A DNA stretch of 64,000 nucleotides from Balanoglossus misakiensis (lineage: Eukaryota > Animalia > Hemichordata), in contig CM082582.2 in NCBI GenBank assembly GCA_040954595.2, positions 5,068,303 through 5,132,302 of the forward strand, given 5' to 3'. Shown piece after piece: positions 1 through 64,000 of this stretch (its first letter is position 1; every line of letters begins with the position of its first letter). A program made the position numbers and the translations under genes. Below the pieces are notes generated by a model. The model was not told the DNA's origin and did not search any database. It saw nothing but the letters and a program-made list of their open reading frames with translations.

Positions 1-140
1 CAAAACTGGAATACAACACAAAAACTGTTCTCAGCAAGGGGTTTTGCTTGTTTAATTTGTGTAATTTGGGAAATGCTATTAGCATAATAAATGACAACTC
101 TGTCATGCTATTCTTGAAGTAGATTTTTGGAAGACATCAT

Positions 141-235
141 TTAACCATTTCACTCCTGTTTATCTCTGTAGAGGTCCACCTGTACACTAGAAACCATTTG
201 ATTTGGACTAAACCAATGGTGGTGAATAGGGTTGA
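141..235. mobile_element. Family A MITE (piggyBac-like, TTAA-flanked), degenerate copy
   Basis: TTAACCATTTCAC...GGTGAATAGGGTTGA with internal GAGGTCCA and TTTGGACTAAACCA shared with the other copies. Confidence 0.65.
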
Positions 236-372
236 AGGGTGTATGGACATATTTTAATGATTGTCCAGCCAATAGTATTGTTAATTATGAAATTGTGACA
301 TTGTAAACTGTAATTGTATGAATTTGGAAGGTTAATTTCTAAAGGTGTTTGTTTTACTATATAATTGCATAG

Positions 373-4081
<3,709 letters not shown>

Positions 4082-5408
4082 TGATGCCAGGGGTTCAAAG
4101 AAAGGAGTGTGCTGTTGCCATGGAGATGCTGAGGAAATCAAAATGACTCGACCGTTAAAAAAAAGTACACCTTAAGAAACGGTGATGTGCAATCAGTGAT
4201 GTTTGGGATACGACTGATAGAGTTATTGTGGACCACATACTCATAAAACTTAGTGTGTGTTGCAAGTCACTGCGTGCAATCAAGTACTGTTTGTTTTTCT
4301 TGTCTAGAATCCCAGGGAGATCTGCAAATGCGCTGTATTATGTTTATGTTATTATGGATTAAAGCCCCTATAACTGCAAAATTTCACATAAGAAGAATTG
4401 GTGTAATGAGCTAACTACCATCTGGGTGTTTATGCAGAACACCTGTGTTTCATATTCATAACAGAAAGTTCCAAAGAAATAGCAGTCGCTTTTCTCATTA
4501 AAACTGTTTTACCAAAGTAATCATATCATAAAACTTGTGAAGGAAGCCATTTTTTGCCAAAATTTGTTTCACGAAGGTGTGTCCGATCTAGATGTCTTGC
4601 AGTATTATCTTATAAAAATATATCTGAAGGTATATGGTTTACAAATGCATGTAATTTGGCAACTGATCAGCTACTATTAAAAAGCTGCATCGCTTACTGT
4701 AATATGAACCATGACAGAACTTTTGAGTACATTGGTTGAATGTTTGTCAAAAGAAATCGGCTTTACGTGGCAACAAAGGTTGTACATGCTAATTGGTTAA
4801 TACTGGGGATAAGGTATATTGACAGTGTTTGACATCCAATCAGATGACATGTTTCATAAGTGGTCAAGGGTATCCAACTTCGGATGTTTTCTAGTCAGCT
4901 GTGGTGATTGATAAACAATATCATAATTTTTTCTAGATATGAAAGCAAGTCTTTTGTTGGGTGATACTAGACAAGGAATAGCTAGGTGATCAACAGTATC
5001 AAAAATTGGCAGCTCTGTATCGAAAATAAGCTGTAAATACTAAAATTGGTGTAGATGCTCTATATCTTTCCCCTCTGGAACTAAAGGGCATTCCATTTAC
5101 AAAATGCAAAGTGAACTTTGAACTCTTTGCAGGAAATTTCCTCATACATTTCTAGTGGGCATAAAATGTGGTCATCACAACATTTTGTATTGTCTGTAAT
5201 GTGACAGGGTTGTTTCTATACAAGTGATCAGTAATTTACATGTCAACTAAAACTTTCAAGATCTGTCTTTTTCATTATGTACATAAATACTGCAAATTTT
5301 GTAATACTTGTCTCACTTATTAAAAAAGCTTTGTAAATTAGCAGGCACTGTGTCAGCATCTAGTAGCCTTTCCAGATTTTTTGTCGAATACTGTAATGAT
5401 TGTAAAAC

Positions 5409-5594
5409 TACTGTAAAACGGGTTATTTTCACGACAGGAAATTTCCCTTATATCAAAAGAGGCAACTGTTACGCGATTATTTATTTTCGCATTCTCGTAT
5501 TTCACTAACTGCATCGTTATCTCCGAAAACATTTTTCGCGACTTCCACGTTATTTTGGCTCTCGCGTAATTCGCGAAAATAACCTGTTTTAAGT
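5409..5594. mobile_element. Family C MITE (TA-flanked, CTGTAAAACG ends; Tc1/mariner-like)
   Basis: TACTGTAAAACGGGTTATTTTCACGA ... TCGCGAAAATAACCTGTTTTA inverted ends; CpG-rich against a CpG-poor background. Confidence 0.65.
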
Positions 5595-6669
5595 GTAACG
5601 TTCTTTTTTGGAACCACGTTGCCTCATTTCCTACTATTAAAGCAAAATGAAGATGTCCCTAGCAATAATTCCACAGTGAAAAAAGTTAGTTTGAGCAGTT
5701 TTTGTATGTGTATTCCCAGTGGTTATATTAAAGGGGCACATTGTGTAGATGCAGAATATAAGGAGAAATATGTGAATCCCATAATCTTATTGTTTATTTT
5801 AAGATATTTCTGTATTTTATTTGATATAGATTTTTTTTAAACAAAGTAAAGGGCTGTCATTCCAGTTAATGTGCATTTCACTGCCACTGTGATTATGATC
5901 TTCTGATATTTACATTCATTTCTCGTTACATTTTATTTCTTTGATGTTTTTTTCAAGACAAGATAGCATCTCTTTTAATACCTCAGTTCACGTGATATTT
6001 GAAAAATAAGAGAGGCTTCTTTACATGGCATTGAAATCAGGCATTGGGACTTTTTACAGATTTTCTGTTTTTCCGTAATAAGGCGAAGGAATAGTCTGTA
6101 TGCTAGAGTTTTGCAGGCCAGTGTTGAATTTGAACTCATGGATGTAAAGTTAATGTTAAATTATTGCATCTTTTTTTCCGGTTAGTAAAGATCACTCAAA
6201 TCCAGTAATTGAGCCAGGCAGTCTTGTTTCGACTTTAGACAAATTTAGCCAATACAATTATTTTAGTTTCATCAGTTGCCGTTTCTGGTTTTATTAGAAA
6301 AGAGAAAGAAGTTGTACTGTTTGCATGGTAAAAATTGAGCCATCAATAGAAACATCATCTTGATTCTTGGTTTTGCTCTTTCAACCCTAAAACTACCATG
6401 TACAAGTAATGGTAATGCACAATTTCATGTCAGATATATTGTTAGGTTCTGTACAAAATGGATCAAATCCAGATAAATTTATTTTTTTGCTCTCTTCAAA
6501 AATTTCAGCAAAGAGCCAGTTATGTATAGTTTTGTTTTTCTTTTTTTTCTGTCGATTGAAACATGTAAGTTTATAAGATTATGGATGGGAGTGTGTTGTT
6601 TTAATCTGTGATCAGCTTTGGGTAGCTGATATTTTGTCAATTTTATGTATACATATTATATGCCATCCG

Positions 6670-6675
6670 AATAAA
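6670..6675 (+). terminator. Candidate polyadenylation signal of PHAF1 (long 3'UTR of about 2.6 kb)
   Basis: AATAAA followed by T-rich sequence, just before the CpG-richer promoter zone of the next gene. Confidence 0.45.
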
Positions 6676-7199
6676 TATGAAGAAAGTGGCACATTTTTTG
6701 CCTGTACTGATTTTCTCATTGTTATCCCAAGTATCCCATTTGGGTAGGGTGACCATGGTTCTTTGTGAGGTTATTTGAAAAGTGCTGCAATATTTATACT
6801 ATATGAAAGAATGACAAGTTCCACAACAAAATATCTATGGCATGCCACCAACATGTGTACAAAGTTGGTGGTGCAAAACAATGGGAAATATTTTAGTCTC
6901 TCATTGCAATGTATCCACCAAGTTATCACTGACCAAACCGATCGTAGAGGGCGCCCTTTAGTGAACATTGGTACGGTTGTGCAATTTCAGGACTCCTGGT
7001 TTTACATTTTTTTCAAATATTTGTCAAGATATCATTCGTACCACCATGACCGTGTGCGATAAATTATAACTGATAGCTGGTTTTCAACAAAATGATTGTC
7101 ATTGCGCTCTCCATACAGATTCAATACCTAATAGTACCTATCCAACAAATTTGGTCGTTTTGGAAAATGCGATATTAACAGATTCACAGACGAAGAGGC

Positions 7200-7558
7200 A
7201 GAAATTAACCCCGTACAGTGAACACGTTTTTTTTTCAGTCTCGGTTGCCCAAATTCCTCTGTTTCTTCCAAGAAATCGAGACTAGTTTTTTTCCGCCCTC
7301 GGTCCACCCCTCAGAAAGTAATGGGTTTGTCCTAAAGTTCCTTGACCCGGAAGCAGTACTTTGTTTGGGTGGTGCCTCGGTAAACGTGTCTTGTTCTGAG
7401 AAACAGTGCACTCCCATTGGTGGGAGTGTTATCGACGATGTGTACGTCCAGTTGAAATCCAGTTCACAATTGACAAGATCACTCAGAGTTACGCAACGTT
7501 TCATCCAGTTGGCAGATTGTGTCGCAGAAGTGGGTGAATTTGAAACACGGTAGTTTAG
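7200..7558 (+). promoter_or_regulatory. Probable promoter and non-coding first exon of the I9 prodomain-only gene
   Basis: Locally CpG-rich; GC box CCGCCC 7293-7298, ETS CCGGAAG 7347-7353, ATTGG 7416-7420; perfect donor AG|GTAAGT at 7559 that can join the acceptor TTTCCTTTCAG ending 8394, 17 nt before the ATG. Confidence 0.55.
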
Positions 7559-8106
7559 GTAAGTCAACTTCCATAGCTTTTACTGATGATGATGTACATA
7601 GATTAACATTCATGTCTATGTCTTATTTTTGGAATCGATGGTATGTTTGATGTTGTCATTGTTTATATATTTTGGCCTTTAATACGATAATAAGTGAAAG
7701 TGAAATTAATGAATTTATAGAACCACTCTGAGGGCTTAGGGAAGTTTCATTAAACAAGAAAATCACAAAAATGCTGACCATATGCCATGCCCCATTTACA
7801 TGACTCTGTTGTCTTGAAATGCATACACGTCTGCGCTATTTTGATAACATACCTGTATTAAATTGTTATCTTATGTCTACACCTGGTGTTATACCCATGA
7901 TAGGGTGTACTGCAGTGTTTCAAAATATCAGTTCTGTTCGCCTCATACATTATGACGCACAATGCGTGCTTTCGTCCATTATGGGTCTTTGGGGCGTAAG
8001 TTGTTCTCTAAATATACAAAATACCAGAGGTACTTCAATTTGAGACTAAATTATTGTATGCATATGCTTGAATCTGAAATAGGTTTATTGTAATATTTTC
8101 TTCACA

Positions 8107-8298
8107 TACTGTAAAACGAGAAATTTTTGTGAACTTCGCTAGAGCCAAAAATAACATGAAAATAAGTAGTCACTAAAGAACAATTTGTACAATAGAATAT
8201 TTTTTGGTGATAAGAGAAAGTGAAATATAATTGTTGTGTAAAAGCCTCTGTTGTTGTCGCGAAAATTTTCTGTCACGAAAATTTCCCGTTTATCAGTA
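8107..8298. mobile_element. Family C-type MITE
   Basis: TACTGTAAAACGAGAAATTTTTGTGA ... TCACGAAAATTTCCCGTTTATCAGTA inverted ends. Confidence 0.65.
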
Positions 8299-8411
8299 TC
8301 AGTTATCCAAAAGTCGATATATATACCTAATATTAACTTCCCTTTAACAGTGCATGCATGCCCAATATATCTTTCAAAACCAATTTCCTTTCAGAAAAAC
8401 AAAGTTTGATA

Positions 8412-9904
8412 ATGGTAGAGAGAGCAATCCAGTTCTTTGTTTTGCTGGCAGTAGCTGTAATGGCTGTGAACAGTAATGAAAAGACAAGAGAGACACCAGC
8501 TCCTGTGTATGAACATGAACCCAAAGACCGTGTTGAAGGAGTGTACATCGTCAAACTAGAGGTTGGTGATAGATATGCTTTAGAATTATGATGGATTAAT
8601 GTACTGCTTAGTAGTACATGTGTGTGAGTGTATTTGTTCTGCTTAAAGGGACAAAGTCTCTCTCTCGCTGCCCATTTTCCACTAATTATGTTTGATACAA
8701 GACACCGATTATGCTATTCTACATGTGGATATGTAGTGAATCAACGTTCGACCACACACACCTTCTATACCATTTATTTATTTTGGGCGAATTTTTACTC
8801 TCATATCATACAAGCGGGATAAAAGTTGTATGTAGTTGAATGTTCATTCACTACATATACACATGTACATTAACATAAACGGTGTCTTGTATCAAATATA
8901 ATTAATTGGAAGAGAGCAACGAGAGAGAGACTTTGTCCCTTGAATAGTAATGTCTATCTCAGTTAGTCACCAATACCCTGTGATTATAAAACAACTTTTA
9001 TGAGAAATGTAAAATGTCAACACAATGCATTTTATCTAATGATTAAATGTGTTATAATTTATTGTCAAATTTATCTCTTTTTTTTTGCAAGTACAGCACT
9101 CCTGCGATGAGGCATGCTTCAATGATATCATCGAGAGATTTACCGACAGAGCAAAACGTGATGGTTTCCCAGTTACCGTAACACACAGGATGGCATCATC
9201 GATGAAGATGTTTACTGCAAAAATGTCCCGAGAAGCTGTAGAACTGGTAAGTGTGGGGTTTTTTTTGCTAATGGGAATACTTGTATCACTTGTGATCACG
9301 CCAAGGAAATTTTTGGTCTAATTTTAAGTGAGTTCAAGTCATGTGTAGTGGTTGATATGCCCAAAAATGTAATGTTGAATATAGTGAGCTAACAGTCTGA
9401 GCTGTAATCATAGAAACATGTTCAAGAATGCAAACTGAAAACAATTCAACAGTAAAAACTTTCCTACTTAGCTGTCCACACAGTTCAATCTCTAGGTTAT
9501 GAATATCAGGACATACAGCCATGGAGAGTCAGGTGGTGTGAAAAGATTGAGCTTACCCTGCTCCGTAGCATCCATACATGTAATCTTTGAGAGTTAGTCT
9601 CAATGGAGACTGTCTAGTCTAATAATATCTCCATAATCCGTGGTTTATGTGGTTTTGATGTAGAGCCATGTTGATTTATTTCTTTTTTTTTTCTAATGGA
9701 CGGTATCCCAGGTGTTAGTACCATAATAAAAAAATAGATTCAATTGGAGTTGATTCGTTTTCTTTGAAGTTTTTGAAAATAATCATCTTGCTTTCTGAAT
9801 TTTTTTAGCTTCGATGGATGGATAAAGTGGACTTCATTGAAGAAGACCAGATTGTGTCTATTGATGATGGTGAAGGAATGGGCGTCGGAGGGATGGGTAT
9901 CTAG
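8412..9904 (+). CDS. Secreted stand-alone subtilase-propeptide (Inhibitor_I9) protein, PCSK9-prodomain-like, 131 aa
   Basis: Three coding exons 8412-8561, 9097-9246, 9809-9904 (TAG), both introns GT-AG phase 0. Protein: MVERAIQFFVLLAVAVMAVNS signal peptide, then RVEGVYIVKL, AKRDGF, FTAKMS, EL|LRWMDKVDFIEEDQIV, the hallmark motifs of proteinase-K/PCSK9-type prodomains. Stop follows a short Gly/Met tail. Confidence 0.85.
8643..8944. mobile_element. Long-TIR palindromic MITE with TTAA-type flanks and AGGG...CCCT ends (Kolobok-like)
   Basis: TTAA-AGGGACAAAGTCTCTCTCTCG ... CGAGAGAGAGACTTTGTCCCT-TGAA; inner arms TTTGATACAAGACACCG / CGGTGTCTTGTATCAAA and ACATGTG.ATATGTAGTGAAT / ATTCACTACATATACACATGT. 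Confidence 0.75.
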
Positions 9905-10079
9905 GCAGAGGGTGATCCTGGAAAGACACTGGGATGAACACAGGCCACGAAAAGTCAACCACTTGCGAACACCCTTGGAGTCTGTGGACCACTATGATTA
10001 AGGCTTTAACGCAGACTTCAGCATGAAAGCTGTTATTTCTTTTAATATTAACATTAAATTTAACATTCTCCTTTGACAG

Positions 10080-10231
10080 TACAGTCAAACCTGTCTGCAG
10101 TGGCCAGTCAAGGGAATTTACCAAACTGGCCTTTATAGACAGGTCACAAGTAAAAGTTATTGGCGACAAAGTGGCCACTATAGAAAAGTTTCCACCACAT
10201 AGTGTTGGCCACTGACACAGGTTTGACTGTA
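10080..10231. mobile_element. Tc1/pogo-like MITE (TA-CAGTCAAACCTGT ends)
   Basis: TACAGTCAAACCTGT ... ACAGGTTTGACTGTA perfect inverted termini with TA flanks. Confidence 0.8.
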
Positions 10232-10665
10232 TTTCAATTCCACTCAGTTGATTGCCCGGCTTAATATAGTTTTACAAATTAAAAGTTATCTTTAAATATA
10301 TTCATACTTTGTGCTGGTAGTTCTTTGTTAGGGTTTGGCAGCTATCATGCCCAGAAATGATAAATTTGGAATAACGGCGTTTTTTATGCATTAATAATTC
10401 TCATGTTACCATCAATTCCTGCTTGTCTTCTACATATGCATTATTCAAAGGTCCAGAACAATGACGTTATTATACCAATTTTCTGAAAAAAAATAGCAAT
10501 TTGCAGCTACCATTGAATGATACAGCAATACTTTTGAATGACTGAACAAAATATTGTGCAGCTGTTTATTGATGGCAGTTTAATGTTATTATTTTTTCAA
10601 TGGTGATTGTTAAAATATTACATTGTTAGAATTATTAGCTGTTCCTGCCACTTTGCCTCTATGCA

Positions 10666-10756
10666 TCAACCCTTTCACCACCATGGTTTGATCCAAATCA
10701 ATTGTTTTCTGCAGTAAAGCTGGACCTCTACAGAGGAAAACGGGTGAAAGGGTTAA
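10666..10756. mobile_element. Family A MITE, in the presumed 3'UTR of the I9 gene
   Basis: TCAA-CCCTTTCACC...GGTGAAAGGG-TTAA. Confidence 0.8.
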
Positions 10757-11204
10757 AAAGCAATACAATGTAGTATTTGATATGTGTGTGAAAGATGTAA
10801 ACTACACCATGTGGAGACATAGTTAAAGTTTTATTTCTCGAAAGTTGGTGTCTTTTGCGTACTGATGATTTCTGATGAAGACACTTCACTTTGCAACAAA
10901 TGCGTGTACATTGTATTTCGTAATTAGCTGCATTGAATGAACGAGGTTTAATTGAATTTACGGCAAATGCAGAAGTAAAGAATGTCTATATCCCAAGCAT
11001 GATGGGTGTTATTTACAATCAGCCAGTGTTCCAGTTGTATCAGAGTAGAAAAACTGCCAAAAAAGAATGTATGGTAGTTAGACCAAAGCAAGTATCTGAA
11101 AGTCATACCAGTATCAACCTTCCAATATTTTTGTGAGTAGAAAGATTCAGCATCATTATTAAAAAAAAGTAATGTGAAAGGTTTTCATTTCCAGAGGAAT
11201 GTTC

Positions 11205-11210
11205 AATAAA
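11205..11210 (+). terminator. Candidate polyadenylation signal of the I9 gene
   Basis: AATAAA followed by GT/T-rich sequence (GTGTGTT, TTTATTT, TGTGTG). Confidence 0.5.
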
Positions 11211-12479
11211 TAATTATTCTATCCAAATACAAGTGTGTTCTAATTTATTTAATGTGTGCTTGGGATGATAGCACATCAAGACCCTTTCCCACTGTGCCAA
11301 CAATTTTCAACAATTTACAAAGTGTTCCCAGATAATGCACTTATCTACACGTCAGTCATACTGGAGATGGCATTGATATTATTTTTAGCTTGCCCTTTCA
11401 AATAATACTTTATGAATAACTGACAATGCAATTTCTCTGCCGTTGACTCAGTATACCATCAAAATTACACTGATTGTTATTTTTATCCCAAAGATTGTAC
11501 TAAAACGTGGACATGTATTTTATTTCAAGATACTAGCAACTTTAGCATAAACTACTCACATCCCAAATTTTACTAAAGTGAGTTGATTTTAAAAATATGA
11601 TGTAAGTACATCTTTGATGTGAATTACAAGTTAACCCAGATCCCTACAAAGTTTACTCCAAAGATTTTTTTGGTGAAAACCCTGTTTTTTTTATTGTTTT
11701 AAAAAAAAGACCCCCCCCCCCAACACACATTAACTTTGAGGATTATCATTTTCTGAAAATCTGTCCCTTGGCGAGATACGCCCCATATTTGGAAAGTTTC
11801 TACTGTATTCAACTGTTAATTGACTTTTCTTCCTTTTTAGTGTGATGTTTAGTTTACAGTTAGCATGTACAGTACTGTCAATTACATTTATATCCCAAAT
11901 TCTTTTCAATTTGCATCCTTGGTTTCTCTTTCTAACCCTGAGGGTGTTTAGATTCAAATGTAATTATATATGCATATAACAAAAGCATGTTTAGATATTA
12001 CAATTATAAAAAACCCTAAAATACTATATCCGTAAACTTTCAGAAACAAACACTTCTGTGTAGAGCTAACAGTATTCTCAGATCTATTTATGTTATTTTA
12101 AATTTTCATTAAATTTGACTAACAATAAGAACCTATTGTAACTGCACTACAGTAAGATGTGCTGGTTGGGGTAGGATGTTTATAGCTAAATAAGCTCGGC
12201 TACATTATAATTTGATACACGTCACCAACTTTCCATATAATCAGGTCCATATTGACTAGGGGGCACCAGTGTACAGCAGGGACCCAGAATTATAGTGTAG
12301 CAAACTTAGGGCTGTGATGGAGTCTAAGTCTGTACACAATATAGGTCTGGCATGTAATGTATACCAGCCAAAATCTTATCTGTGACTACTTTTGGCTCAA
12401 GGCTTTACCACTTTTGTTTTTTCTGGAGTAAACAAGCCTTGCTAGTGAGACTATGTAGGACATTGGCAACAATTGAAGA

Positions 12480-12606
12480 TACATACATACATACATACAT
12501 ACATACATACATACATACATACATACATACATACATACATACATACATACATACATACATACATACATACATACATACATACACACACACATATACACAC
12601 ACACAG
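12480..12606. repeat. (TACA)n microsatellite grading into (CA)n
   Basis: Direct reading; explains the HTYI/MYVC ORFs. Confidence 0.98.
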
Positions 12607-12686
12607 AGGTATTGATACAAAGACACTGAAAAAACTGAAGCAATATTTTAGTAATTTATATACATATTTAATGTGACTGAATTGAA

Positions 12687-12692
12687 TTTATT
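12687..12692 (-). terminator. Candidate polyadenylation signal of RELCH (3'UTR of about 3 kb)
   Basis: TTTATT on + strand; on the minus strand it is followed by T-rich and (TG)/(TGTA) repeat sequence. Confidence 0.45.
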
Positions 12693-15372
12693 CTCATACA
12701 CGTGAAACAGCCATTATTACAATTATCATACAAAAATCTGTGGTCATAAACACAACAGCACAAAGAAATGTAACAGTTACACATTGTCATGCAGTCATTA
12801 ACACACACACACATCAAATTGATACAAATTTACACATCTTAAACATATCAGAATGATTCCCTCGGTTTGGAGTCTACAATCTATAAATTATTTTTATATT
12901 TGAAAGGGACTTCACTCCTTACTGGGTTTCAGTTGTGGTATGTAGAAATTACTAATAGACAAAAATAACGTGATTCATTTCGTGATTACTGTAATACTGA
13001 CTAGAGTTCTTAGAACTACTTCCACACAACTTTACATCACACATACACTTAATATTTATTCTACAATATTCTAATTCATTCACACCCCAAAGACGGGGAC
13101 TAAACCTACAATACTGTGGTTTATCTGTACCATTTCAAAAAATTGCGGCCATTTTTATGCAACATTTGCATGGGCGCAGCTGATTGGTTGTTGTCATGGA
13201 AGCTTCAAAAATGCTAATGAGACTCCAACCTGTGACTGGACATTTCTCCACCAAATTTGACCTCCTGTAGCCTACGATTTTTTTAGAACAGAGATGTTCG
13301 ACCACACACTATTAAAACGCGAAATAAGGTATTCTCTTAGTCTAAACTAGTTTCTTGGTTTCTTACAACTGTAAAAAATAGTACCAGTACATGGGTATAC
13401 ATACATAGATACACTAGACATTGCAACGGCCCACCACATACTTTTTATAATAATGAATCTACTACGCTATTTGCCAATGACAAATTGCTTATCAACAAAG
13501 TTTACTAAATTTATTCTCCGATTGGTCCAAAGCTATATATAACAATTCTGTACACTTTTAGTTCTATCTGGGTCACAACAACACATTATTGCAGTATTCA
13601 AACCATGACCTTCCAATCTTTGAAGGGCATTGTAAACATATCTTCCTTCTTTACATGAAGTAACTTACTGGTCTTTCCTACTGTACATTGGCCTAATATG
13701 TAATGCCTACCGCTGGTTGATGTGAGAAATGTTAGGAAAGGGTTGGGGTTGTGTGTACCTTGAAGTGGCATGCTAGTATGCTACCAACTGACCAAAGACG
13801 ATCTTTTGACAACTGGTAAACTCCAAAATCAAGTGGACAGCACTTCTCGTATAAAAACCACATATAAGATAACTGTGCATTTTCATATTGATGCATCATG
13901 TTTTTTAACTTGTTCGCCACCTGGTGTCAACAGAACACAACTTCTGGAATCATCGTCTGCTCGCATGGATCAGAAGTTTGCTTGACCACAGTCTCCCTAA
14001 CAGAGAGCAAGACCTTGGCAGGCGAAGATGTTCTGGAATAAGCCATTCATATTCAGTGTGTTTTCATGCCAGTATGATTTGCTCAGATCACTACACAAAA
14101 TAATTAACCAGAAACCACCAGATAATCAGCTGCCATGGCATCTTGGCCAACCATACTGAAGAATCACCATATTTCTATACATGTGTCAAAGTATTACAAG
14201 GGCTGAAAGACCACTAGCTGTGCTACAAGATTCAATCCTACGCTTGCTTTATACTATTTCCACGACATATCACTTGACAGTTCAATATATGCTAGCTCAC
14301 ATGAAACAGCAATTTCTAGCTTGACAGCATTAGTAGCTCTCTAGGAGTAATAATCAAAATTTGGCTTTCAAAGTATTGTATACCAATGTGCACCTGCATT
14401 CTTCCAGTTACTGTAGTTCAAATGATAGTTCACATTAGACCCACACACAAAAACTTGACATACAAAACTCCCACATTTCTACCTTCTCAGCATAGAGACA
14501 GAACGATTCACAATACACACATCAAAATTACCCAGCTGATAAAAACATCATCGACACCTTAGTAGTATGTTTTAGCAGATATAAAAGTAAAATGAAACTT
14601 ATTGCATTGATCAAAGTATTCCACAATTTTGACATAACATTAACATCTGAAACTCAACCATAACTTTGCAAAAATTCTGTTATCGTCATGTATAAATATT
14701 TTAAGAAATCAAATGTCTGTCTTGTATAATACAGGGAAAAGCTACAGCATTCTCACCAAGATCTGGTAACTGACCAGCGACACGGAGAGTCAGTTGACAT
14801 GGTAAAATGCACAGCCAATGCAAATGTTAAAACTTATCAGAGTTTATTCTGATGGTGAAATCTGAGCAATGCAAATAGTCAGTGTTAAACCAGACTTTTT
14901 GAGTTGGTGTTATGCCTCGCATAAACATGTGATTTATCTGAATTGGTACTCCTGGTATTGGGACATTATGTATACGACACCATTGATATATGTGACATAT
15001 ATGTAAAACTAGATAAGAACTTCCATTCATTTTGACATACTTGCAATATCAATGATTACTGCACAATTTTTTGTGTTTGTTGTGCCAATGATACATGTCA
15101 TAATTAATCCCTGCATCACTGCAGTACACAGACATGATCTAGTCCTGCAAATATTCCTTCTGTGAGAAAATCCTGTGTTTCGTACACACCATGGACCCAA
15201 ATTTACTGGAACAACAAAATCTTCATACACCACAGATATCAAACTCTAGTCACAGAAACTGAATTAGTTCCTCACCTCACAGAGGAACTCAATTCACATG
15301 CTCACATTCTGATAACATTGAAGACTGCTTAGAAAGACTTGGCATAATACACACATGTAAATTTGAGTGGCA

Positions 15373-15373
<1 letters not shown>

Positions 15374-15404
<31 letters not shown>
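15374..15404. repeat. (CAA)n microsatellite in the RELCH 3'UTR
   Basis: Direct reading. Confidence 0.95.
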
Positions 15405-15702
15405 GCATCATACTCGGTGTACTCCCCTATTAAACAGACATCAACAATTTCTACAAAGATGCCAAATCAATATGCAGCACAGACAAAAAAGCATACAAGC
15501 AGACACTGGTCTCTTCTCTTGGCAAAGACCCCGGAACTTCCAAGATTCTACAAGTTCTTCGCCACTTATGACAAACCACTAGCCTACTCTGTACTCTGGA
15601 TGACCATCAGGACAACTCAGACGATCACAGTATTGCATCTTCTGTTGAAAATTACACAAGCCACACTTCCAGTCCAGAACTGAATTTTTCTTCCTTCTTT
15701 TT

Positions 15703-18700
15703 TTACTTCTTACGGGCAAACATAGTTGCTACTTTGGTTCTTGATGCGGACGATTTGTCTTTCAAGGCTCCAAGTTTGTTGAAGAATTTTGATTTTGCGT
15801 CTTCAGGTGCCGTTCCACCGCTTCCCACACTGCTGACACTGCTACTTCTGTGAACGAGTCAAAAAGTCAGGTTGGGAATAAATTTGACACCTTTACAATA
15901 TTGGTTCTGAACAATCTTAGGCAACATACATGTACATTATAACACAAGTGCACTTTGCTTCTAAAAGATGGATTGCAAAGGAGATTATATTAAATAACAA
16001 TACCAGTTTCAATCTTTACTTGAGTTAAATAAATTGCCAAAACGAATAAAAAATGAATAATTATTTTCTGGGTAAACAACAAATCAATGCTTTTTTAATA
16101 TACACAGAATTTTTCCAAAACACACAACATTCTAAGATTCTGTGATGACATTTTATTTCAAAATGCGATCAGCAAACATCACAAACACCCACCTCTCCAT
16201 ATTTGATGGTCTGCCATCCAGCTTTGTTTCATAGTCTTTAATCATTGCGTTGACAACCTCCTGTTATGAGAAGATATAACAAAGTTAGAAATTTTATTAT
16301 TGGCTGAATAATATCTGTGTCAAACAAACCCGACATGCTCTTTTCTGAATGATGGTCAATTTCACTTCTATGTTAAATTATTTACATATAAATCAGTTCA
16401 ATACTTGATAAGAAATAGAAACTTTGCTATTAGTGTTACATACATCATGAAGACTTTGCAAAATCTCACATACTTTAGGTGATTTATTTTCCAATCAATC
16501 CTCTCAGTATATTGTTTCAGCTAACGCAAAAATTCCACAATTTTTTTCCAAACCATCAGTAAATGTTATTTACTTGTCAAAAGTCAAATCACATCACAAT
16601 GAACATGATATGCGGATGAACAAATGAACTCAAAGAAAACTTCATGACATGATAAATAGTACCACGATAAGCTAGTGCTATTATGTATTACACATCACTC
16701 AAAATATACGACTTCCACTTCTAGTTGTGAGAATGTAAATAATTACATTAAAAAATAATGTCTACACATATGTTATTTAAAACCCCATAAAAGATATGGG
16801 AAGAAGTGAAATGCATGGAAGTGGAAATAAAGTGAGAATGGATTAGTGATAGGACAAGACAAGACAGTACAGAACAGAGAGGAGGTTAGAGAAACATTCA
16901 GAGACGTACATGTACCTCGTGTTCAGGAGCAACTTGCTCTAAATCTTGACGGAGACATCGTAAACCAGGCAGCAGACATTCCCTGATTAAATCATCGGAT
17001 ATAACTATGGATACAGTTAAGGATTGCAACCAAACACTTTTAAAAAATAAATTAATGTTTACAATGAAAAAGTATGTACTTACCATTATGCTGTCATGTG
17101 ACTCTTTTGTTTTTTTATCATGTAGTTTGTATGACTTGCACATCAGCCCACTACTTCTATCTCTAACTAATAATGGGCCAGTATATTTAACTTTTCAATT
17201 TTTTTTCAGAATTTTTGTTGTTGTTTTTAGTTTTGTCCCTTCTTTCACCCAATCTGCGACAAAGAGTATGGTTGTCGCCATTTTGTCTGTTGTTGGAACA
17301 GCACACCGCCTTACGCCATTGGCTGTATACAATTTTTGTAACCAGAGTCACTGGTTGGCAAACGCACATAAGACGATCGCTCCCCTTTAAGTACAATCTC
17401 AAGTTAAAGTTAATCAGTTTAATTTTCACAAAAATACTGATGGTCAGAGTGGCCTACTCCATTATATTTATTAAGTAAAACCAGTTCACTTTCAAACCTC
17501 ACAACTGGTGCATTTAGGCAAAGGATACAGCAACATGACAGAGCACTGTAGGCTTCAAAGAGTTGCAACGCGATATCGGATTTCTTAGTGTCATTTGTAG
17601 TGTTGTTATTTGCATGTGCTATGGCCGTCAGTCTGGGCAGTACAACTGTCAATCAAAACAAAAAAAATATGATGTCAATATATTACTCTAGAGGGCGCTG
17701 CACACGAATAATTGTGCTGTTGTGTTTGTGTGACAGAGAAAATGTAGATTTAAACTGTGCCCAACTTCTAAGAAAAACTATTCTTTGACTTACAATCATC
17801 TCTAAATTTCGGCTCTGAATTGGGTCCAACTCTTCCAAACGTCCTGATAAGTTCTACCGTGAGTGAGTGTTGGTCTTTGTATTGTGGATCATCCAGGAAT
17901 GATTGGAACTGTACATACACTCTTTCTAACATCTGAAAACAATTCAATGTTCAGTCAGTATCAACAATCTAGTTGTCTGTGGTAGGAATGAGAGATTATC
18001 AGCTATTGTAAAACAAAGATGCCAGGAAACGTGAAGAGTACACACAATGTTGTACAAGAAGTGGGACCACATACCTCTTTTTGAGTTGTATTTTCTAGTA
18101 TCGTACCAAATGCTGGTATTGTTGCTATTCTTACAGAGCTGTAAGAAAATAAATCCAACCATAATCAAATTTTGTTGTTGTTGCAGTGTAAACCTCAAAA
18201 ACAATTAACACCTACACACACATGACACCATCTTGCATCCTTAATATTATTCAAGTTAGCTGACTCGATAATTAATAGGAAGAACATGGTGAAATTGATA
18301 TGCATGTAACTGATTATCATTGAGCATTCGTCAAATACTAAACAGAGGCAGTGCATCCAGACTTACATTTCAGGGTCTCCAGACAGTGTAATAAGTGCAG
18401 GAACAACCCTTGTAGACACCAGTGTCTCGTTCACACCCTTCACAAGCAATTCAAACATCCTGGCAGACGCAGCTCGCACCAACGCCGAAGTATGCACCAC
18501 TCCGTTCCACAGCACCGTCATCAACAACTCATGGTAAATAGGATTGGCACTGAAACACAAAAGGAAAGTTCAAGGGTCAGTATCTGTGAGGTCAGAGGTC
18601 AGGATCTGGTGCTTGGCCCTAAGTGAGTCTCTATGTCGCAGTATCCAGTGTGTAATTCTCATGAGCACTGTGTACCACCATTCACACTTGTTGACTGCAA

Positions 18701-21700
18701 TGTTAAAATACTGGTTGACATCCCAAAAACTGTTTGTTGATATTAATCTGATTGGCTGTTCTTAGCAGTACTTTTGCGCAGTGCTGAGAAAGGAATGTAG
18801 AAGGAAATGTCTTCTTGATATGTGCAATGTGTGGTGTGGGTCTCTATTACACAATGCTGAGGAAAAATGTGATGATGATGATGATGATGATGCAGATGAT
18901 GCAGATGATGATGATGATGATGATGATGATGATAATAATATTGATGATGATGCAGGGCATCAGTGGTATATCACTTACTGTAATTCTGTGAAAGCAGCTT
19001 TGACACTATCTAACGAAGTATGGCACAGAGACAGAGTAGTTATGACATCCTGTAAGAACGTGGACAGCTGTTTTCTGTCCTCTTCTCTGTTGTAACATGT
19101 AAGTACTCCCGTAGCGTAGACCGGTACAGTGGCCTTGGTCAGAGACGTCTGGCCGGATATCACTAAAGTATCTGACAACACAGATGGACAGGCAGGGCTG
19201 TTACACTCAAATTATTGGAACTTTGGACTCAAACTGTTGTTGTCAATTCTGATGTCTGAACTTAAGTATGGATATGGCAGCACAAAGGATTAACTTTATT
19301 TTTAATTTTTTTGTATTCAAGAAAACAATTCGTTGTTTATCATGTACACATATTTCAGGTCTGCCCACTTGAATACTGTAGTATTGTCGGATGGCATATC
19401 AAATTGTAAGATCTGTTATTGAAGGTTATAAGCCTTAGATATTTTCTTTTATAATCTACCTCATGCTAATACTGTACCGTGATTCGCCAGAATCCGTCAC
19501 GTGATAGGAAAATAGAATCGACTATGAACCGCTAGGGAAATAGTAGAGAAAATATAAACCGGTCACGTGACCAACGTGAGTGCGCAGACTCGGTCACGTC
19601 AATCAGCGTCGCGTCGTCTGACAAAATGGCCACCGCTGAAGATGTCGTCTGCCAGCCTCAAGAGAGAATTGCAAGATTTTCCCAGCTGTTAGCATGAGGT
19701 TTATTATAAAACACCTATAGCCTGGCCTATATTCGGGCCATAGCAGCTGTTTTTACCCCCTCGTGATTGTGAGTTACCAGAATCATATGCTATTTCCCTC
19801 GGCCTGCGGCCTCGGGAAATAGCATATTATGATTCTGGTAAGGGACTGTCCAGAATTTACTTCCAGGGTGGGGCTGGAGGATTTCTTATTTTCCTGGTGA
19901 TTTTTTTCCATGGCCCCCCCTTGTAAATTGTGGAGGAAATCTGTGGCCCCCCCGTAAATTTCCTGTTTTTTTTCCATGACCCCCCCCCCCCAATATATAC
20001 ATGCATGCTTACCGGTACAGACTACCACACATACAGTCTGATAAGGCTGCATTTACAAACACCTCTGGAAGGGGGGGGGGAGAATTAAATTTTTGTTACC
20101 GTTAATTTCCACATGCCCCCCGTACACAACCCGAAATATTTTCAAATCCCCCCCCTTCCGAACAGCTTAAAATTTTGAAATCCCACCCCCCATTTTCTTT
20201 CACACAGCAAAACACATCACCTATCTATCTTGTAAAAAAAGAAAAACAGCGCTCCCATGAAAAGAATTTGAAACTGATGTTTTTCCTCATCAGTGGATAT
20301 TAAAACTGAACATTGTTTATATTTGTTAAGTATTTGTATTCTGTGTTGGCAGATATTGTAAACCAAGAAGTGAAGGGGGTGGGTTTGGGAGGGGGTGTCC
20401 CCCTCCCCTGTAAGAAAATTTTATAAAATACAGAGCTCAAAGCTGCATTTTAATGAACCCAAAAGCAAATTAACTTTTTATATACATATATGAATGATTG
20501 ATGAGAAAATTAACGAATTCCAGTCTGGACTTGAATTGAGCTCGTCAACAGTAACAACACTGACTGTTCACTGTACATTTATGGTCTGTGCTGGCAGGCC
20601 AAATGCTGGGCATTTTATTATGCTTCACAGAGTAGAACAAGAAACTGTAGTAGATATACAAAATAACCCACCGTAAAAATTACCGGAAATTCAAGCTTAT
20701 GAAGATTTAATGCACTGTCATCCAGGTAGCCATGGTGGTTTGTTTCTTATAAATCAGTACTTCTGGGCAAATATTGAGTTTGTGAGAGTTTTTTACATGG
20801 CCCCCCCTAAAAGATTGTGATTTTTATGTCTGACCCCCCCCTAATTTTTCTTGGGGAAAATGGGTGGCCCCCCCTGAAAATCCTCCAGCCCCCCCCTGGA
20901 AGTAAATTCTGGACAGTCCCTAACTCACAGCCCCTCGGGTGTAATAAACGGCCGCTATGGCCCTCATGGCCAGGCAATAGGTGTTCACTATGAAACCATT
21001 CAAAATTTGGTGTAACTGATGAAAATATTTAGAATACCTATCTGATCTTCTGGTACATTGAGAACTGCTTGGAATTTTGGTTTCACCTATTGAAGAGAGA
21101 GAGAGAGAGGAACAAAAGATTGATGCATGCTTTTACGCTGTATATATAATAGTTTCCATTGCAAAAACAAAGCAAATCTTTTATCTTATGATTACAATTT
21201 ATATTACAAGCAGGATATCTATGAACTTCCAAAATGTTGACTGATACTCTCATGTAGAGACAAAGTTCATCAATTTATCTGTCTTCACATAATTTGACAC
21301 TTACAGGAACATCATTGCTAATTGCTTTCTTTGCTTTGAATCATTGGTGTTCAACATACCTTAGTTTCTGTAAATGTTCTTCCAAAAGTTCTGCATAAAT
21401 TGAAAAAGAACTTGGAAAAGATGTGAATGCTTTTCGCATGGGCGACGTCACTGCTGTCAAGAACTTCCAATAGTCTTGGTACACTGTACATTGAAACATA
21501 AAAAAGGTTAAGAAACTTGTATTATTCTTTATTCTTGGAGGAAAATATTGGCAGTGAATTTGCTAAACATCTACCGCCACTGCTGTGTGTGGCAAAGCTC
21601 AAAGAACTGACAAGGTAACTATCCTGTAATGTAGTCAGAGAAACATTTTGTCTGTACTAAGAGGTATCTTGATCTGTTGGTGACTTGTAAAATCACTGTT

Positions 21701-24700
21701 TACCCTTGAGGTGGGGCAAGTCTGATGGAGAATTGAGATGTCAAATGCTCATACTGAATTTGAATGCTCACACAAGTATGCTCCACATAAGGAGAAGATG
21801 TGCTGAGTCCCTGCTTAAGTCATGTACCAGAGTTACGGCAAAAACAACACAGCCAATCACTACAATGTGTTGGACTTACCCCAGCTGAACCACAGTCTAT
21901 AGACTTATTTAAACTCAGTAATAATACAAAATGTTTTCCAAAAGGCCAAAGTAGTTGGTGGTTAAATAACGCTGGAAATGTGACTGTTCAACTTACAATT
22001 CATTGACGATCCAGTTAAACTTGTCCCATGTTTGATATTCAGTGTTATCTAGGTGCTCTTCAAATGCTTGTACCATGGCGGCTAACATGTGCTTATCCCC
22101 AACTACTGTGGACATGTCTAAAAGTGGCGAGGCTGGCTTGGGAAACCTTGTTACTGAAAGTGCAATAGACAACAACCGATCAAGTGGTACATCTCAACTC
22201 TGAATGTGATAAAATTCAGTCATAATCATTATATGACATCAACATTTTTACATCTGGGAAATTATTAATCTTTTCCTAAATTTGCATATTTGCAAATTTA
22301 CCATTTGCATATATGTTCAATGTCTTGCTGTCACACAGGGTAAACAGAGTATACTATCAGCAAATGATCAGAAATGTATCTGTTAACCCTTTCATACCCA
22401 GTTCCCTCTTTAGAGGTCCAACCTTACCATAAAAAACAATGGGTTTGGACTGAACCATGGAGGTGAAAGGGTTAATGTTAGTGATAGTAGCATAATTGGA
22501 GAAACGTGGAAAATCAAAATTTCAGGAATCAAACTTATCCCTGTAAAGAAAACAGCATTTTTTCCCCTCTTGAGCCACAATGCGTTTTCTATTATAAATA
22601 CAATCTTACTTTCTAGTGGGGTGATATCAACAGATGATCGGTCTATCTTGTCGATGAACGGAGCTGATAACAAGACTGATGTATAGAGGAATGGTATCAG
22701 GCATTGAAGAGCGCCCACTAATAGATTAATTCGACTCTCGTCCACCGTTGCACTGGCCACTGCTGATGTGTCCTGTTAGAAATCACACAAATAATGGTAT
22801 ATTTCAATTAGAATCAATAATGGTAGTGCATGTACATGCAATAATGTTACGGCTAAATTATACTAGACTTTGCACCTGACATTGATGATGAAAAGATGTA
22901 GTTCAAACAATTCTTTCACGATTTAGAATTAGTAACCAATATCTGTATTGTTCTCTACTTGTTTGAGCTGTGATTAATAGATGGAAATGCAGAGGCTATG
23001 ATTTCTGTGTAGTAACATCAAAAGGGTCTACTTGGTTTTTGGCATGTTTCTCTTAACCCTTTCACCCCCAGTTCCATATTTAGAGATCTAACTTTACCGT
23101 AGAAAATAATGGAATCAGACTCAACCATGGAGGTGAAAGGGTTAAAACTGTACCCTAGGAAAGTATAGTATACATGTAACTCTGTTCAAGTGTTGAGAAC
23201 AGAAGAGGATAGCTGTTTTCTTTCACCTTACCTTGACACACTGCTCAATTTTCTTGACAAACAATGCACAGAGATCATTTTCCAGCTTGCCCAGTTCAAA
23301 TGCCCACATTGCAAAGGATGGCAGATACACTGTCTGTGCTGCGTTGACCACCATTTCACTGCTGTCACGAAGTGCAGTCAGTAACAACTCACAACCCTAC
23401 AATAAGACAGTATCAGTATTGGGGTCAATTGTACCTGTACACTCATGTATATAGCTTGTACTAGTAACTTTTTTTCCTGCACACAATGGATTTTGGGATG
23501 GCTCTTTCCATTTGGATTTCAGAGCAGTCAGACATACGTCTTGGCAAATTACTGCAAAGAGCTCCACACAACAGGAAGAATAAACATAAATGAGGTGTGT
23601 TATAAAAAGTACTCCTGGAATTGACTTGAAACACTCACCTGAGAATATTTACCAGTATCATCAATATAGGCAGTAATAATAGCCAGACTTTTCACAACAG
23701 CTTCTCTGACCCCATCAGTCTTCTCGTCAAATAACATCTGCTGAAGCATTGACAACACCAAGGAGCTACGGATTTCACTCTGTGAAAAAAAAAGACAATA
23801 TTGCGAGTTTCAGTCACTGCAACTGCTTGTCCCTAGGAGTATGAGTAGGCCTGAGAGTTTATGTGAAGATTTGCAAATTTTAACAAATCCTATCCATGTA
23901 TTGGTATACCAACAGCGAAACTGAACATCACACACAGTCTCACAGACAGTAGAAGTGAGTCTACCAATGATATGATTGACCATTCTTGACAAAGTGTACA
24001 CACACAATGATGTAAAACATGTCATTGCGAACAGTTCAACACCTGTCTAATTAGGACACCTCTCTATAGAGGACAGATTTTGTAAGACAAAAGTCTCATT
24101 TTGGATACCTGTCTATTAAGGACACCTTCCTATTATTAAGGACAGATTTTCTTGTCCAAGAGTGTCCTCAATAGACATGTTTCACTGTAGTCCTATTGCT
24201 ACATATACATAATGGCAAAGGGAACCAAAAATGACCATTATAGTATACAATGCTTCTTTCCACTTTCAGAAAAGATGTTATACAATGGACAGACCTGAGT
24301 TCAGTATTCACTTACAGGTAAATAAGGAGTCAAGACACCACAGGACTCTGCAACCAATAATCTTCTCTCTGCATACTTGTGACTGATTTGCTCCCAACAC
24401 TGCGGCAACAATTCAGCTTCTACTCTTGTTGGTCCCACATGCTGCGCAAACGCTACGCAACCCGTTAAAATCATATGCCTGTACAAAAAAAAGATATCGT
24501 TAAAATCATCGAGAATGGTTGTTATTAAAACAAATAGTTTCATTTTCATTCAAAATTTACAACTGGTTTGTAATGAACCCATGAAGGTTATGGACTGCAC
24601 AGACCACAGTGCAACTTGCACTGAATATTTTTTTCTTTCCGAATTTTCAAGATAATGACAGGATGTAAACATTGTGTATTTACCTTTGTTCCTCATCGGG

Positions 24701-27700
24701 CTTCTTGATTAGATTAAATAGAATATTTAATAAATTATCTCTTTCTTTCGGATTAGGATGCAGACTTACTGTACAAAGGATAAGTGGGATTAATTCCTGC
24801 AAAAAATTGGAAAATGAAAAAAGGGTGAAAACACTGATGATATCATAAGTGGACTAGTTTAGAGGGTTTTTCTGGCAAAAACATTTTCCAGCAACTGCTG
24901 TTAAAATTCATAAAAGAAGCTTAATCCAGGTTGATTTAAACTTCCTGTAACATCTTGATCATGAACTCAGCTCAGATGAAAAACCCCAAACGATGTCAAA
25001 GGTCAGCAGGGGGTCAGGTGCAAGGATCAAGGGGTCACTGCACTGAACATGAAACAACTTACCTCTCTCTTGGCTAATAATACATTGGGTACTATATGTG
25101 GCAGAGACCTGGCTAACATCATTACAACATTCTCGTTGGATTCTGCTATTTTGGAAACTTCTACTGTCAATCTGTTGTCGAGTGACTGTGAATATGGTGA
25201 ATCTAGTAGTGCCTTCTTGAACTGTGATGACATATTACTGTGTGAAAGAAAAAACCCACAACATAAATCAACATTTAGCATATATGACCTTTGATGTCCC
25301 ATGGATTAAAACCTCATAATCTCAAACTGTCATAAAATGTTTACTAAACAATCATGACAGTAAAAAGTAGGATTATTTTGTAATAGCCATAAGATGTGTA
25401 AATTATTTGATTTTCAAAACTCTGGTCCAGGCCAGTAACATTCACGCAAATCTCACATAATCAATGATTATATACAGCTACATTGGTTTATTAACCCTTT
25501 CACCACCATGGTTCAGTCTTAACGCATTGTTTGATATGGTAAGATTTGACCTATATAGAGGGAACTGGGGATGAAAGGGTTAAAGTTGTGAAGCATATGC
25601 AAGTGTAAAATCTGCACTTACTTTCTGCATGGCTCGCAGGAGTGCCTACTCTCATCTCCCGCACTATCTGCCTCCGTATCTGTCACATTTATCGTCACAG
25701 TCTCTGCCACGCTCGACCCAACTGTCACATTCATGGAATCTATAGTCGGGGTCACCTCACTCTCGTTCCCTTCCTGGTCAGTGTCACATGCTTTCTCATT
25801 GGCTAGATTTGAATCAATGTTATTGTCTGTTGCAGCATCTTGACCAATAGGAGGCTTCCGCTCAGGGTGAGGCCCTCCTCCGCCTCCTCCTCCTCCTCTA
25901 TCTGCCAATGAATTGCCTTCTTTTATTTTTCTGGGAGTTGTAATTGGACTGACGACCGGTGTGGATGTTGCCCTCATTGTTCTCTGTACTGCTATGTCTC
26001 TGTGAAAAGAACAGCAAGGTGTATAAAATACAATTTCTCTATTAACCTTTTGACTTTCCATCTCAATGATTCTGCTGATAGGGAAGTTTTGGTTGATATG
26101 ATATGACAAAGATTGTAGCACAGATTAAAAGTATTTATTAAACTGATAAAGTAAAGATGAAGAAAATGGATGCTCTCACCTTTGAAGATTTTGGTTCTGT
26201 GTTTTTAACTCTTCAATGTCCTGCCTGAGTTGGGTTATTACATTATTGAGTTCATTAATTTGCGTTTCCTGAAATAATTACATAAAGGAAAGGAATAAAT
26301 TATTAACAGAAATAGCAAAACCTGTACGACAGAAGTTGTGGATATTCAAGAATAGAACAGCAAAGAATCAGCAAGTGTTAACAACAAGCCAACTCTTCAC
26401 ATTGGCCATCTACAATCCTTCCACTAACTTGTATTTAGTGTGTCCTCTAAGCCCATCTGACTCGCCACTGACTCAACAAACTCACTGGTGACTCAAGAAA
26501 ATTTTCCACACTACATGTAAAGGTATAGGGCTGAATCAGAGAATTTTTTTTGAAATCCTAAAATTGGCTCAAAGCTTTTAAAAATTGTTTGATAAAAGGC
26601 ACACTGATCAAGATGTCTGGTCACTGCCAAACATATCGCATGCAAAAAATTATATGGTTCACACTTACTAGGTTCAATCTCTCTTCATCTTGCACACACT
26701 GATCAGCTTCTGTTTCCTCAGGCTGTTCCAGTTCAATGGTCTCCTCCCCGCACGCCGCATCTACCGTGTCCTTGATTGGTACAGCATGGCTACCAAAGTC
26801 TCTGTATAAATGCAGGATGTCCGGCGGTTTGGGAATGTTCAGACCCACATCATCCCAGTCTTCAAAATCCTACAAGATGTAACAGTGATGTTATGTCACC
26901 CTGTGCTACATGTTTGCGCAAAAGTCTATCTCCATCTATTGATTTTTCTAGTTTCATACAAAGCTTGACTTGGTTAGCAAACCGTTGCTTTGGTAATTAC
27001 CATTTCCGAGAAAGTGTGAGTGAAATAAATCTGAAATTTCGTGAAGAAAATGCCTGCAAGAAACAGTGTCTCATACATGTGTGTAGCACATTATAAATAG
27101 CACCACCAAGTGGTGAAATTGGGAAATGCCTTACCTGATCATCGACTTCATCGGAGAATGTTATCGACGTTAACTTATAATTATTTAACAATAAATACTC
27201 ATTGACCAGGAAATTGACTGCACGCTTTTCATGGGGTTTAACCACATCCTGTAAGATATAAGAAGCAGTCATAAATTTCTCAAACGTTAATTGAAGATTT
27301 CCACACACAAGTTGAGCCCAGAAGCAAAGTGCAATGAATGACTACCATATTTTTTCCTAAGCTCTCCGCAAGCTAGGGTATAAGGAGAGTCAATGTGTTG
27401 CATTCTTAGGGGTATTACAGCAGATTAGGCCATATTTCCTGCAGCCCAAAATCTTAAGTCCTCCTACAGAAACAGGTAATCATGTAGTTACTGTGTACAC
27501 TTTATTTTGTCAAAAATTGATCATGTAAGAATTATTTATACATGTACCACTGGTCTCCGTTTAATCCACACATCATGACATGTTTTCACACACCTTACTG
27601 GAGACTACAAATGCACATTTCGTACTTGAAATAAGAAACTTTATGGATACCAGTAAAATATAACTATGAGATGTCTATAGCAATAACAGCAATCATCTTT

Positions 27701-30700
27701 GAAAGCAATTAATAGTGTTTGTTTCTTCAAAATGCCTAATGTCTCTTTTCCATTTACATGTTTAATTAGAACCTCTTAGGATTATTCTATGTCACTGCAG
27801 TATAATGAGATGTAATCAATAATGTATTCATCTGGACCATCGTGGAATCTGATATAATACTGCAATCCATTTTCATATACTTGGCTTGTGTTGTCAATTT
27901 TTGTCTACAATTTTATGTATCATAATTTCAATTAAAATTTTCAGGATACAAAAGCAATCATTATTTTCATATTATTAATACACGACGTACACACACATGA
28001 ACATACTTGCCCATTTGACTAGTTTTTACTATGACTCTGTGAGTAAAAGATACCTTTGAGGCTTTGACAGAGTATGGTAACTTTACTCACAGTAAAACTT
28101 ATGCATGGTCTTTTTAGACCTTAAAATTTCATTATCAATGATGTTACACTGTAGTAGAAGCTTCCAGATCAAAGCATTTGACCAACACATGTCATGAAGT
28201 TTCAATGACAATACTTTGTAGTTGAATATTCCATGAATATTGTATCATGTGACAAAAAAAATGCTGGAGTCTCCACAAGATAAAACTGCTGATTGGAAGC
28301 AATTTTTCCTTAGGGTTATTCTGCACTTTTGGGGGAATATCCCACATACTTCCTCTGTGCCACAAGCGTTGATGAGCACCATCCAACTCCTTCATTCCAT
28401 TTTCTCGGAAAAAGGTAAGGTGTATAGAATAAGTTTCTGTGGATACCCAGAGTCTCAAATTCTGAAGAGATTGCGGTTTCACTTCCTTCCTGGTGGTGAC
28501 ACTCTACTGTCATATCGTGATTTATAATGTATGAGACTTCCGAATGAATCCAAGAATCTCTTGACAGGAAGCTTGGCATAGATAAAGGAAACTAGTTTCT
28601 GAAGTCTGTAGGTGTGCTGGTGGCCTACACATTTTTACAAGTATGACTGCAGTGTTATGTGGCTGTGTTGGATCACTCTTTTTGAGCAAAGAAAATACAG
28701 CGAGTGAAAAAAATGCATTCGGTGCAGACTCATGTTTGTATGTTCTTCACTATATGCTGGCTGAGGCATCACATCGATGACAAAATTTCCCATTAATAAT
28801 TTATAATTTATCTATATATGGTGCATCTAAAAAGCAGTGGCGTTGAACATTTGCAGTATTAATAGGACTAACTAGTAATATAGTAGTATATATCAATTTG
28901 TCCAAATATGGGAGACATACCAGACTCACTGGGAATCTTCAATGGTACAAGTCAGGGATATCTCCAGTACTGTGTGATGACGCTAAGGTCAAGACATGCA
29001 GGCCCAGAACCCGGAAGACATTTATAAATGATGACTAACTCATAAATTACAATTCTTGTAGAAGTGGAGTAATATTTAGTATTATAATATACCTCATGCT
29101 AATACTGTGCCGTGATTCGCCAGAATCCGTCACGTGATAGGAAAATAGAATCGACTATGAACCACTAGGGAAATAGCAGAAAAAATATAAACCGGTCACG
29201 TGACCAGCGTGAGTGCACAGACTCGGTCACGTCAATCAGCGGCGCGTCGTCTGACACAATGGCCACCGCGGAAGATGTCGTCTGCCAACCTCAAGAGAAA
29301 ATTGCAAGATTTTCTCAGCTGTTAGCATGAGGTTTATTATAAAACACCTATAGCCTGGCCTATATTCGGGCCATAGCAGCCGTTTTTACCCCCTCGTGAC
29401 TGTGAGTTACCAGAATCATATGCTATTTCCCTCGGCCTCGGGAAATAGCATATGATTCTGGTAACTCACAGCCCCTCGGGTGTAATAAACGGCCGCTATG
29501 GCCCTCATGGCCAGGCAATAGGTGTTCAATATGGACATGATGTTTGGAATGCGCAATGATTCTGGCTGCAATTTGGAACATTTTTTGGCCAAAAATCTAA
29601 AAGAAAATATACTTTTAATAGATTTGTCATATTTGAATTTTTGGCAGACTGTAATTGTGTTTGAAATCTCCAGCCATAACAAGATCATATTATATGTAGT
29701 GGTACAGCCTCACACTTCAACATACAATTTGACACCTTCACAAAGGTTACATCTCGTCAACTGTGCCACTATGGATAAACAATTACTACTATTACTTCCC
29801 TTTTATCATCATATTTCTATTATACAGTAATCTTAGATAACATGTTCTGACACAGTGTGAATAAAGAGTTATACTAAAGTGCATAATAATGCTGAATACG
29901 ACTTTTTTAAAATTTAATTCAATGTTCAATTTTTCAGATGTCAATCAGTACTCAATTGTCAGAATTTGACACTCAAGAATGAGATGGTAACACAAAATAA
30001 AAAAAAAACCTTTTAAATGAGAACTTCTTTTTTTCAAATGACAATTTTTTAGAAATTGACACAAACTCGTTAACTTGGAAATTTTCGTTCAATGATACAA
30101 TAAACTAACTACACCTCACATGTACACCGACCATGAAATATGGCTGTGAAATATTGCAGTGCCACTTTCATGATTAATCACCCTCTCATCCATCCCTATT
30201 TGCCCAAATCTTGTAGGTGTTAAGTCGACTTCGTCAAATCTCAACCTTCAAGCCCTCTTGAAAGCTTGAATACTGCAAACAGAGTCAATGGGAGCAGGCC
30301 ATATACATTTAATGAAGGTGTATCAGAGAGAATAGTGGACAAACATTGAAGGAAAATACCCATGAACCACTACAATGATCTGAAGCGGAAAAAGCTATCA
30401 TAAAAGCACTATAGCATAATCAACGTGATAATTTCAAGATTGAGAAATGTAAAGTTGGATCATCTCTCGTGTGCCCAAGGATAATGGAGTGACGCACCCC
30501 TCTGGAAACGCTTCAAAAGACACTGATAATGCCATAGTGACTTTATTTCACACTCTGATACTGAAATTCAGCTTGGTTTGTGAAATAAAGTGTATATTAC
30601 TCACGTGATCAGTTGGTGACATTGGTCGTTTGGAGTCACTATGTGATGGGGAGGCTGCTTCACTCTCTGCAAGACAAAAATATTGACAATGCTGACATTA

Positions 30701-33078
30701 CAAATAAGTTACTGTACCACTAAATGAAGGAATCCATACAAATTGTTTAATTAATAAAGTCCTGTAATGTACGCTGATCGTTTTGCATCGTTCATCCAAT
30801 CATCTTGAATTGTTACATAAAAGAACATAGTGTGCATGTGTATTGGAGAAAAACCCGGGAGAAAAACTGATCACTGATCAGGTTACAATTTCAATGAAGC
30901 CAGCTCAGGGATATCAGAGAAATATTTTATTTTATTTTCTTTATAAGTAGTTTTTTTTTAAGTGTTTACAAGCAGATTCAAAACAGCATATGATTTGCAA
31001 TTTCAGAGAGATTGATACATGTAACACGGATATTGATTTCTAAAACTAAAACAAACTGTGGTGCACTTGTAAATCATCATCTTACATCATTGTACAATAG
31101 CTGGAAGGAATCAGGTCAGATGTGTATGAAACATGCCAACAGAATGACAGATAGATGGACAGAAACAAAATTTGTGACGTTCTGACTCCTGACTTTATTG
31201 TAGACTTCAATGACTGGTGACTAATGACATTCAGGCAACCTGCTTTTTGAAATTGTACTGCCTCTGTGTAGGTGTATGAGATTTCCAAAGGCTTCACTGA
31301 GACCTTGATGACTTGACCTTCACTCGGCCCGCAAAAATGTGAGGAATGTAGAAAGGTGTGCGGTGAGGTCTCACAACTTTTATTGCAAGCCCACAATGTT
31401 TGTTTCAGAGTGAATGTTCCTTTAAATTACCTGGTACTTGAAAATTACTAAGAGTGTTGAAGTCTGATTACGGTAGTGCTATTCAATAAACGTCTGTTAC
31501 CTGAGCATTTTCCTCTGTGAGGCCTGCGTGACCTGCCTATCATACAGCAAGCATATTTAACCCTTTCACCCCCAGTTTCCACTTTAGAGGTCCAACTTTA
31601 CCATAGGAAACAATGGGTTTGGACTGAACCATGGTGTTGAAAGGGTTAAAAGAGGCAGCCAACATTTTTATTTTAGTTTGAGACTACATGAAACAAGGCT
31701 TTGGGAAATCTTAAACTCACCTGCAGCTTCTGTTAAGTTGGCTCGCAATGATTTGATTGTTTCCTTTGCTTTGCGAAGTTCAAACTCGAGTACTGCAACT
31801 CTTTCATCGGTCTGACCAGCACCATCGTCAGAGTATCTCGCAAAGTCCAAGGAGTCAAATGTTTGTTCACTCGATGTCCGATCTGAAAATAAGAGAATTG
31901 ACGAGAGAGAAAACAATCAGACTGAGAAGAAATTTAACTTAACACAAACAACATGCTATACTGAAAATATCTCAAATTTAACTTAGTAGTAAATGAAGAA
32001 CGTTACACTTGGAATTCTCACAAGGTAGTGGGATTGTTCTGTGTGCATGTAGGTCTCACCATTTGAATTCATCAAAACAGTGTACAGGAGTGCCGTGATT
32101 TTATTGAATAGCAAGTCATAAATACTACTGTAGACAGTAGTACTATCAAAACAGTATGTCAAGGGCCTGTGTGGTCACCTATGGATATTTAGCCACCGCA
32201 GTTACCATGGACAGTGTTGAATTTAGACAAGAACTCGTCTTTTGGGGGAAGGGGGGGGGACTCTCAGCCTATTGGAACACGTTTTGAACTGGGTGGAAGT
32301 TCTGACAGTGGTGCCTTTTAGTTGGGCCAATGTGCAAAACAATTAAAATACATAGTGAGTTATTAATTATGGCAATAATTGATTTTACAATTTATGATCA
32401 CATAAAGAATAATATTCTCCAGAAAAGGATGGTCTGCAATGAATGAAGTGTCAATGGTTGTATGCGTCAATGCAGAGATGGCATCTTCATGATCTTGTTC
32501 AGGGGAATCTACAAACATGTTAATTACGACATAGGCTTAAACAAATACGAAGACGTTGCGAGGCCTCCTTTGCATTTGAGCACCACGCCCCTCCCCACAC
32601 ACTCCATTCCACTACGTTATGTTTTCACCTGCCATAGACTGACAGGGCACAACACCTGAATCACGGATGCGGAACCATAGATTCTATTCATCCACACACC
32701 CTGGTCAGGACATGCGCCTCTGTTTATAGCAGTCTTAAAATCTTACACTTTAAACAATAATTTCCACTTACGCAGTTGCGGAGACGAGTCTTTTTCCTGC
32801 CTCTCAAAATTACCGGGATTGGAAAAATAGTCTCTCAGCCGGGGCAATTCTCGCCCACTCTCCACAAGCTCAGTGTGTAATTCGAGGGCCGTCAAAACAA
32901 AGTGATCTTTCAGAAGTTTGGCGGCAGCTTGATCCAAAGAAACATATTCGTCATGCTCTTCAGTTGTCTCGTTAACTTTGTCTTGAGTGTCCTCGGGGAT
33001 AATATCTGCTATTTCTGTAATACTGTCCTCGATCGGCTCTATGTCTGACAAAAACGGATTGTTGTAGTCATCCGCCAT
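15703..33078 (-). CDS. RELCH: RAB11-binding, LisH, coiled-coil and HEAT-repeat protein (KIAA1468), complete, 24 coding exons, about 1186 aa
   Basis: Exons 5'->3': 32772-33078, 31721-31882, 30605-30666, 27135-27248, 26669-26869, 26180-26268, 25622-25999, 25063-25237, 24684-24796, 24316-24478, 23639-23779, 23232-23396, 22610-22772, 21997-22153, 21360-21483, 21038-21086, 18979-19171, 18367-18549, 18075-18138, 17794-17932, 17529-17645, 16916-17004, 16193-16260, 15703-15847 (TAA); total 3561 nt in frame. Diagnostic peptides: LTALELHTEL.ESGRELPRLRDYFSNPGNFE, DSLDFARYSDDG, LisH NFLVNEYLL.NNYKLTSITFSDE, LPHIVPNVLLAKREELIPLILCT, ELLPQCWEQI, C-terminal FARKK. Confidence 0.96.
17005..17528 (-). other. 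U12-type (minor spliceosome) GT-AG intron in RELCH (intron 21)
   Basis: Minus-strand 5' splice site GTATCCTTT, branch site TCCTTAAC (17016-17023) close to the TAG acceptor, no polypyrimidine tract; splicing restores SALSCC|FISDDL as in the human protein. Confidence 0.92.
18871..18952. repeat. Imperfect (GAT)n microsatellite in RELCH intron 17
   Basis: Direct reading. Confidence 0.95.
19449..20992. repeat. Family B dispersed repeat, copy 1 (interrupted by a 1079-bp insertion)
   Basis: 19449-19841 plus 20924-20992 are nearly identical to 29082-29533. Confidence 0.9.
19842..20920. mobile_element. Non-autonomous PIF/Harbinger-type DNA transposon, nested in family B copy 1
   Basis: About 43-bp TIRs GGGACTGTCCAGAATTTACTTCCAGGG.GGGGCTGGAGGATTT, 3-bp TAA target duplication (19839-19841 and 20921-20923), subterminal TGGCCCCCC repeats, no transposase ORF; empty site CTGGTAACTCAC seen in copy 2. 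Confidence 0.9.
22383..22475. mobile_element. Family A MITE
   Basis: TTAA-CCCTTTCA...TGAAAGGG-TTAA, 85-bp core. Confidence 0.85.
23053..23145. mobile_element. Family A MITE
   Basis: TTAA-CCCTTTCACC...GGTGAAAGGG-TTAA, 85-bp core. Confidence 0.85.
24031..24189. mobile_element. Degenerate Tc1/pogo-like MITE
   Basis: ACAGTTCAACACCTGTCTA ... TAGACATGTTTCACTGTA ends with internal AGGACA repeats. Confidence 0.6.
25491..25583. mobile_element. Family A MITE (opposite orientation to 22383, 23053 and 31557)
   Basis: TTAA-CCCTTTCACCACCATGG...GGAACTGGGGATGAAAGGG-TTAA. Confidence 0.85.
29082..29533. repeat. Family B dispersed repeat, copy 2 (uninterrupted)
   Basis: Module 1 bounded by ACCTCATGCTAA / TTAGCATGAGGT; module 2 a long hairpin AACACCTAT.GCCTGGCC ... 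GGCCAGGCAATAGGTGTT. Confidence 0.9.
31557..31649. mobile_element. Family A MITE
   Basis: TTAA-CCCTTTCA...TGAAAGGG-TTAA, 85-bp core. Confidence 0.85.
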
Positions 33079-33399
33079 ATTGGATCCTACTTGGTCACGT
33101 GGGTAATGATTCCCTTGTACCAATTTGTCAGAAGGTAATTTTGAAATTTAAACAGTTTTATATTTCAATAAAATAGCTGTACCCAAAGCTCATTCATTTC
33201 ACCGTTTTCTCTAGATTAGTTGCAATGATTTACTTTATATATATTTCATAAACCGTGTACATTTCCTTTAAAACATCAAATGTGTATGTTGGCCACTGAG
33301 GGCGCTGTGATGCGGCCATTTTGAAAGTTACATTTCAGCTGTGTTGCCCTGCTCAATATCCTGAAATTGCGAACAAATTTCTATTTGTCGTTCGTTAAG
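33079..33399. promoter_or_regulatory. Bidirectional promoter RELCH/PIGN including the putative non-coding exon 1 of PIGN
   Basis: RELCH ATG at 33078 in a TISU/YY1-like context (CAATATGGCGG), E-box GTCACGTG 33094-33101, YY1 motif GCGGCCATTTT at about 33312-33322, plus-strand donor AAG|GTAGGA at 33400; CpG-richer than the flanking gene bodies. Confidence 0.7.
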
Positions 33400-34494
33400 G
33401 TAGGAATTTATTTCTTTTTATTATCTAGCCCCATTTCTATGTGTAAATTTAACCCCCGCAACTTTTTAGTGATAGTACTGGGTAAAAAGTGAATTAGTAC
33501 GCGAACAATGACCAGACGGCCTTGCGAAAGTAGGCAGACGACAAAAATAGTTGACCTGAGCTGGTCACTTCCGCATTTGTGAATGGAAGTGTCCTAGGCT
33601 TACGTCGTCTCCCCGGATCGGTTTTACCTCACGGTGAAGGTATATACAAATGTGGCGATTGTATTTTTGCATGTCAGGCTTAGCATTCTCCGAGAAGTTT
33701 CTTTGGATCGAGAAGTCGTTCTGGTAACCAGGTACATGTACACTTGTGATCATGGAGTTATCCACAGACACTCAGTGTACATGTAGTTGCATGGTTACCA
33801 GTTGTCCATGTCGAGTAATACTAATAACTTGTCACGAACTACAACAGGATGTTAATTTTCAAGTTTGCTTGTTCAAGCCTAGCTTGTTCAAGTGGAAGTT
33901 CGAGCATGCAATTTTAGTATAGCACATCGGAGATTTATACAGAGTCTGAGAGTACCCTTGACATTGTCATTGTTTACAAATGCATTCAAGTCCGGACTTG
34001 AATACAACTTTCAAACAATAACATTGTCAATTGTGTACACATGGGCTATGTTGTGTGGAGTGATTTAACAATGTCTCAGGGAGCCAAACAAAAACTATGG
34101 TTGATACACATAATAAAAATAGTGAACATTGGTCTGAATAATTTCAAGAAAGATCAGATGAATGACAAGTGGAATTAATCATTTCTTGTTCCCTAGTTTG
34201 TATATTTTAAAGTTCTTCCTCTAATTGAAACTATGGCAGATCAGTTGCTTTTTTCTTACAATGCTTTTATTGACCCATTACGTCATTGAAATACGAGTGT
34301 AAAACTTCAAGTAATTAATTTTTATCACAGAGTTGAATATAATTTTCTAATTTTCGTGTTTTGGAAAATGATATGTGTCAGTAATAATTTTTGGTCTGCA
34401 GGTTATGACTTTTTAGCAATAAAACTGAGGTAAATAGTATACTCATTGGACTCTAATGTTTGGTCACACTCTCTTGTTTTATTTTACAGAGAAC

Positions 34495-37400
34495 ATGAAT
34501 TGGCAGTTGATTATAGCAGGTTTCCTGGTTCATCTGGTGTTTTTCTATTCCATATTTGATATCTATTTTACATCTCCACTGGTTCATGGCATGCCAACCC
34601 ACACGACACCACTTCCCCCGCCAGCCAAGAGATTGGTTCTCTTTGTTGCGGATGGCCTGAGAGCAGAAACTTTGTTTGAGCTTGATGAACAAGAAGATTC
34701 ACGATCACCTTATCTCAGGTAGGTATTTGCCAAGCTTTGCGTGCAATTAACTTCTTGGCTTTTATCCTGTAAATTTGAAAACAAGATACTTATCCATTGC
34801 ACAGTGTGCTGTGAGGACTTTCGAATTTTAAATAGTTGTTTTTTAAATAAAAAAATTCAATAGTAATTTGGCTTTTTCCAGACCAGAATATGACATATTA
34901 GTTAAAACTTTCAACTTTTCCTGCTGTAGAAATATCATGTTGAATAAAGGCACATGGGGAGTGTCTCATACCAGAGTACCAACAGAATCAAGACCAGGTC
35001 ATGTTGCTCTGATTGCCGGCTTCTATGAAGATGTCAGTGCAGTTGCTAAAGGTAAGTTCTGTATCAGAAGTTGTATTTAATTCAATTTCAGATAATTAAA
35101 GAATAGTGTCTAGAAAGAGAGTGTGAACTCATTTCATTTTCTTGTCAAGTTAGATCCCTCAAAGCATCTGACAGACGTAAAATTATATTTATTACTGCAT
35201 ACCGTACATGTAATAATGTGGTAGAATATACATGTACTCAATGATAGTATGTATGAGACATTTTAATTGGCTGCTGTGGCGCTGCAGCACCCTTTTTGTA
35301 AATATTTAAAGTACTTAACTTGTGAAATTGTTTTTCTCCTATGCATCCCATGGTTTTCAAGCTGGCGTTAATAATATCTTAAGTCTGTGATGTTATCATT
35401 TTTGTTCTTCAGGATGGAAAGAAAACCCAGTTGAATTTGATTCCGTCTTCAATCAAAGTAGATATACCTGGTCGTGGGGTAGTCCTGATATTCTTCCAAT
35501 GTTTGCCAAAGGTAAGGCAAAGTGCACATAACACATGGTGGTAGTGGAGGGTCATAGACGCAGGGATCTTGACAAGTCTCATAATTCAACTGTTTATTGT
35601 TGAAGATAATATTGAAGCAGTCGTGAAGTAAGGGTTTAGATCAAGGTTCTTTGAAAGTGTTAAATTCAAATGACAAGTCAATAGTGATTGGACCAAAAGT
35701 CAAGTGGGCATTTTGACCAATGATCTGCTATTATCTTCATCACACTATTCACAACCACTTTTGTCTTCAACCAGGTGCAACAGGTGATCACGTTTTCATT
35801 CACACTTACCCAGCAGAAAGTGAAGATTTTGCTGGTTCTGACTTAACCAAACTGGACACGTGGGTTTTTAATGAATTTTATGTAAGTATTCTTTGACTGT
35901 TCAAGTTCTTTGTTGTGTTTTCCCCCATTTTCAAACTAGTTTTCATGTAATCAATTAGATGAATGCTCAAGATGTTTTCCTATAGTGACTCATCCATTGC
36001 TACTGGGTGATTTGGAAATAGCTTAATCAATACTATATTGAGCAAATTAACTGATATGAACAGACTAAGAAATGAACAGATGTATGAGTACCAACCAGGA
36101 CTTGAACCTTTGATCAACCGCTGAGCATAGGGGTCAGTACTCAAAATGAGTGGTTCTCCTAACCAAGTCATTCCAATTCATAGTGTACACAGTGGTGAAG
36201 TTGAATTTTGAAAGTCATTTTAATAAATATTCATCTTTACCTGTACTTGCAGACATTTCTGAGAGAGGCCGTTCACAATAAAACCTTGAAACAACAGCTG
36301 AGTTCAAACAAAGTTGTATTTTTCATGCATTTGCTTGGAATTGATACGAATGGCCATGCATACAAACCACACTCCAAAGAATACACAGAGAATGTCAAGG
36401 TCGTTGACAAAGGTGTTGAGGAGACTATCCAACTCATGGACGAGTTCTTTGATCATGATGGCCAAACGGCCTATGTGTATACGTCAGATCATGGCATGAC
36501 AGACTGGGGTAAGTTTTTCCGTAATACTTATAATTTGCCAGTGGAGTGGTAATGAATTCAGGCACCATTTTACTGTAATAACACACTGCAAAGTCATTAC
36601 ATTGAATCAAAATAGTCAGGAAATTTCGTGATCCACCAGGGCTCGTACAGATGAGTTTCCAAGAATATGGTCTATGGTGACATGACAATTTAAAGGCCAG
36701 AACTGGCCCTGTCATCATTACTATACTTTCAGTTGTCCTTTCTAATCCAAATTTGCCCTTTAACTCTATGCAGCAATAGAAATGTGTTGCTACACAATTG
36801 TGACATTCTTTCATAATGCCAGATTTCTATTCATTTTGACATTTGTTTAGATTAGGTTTATAGAAAATAACATTAAAAATACAGTGAGTGGTAACATTAA
36901 TCTTAACTGCGAGGGGAGTGTAAGAAATGTGCTGACTCAGCACTTTGCTCCATAATTTACTAGGCCCACTGAAAAGATGGATGAGAACACTCTGTTTTCT
37001 GTTTATTTTGTTTTTAAAATTTATTGGTGTAGTAAAATTCAGGCAAGTGACATTGTCTTATATTTTGAGAAGTCCTTCCTTGAAGGCTGGTTCTACTGTA
37101 CATGTATGCAAAGTTTTTTAACAAGAGTTTTTGAAGTTTTTGATACAATAATCAATCACTCTGCTATTACCGGTAGTCCTATTCAATCACTCTGCTATTA
37201 CCGGTAGTCCTATTCTTGTTGTATTTCATATTCTTACAGGATCCCATGGTGCTGGCCACCCACATGAAACCCTTACACCATTGCTAGCTTGGGGTGCTGG
37301 TGTCAACAAAGCACAAGAAGGGACACCAGATGACCATGAAGATGGTTTCCAAATGAGTAATTTGTTTTACATCTTAGTTTATCACACTGGTTTATATGAT

Positions 37401-40400
37401 CCCCTGTCTGAGACAATTACCCTATCAATAATGAAATGTTTCCAAAAGACTGCAGAGAGAATAGGTAGAAAGTGTACATTTCAAGAAACTGACAGTTGTC
37501 AGTTTCTTGAAATGTACACGGAGTCAGATAGAACAAAATAGATAAGATCTGAACAGATCCAATCAAATTAGATCAGATTATATAAACTTGACTAGACAGC
37601 AAAAGCATAATTTTCTTACAATACTTAATTTTAATATAAATGCTTCATGATATTGTAGATTCATAACATTTCCCAAAGAAAAATTCGAATCTTGGCATTC
37701 CAGGCAAATGACTGTCATTTCATTTGTAGCATGTGTACTATCCAGATGCTGAATAATATTTTCTACGTTTTTTTCCCCATCTAAATCAGAGTGGCATTTA
37801 TCACATGTGAAGAGATGTGATGTAAATCAGGCAGATATAGCTCCTCTGATGGCCTCGTTGATTGGTTTATCATTTCCACTAAACTCTGTTGGAATCTTAC
37901 CATTGGACTACCTCAACAACAGTGATCTTTACAAGGCTGAGAGCTTGCTGACAAATGCTCTGCAGTTAGTCTCACAATATGAGGTAAGTCCCTGAAAATG
38001 TCATCTTGAATGGTTATATTATGTATATGGCAAGTGGGGGTATTTGGTTGAGGATATAAGGCCGCCTAAGGAAAATTAGCATATTTGGTGGGAAATAATC
38101 AGCAAGAATTGTGATTATTTACTCCAAATATTCCCCCAGAGAGGTCTTAATCTAGGCACAACTAAATACCTGAACACACCTTTTATAACCATATTATAAT
38201 ATAACATAGTATAAGTATTTCAAATGCATCATCGGTACATTACTACACATTACAGCTGCAGGTTTAAGAAACTGCATCAATAATGTACAGCAGTACATAT
38301 ACGCTCAAGAACATGACTCTTTATTTTGTCAACATTTATGCAGCACATTGGCTGTTTGAAGTGCACCATAGAATAGCCAGAATTCTTTTTATTGTAGTTG
38401 AAGACTTTTGAGTTAAGTTTTTAATCCAGGTTAATTAAAAATGCAACTAATAAATGTGTTGGTTCTCTCCACAGGTGAAAGAATCTCACATGAAAGAGAC
38501 AACACTTTCAGTGTTCTTCACTCCCTTCAAACCTCTCTTGCCAAGTGCAAAGGTTGATGTCATCAGAAAAATCAAAAGTCTCATAAAGGAGCAGGATTAT
38601 CATAGCGCTGTAAGTAAATTAGGACATTGCCAAACATTTTGAACATGAACTTATCCAATCTGTTTAGGTGCAAGCCATTCAAATCCAACATTCAATAAAA
38701 TATAATAAATACTTATGCATGTACATAATACAATCCGTATTGAATGCTAATTCCGAGGACTGTTCTTGGATTTTTTTTAATCTGTTGTAGATAATAGTAA
38801 CCAAGCAGTTAATGGACCATGCTCTTGAAGGTCTCAACTACTACCAAACATATGACAGGTTTTTTCTCGGGTAAGTTTTTCGCCGCATTGTCTTAGTTAT
38901 TTGGATGAAATTTTGTCACACATGTACTACCTTAATGCATCATGCACTGAAGACCATGAACTATATTAATACATGTACTGTATCAGTCCTTAAGTAAAGT
39001 TTGCCCATCACAAAGGCAGCAAATCAATTAGTTTGTCTTACAGTCAGCTTTAGATGGATGATAATCAACATACCTGCCAGTCACTTATTTGTCAGTGAAT
39101 AAATGGAAAATACTTCAGAGAGCAAATTAATTAAGGCACCTGTCAATCATCATAGCTATATGACTTTGCATAATCAATTTTACAGAGAGTCTATACGACT
39201 TTTCCTATTGCCTAATCATCTCTGGTCATATATACTGTCAATCTTTATGTTATGAAGAAACTGGCACAGTATTAGTCAGTCTAATATAATATATCACGAG
39301 ACTCAGTAATTAAAGAGTGCAGTGGCATTTACAAAAAAACACCATGTAACAGGATGTGAAAGTTCACTCTCTATGTCGTTTTTGATAAATTGATGTTTTA
39401 ATTTTGCTATTGTTCTTTTGCTTACTTTGCAGAACCAGCATTGTTCTGGGTTACTTTGGATGGATAGCTTACATTCTTCAGATGTTGCTTGCAAGTCACA
39501 CTAATCTTACTCACCAAAGATTGAAAAGTGACAGAGTTGATACCACTGAATATGGCAATAAATGGAACATAAACGTCATCTTCATGATCATTGGAGGACT
39601 TGTCTTTGTTCTTCTGACATTACAAAGGTCGCCAGCCATGTACTATGTCTACTGCCTCATCCCTGTCTTACTGTGGAATCATTCTTTAAAACAGTGAGTG
39701 TTTTACTTCTGATATTTCTTTTCCTTCATTGTTAGTTGTCATATAGGAAACATGCATGTAGTTTAGTATGGAGGGCTCCTGTAGGTCAGAGCATGGTTCA
39801 GTTTTATGCAGTTAAAGGGCCTAGTACAGTGTCATTTTTAAAGGGGCACACAATTCTCGCTACCTTAAGCAGGTTTTGCTACCTAGGTGAGTGATAAAAA
39901 TCTCTTGTGGTTGACATAATTTCGAAAGGATGGATATCTGCCAACCTTTTTTAGTGTAAGGTCAACCTTGTAGCAGGAAAAATAATAAAATGGGACAAAA
40001 TTGAACAAGTTTTATGTGCATATTCAAAAGACTGGGCTTTTAGACAGACAGAAGACATGAAATTTATACAGGGTAAGATATCTCTTTAAAATCTTACTAC
40101 AGTGGGTTACATTTCTTTATTCCTGTTCCAAGTAAATTTATGTGAATAACAGTAGAAATTATGTGTGCAATTTTTCATTGGCTATGCATGCAAAATATGC
40201 CATGGAGAAAAATCAAGTAGGTCACTTCCTTTCTCTACTTACTAGGTTTCATACCATGCGTAGATCGGAGTGTAAGAAAGCCACTATGAACAATGTAGTG
40301 TGCGTCATAATAGTCTGGCAAAAATACTCAAATATTCAAAGTGGGCTAAAAATACCATGACACGTTACTTGGTGAATGAAGTGTTTCGTGAACCTAGGCT

Positions 40401-43400
40401 TCACTGAAAAACGTTTGATGTCACCGTACTTGTAGGGTTTCATTGAGCAATTATGATCTAGAGCTGTGTGAACATATAGCAAACTGGGTTTACTTATGTG
40501 GGATTACAGCCTGAAAAGTGCAATGCTTTGAGGGATGGGATCACTCATTTTCCATTATGGACACATCCAATGATCTGTTGACCAGTTTCAATATTGTTTA
40601 GAAGGTCATAAAATGTCAGATGATTTCTTAATTCAAAATGCTAATTCTGAAAGAGGAAGCTCCAGGAGGTATTTGAAAGACCACTACATTGTATCTGTAA
40701 CTTCAAGCTAGTGTATTGTGTATCAAACACATTTTCTTGTTCCCGTCCCTATAGTAACCCACCACAGCCAGCTCTCTGTTTGTCAACAAGTCATGTGAAC
40801 TGACCATTGTTATTGTTTACAAAAAGTATGCATTCAAGTCTGGTTGATGCACCTAATAGAAATGTCTTGGAAGGGAGTGTGTGAAATTTATGATTAAAAT
40901 ATGTTGCCATGAACCGCAAAAGCTACCTTAGTAACAGCTTCCAAAAGTAATACTGATTTTCCCCCCACATTTTAATGTAAAAGTAACTGTGATATTGTTG
41001 TGACCAGGAAATGTATATTTTCTAATGGTGTTGTTTTATTGATTTTAATTTCAGATGTCATGTGATCGCTGATGTCTTCAGTTACATCTTAAGGAACGGG
41101 TGGTTCTTGAAGCTTATATTATACACCTGCATCATGGCACTTGCTGTTGAGATTCTGGTCCTCAGCTTCTTCTACAGAGAATTGTTGTCTGTTGGTTTGC
41201 TGGGAATTGGTTTATTCCCTCTGATGACATCCTTAAGGCAGTCAGACAAGGTGAGAGGTTATGTACTGATAGAGGTAATATCTATAAATAACAGTGCCTC
41301 ATTTAATCTTCCAGGTGTGATATCTTCATGTTTCTTTTTGACTGCGGTTTATACAAGTCTGTAAGAGTAGTTACCCTGTTTGAGAAAAATCTTCACAGTA
41401 CACCCAGAATTCGATTATTTTCATTCCAATGACAAGGTGGAATTTCTGATGATTAAAGCACCGACCCAGTTGGCAAATTTTATCATTGATGTTTCAAGAT
41501 CATTGATGAAAGTGTCTGAATGACCAGTATTGGAGTATCATCAAATAATTCTAATCTAAATTTCGATTGGAACTATTGACATATTCACATTTGTTGAAAA
41601 GTCTGATGAAATGGTATTTTATTCATCAGGAACAAGGCACTATCTTTATCTGGTAATGTTCATTTTCAGATGACTGTATTTTACTGGTTGGTGGCTTGCA
41701 TAGTGGTTGCCGTCTTCCCAATGATGCCAGTGGTTGGAAGAGAATCAAATATCATTCTTGTGTGAGTATCGTATACTGGTTAGAATAGTGGTAATTTCCT
41801 CTCCCAGCTGTGACAATTTCTGTATTTATTTATTTTTTTACACTTGCTTTCGAAGCAAAGCATCAAAAGTATCAATCCTTAGTATTGGCGACAGACATAG
41901 AGCTCGCATAGAGTATGAGCTGTTTAGTTGTTGTCATAGTGCAATCATGTATGAATGTCAAGTGTGTCATTGTAACCTTGGAAGTGTTCTGTACCTTAAA
42001 GTTCTATACCAATCTGCTACTTTTCAACCAAACAATAAAATGCATTGTTTTCATGCAGCCTTGCCTTGACATGTGTGGTGGGGACGGCAGATTACAAAAT
42101 CATCTTTGTTTATCAGTAATGATTTTGTAAAACTGCTGGTACCTTCATATTTATATGTGGCACTAGACTGCAGTGACTGTGTACCTGATGTATACATCAG
42201 GTCAGCTCATCAGATTCATCTATGTATCCATGACCTGAATGTTAGTCCCACAGATCTCACTTATTTTGCTTAATATGAATTTGTGCAAATTGTCTTTTTC
42301 AGTGGAGGGAAAGTATAGATTTTTATCCATTGCATTTTTGCAGCACAGTACCTGAATTATAATTCTACTCAAAATTCAGCTAAACTAGTTGAAAACTAAG
42401 GAAAGATGAGGGTTTTAAAAGTTCTTGAAATAGGAGCCATAGAAAAAAATAGCTACCAACACATGCGTGAAATCTTACAGTATCACCTTCATGGTGAATT
42501 AACTTGAAGATGTGCAATTGGTTAGATATTGTGGTCATTATCATTACCTCAGAATATGTTTCCCATCTTCGCTTTCCAAGATCATTGCTCTCCAAAAATC
42601 ATCATTAGGGAGCTGTAGTCAAGCCAATGACCCATGCAAGTGGACAATTCTAGTTTCCTGGAATCATAGTAACAAAAAAACTTAGCTTTAACTCAAACTG
42701 TAAGAATTGCTGTCCTTTATTCTTCCGGACTCTTTCCAATTGATTTAGTGTCATTATTCTATCTGATCGATCGTACATTGACCCATACTTGAAGACCATT
42801 TTCACACTTTCACACTGGGTGCTATTAGGAGAGCAGTAGCACTTACTGAGACACATTTTGACACTCAGATCACACAAGGGAAAATCAAGAGTGGCTGACA
42901 AGTGTGTGACGTTCACAACAGTAGAGAACCAAGACAAATTATGTGGTTCTGATATTAAAATATGCTTTTCAAAAATAGCGGTGGTAGGTTTGGACAGGTT
43001 TCACTTTGTAGATTTTATTTATCCCTGTTGCATAACAGTTGTTTTGAGCAAAACACTTGGACCTTTTAATGTACATGTATTTGCAGGGCTGTAGGATGAA
43101 AGGATGTAAATCTATATATGTACAGGCAAGAATGATTATCAAATGCTTTATATATCAGCCCTACGCCCACTTTTGGTGACTCTTAGCAAAACAAAACAAA
43201 ACAAAACACCATATTGCTCCACTTTATGTATGTGTGCAGAGAGAGAGAGTGAGAGATTTGAAATCAGGTTCCATAGTTTTCTTTGACAAACTGTGAGAAC
43301 AATCAATTGTCAGCCAAATGAACTATTATTTCAGTATATTAGTATATTAATTTCTCTTGATAAAGCAGTTGTATTTCCTATCGCATTTCACCCATAGCGG

Positions 43401-46400
43401 CAGGTGTTAGACTGAGAATGATTTACATTTTAATTGTTAAGTTTAGTGAAACTGAGAAATATCTTACACTTAGCTATATACAGTATTGTAGTAATTTAAG
43501 ACCGACACCAACCATTAAAAACCCCTAACGTGAAAAAGGCAGGATTTGACACCATTCACTGTCTCAACGTGCACTGTCTATATTTTAATGCCCACACTCA
43601 GATATGGTTGCAGAAATTTGCATACCTCATTCAAAAGGCCAGGTTTTTAGCAGTCATATTTTATGGCTTATCTGCACAGAGCAGGTTACTTTTTGCTATT
43701 CATCTTTTATTGTTCATAGGGACATGGCGTTTTGAAGATATCAGATTAATGAGAGTTATGTCATAGATATCACTGTCATCACCTGTCATTTTCTGGCCTC
43801 CTTTACTATTTAATTCAGGTTTTATTAAAGCTCCATTTCCTGTAACTTTTCACTGTGATTTCAGTATTTTTGATTTGTGTATCCACTGCAGTTTCTTAGT
43901 CTCTATTGCAGTGACATTTGCTATAATTCACCAAAAAGTTTGAATGCATTTGAGAACTGGCAGGGCTTCCTGAACTATGGAAATAATGTAGCAGACAAAA
44001 CGTTTTTTAAAAAAGAAAAGTTTCATATGTGCAGTTTTGGACGAGTTTTCTTTAAGTATGGTATACAAATCTTGGAAATTGTTGAGTTTATTATTTTGTG
44101 ATGCAATCATTCATGAACTGTAAACAGGCCATACATATTTTAACAGTGTACCTGTACAAAAGAATATTGAAGCTGAGAACTTGATCACAAATGCCATTCC
44201 TTTTAGAGATTTTCAACCCAGGAGAAACTGATTTTAAGATTGAGGATTGTTCTGGTGGCACAATGCTACTTTGTCTTTACAGTAATTTTTATGACATCAC
44301 TGAATGTCTTCAATCTTTTTTTTTTATTTCAGAGAACTGGCTGGCCTCCTGACATGTACCTCAGCTATCATCATAGTCCTTTCAAAATCTCATCGAGACA
44401 GAACACAGAAGGTTATTTCAACAATACAGATCATCATTGTGTGTGTCGCTATGCTTGTACTATACACAACGTCTGTAAGCATATCAGGCAAGCGAGGTGT
44501 GCTGTGGATCAGTCAAGTGACAAGTTGGTTTATACTACTGGTGTCGTTCGTTATACCTTCTCTCACATCGAGACTCATACTGTCAAGATTGTTCACATCT
44601 GCATTGGCACTAGGATCACCCTTTCTGCTAATGTGTATAGCGTATCCTTTATTACAACAACAACAACAACAGCATTTTTTTCATTTAAGATCATCTCAGT
44701 TTGAGAACAGCATTTTTACATTCGAAGACTTCACATTTAAGACCAACAATTCTCAAAATGCCAGGCGAATATTACATAAAATAATGCAGCCTCATTACAA
44801 GTCAGCTTTGCTATTCAGATCATTGTTCAATTTTCCTTCTCCATTATGATAAAACCGATCACATGCATATTAACCAACTTTCAAATATTGACGCTACCAG
44901 CAGATTTTTATGAGATACATGCACAGCATATGCTAATTTCCATCTGGCTTGCCTACCATTAACTGTTGGTGATCAGATGCAGTAGTTTTTGAGTTAGCTG
45001 TCAATGCAGCGTATGGTTCACATATAAACAATTAGTGAACCATAGAATTTTGTAAATAATATCTTAGTCTCAAATAAGGTATCCCAGGGTGAAAGTTTCA
45101 ACAAACTGGAGAACAAACTAAATCAAATTTACCAACGATTGATGTTATAGCTTTTGATGGCTGCCAAATCTTTTGCTGAAGATTTTACTGCACTGCAACC
45201 TTTAGAATGCATCTCAGAAGAAAACTTCAAAAAGACAACAAAATTTCATATTTTCAGACATGATTACTATTTACATAAGTTGCCTCTATCTCAAGAAGGA
45301 CTGTATGGGCTTACCTTCAATGTTGACTTCACTTTCAAGTAAAGAAAGTTACATACTACATCTTAGACTAAGGTTTGATAGCACTTGAGATTAACTGATT
45401 TATGCTGGAGCATACTACATCTTGTAAGAGGTATAAGTTTATCAAGTTGGATAGTTGGTAGTGATAGTTGTCCCTTGTATAGTAATCTTCTCCTTAACCA
45501 GTGTCACTCAGTCATGAAGGGTTATTTTTCGTTGCCCTATGTTATCTTATGTTTCTGTGGTTACTCATCGAACACAAACTTGGCAATGGATCAATGACAC
45601 AGGTAAGACATTCGAAATAAGCTTCTATCAGCATATTGATGATCTATGTAGATCTTTGAACTGTATTGGTAGATCGAGAGTTTTATTTCTTGCTTGGAAA
45701 ATACATGTAATTACATCATTTGAATATCTAAATATAAAGTCAATATTGTTACTTTTAAAGTGGCATTGATTGAAAACCCTTCAAATGACTTAAAAACCAG
45801 ACCCAGATTAAAGTTGCCAATATTAAAGCTGTAACTTTTTGCTATGTTTTCAGTATTTTTGTTTTGTGTATTTACCGGTATAACTGCATTTTCTTGTTCA
45901 AATTTCTGAATCATGATGAAATGCCCAGCATTTAGCTTATTAACACAGCATGTATGTGTATGGTCAGCATTGTTATTCTACAAAATTTGTATTCAAGTCC
46001 AGGCTAGAATTCATTTATCAAAAATAACTGACTGCTACACACATACATGCTGTGGTTTGACAAGTGGGGTATTGGTTATATTAGCACAATGTTTGGAGTA
46101 GGACATGAAATTGCATCAGGTACACAGAATAGAAATGCTGGCAAAATAGGCAAAAAAGTTACAGCTAATGTCCCTTTAATGAGCACGTTTGCTATTTTCA
46201 TGCAAATAATGATGATTTGTTCATCAGTGTTTCATATTCGTCATCAGTATATCGACACACCCTGTCAGATCTATTATTATATTAAAGTACTGTTGTGCAA
46301 TTTCTTCTGTTTTTCCAGTTTTATGCAATGTCATTTGATGAAGTACACATCATTGAAGACAGCAACCCCCGTCGTCTTGTATTGGCTGATATCAGAAGAG

Positions 46401-49400
46401 CTTATTTCTTTGTGTTTTTTGTGCTGACCGGGTTCTTTGGCACAGGCAACATTGCAAGTATCAACAGGTAGGGAATGGAGATCACTTGGGAACAGTTGAT
46501 GTAAACACTGATCAAAGTTCTTCACTGTTGTCCTTGGAAGATGGGAAATTTACAAAAGTATTAATTGATCAACTTTGCCCAATTTACCTGAATTTTGTTC
46601 CAATAAAAAAAATGGGACATGAAATAGAAGAACACACAAAAATAAGTGAGAACGTATACACTTTTTTCATTATTTCATTAAAAATTATAATGAATTTGTA
46701 TAGTTTTCTGGTAGATAACAAAGTTGAATTTGTCCATGTTTGTGTTTTCACTACAGCTTTGAGATTTCATCAGTATATTGTTTCCTGACTGTGTTTAATC
46801 CCTTTGTTATGGGTGCCCTGTTTCTGACCAAGGTAAGATGACTGTTTTTCAAATTACATGCATTCCTTCGTTTGGATCACCCCATTCTATTAAACATAGA
46901 TAATGTACATTATTTCTTGAAACAATGTCATTTAATTCATTTGATGTTTATTCCCATTGTGACGAATGCATATCCTAGGTACGTTACGTTCATTGCTAGC
47001 TTGGGAATAAGTTAGCATTATACCAAGAAGTACATGTATGCCAAACGAACATGAGAAAGAAACGAAAACATCACATTGACATGTCACTATTACTTGAGTT
47101 TTTTTTGTTGTTGCTTGGTCACATTTTTCGAACAAGACATGTCACCATAGTATGAAGCTAGCTGACATTTCTATGTAAACTACAGTGCCACTATAATTAA
47201 GTACCTGTATATTATACTCGCAGTTTATAGTACAGTCTACCTGCACATCCGAAAAGTGTGGCATCTTTTCAAATAGCTAAGAAAATGTAACCTTATTCTT
47301 AGATGACATAAGTTTTTTATATGCTTCGAATGTACAGTACCAGCACAAAAATATGATTTTTGTATTCCCTTGAGTGGACATGTATGTTATAGCATATGAC
47401 TGTCTATTGCGGTAGCAGTGTATGTAAGGGCCTTCATTGCTATATTGAAAAGACTTAGATGTTTTCTATAGTGCACTTGTTAGCCAGGAATAATAGACTC
47501 AACGAAGTCTTGAGATAAAGGTTCTACTGAAACGAAATACAAATCAATAAAAACATTATAAAATTGAAATTATATTATACCATGGTATCGTCTGCCATTT
47601 TGATTGGATGAGAGCTCAGTCTATTGATGCAAAAATTCTTAAGGTCTTTTGTGTCTCTACATGGGTAAATTTTTACTTCTAAACTCGCTACAAATGTGCA
47701 GGTATTGCTGTATCTGAAAAATAAGTTATATTTCCAGAAAGAAACTGATAGATTTTCTTCATATAACAGCAGTATACAGAAAACCACCAAATAAAGCAGA
47801 CGGTTGCTATACTGATCATGGTTGAAAGGTGGTCTTCCCATTGTCTTGGCTACAAAACGGGGAAATCTGTAACAATTTAGTCATAAATATTGCTTCGTGC
47901 TGCCGATGGCAAAAAAAACAAGAATAGGGTGACGGGTGTCTGTAGGGGGGTGAGCATACTTTCCCTTGGGGAAGACATAAAATCAGTGATGCGAGCAATA
48001 GTATGACAAAGGAAAGTGAAAGCCCGAATGAAGATGACCATTGTATATTTTGATAGAGGTGCTGGTACATAATTCAGGGGTAGTAGCACGAACAGAAGAT
48101 TGTAAGATAGATCAGGCATAGAAACGGGGAAAAATGTCAAATCTCATTATTTTGTGGTTTCATGTACACCATTTAATACTTCACAAAAGACATTGTGTAA
48201 CTCGATAAGAAGTGAAATAATGAAATAAGTTACGTATGTATATATTCTCTTATTTTGTGTTGTGACATTCCATGTTCCTGGTTAAAAGGAAATTGCAAGA
48301 TATTTTCCACATTTTGAAGCAATTTTTTGATATAAACCCTGCTGCAAGCACTCTCTCAGTAATCACGTAACTTGGAACATTGACTTATATTGATTGAATG
48401 CAGATGTGTATGTAGTCCTTGACATGATGCATACCTACAATTAATGTATGTACTTAAAAACAATGAACATTCAATTATGGGACCCAACCCATACAATCAA
48501 TACAATTTTCAAGTAGGATCATACAGGGCCCATACAATCACTCAAATTTCATATGGGACCCATGCAATCAATAAACCTTGCAAGAGGTTTGAATAGAATA
48601 GAACAGATAGATTAGAATGGAAAAAATGTGTATGTCAGATTATATTGGTGTCATATTTAAATGTGGGTACAGCATAAATGTTTAGCATGTGTATGACACT
48701 GAACTTAATTCAGGTGTACAATATTTTACTGGTCTGTTATGATGATCGTTCTATAAAATAAAATAAAAACTTTTTAATATTAACATTACATTAAAACTAC
48801 ATTTCATGAGCAGAAATAGAGAGGCATATGTTTCTATGTAGTTCTGCGTGCATCTGGCTAACACAGTCATAGTGTCCCTAACAACACTTGACTGGCCCAG
48901 TCTATGCCAAGTGACGTAGCTATGTAGACTGAAAACGTCAAAAACACAACATAAAAAAATCTAGAGAGTGTTTAAGAGAGCAGTAAAGTTGAAAGTGTTA
49001 TAAATTTGTCAAATTTATGAAAAGGTGTGTGTGTTTGTGGTTAAGTGTTAAGTTAGCTGAGTGTTTGAACTGTCGTGATTTCATAGCTGTATGGGAATTC
49101 CTGATTTCTTTTCCATTGGTTTAAGTGAGCCCCGGTATTGCCAAGAGATATCGTTCAGCAAGGCAAATGACACTTGAAATAAATAGCCAAAGCCGGATCT
49201 TGAAAAGGGTCACAGTACATGTAAGCATTGGTTTTTCGGCCAACTTCAAAGTACCGCTAAACTATGGTGGTTATGCGTTATTGCTAGTAAAGAAAGTCTC
49301 GATGTGTCTTAAAAAAACTCAATTGGCAAGTTTTACTCGAATTATTGCTGACTTTATGTCATGCTTAGGTGCTAATTGGAAAAAAGGATTATTCTTTTTC

Positions 49401-52400
49401 TTCTGCTAGAATTATGTTTGGCAAACAGCTTTCTCAAACGATTCTGTTCTCTCACTTTTTTGCTATTTCATAACATCTTAGTTCCAAAATGATAATGTCC
49501 CAGGTTTTTTTTAAATTTTATACACAATTCCATAATAGTTTGATTGACATGATATCGCTGTCGTATAGGGAATTACGTATTGCTTGGTGTATTTAATTTT
49601 AGACTTTGTTGACTTCTACAACACCCATTTCGAGCTCACCTTCCCTAGTCAGAAGAGGATGAACTCATTTCAGTCGAACAGAAGGGAAAAACAGAATAAA
49701 TACAGATACTATGAGTATGAGCCAAATGTACAAGAAAAAAACATTTCTTTGAGAATCTGATTTTATTTTTCGGATTTGAAGAGTTTGACTTCACCATGAT
49801 TCACCTTCATCTTGCAAGACAGATATGCGAGAGGATGATTGAACATGGAACTAGGGCAAACCGTGTGGTATTCAAGTAATCCCATCTTTGTTCACTCTAC
49901 AAATATGATTCTTTATAGTTTTATATCGGACATTGCTGTTGACCAGATCTGTACAATAAACAGAGCAATCCCATAATGAGCAACTTTATTTTGACTGAAA
50001 CTGCCTCAAATGTTATCGGCACTGTGTGATAAAAGATGATAATAATCATGAATTGATTAGAAGATATTCTGAAGCTGTAATGTGATATTTATTAATGATA
50101 CATAATTTTATTGAGAGTTGTGAATTTCTTAAATTTGGATGAGCACTGAACTTCTACTGAAGACAAATGATGTGTAAATCCCCCAGGAAGAAAACGCCGG
50201 ATTATCAGCATAACAGTATAATAATATTCTGTTGTGCACACAGATTACTTTTTAATATCAAATCGTGCAGAACACCTGTTGCTAAATACAGCAACAGATA
50301 TTATACTTGCGTAATGAAAAAAGTGAAAAGATATTGGCTTTCTTACCTGGATGATTTTTCTGGGAGTATCACAGAACTGGTGGAGTGTCCAGCATCTGTC
50401 TCTGAGTTGTGTTTGTTTGTGTGTGTGTGTGTGCATTCTACAGTGAAAGCCTATCCATGTCAATACCATGGCCCAGTAGACCAATAATAACCTTTGAAAA
50501 TCACTGAAGAAGAACAAAGCTCTGCAAACCCACAACGAACAGTTGACTTTGCGCTACCAACTACATGTACTTTATTAAAAAGTTGGGAGAGAAAGATGTA
50601 GAGAATTATTTTCCTTGGTCAGTGCATGTTTTCATAAACTCTTTATAGTATTGTCTTTATTTCTGAATCGATTAGTAGATAGCTTGAAGTAAAACGGTTG
50701 ATAACAGCTCTGAAAAAATAAAAAAAATATACTCATTATGTTTTTTTTAATTTCATAATTGCTTGATAAGTAAAGGGAGTTTGAGTGCAAAGTTTGACAA
50801 TGGCTCTGAAATTAAGGAATGAGAACGTATCTTCATTTGAACATTTTATGAAATTCGCGCTGGGCGAATTAGGTTGTAGCAAGTGTTACTTTGACAAAAC
50901 TGTTAAGAACAGCCTGCCTCGCGTCAGTTTTGAGCAAAACTGCAATATTAAAGTGAGATTCATAAGAACACGTATAGCTCTGTATGTATTGGGTATAAAA
51001 CTTTTCATGGTAATTAATCATGATCTCCTGGCAGATTTTTCGCTATTTTCAGACCAATTAATTTCCCATCTACAGTGCCATGACTGCAGATGTGTAGATT
51101 TAAATATGCGATGAGAAAAAGTTGAATGTTTTAGGAATTGACAATGAAAGTCAATGAAATAAAAGCTGGTCGAGTTTCTGCTGTTTGTTACCGTCACATT
51201 GAACTGGAGTTTTCAAAGTGTGAATGGCCCAGAAAAATCACAAAATAAAAAGTAAGGAATTAAGTAACAGCAACTGTGTAGGAAATCCGCATTTTGATCA
51301 GTCAAGTTCACGTTAAGTTTTAAATTCTCCAGAATGCAGCAAAATAAAATTAATGAAATGATTTGTGAAAGCCTCTAACCAAAACCTGGAATTATAGTGC
51401 TTAACATTTATCCACCATGTCAAACATTATTGATGGTGTGGTTACAATGACAGCCAAAGGCAGATAGATTGTGAAAAGATATCAGTTAAATTTGTAGGTC
51501 CTTTGTCTTCACCAATTCCCATATCGCCCAAAATATGTTATAATGGAGTTAAATATGAAAAAAAAAATCATTTGTTTGCAGTGTGTTATAACATTTTATT
51601 GCATTCTGCTTGTATTTACACTCGCACAAGTATATGCTCAGAAAATTATATAAAGTTTTAAATTTTGCCGTTTTCTTCTGGGGTTTTTTCACAAGTGAAG
51701 AATGGAATTTTTCCTTGCGAGTTTATCAACTTTTTGCCCTTGTTTGAGCACTAATTATTCTTTTAATGAGTACATACATAAAATTGTGATATGTTGAATG
51801 AAGTTTTTGCATCTGGGGTTCACTCATAAACTGCCTATTACTAACTTCGTCTCTGTAAAATATATACAGCAAAACAAAGAAAATTAGTGAAAATGTACGC
51901 CTTTGTCTGTTTTTTCTCCTCCTGCGATGTGTAAGTCCGAGAGCTGAGTAACGATGGAAAGTAATTCCTCTGAAATTTTTGGGAGCTGGCAATTTACTTT
52001 GTGCTAACTGATTAAAATAACCCCGGGCAAAACCCCTAGATGTATTGTTTACTCTTAGTTAAGTGGCTTTTTTTGTTTTGATGGTGTCAAAAGGAGAAAC
52101 AAAAAGACCTGCGAGTAGCCTTTTTTAAACGCTGTTAAATTTCCGTTTCCCCGCTCCGACTTTCTCGGCAAAGCTAACTTGTCTACTGCCACTGTGTGGC
52201 CACTCTACTCAGTATGCCATTGTTATGCAAATCTGGGAGCCCCCATTCTGATGCAAATGGCCGCATTGCAAGCCGCAGAACTTTAGAGCTCCTGATGAGT
52301 GCCTCCGAAACTGATCTATTGCAAACTTTTTTGAGGCCGGAAAAACAACTTTCCTGATTTATAGAAGCGAAGCAAACACCTGCCTGTGGTTTGCCAGGTC

Positions 52401-54759
52401 CCAGGTGTTCCTTTTCATCCACTTTTAACCATTTCCACGGCGCAAAATAAAAGTTAGGCCAACTTCTGTGCACCTGCCTCAAGCAACAGCCCAAGTAAGT
52501 TTTCGCAGTCGTGGGAAAAGCTTGAAACACAAGCCAGGAAAGAAAAGAAACTGACAAGTGTTCATTTCAACATGACTAATGTTTATTTCTCCCATTGGTT
52601 GCAGATTATGGTCCCAATTATTATGGTAACATGTACTTTTCAAGCAATCCATGTTTGCCAGCAGGTGCCCACCAAGAGCCTTTTCCTCATAGTTCTATTG
52701 ATGTCTGATCTTATGGCCGTGCAGTTCTTTTTCTTAGTGCAAGACACCGGCAGCTGGCTGGAGATTGGAACAAGGTAAAATTAAAGATTTGTTGGTTTTC
52801 TCACCATTCTGCAAAATAAATTTTATGGCCACCTGAGTCTGTTAGAAATGGAAAGACTTTGCATTCAATGTTGATTGGGTCTCTCTCTCTCTCTCCCTCT
52901 CTCTCTCACAAAGGCGAATCAAGTGAGATTGATTTTGCCTTAATGGCAGGCAGAGTAAGTGTTTTTATAGTAAAATGCCAATCATTTTATGCAGTAAGTT
53001 TAAAGTGAAAGCGCTGGTTGATGCTGGCAAGTGAAAACCATGAGCTGTTTTCTGCATAATCACAGAACCCCAATAGGGAGTATATACGATCCCTGCAATA
53101 CAACTAGAGAATTGCATAGAGCACCTCTCCTGTTTGCCTTCTGTGGTCGCGGATTTTTAATTTATTTTCATTTGAAGCTAAGATATATTAGATGTAGGCA
53201 ATATACGCACCGCTTATTATAAATATGAATGGGGATAGACATGTATGTAGGATCTCCATGCATATGTTGAACTTGAACCCCGCACCTGTTTCCCTTGTTA
53301 ATGATTATCCCCAAGGCCCATCTATAATAAGTCATAAAGGGGGAAAAAAACTCTCATAATACGTGGACAAGACTTTGAATTTTTCATCTCTGCATTAATA
53401 GCCTACTTGTGTGAGTTTTGGCTTTAATCATAACATAGTAATGGGCAAACAGCCACAGCTGCCCTGCCTGGCATCCTCGGTCACACTTTTGAGGCGCAAG
53501 TGAACATTTAATTACAAAATGAGTTATTTGCCCATTAAATTATGAGGAGATGTGAATTACAATGAGGGGGGTACATGACACTTTGTTTAACTTGTATTGG
53601 CTGGTGTTGCTGGTGGCTGTCTCCAATTCTGCACTTGATCTTTGTTTCCTGCGCCCAGGCTATAGTCATTCTTCCGGTGTGTGTGTGTGTGTGGGTGGGT
53701 GGAGAGGGCTGGGTCTGCCTGCTGCACCTGTGTGCCCCAAAAGTTTAGTCGTTCATTCATCAACAAGTGGCCGGCTCTTTTGCGGTACATGCGCCATCAT
53801 TTTACCCCTCTTTGCACTCTGATTGCTGCCATGTCAAGCTCTGCCCCGTGTCCCCGTCAATGAAGAAGGTCAGGCGCCAAACACTAACAAGGTTACCTCC
53901 TCACGAGGGGGAAAACAATAATATAGCTTTTTGGAGGGGGACCCAGTCAGCTTGCAATCTCCACCAACCACTGGTATCATGTGTCATCAACCTCTTCCAG
54001 TTCCAAAAATACCTCAAAAGTCATTTCTGTCACCCTCACAAGACTCAGGTACTGGAACTTACAAAAAAAAGCTTTTGATGATTTATAAGAAGAAGTGAAT
54101 ATGATTACTTTTCAGAAGCGCTTTTTTATTTTTATTTTTTAAAACGAATTTTTTATCAAAAACATATTTCATCTATGACATATTACTTGAATAATGTATT
54201 TTACCCATGATAACAGAGTTTGCATAATTTTTTTGGAAACCCTAACCCTAAATCTAACTCTACCAATACATCGGGCATACTTATTATTTGATAAAGTACC
54301 AAGAAAAGCAAGAAAATCCTCCAGAATGCATTTCTTTGTGACTTTTTTTCCACAGGAAGCAAAGTCGCACTAGTAAACTGAACTTTGCATTGACAAAACT
54401 GCCTGTCAATTTTGCTGTGTTGTTTTTCGAAACCAGGGTACACTGGAAAATGCTGAGTCAGCAGTTTTTGTTTACACAATAGAAAAGTTGTTTCTTGTCC
54501 GTTTGTGACGTTAGACTTTTTTGTCTTTGTCCGCTTAAAAAAAAGCCTACCTAAAATGAAAAATATTAAAAATATTTTTACCCAAAAAGAGAATTAATAT
54601 TTAATTTTCTTCTTTTTTTTTTCTTTCAGCATAAGCCACTATGTGATAGTGATGTGCATGATCTTGTTCATGACTCTCTTGCTGGTGGTGGCAAGACTTT
54701 TCACAACTGCGACGCTGCCAAAGTGTTGGTTTTCATCCAAGAAAGCCCATGCACAGTAA
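34495..54759 (+). CDS. PIGN: GPI ethanolamine phosphate transferase 1 (PIG-N/MCD4), complete, 18 coding exons, about 935 aa
   Basis: Exons: 34495-34718, 34930-35051, 35413-35511, 35775-35881, 36253-36508, 37240-37356, 37790-37983, 38475-38609, 38791-38870, 39433-39693, 41055-41250, 41670-41761, 44333-44641, 45512-45602, 46319-46467, 46757-46832, 52605-52774, 54630-54759 (TAA); total 2808 nt in frame. Motifs [109 protein letters not shown]. Confidence 0.97.
37152..37215. repeat. Perfect 31-bp tandem duplication just upstream of a PIGN acceptor
   Basis: TCAATCACTCTGCTATTACCGGTAGTCCTAT twice. Confidence 0.9.
38010..38192. repeat. Degenerate palindromic (hairpin) element
   Basis: Nested inverted arms ATGGTTATA/TATAACCAT, GGTATTTGGTTG/CAACTAAATACC, ATATTTGG..AAATAATCA/TGATTATTT..CCAAATAT. 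Confidence 0.55.
44642..45511 (+). other. U12-type (minor spliceosome) GT-AG intron in PIGN
   Basis: 5' splice site GTATCCTTT at 44642, branch site TCCTTAAC at 45491-45498, CAG acceptor ending 45511; splicing gives LLMCIA|HEGLFF in frame. Confidence 0.92.
52218..52258 (+). promoter_or_regulatory. Tandem Sox-Oct (SoxB/POU) composite motifs in a PIGN intron
   Basis: CATTGTTATGCAAAT 52218-52232 (exact canonical composite) and CATTCTGATGCAAAT 52244-52258. Confidence 0.55.
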
Positions 54760-54768
54760 GAGTCTTAA

Positions 54769-54861
54769 TTAACCCTTTCACCACAATGGTTTGGTCCAAA
54801 TCCATTGTTGTCTATGACAAAGTTGAACCTCTATAGAGGGAACTGGGGATGAAAGCGTTGA
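54769..54861. mobile_element. Family A MITE, 9 nt downstream of the PIGN stop codon
   Basis: TTAA-CCCTTTCACCACAATGG...GGAACTGGGGATGAAAGCG-TTGA. Confidence 0.8.
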
Positions 54862-57800
54862 ATTTAATACTCAAATAGAAGTCAATCTCATTTCTAGCTG
54901 CAGCCAAATTAATGTACTAGCAATTGTGTCAATAAATTATAGTTAGAAGCAAATATTAAATATAAATTAAGATTAGCTGTGTAGAAAACAATTATGAACA
55001 TTGCAAAATGAAAGGTAACTGGTTAAGAAGGAAAATTAGGAAATTAGTTAATTTAGGAAAAAAGATGAATTGTTTTGTTGTTTGTCATTGAGTATAGCTA
55101 AAACAATCATGAAGTCTTTTCCCATAAGATGTAAAATATCTCACCTGTATTCTCATGTGTCTATGATGTAATGTATTGGTCGATTTTGATGAAACTAAAC
55201 TTGATGTAGCATTGATAGTAGATATTCAGGTTTTCAAGAGTTTAATTCGTGGTGGTTAAGGTCAATTCTTTGAAATTTGTCCTTTGCAGAAATGATCCCC
55301 TTCATCACTCGGTTCAAAGACAAAGGGACTCATTTGGCGTTGTGTCACTATGGTAACACACAAATGTGGGTGCTACAATGCTAACCTGCGAATTCAGTAG
55401 AACGATCATGATCATGACTTATATGCAAATGGAAAGGAAATGATGGAAAAGAATGAATTAGTTTTTGTGTGTTTAGAGATTTCAGAAGAATATTATGTAA
55501 TTGTGTTCTGTTGTAATTTGGATATGGTCATATGCATTGCAGCTAATAATTTCCATTGGTGGAAATTCACAATGATTTGCCTTCACAAGTTCCCAAACTT
55601 GGAATTCTGAGTGTCTGATATAGTTTTAGTGTCATTTATATATTTTTTTATTATTTATTTGCCGTTTTTATTTTAGATGTTTTTTACAGAAATGACATAT
55701 TCAGTACTTTACCTATGTAAGAACACTAATGAAACATGCAGCTTTATTTAATGTTTTTCTGTAAAAGTTCTTCAAAGTTAAAGAATAAAGGGTTTTAATT
55801 TGGAAGAAGGAATATAAATAAGTTTAAGTGTTAAGATTTTTTGAAATAAAACTTTGAAACAGGTCCTCTGTTTTCTTGTGTTTTGTAAAGTTGTGTGTTT
55901 GTGTATGTGTGCATTACCTGGCTTACTAATAAGAGACCTTAGGAAATGTTTCTTTATACCAGGCTTCTCTCTATGCGTAGAGGTTTGACACAATGCATTT
56001 TAAGGTTAGAATGACCTCGAAAGTCAAAGTCTTAAATTTTCTCTCACATTTTGCTCCAAGGCATCTTTAGATTATTCTCTTATAATTGAGAATAGCAATT
56101 TGGGGTCAATGCGCACAATTTTGAATGAGAGAGCAAAATTGTCTCCATTTCAAAATGGCTGCCAAGCTCCAGTGGAGAAAATTTAAAGTATCGATTTTCA
56201 TGAAAAGAAGGTGACCACCCAGTTTTCTTCTTTGTTAACAAAAAAACTCCCAACAGACTTTGGATGGTTCAGTCAACTATCATTTTTCTGAAAATCTGTC
56301 CCCAAGTCAACTGAAGATCTCCAAAGTCTGATCTTGTACTGGTTTGGTTGTTTATAGAGAAGGGAACTTATGTCTGTGCCTGTAGCAAGTGTAGCATTAT
56401 AGACTATGCTTTGTCACTGAGACACATCCCGACGAAACGGTCAAACCCTGAATTTGAATTGCTAATGAGTCCACAGTTTTTTTCTGCATTTTGCGACCGT
56501 TGTCTGGACCCTTGCTATTCTTGCTGAGCCCAAATCCAATCATAGATTTGCTCCTGTATTATACTTGAGGCATGAATAGTCACGTTTTGGGGAAAGACGT
56601 GAAGCAGACAAATTGAAACGTGTTGGACCAGAGTGTTTTATGCAGCAAATTCGATGAGGCCTCTCACGAATTCTTGTCAGAGATTGCGTGTAGTGACATA
56701 TTTAGGAGGAGGTATACAAGAAATCGGACAGGAACCCATCATTAAGATACAGAAGTAGTTGTAAGCGGAGTCCAAATTTCGTTCATTGAGAACTTTGACC
56801 AGTAATGTATGCAACATGGTGCTGTACCATACAGTGTCTGTCAACTTTGATGTGATATCTGTTTATGTACAATTGAACGAATATTAGGAAGTGTTTGTGC
56901 CTAGGAGTCAAATAGATCATTTGTGAAATTACATGAGTAGTCGGGTCAAATCATAGTTTCTCTACCTATTGACGGGTACTGCATTTCTTTGTGTGTAAGG
57001 CACGTTTTCTTGAAATGCTAAAACAAAAATTGCGACGTGGTAAATTTTTCATCTACCAAGAATATTCCAAAAGCGAACGAAAGACTTAAAACATATAAGG
57101 TTAGTGTGATTTTTGTACGAAGGACCTCAAATTTGTATGGTGACACGTCTATACATCCGTGCAGAAGACCCTCTATGTGAAAGGCCATATAGGCACTGGG
57201 CTCCAATGATAGGAGAGCTGGAGCCCTCTCCGAATTCTCCTCTTTTGCACACTTTTTCTTGAATCGCGTCATCATATTTTCTCTCCAAGTTTTGATGATG
57301 TAAATTTTTGTATCACTGCTAGTACTTGCGCTGGTGTTGTCTTGAATTGTAAAGTCACCTGAAGATAAGACACATTTCCGTGTGTCTGTGTCTGTACAAT
57401 AAACGTTTCAGATTCAATCATGTGCATTTCTGATTTCTATTCATGCCGCATACGATCTTGATGTCGGAGGGTGCCGGGTTCTTGTACATCAGATGAGAAC
57501 GTTCATCCATTCGACTGTACAAAGACTTTGTCAGACTCTCGTGCGACAAGTGATTCATCACGAGGCGTTCCTATCCAAAGAGACAAATGAAAAAGATCAA
57601 AAGTTCATCAGTAGTAAACCTCGAGTCCACAATTTTCCTTTTGGAAGCCAGCGTCACCGCATCGCTTTTAACAAATAAATCTCGACTGAGAAGCAGACCA
57701 GTTATTTCTTTGTTTCCATTGTTTTTATCCCAATCTGTAATTTGCGGTTGTTGTAATACCACTGGCGTTTCACAATCTTAGCCGTCGTATATCATCGTTT

Positions 57801-58016
57801 TAATACTATTTCGATGGTTTCTATCGCACGACATCCAGGCCCTCATCGAATTTTAAATCGTTTTCGAAAACTTGATTAATATCTCTATCCACTGTCTCCG
57901 AAACTCTTCCTCCCCCCTCCGTTCATCCGTCTCATCTCTCTCCCTGTCTCGACTCCGTCAGTTCGTCCATCCCTCTCCGTCCGCCCCACGCTCTCTCCCC
58001 TCTCCCCACACACACA

Positions 58017-58060
58017 CTCTCTCTCTCCCTCCCTCCCTCCCTCCCCCTCTCTCTCTCTCT

Positions 58061-58105
<45 letters not shown>

Positions 58106-58141
58106 CCTCCCTCCCTCCCTCTCTCTCTCTCTCTCTCTCTC
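58017..58141. repeat. (CT)n/(CCCT)n polypyrimidine microsatellite
   Basis: Direct reading. Confidence 0.97.
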
Positions 58142-58987
58142 CAAAAGTACGAATTTCAACAGCTGTTGTGTACACGTGTAGCCAAGCTCTGAATTGCCTC
58201 TCCACGAACAGATTATATATAGCCCAAAACTCTAATTTGAAATTATCTGGATGTAATGACAATTTGAGTTAAACCCCGTTCATGTATTACATTTTAAATT
58301 TAATGAAATAGCTTTGTACCCTGTGGCCTACGTTCGTAAAGAATGAAGGTTCTGAATAATATCGCCGTTTGAGGGCTGCGAAATCATCAGAGCTCTAGAA
58401 ATGCAACAAAATAATTAATTCATATTGATGCCACCTACAAAATTAATATGATGATGATCGCACCTCTCATTTGCAACCAATAATTTCCATTGTCTTCTCT
58501 GAATTTAAACTACATGAATATTGAGACGAAATGACCTTGTCACCAGATTAGTTTTCGCCCAGAGGATTTCCAACACAAATGGATGTTCCCGCCTTTACAA
58601 ACAGCCGTGTCGCGTTGACACAAAAATTAACAAATATCATGAAACAGGCTTGTTTTACACGCAAACCACGCTTAATATTTCTCCGGTGTCTGTAAAAAAC
58701 TTCAACATTATACCAAAATTCAAAACATTTAAGGATTAAAATATTTATGACAGTTTAATGCTTAACTCTCACTCTCAATAATGTACATTTGCGGCAATAA
58801 ATTTCATAATGTACATTTGTGACAATAAATGGCATTAACACTGGTTTTTATCAAATCCCCAGTCCCTCCACTGATATTCAAGTTCACAGCAGCGCGGCCT
58901 GGTTAGGTTGAACACTCGTTTTTATTGCCCGCGAGTATGATGACGTCACAAGCCAGCCATTAACCTTTACGTGAAGATCGCAACTTG

Positions 58988-59024
58988 AGAAAGAGAGAGA
59001 GAGAGAGGGAGGGAGAGAGAGAGA
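58988..59024. repeat. (GA)n microsatellite
   Basis: Direct reading. Confidence 0.9.
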
Positions 59025-60543
59025 AGTCGGAAGATATCAGAGCTAGACACAAAATTATAACATTTCATGGGTAGATGCGCCCGTTCGCTCGTCTTCTATA
59101 GTATGTCGTTTGAGGAACACAGTAACCAGGTCATCGTGATCTGAATCTAACTAGTACACTTGACTTTGTAGCACCCTACTGGCGTTCAGGATTGACATAC
59201 ATTTCCACGCATATATTTTTAATTGGGTGTAGGCCTAGACTGTGACTTATCGAAACGAAAATGGTTAAACGATGCTGAGTTCTGTATTTTCTCAACTAGC
59301 ACATTATTTGAATATGAAATATTTATCTCAACAGAAGCACACACTTTCCTTATAAATATGGTATGAATCAGAGTTTACGGGTAAATTTTATTTGCATTCA
59401 CTTTGACATAGAAACTTGTGTTTCAAAAATATTGGATATATCATCATAAATGATACGACTGATTGATTGAGTTTTTTAATTGTCCCATACATGAAAATTT
59501 AATCGAATGTAATTGTGGATTTGAAAAAAACGCACTTTTTTTTTACAAAACAGGTTGCGCTCTAGACTTGGTCACAGTGACCCGATGACGGTTCAGATGA
59601 TGAGTGCATGTCCTTGTAGTGAGGGCTGTCACGACGCCCATACCGCTCGCTTTCATACCCGGTGTTAAAGCCTCACTCATCAGGCATTGAAACAAAGTTA
59701 TGAGGGACTGCCTTTTGCTCTAAAATATATATTACATGGAGCGAGATCTTGAATTTCCAATCCCATTCAAAATATATCGATCACTCCCAGCAGCAGGGAT
59801 GCACAATTTGACTCCCCCCCCCCCCCATCCTCCGTTTTTCTGAGTAAGATGTAAAGGTTTGTCAGTAAAAGACTTGGCTTCCTTGCGTTTATTTTTATTT
59901 TTTGCTTTGAAACATGTACACTCTTCAAATCATGCCAATTAAAAGAATATCTCTGATAGTAGTTATCGAAATATGATTGATGATCGACGTTCTGGGTTTG
60001 CTTCTTGCCAGTATATTTCTTTGTCGTCTCTGCTTCTGCAGTACGTTTGTGACTTACATAATTCATTGGGTTTGCCATCTGTGCTGGTAAACTGACGCTT
60101 TTCCTCCGAAGTATTTGAGTCAAGATGCTTGAACGTTATCTCGCGACAAGGGGTGCGAGAATACAGGAATATGCTTTGATCCAGAATCAAGATTATCTGT
60201 TACCAGCAAAATATACCTTTCATTTCAATCTCTCGAAAACCGTGCTTTCGTGCGGGGAACGGGATTATTGCAATTACGCAGGGAGTTGCCTCCAAGACAA
60301 ACATGCCCTTCAACAAGCAATTACCTTGATTGAGTGTCGATAATTAATAAACGTAAATAAAACGAGACTGGAACCCGCTAAGACCGCGGGGTTTGAACGA
60401 TTTGGTTTCTTGAGAAATTAAATTTCATGTCGGGAAGTAGGATCGGAAACTATAAGCTTCGCGGAAACCAGTATCGAAGAATCTAGGTTCCTTCCTTACA
60501 TAAACACACTACAGTCTTTTACATAATTTTAAACGATCTGGCT

Positions 60544-60660
60544 TGACGTCATTTCCGTCTACCTGACGTCACGCGCCCGTTCGTTTATTCAATAGGCAAG
60601 AGGATGTTGCAATTTGAAATTCTTATATAAACTTCAACCTTGGACGTTCATTGTCATTTT
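60544..60660 (+). promoter_or_regulatory. CRE-CRE-TATA-Inr core promoter of an unidentified transcript
   Basis: TGACGTCA at 60544-60551 and 60564-60571, TATATAAA at 60624-60631, initiator-like TCATTTT with A at 60656. Confidence 0.55.
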
Positions 60661-60998
60661 TTACACGTCAAACCATCTGGATGCCACTTTTGATATTTTT
60701 ATCTTTCGTGGAGATCGTCTGTACGTCTTCAAGTACACCGAGTGCGTCTCCGATCCAATGGCGTTATTTTAAGAACTGTTGTAGAACCCAGTTATACAAT
60801 CGGGGTCAGACTTTCTCGCTTGTCCTGACTCTCGTTTCTTTATGTGTGGACGTCCTTTCGTGTATCAGCCAGTGTGTCAGTGCATCTGTCTGTGTGTCTG
60901 TTCTCAATCTTAGCACGACTACCAAGAAATTCAACCTCTCTCATTCTCTCTATCACTCTGCCACCCCCCCTCTCTCACCCACTGGTCTGTCTGACTGA

Positions 60999-61001
<3 letters not shown>

Positions 61002-61057
<56 letters not shown>
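61002..61057. repeat. (CT)n microsatellite
   Basis: Direct reading. Confidence 0.97.
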
Positions 61058-61060
<3 letters not shown>

Positions 61061-61629
61061 GTGGCCACTGATTGGAATCTGTGTATGTTCGATACTGAAT
61101 AACCAGGTTGGCTTTGATGGTTTTTTTTGAAAACGTCCGACACAAGTTTGAATGTTTGTCTGGGATGGAATGGCTATAAAGGGATTTTTTTGTTTTTGAA
61201 GGTAGAAACATTGATCTTCCGATGGATGATATAATTATTTCACCTTTTCTCTGCAATAAAGGTATTTTGTTCGTGTCGACTAGTATTAAGGTAATAGATA
61301 AATATGTAAAAAATGTACAAAAATCTGTCAAGCGTATTTGGCATAATAATGTCCTCTATACCTATACAGCTTAAAGTTTTTGAGGCTTGACTATGGGGTC
61401 ATGGCAAGCATAGGGTTGTTGGCGGTGGAACCACATTATCGGACTTAGAACTTGACAACTTGTTCGTTGAGTAATATCTTGTTATTCTTAACTAACGTCC
61501 TTCGCCAAAAGTAGCCAGAAAATCCCTGTCAAAGACGGATGTAGCGCTTCGAAGTTACAGATAAAAAAAAGGAAAGTGAGCCGTGACGGGTAACTGCATG
61601 CTTGTGTTGTGCTTGTGTCGGGTGAGACT

Positions 61630-61711
61630 TAGTCTGGTATCCAGACCCCAGTGTGTTTTAGATAGACTCACACACAGGCGAGTCTATCTATAAACACTGG
61701 ATACCAGACTA
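61630..61711. repeat. Short palindromic MITE-like element
   Basis: TAGTCTGGTATCCAG ... CTGGATACCAGACTA outer arms; TAGATAGACTC / GAGTCTATCTA inner arms. Confidence 0.75.
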
Positions 61712-64000
61712 GGTAAATCGGATTCATGACCACACTCATCTGATTTTCGCGACAGAATGACTCCGTTCATCGCTTCTCTTCATTGAAATGTGTTCTACGA
61801 ACAGATGCCACAGTGATCGATTCGGCCAGTTGTTTAGTTGGGACACAGGCGAGGTAAAAGTCAGGACTCAAGGCAACCATTTACAATACTATCTCGTGCT
61901 AACCCAGGGGGATTAGCTATACTTGTACGCCTTGTTGAGACTGTAAACAGCACTGGTGACATCGCCTGATACCACTCAACGATGTGTAGAAACACTTTTC
62001 AAAACCGCATTTCGAATCAGCACTCATCATGAAAAATATCCCAGTGGTATTTTTTAACAAAAGGTATACTGTTTAAACACACACTGAGAGAAATACTGAG
62101 AAAAGGTTTAGCCTTCCGTGAGATTTCATTTCGTAATGATCAAGTGAAACACCGTCAACTCGTCAGAAGGAAACGCGATGAACTAAACTCACTGCAAAAT
62201 CATGGATTACAGAGATTTTTTTTCGAATTGTAGGCCTGAAATGGGGAAATGTTTCTGATTCTTAACAGAGTTGAGAAGCTATAGGCCTGAGAGAACCAGA
62301 GTTTCGCCCGAGTCAAGCGAATACAGATACCGAGTTATGTATGTGTGTGCGTGTGTGTCTCACTCATTGTGCAAATATTAGCGATTAGTAACATGATACA
62401 TGTCGCTGCAACAGGTGGGAAAAATAGCTTGTTGAAAAAAAACTTCCAGGGCCTTCAAAAACGGCACATTGACCAAGGGAGATTCGATTAATAAATATGG
62501 ATACGATTTTGTGGTCGCGGCACCATATTGAGCCAATCATATTTAGCGCGTATGAAAGGAAGTCTGTGGTGCCGCTGAATGCTGGGCGCGCTCGCCGGGG
62601 CCAGACTGGCCGCGCTTTCCAATCATAACCTTCGCCACTTGTCGTGCATTGCTTCATTTCTGCGTCTTTTTTCCTGCATAAAATAACAACAAACAAAAAA
62701 ATTGGTAATGCATTAAGTGCTTTTTTTTTCTGGCCAAGCGCTAAGTTAAACAATGCTATATTGAGAGGAGATTTTTTTTTGAGCGCAGAAGAGGAAAAAC
62801 GTTCGGTGGCCGCTGAGTGGGCGTCGATAATGACTGGCGAAACAGCTGTAGTAATATAGATCTGTTACCCCCTGCTCCCCGGTTTCAGGCGCTGTTGCAA
62901 AAATGTAATAAACTTTCGCCAAAGACGGGCTCGATTCGACCGAAAATGAACCGAGTTCGCCCAGAAAAGTTCCGCGAAAGTCCGTCCTGCGTAAGACCAG
63001 TAGCCATGTTTTTCCCCGCACAGCGCGCGTCATAGCATTCCATACAGTGCGCCATTGCAGGCCATTGTTCCACGCGCAGCGCCACTTTACTTTCCTCGAC
63101 ATACCGGCGAGAAACACGCGTTAAACTATTTTCGCGGCGTTTTGAATTGATTATTCCGAGCGTTATCGAAGGGCAAGCTTTAGATCTTGTGATACACGAA
63201 AGATACGGATATCGATCTAGCCGTGATCTGTTTGGGGAGGTCTGGTACTTTTGGCTTAAAAAAACGCCCGGCTATTTCAGCGTGTATACACCTCAATGCA
63301 TGGCGATTCAGCGGCGTTTCAATGGGGGGTTCTGAATATGGTTTCTTGATCAAGAACCTGCCTTCGGATTTTATGCGGTTTTAGAGCAACAGGTTACAGC
63401 TGGAAATCGGCAGCAAACGGTCGAAAAAAGGCGAATTTGAGGGTATTGCGGTTTTTTCAGCGCTGTTGTTGACAGCAGCTGCAGCCTGCAGTCAGGTTGG
63501 TTAAAAACGCCGAGAACTAAAACACTGTGTGGGAGTAGGTATACTATAGCACTGTGTGGCCAGTGGTACAGCTGGGAGAGGTCAGCGTTGGAGAGTCCCC
63601 CTAAAAACTTTTTAAAAAGTTCTAATTGGGAAAATTTTATGTGTGTACACCGTGTTGTGGGAAAGGGGACATGTGTCCATTGCGGGTTTCCGAAGCCTAG
63701 TACGTGCGCCCATCTGTATGAGTGGGCGTACAGCTTTTGTGCCGCAATTCTTGCGCTTTTTATGGCTCGGGCAGAACACTGAAAACTACACGGGCTATAT
63801 GCCGATGTGTACTGCCTTAATCTCCCTCATTTTTCGCTAATATTTCTGGCTGTGTAGAAATCACAAAGAGAGAGACACTGCGTTAATTTTTTTAAACGAG
63901 TCTGAAATTAAAGCGCCGAATCCTGACTGCGGGCCCCGTCGGTCGGCGGACCCGTGAGTTCCCAATGATCGAGTAATGTAAATCTACTAAACGATTCTGT

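Follow-up and report, generated by a model that had tools for sequence, protein, structure and literature searches.

A predicted prodomain-only gene of the PCSK9 lineage, conserved in two acorn worms

A small gene on the plus strand of the 64-kb Balanoglossus misakiensis window, the whole stretch of DNA that was analysed, comprises three coding exons of 150, 150 and 96 nt (Table 1). All exons are in phase 0. The donors are GTTGGT and GTAAGT, and the AG acceptors are preceded by pyrimidine tracts. The spliced exons give a 131-aa protein with one stop, TAG at 9902–9904, and the G+C content is 44–46% in the exons versus 33–35% in the introns. The product is laid out as a probable signal peptide, an I9 prodomain, a 12-residue tail and the stop. 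The sequence-only reading had described three clean exons, and the coordinates, the splice sites and the single-stop frame were all reproduced. The candidate non-coding first exon further upstream would probably splice to the AG at 8393–8394, 17 nt upstream of the ATG, and contributes no in-frame ATG; a TATA-like box at 8318 is an alternative to this exon. The upstream neighbour, PHAF1 (Pfam PF03676), has its own stop near 4075. The downstream neighbour is a convergent gene with its 3´ end near 15703, for which Pfam gives a weak HEAT match only and which we take to be RELCH by name. PIGN (Pfam PigN) is located further downstream. Both flanking genes, PHAF1 and the convergent gene, are complete and unrelated to the prodomain-only gene.

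Table 1. Features of the prodomain-only gene (positions in the window)
Feature	Position	Strand	Description
Candidate non-coding first exon	7200..7558	+	ends at a strong donor; predicted from sequence and from a GC and CpG rise at 6900–7500
Coding exon 1	8412..8561	+	residues 1–50: probable signal peptide, short linker, AP-x-YE motif, first I9 strand
Probable signal peptide	8412..8474	+	residues 1–21; likely cut after V19-x-S21
Intron 1	8562..9096	+	535 nt, GT-AG, phase 0; contains inverted-repeat element 8643–8944
Coding exon 2	9097..9246	+	residues 51–100: I9 core including the C53-x3-C57 pair
Intron 2	9247..9808	+	562 nt, GT-AG, phase 0, after residue 100
Coding exon 3	9809..9904	+	residues 101–131 and TAG stop
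P9–P1 segment	9839..9865	+	residues 111–119: E111 and D113 (predicted helix caps), V116 (P4), D119 (P1)
Tail past P1	9866..9901	+	12 residues, acidic, Gly-rich; occupies the place of the mature enzyme N-terminus; no WGLDR motif
Probable 3´ untranslated region	9905..11210	+	candidate poly(A) signals ATTAAA at 10053, 10278 and 11158; AATAAA at 11205

Several further elements were observed in the window. The 302-nt element in intron 1 has 129-nt inverted arms that are 83% complementary, is present in no second copy in the window and, by its sequence, looks like a miniature inverted-repeat transposon. A small element with 27-nt terminal inverted repeats (93%) lies at 10078–10234, within the probable 3´ untranslated region. 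At 8107–8298 and 5409–5591 lie two short elements that are related to each other and resemble each other in their inverted ends, one of them directly upstream of the prodomain gene, and a (CATA)n microsatellite occupies 12479–12590 between the two convergent 3´ ends. The GC-richer end of the window (62385–63826) contains several overlapping frames of 100–160 codons, four of which were tested and gave no Pfam match. The HEAT-repeat gene read as RELCH (start about 33070, minus strand) and PIGN (about 34460, plus strand) are arranged head to head about 1.4 kb apart, a pairing that is presumably also present on human chromosome 18.

Against a profile made from the prodomains of 72 bacterial proteases, the spliced protein scored 41.0 bits, compared with at most 7.1 bits among 1000 shuffles and −1.2 bits for the reversed protein; the prodomain likeness is not due to chance. 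When the opening 20 residues of exon 3 were used as a tblastn query on 72,556 plasmid records, four weak matches (E 2–5) were returned. Two of these were examined and are proteinase-K-type S8 precursors, matched at the end of the prodomain; the other two are Vibrio records with the same score. The Vibrionaceae protein set was reached through exon 3 itself and is a biased sample, and 37 of 77 bacterial proteins gave a hit at E below 0.01. Over 97 aligned residues, 28 are identical between the spliced protein and a Salinivibrio precursor. In this comparison exons 1 and 2, which lie outside the search query, were outscored or equalled by 23 of 2000 shuffles, and exon 2 alone was not significant (239/2000). 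The assignment to the I9 family made in the sequence-only reading stands in Pfam at the level of the whole protein, through the Ptychodera flava counterpart described below, which passes Inhibitor_I9 (PF05922) with 27.2 bits against a gathering cut-off of 21.2 over residues 45–118; it finds no backing from single exons, which matched nothing when scanned one by one against Pfam. A PDB sequence search with single exons likewise gave no match. Two other candidates were discarded: a GlcNAcase family, the sole NCBIfam match, which scored 12 bits where the cut-off is 1000, and PRA-PH clusters at up to 0.87 in an Atlas search with exon 2 alone, rejected as chance.

The catalytic domain was searched for across the whole window. 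Searches of all six frames with strict motif patterns around the S8 Asp, His and Ser residues gave 0 matches each, and a profile of 72 bacterial proteinase-K-type catalytic domains gave a best E of 12 among the 3433 six-frame segments, which bears out the earlier statement that no DTG, HGT or SGTS exons were found between the stop and the convergent gene. With the prodomain profile of the same 72 proteins, the two top-ranked of the 3433 segments were exon 3 (E 0.0012) and then exon 1 (E 0.014), and the exon 2 segment was absent at E up to 100. No subtilase gene and no prodomain-less partner gene was detected in the window with the catalytic-domain profile. Nine acceptor-like sites were counted from the stop to the convergent gene, one being exon 3's own. 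Only one further site opens a frame of 50–350 nt with at least 40% G+C, and it lies inside a small inverted-repeat element; apart from one 70-nt frame within this repeat element, no coding-like exon was found 3´ of the stop. A weak likeness between exon 3 and the region around the catalytic His (E 22 by profile, E 0.067 pairwise) was rejected: in the comparison with the Salinivibrio enzyme the tail did not outperform shuffled sequences, of which 1742 in 2000 matched or beat it. As predicted from the sequence, the 131-aa protein is not a protease, the catalytic triad domain being missing from the gene and from the window, and, on genomic evidence, the prodomain has a gene of its own instead of being cut from a protease precursor.

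A counterpart was observed in a second acorn worm. A search profile built from the three exons and two bacterial guides found two proteins among 53 candidates. One of the two is the Ptychodera flava RefSeq entry XP_070574127.1, a 131-aa 'uncharacterized protein' from a computed gene model, whose record already holds a precomputed Pfam I9 match. Pieces of bacterial-type precursors that matched the search guides (P0004 and P0005) were dropped. XP_070574127.1 aligns with the spliced protein without gaps, is identical at 79 of 131 residues and ends at the identical residue; from sequence likeness, we infer that it is an orthologue. The identity is unevenly distributed: 7/21 in the signal, 3/8 in the linker, 14/21 in the exon 1 core (exon 1 overall, 48%), 33/50 in exon 2, 17/19 in the exon 3 core and 5/12 in the tail. 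Across the I9 core 64 of 90 residues are identical, and the 26 differences include 17 BLOSUM-positive and 8 negative changes. A two-species profile search returned only XP_070574127.1 from 66 candidates, by a word-based method that is insensitive: with exon 2 as query among longer proteins, such a search missed this same 66%-identical protein within its range, so blanks weigh little. A metagenome scan with XP_070574127.1 found no relative among 194 pattern matches. The carriers of the prodomain-only gene found so far are these two genomes.

The P. flava counterpart bears directly on whether the gene could be a relic left by truncation, or else the beginning of a longer S8 gene whose catalytic exons were missed or are distant. 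The counterpart is itself a computed gene model, and coding exon 3 contains six GT sites, one of them a weak GTGAAG at 9870, both of which leave some room for such a gene. Against this, the frames are open and the splice sites canonical, no catalytic exon was found in 64 kb, complete and unrelated genes lie on both flanks, and the second genome encodes a gaplessly aligned, 60%-identical protein of equal length and end. Because two genomes that are 40% apart here stop at the same codon, neither a broken gene nor a set of missed exons is likely, and we regard a relic or partial gene as extremely improbable.

The structure was predicted with AlphaFold for XP_070574127.1 and not for the window's own spliced product, from a 49-row alignment of which 45 rows are bacterial prodomains. 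The mean pLDDT is 89.7, with a flexible tail at about 60. The strands (40–49, 77–82, 88–92 and 107–114) and helices (55–71 and 95–101) form the propeptide fold of I9. The best Foldseek match of this model is the PCSK9 prodomain (E 4.9e-7, rmsd 1.3). In VIA, the PCSK9 prodomain is again the best match, with a Z of 14.9 and an rmsd of 1.4 Å over 92 residues (28–119 on 60–152), followed by a bacterial propeptide (12.3), a fungal propeptide (11.0) and POIA1 (1v5i_B, 8.3). The Atlas's own model of the P. flava protein is nearest to a chordate PCSK9 cluster (TM 0.79). The profile of the two animal proteins also retrieves PCSK9 prodomains first from the PDB (E 0.002), without gaps over 40–116 on 73–149, and then pre-pro proteinase K; these top matches span E 0.002–0.007, and residues 7–121 of the P. 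flava protein align with 2–107 of pre-pro proteinase K. When the window protein is placed by hand on this profile alignment, it shares 23 of 77 residues with human PCSK9, in agreement with the gapless match of 23 in 80 given in the sequence-only reading. By family and predicted fold, the 131-aa protein is an I9 prodomain of the PCSK9/proteinase-K type. Mesd/Boca proteins, which are chaperones of LDL-receptor-family proteins, also match the P. flava model (Z 8.6–9.5), at 4–8% identity; this probably reflects just a shared common fold.

The intron positions agree in part with those of PCSK9. Exon 2 of human PCSK9 encodes residues 70–133 in frame (PMC10643364, as listed in its Table 3). With the offset of +33, the phase-0 intron 2 of the acorn-worm gene (after residue 100) falls at the same codon and phase as the second intron of human PCSK9 (after residue 133). 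The position of intron 1 differs, at 83 in PCSK9 numbering versus 69 in the human gene as given in the same table. By a hand estimate, one match between 2 x 2 introns over about 276 sites would arise by chance in roughly 1–4% of cases. The PDB and fold matches, together with the intron 2 coincidence, argue for a PCSK9-like ancestry and suggest that the gene was duplicated in part from a PCSK9-like gene of an animal and did not come from microbes. Since the likeness in sequence is accompanied by the retention of a PCSK9-lineage intron, the comparison indicates descent of the predicted protein from a real prodomain and not convergence. The earlier proposal of a stand-alone, probably secreted I9 domain from a PCSK9/proteinase-K-like gene is thus upheld by the gapless P. 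flava counterpart, the fold and the shared intron.

The N-terminus and the pre-pro region are consistent with a secreted protein. A hydropathy peak of 3.14 is located at the N-terminus (a probable signal peptide), V-x-S occurs at 19–21 in both acorn-worm proteins, and a helix spans residues 2–23 in the P. flava model. The pre-pro region, including the AP-x-YE segment, is retained whole. The product is probably secreted, with a cleavable signal peptide, and removal of the predicted signal would leave a 12.6-kDa acidic domain with a pI of about 5.

The structural alignment of the P. flava model places residue 119, which is D or N across the two acorn worms, at PCSK9 Gln152 (P1). In the computed alignment it also falls on what we take to be the last propeptide residue of proteinase K. 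The PCSK9 cleavage site is VFAQ152, with a required Val at P4, as described in PMC8551645. Residues E111, D113 and V116, which are identical in both acorn-worm proteins, are located at P9, P7 and P4, and the P9–P1 docking segment falls in the best-conserved part of the protein, the exon 3 core. E111, D113, V116 and D119 are in register with E209, D211, V214 and D217 of the PfSUB1 propeptide, in which E209 and D211 are reported as helix caps and V214 as the S4 residue (PMC6993865). The helix-capping E-x-D and the substrate-like P4–P1 segment are both present, as in stand-alone I9 inhibitors. The C53-x3-C57 pair, which is conserved, is a possible disulfide. Full-length bacterial enzymes run past P1 into a WGLDR motif, which does not occur in the acorn-worm tail; the tail is of equal length in both species.

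These features suggest, with moderate confidence, that the prodomain-only gene with its P. flava counterpart encodes a secreted inhibitor of the animal's own proteinase-K-like subtilases. The gene would have originated when the 5´ exons of a PCSK9-like gene of an animal were duplicated and a new stop was acquired 12 codons beyond the cleavage site. Following removal of the signal, the 12.6-kDa domain would bind a mature subtilase by setting its sheet against the two helices on the enzyme's surface. E111 and D113 would cap these helices, and V116 to D119 would occupy subsites S4 to S1, as a cleaved propeptide does. The tail would lie across the prime side, where it might be removed by clipping, with the classic product complex as the result, or might hinder cleavage by means of its acidic residues. 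The outcome would be that proteases without their own prodomain are re-capped.

Own enzymes are favoured as the target because the stand-alone I9 proteins SUB1-ProM and TrI9 act on subtilases of the same organism; all the characterised stand-alone I9 proteins named in the literature examined inhibit subtilases, these two an enzyme of their own organism. Own enzymes are also favoured because the proteinase-K-like genes of a sea urchin are reported as much expanded, with 62 loci (bioRxiv 10.1101/802215), and a PCSK9-like enzyme of a sea cucumber is reported to degrade collagen (PMC5897022). Several observations count against an inhibitor of own enzymes. No protease gene adjoins, unlike in the case of SUB1-ProM, and the window gives no pointer to the target. 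Known inhibitors finish close to P1, which the acorn-worm tail does not, and only 5 of its 12 residues are identical between the two species. The case is further limited by the small number of genomes, two, in which the gene is known, and by a structural model that is of the P. flava protein and draws mostly on bacterial rows.

The secreted protein could alternatively serve in defence, blocking the proteinase-K-type and other subtilases of sediment bacteria and fungi and not the animal's own. Probable secretion, the clear likeness to marine Vibrionaceae protease prodomains (28/97 against Salinivibrio; hits in 37 of 77 bacterial proteins) and the report that heterologous subtilisins can be inhibited by propeptides (PMC6993865) would all fit this function. 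However, the Vibrionaceae sample is biased, having been found through exon 3, and the structure is nearest to animal PCSK9. The gene is present in a single copy in the window, and its gapless, conservative change between two species is unlike an arms-race pattern. We consider a defensive function unlikely.

The retention of the entire pre-pro region, including the AP-x-YE segment, would also be expected of a folding chaperone or escort that acts in trans, within the secretory pathway, on a subtilase with a missing or weak prodomain and forms a stable complex as in PCSK9, whose prodomain is described as acting in trans and remaining bound post-secretion (PMC8551645). Among the serine proteases of sea cucumbers, some are reported to have an I9 domain and others to lack it, a remark that is based on transcriptome products and thus possibly on partial ones (PMC5897022). 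No prodomain-less partner gene lies within the 64-kb window, and stand-alone I9 proteins are mainly described as inhibitors in PMC6993865, which leaves a chaperone role quite improbable.

A re-use of the fold for a task other than protease binding, such as receptor or lipoprotein binding like the surface of the PCSK9 prodomain, could account for the features that are not in PCSK9, namely the C53-x3-C57 pair and the conserved tail, and the same fold has other roles, as in Mesd/Boca (Z 8.6–9.5 at 4–8% identity). The docking segment P9–P1 is nevertheless the best-conserved part (17/19 in the exon 3 core), and such a re-use is very improbable.

The inhibitor proposed here can be compared with known prodomains and propeptide-like proteins. 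The human PCSK9 prodomain (residues 60–152; PDB 2w2n_P and 2p4e_P) shares the fold over 92 residues, the P4 Val and the codon and phase of intron 2. It is cut from a 692-aa precursor, whereas the acorn-worm prodomain is a separate gene with a 12-residue tail past P1. The acorn-worm protein also lacks the extended acidic segment with which the PCSK9 prodomain begins. Yeast PBI2/IB2, Pleurotus POIA1/2, Arabidopsis SPI-1 and Trichoderma TrI9 are likewise small products that consist of the subtilisin-propeptide fold alone. The fungal and plant inhibitors are described as having no significant sequence likeness to true propeptides (PMC6993865); in contrast, the acorn-worm protein is animal, begins with a probable signal peptide and shows plain homology to the propeptides of proteinase-K-type enzymes.

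Two apicomplexan proteins, Plasmodium SUB1-ProM and Toxoplasma TgMIC5, are likewise described as free propeptide-like products that pass through the secretory pathway and control a subtilase of the same organism. A signal peptide is present in SUB1-ProM, and its helix caps and P4 residue lie in the same register as in the acorn-worm protein, but SUB1-ProM is reported to adjoin its target genes and its tail to end before P1, whereas the acorn-worm gene has no adjacent protease and its chain runs 12 residues past P1. The earlier statement that free-standing I9 proteins occur in fungi and plants holds for PBI2, POIA1 and SPI-1 and was incomplete, the secreted SUB1-ProM of Plasmodium being already described. 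By domain, predicted fold and gene layout, the acorn-worm protein is grouped with the stand-alone I9 proteins, and inhibition would follow by analogy. Animal propeptide-only genes are described for the I29 family (CTLA-2alpha, crammer and BCPI), whose products inhibit or stabilise in trans (PMC4089206). Their fold is unrelated and their targets are papain-like cathepsins, and the comparison is by analogy only.

The stand-alone I9 proteins named in the literature examined (PBI2, POIA1/2, SPI-1, TgMIC5, SUB1-ProM and TrI9) include none from an animal, and a literature search whose scope excluded subscription papers and bioRxiv supplements found no animal example. Free propeptide-like subtilase inhibitors have been described in fungi, plants and apicomplexans; an animal case would fill a gap, in parallel to the I29 proteins CTLA-2 and crammer for a second protease class. 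Free propeptide inhibitors of cathepsins (I29) are described in animals (PMC4089206), so the principle is not new. Judged from the two gene models, the prodomain-only gene of the PCSK9 lineage is real and conserved in two genomes, with precedents outside animals. Tentatively, acorn worms may have the first animal stand-alone subtilisin-propeptide inhibitor, derived from PCSK9-like 5´ exons: a secreted, self-folding cap with a conserved bait tail that sets extracellular proteinase-K-like activity, for example in matrix remodelling or regeneration.

Whether the known stand-alone proteins originated by descent from a true prodomain or by convergence is debated. The gene offers a testable way to study the control of proteinase-K-like enzymes, of which invertebrate deuterostomes have many. 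It also provides a natural free-standing form of the PCSK9 prodomain fold, useful for structural comparison. In the Atlas, the P. flava protein has its top feature match (0.91) in a 97-aa cluster without a name, whose 64 members are recorded as tailed phages; these may represent stand-alone I9-like proteins in phages.
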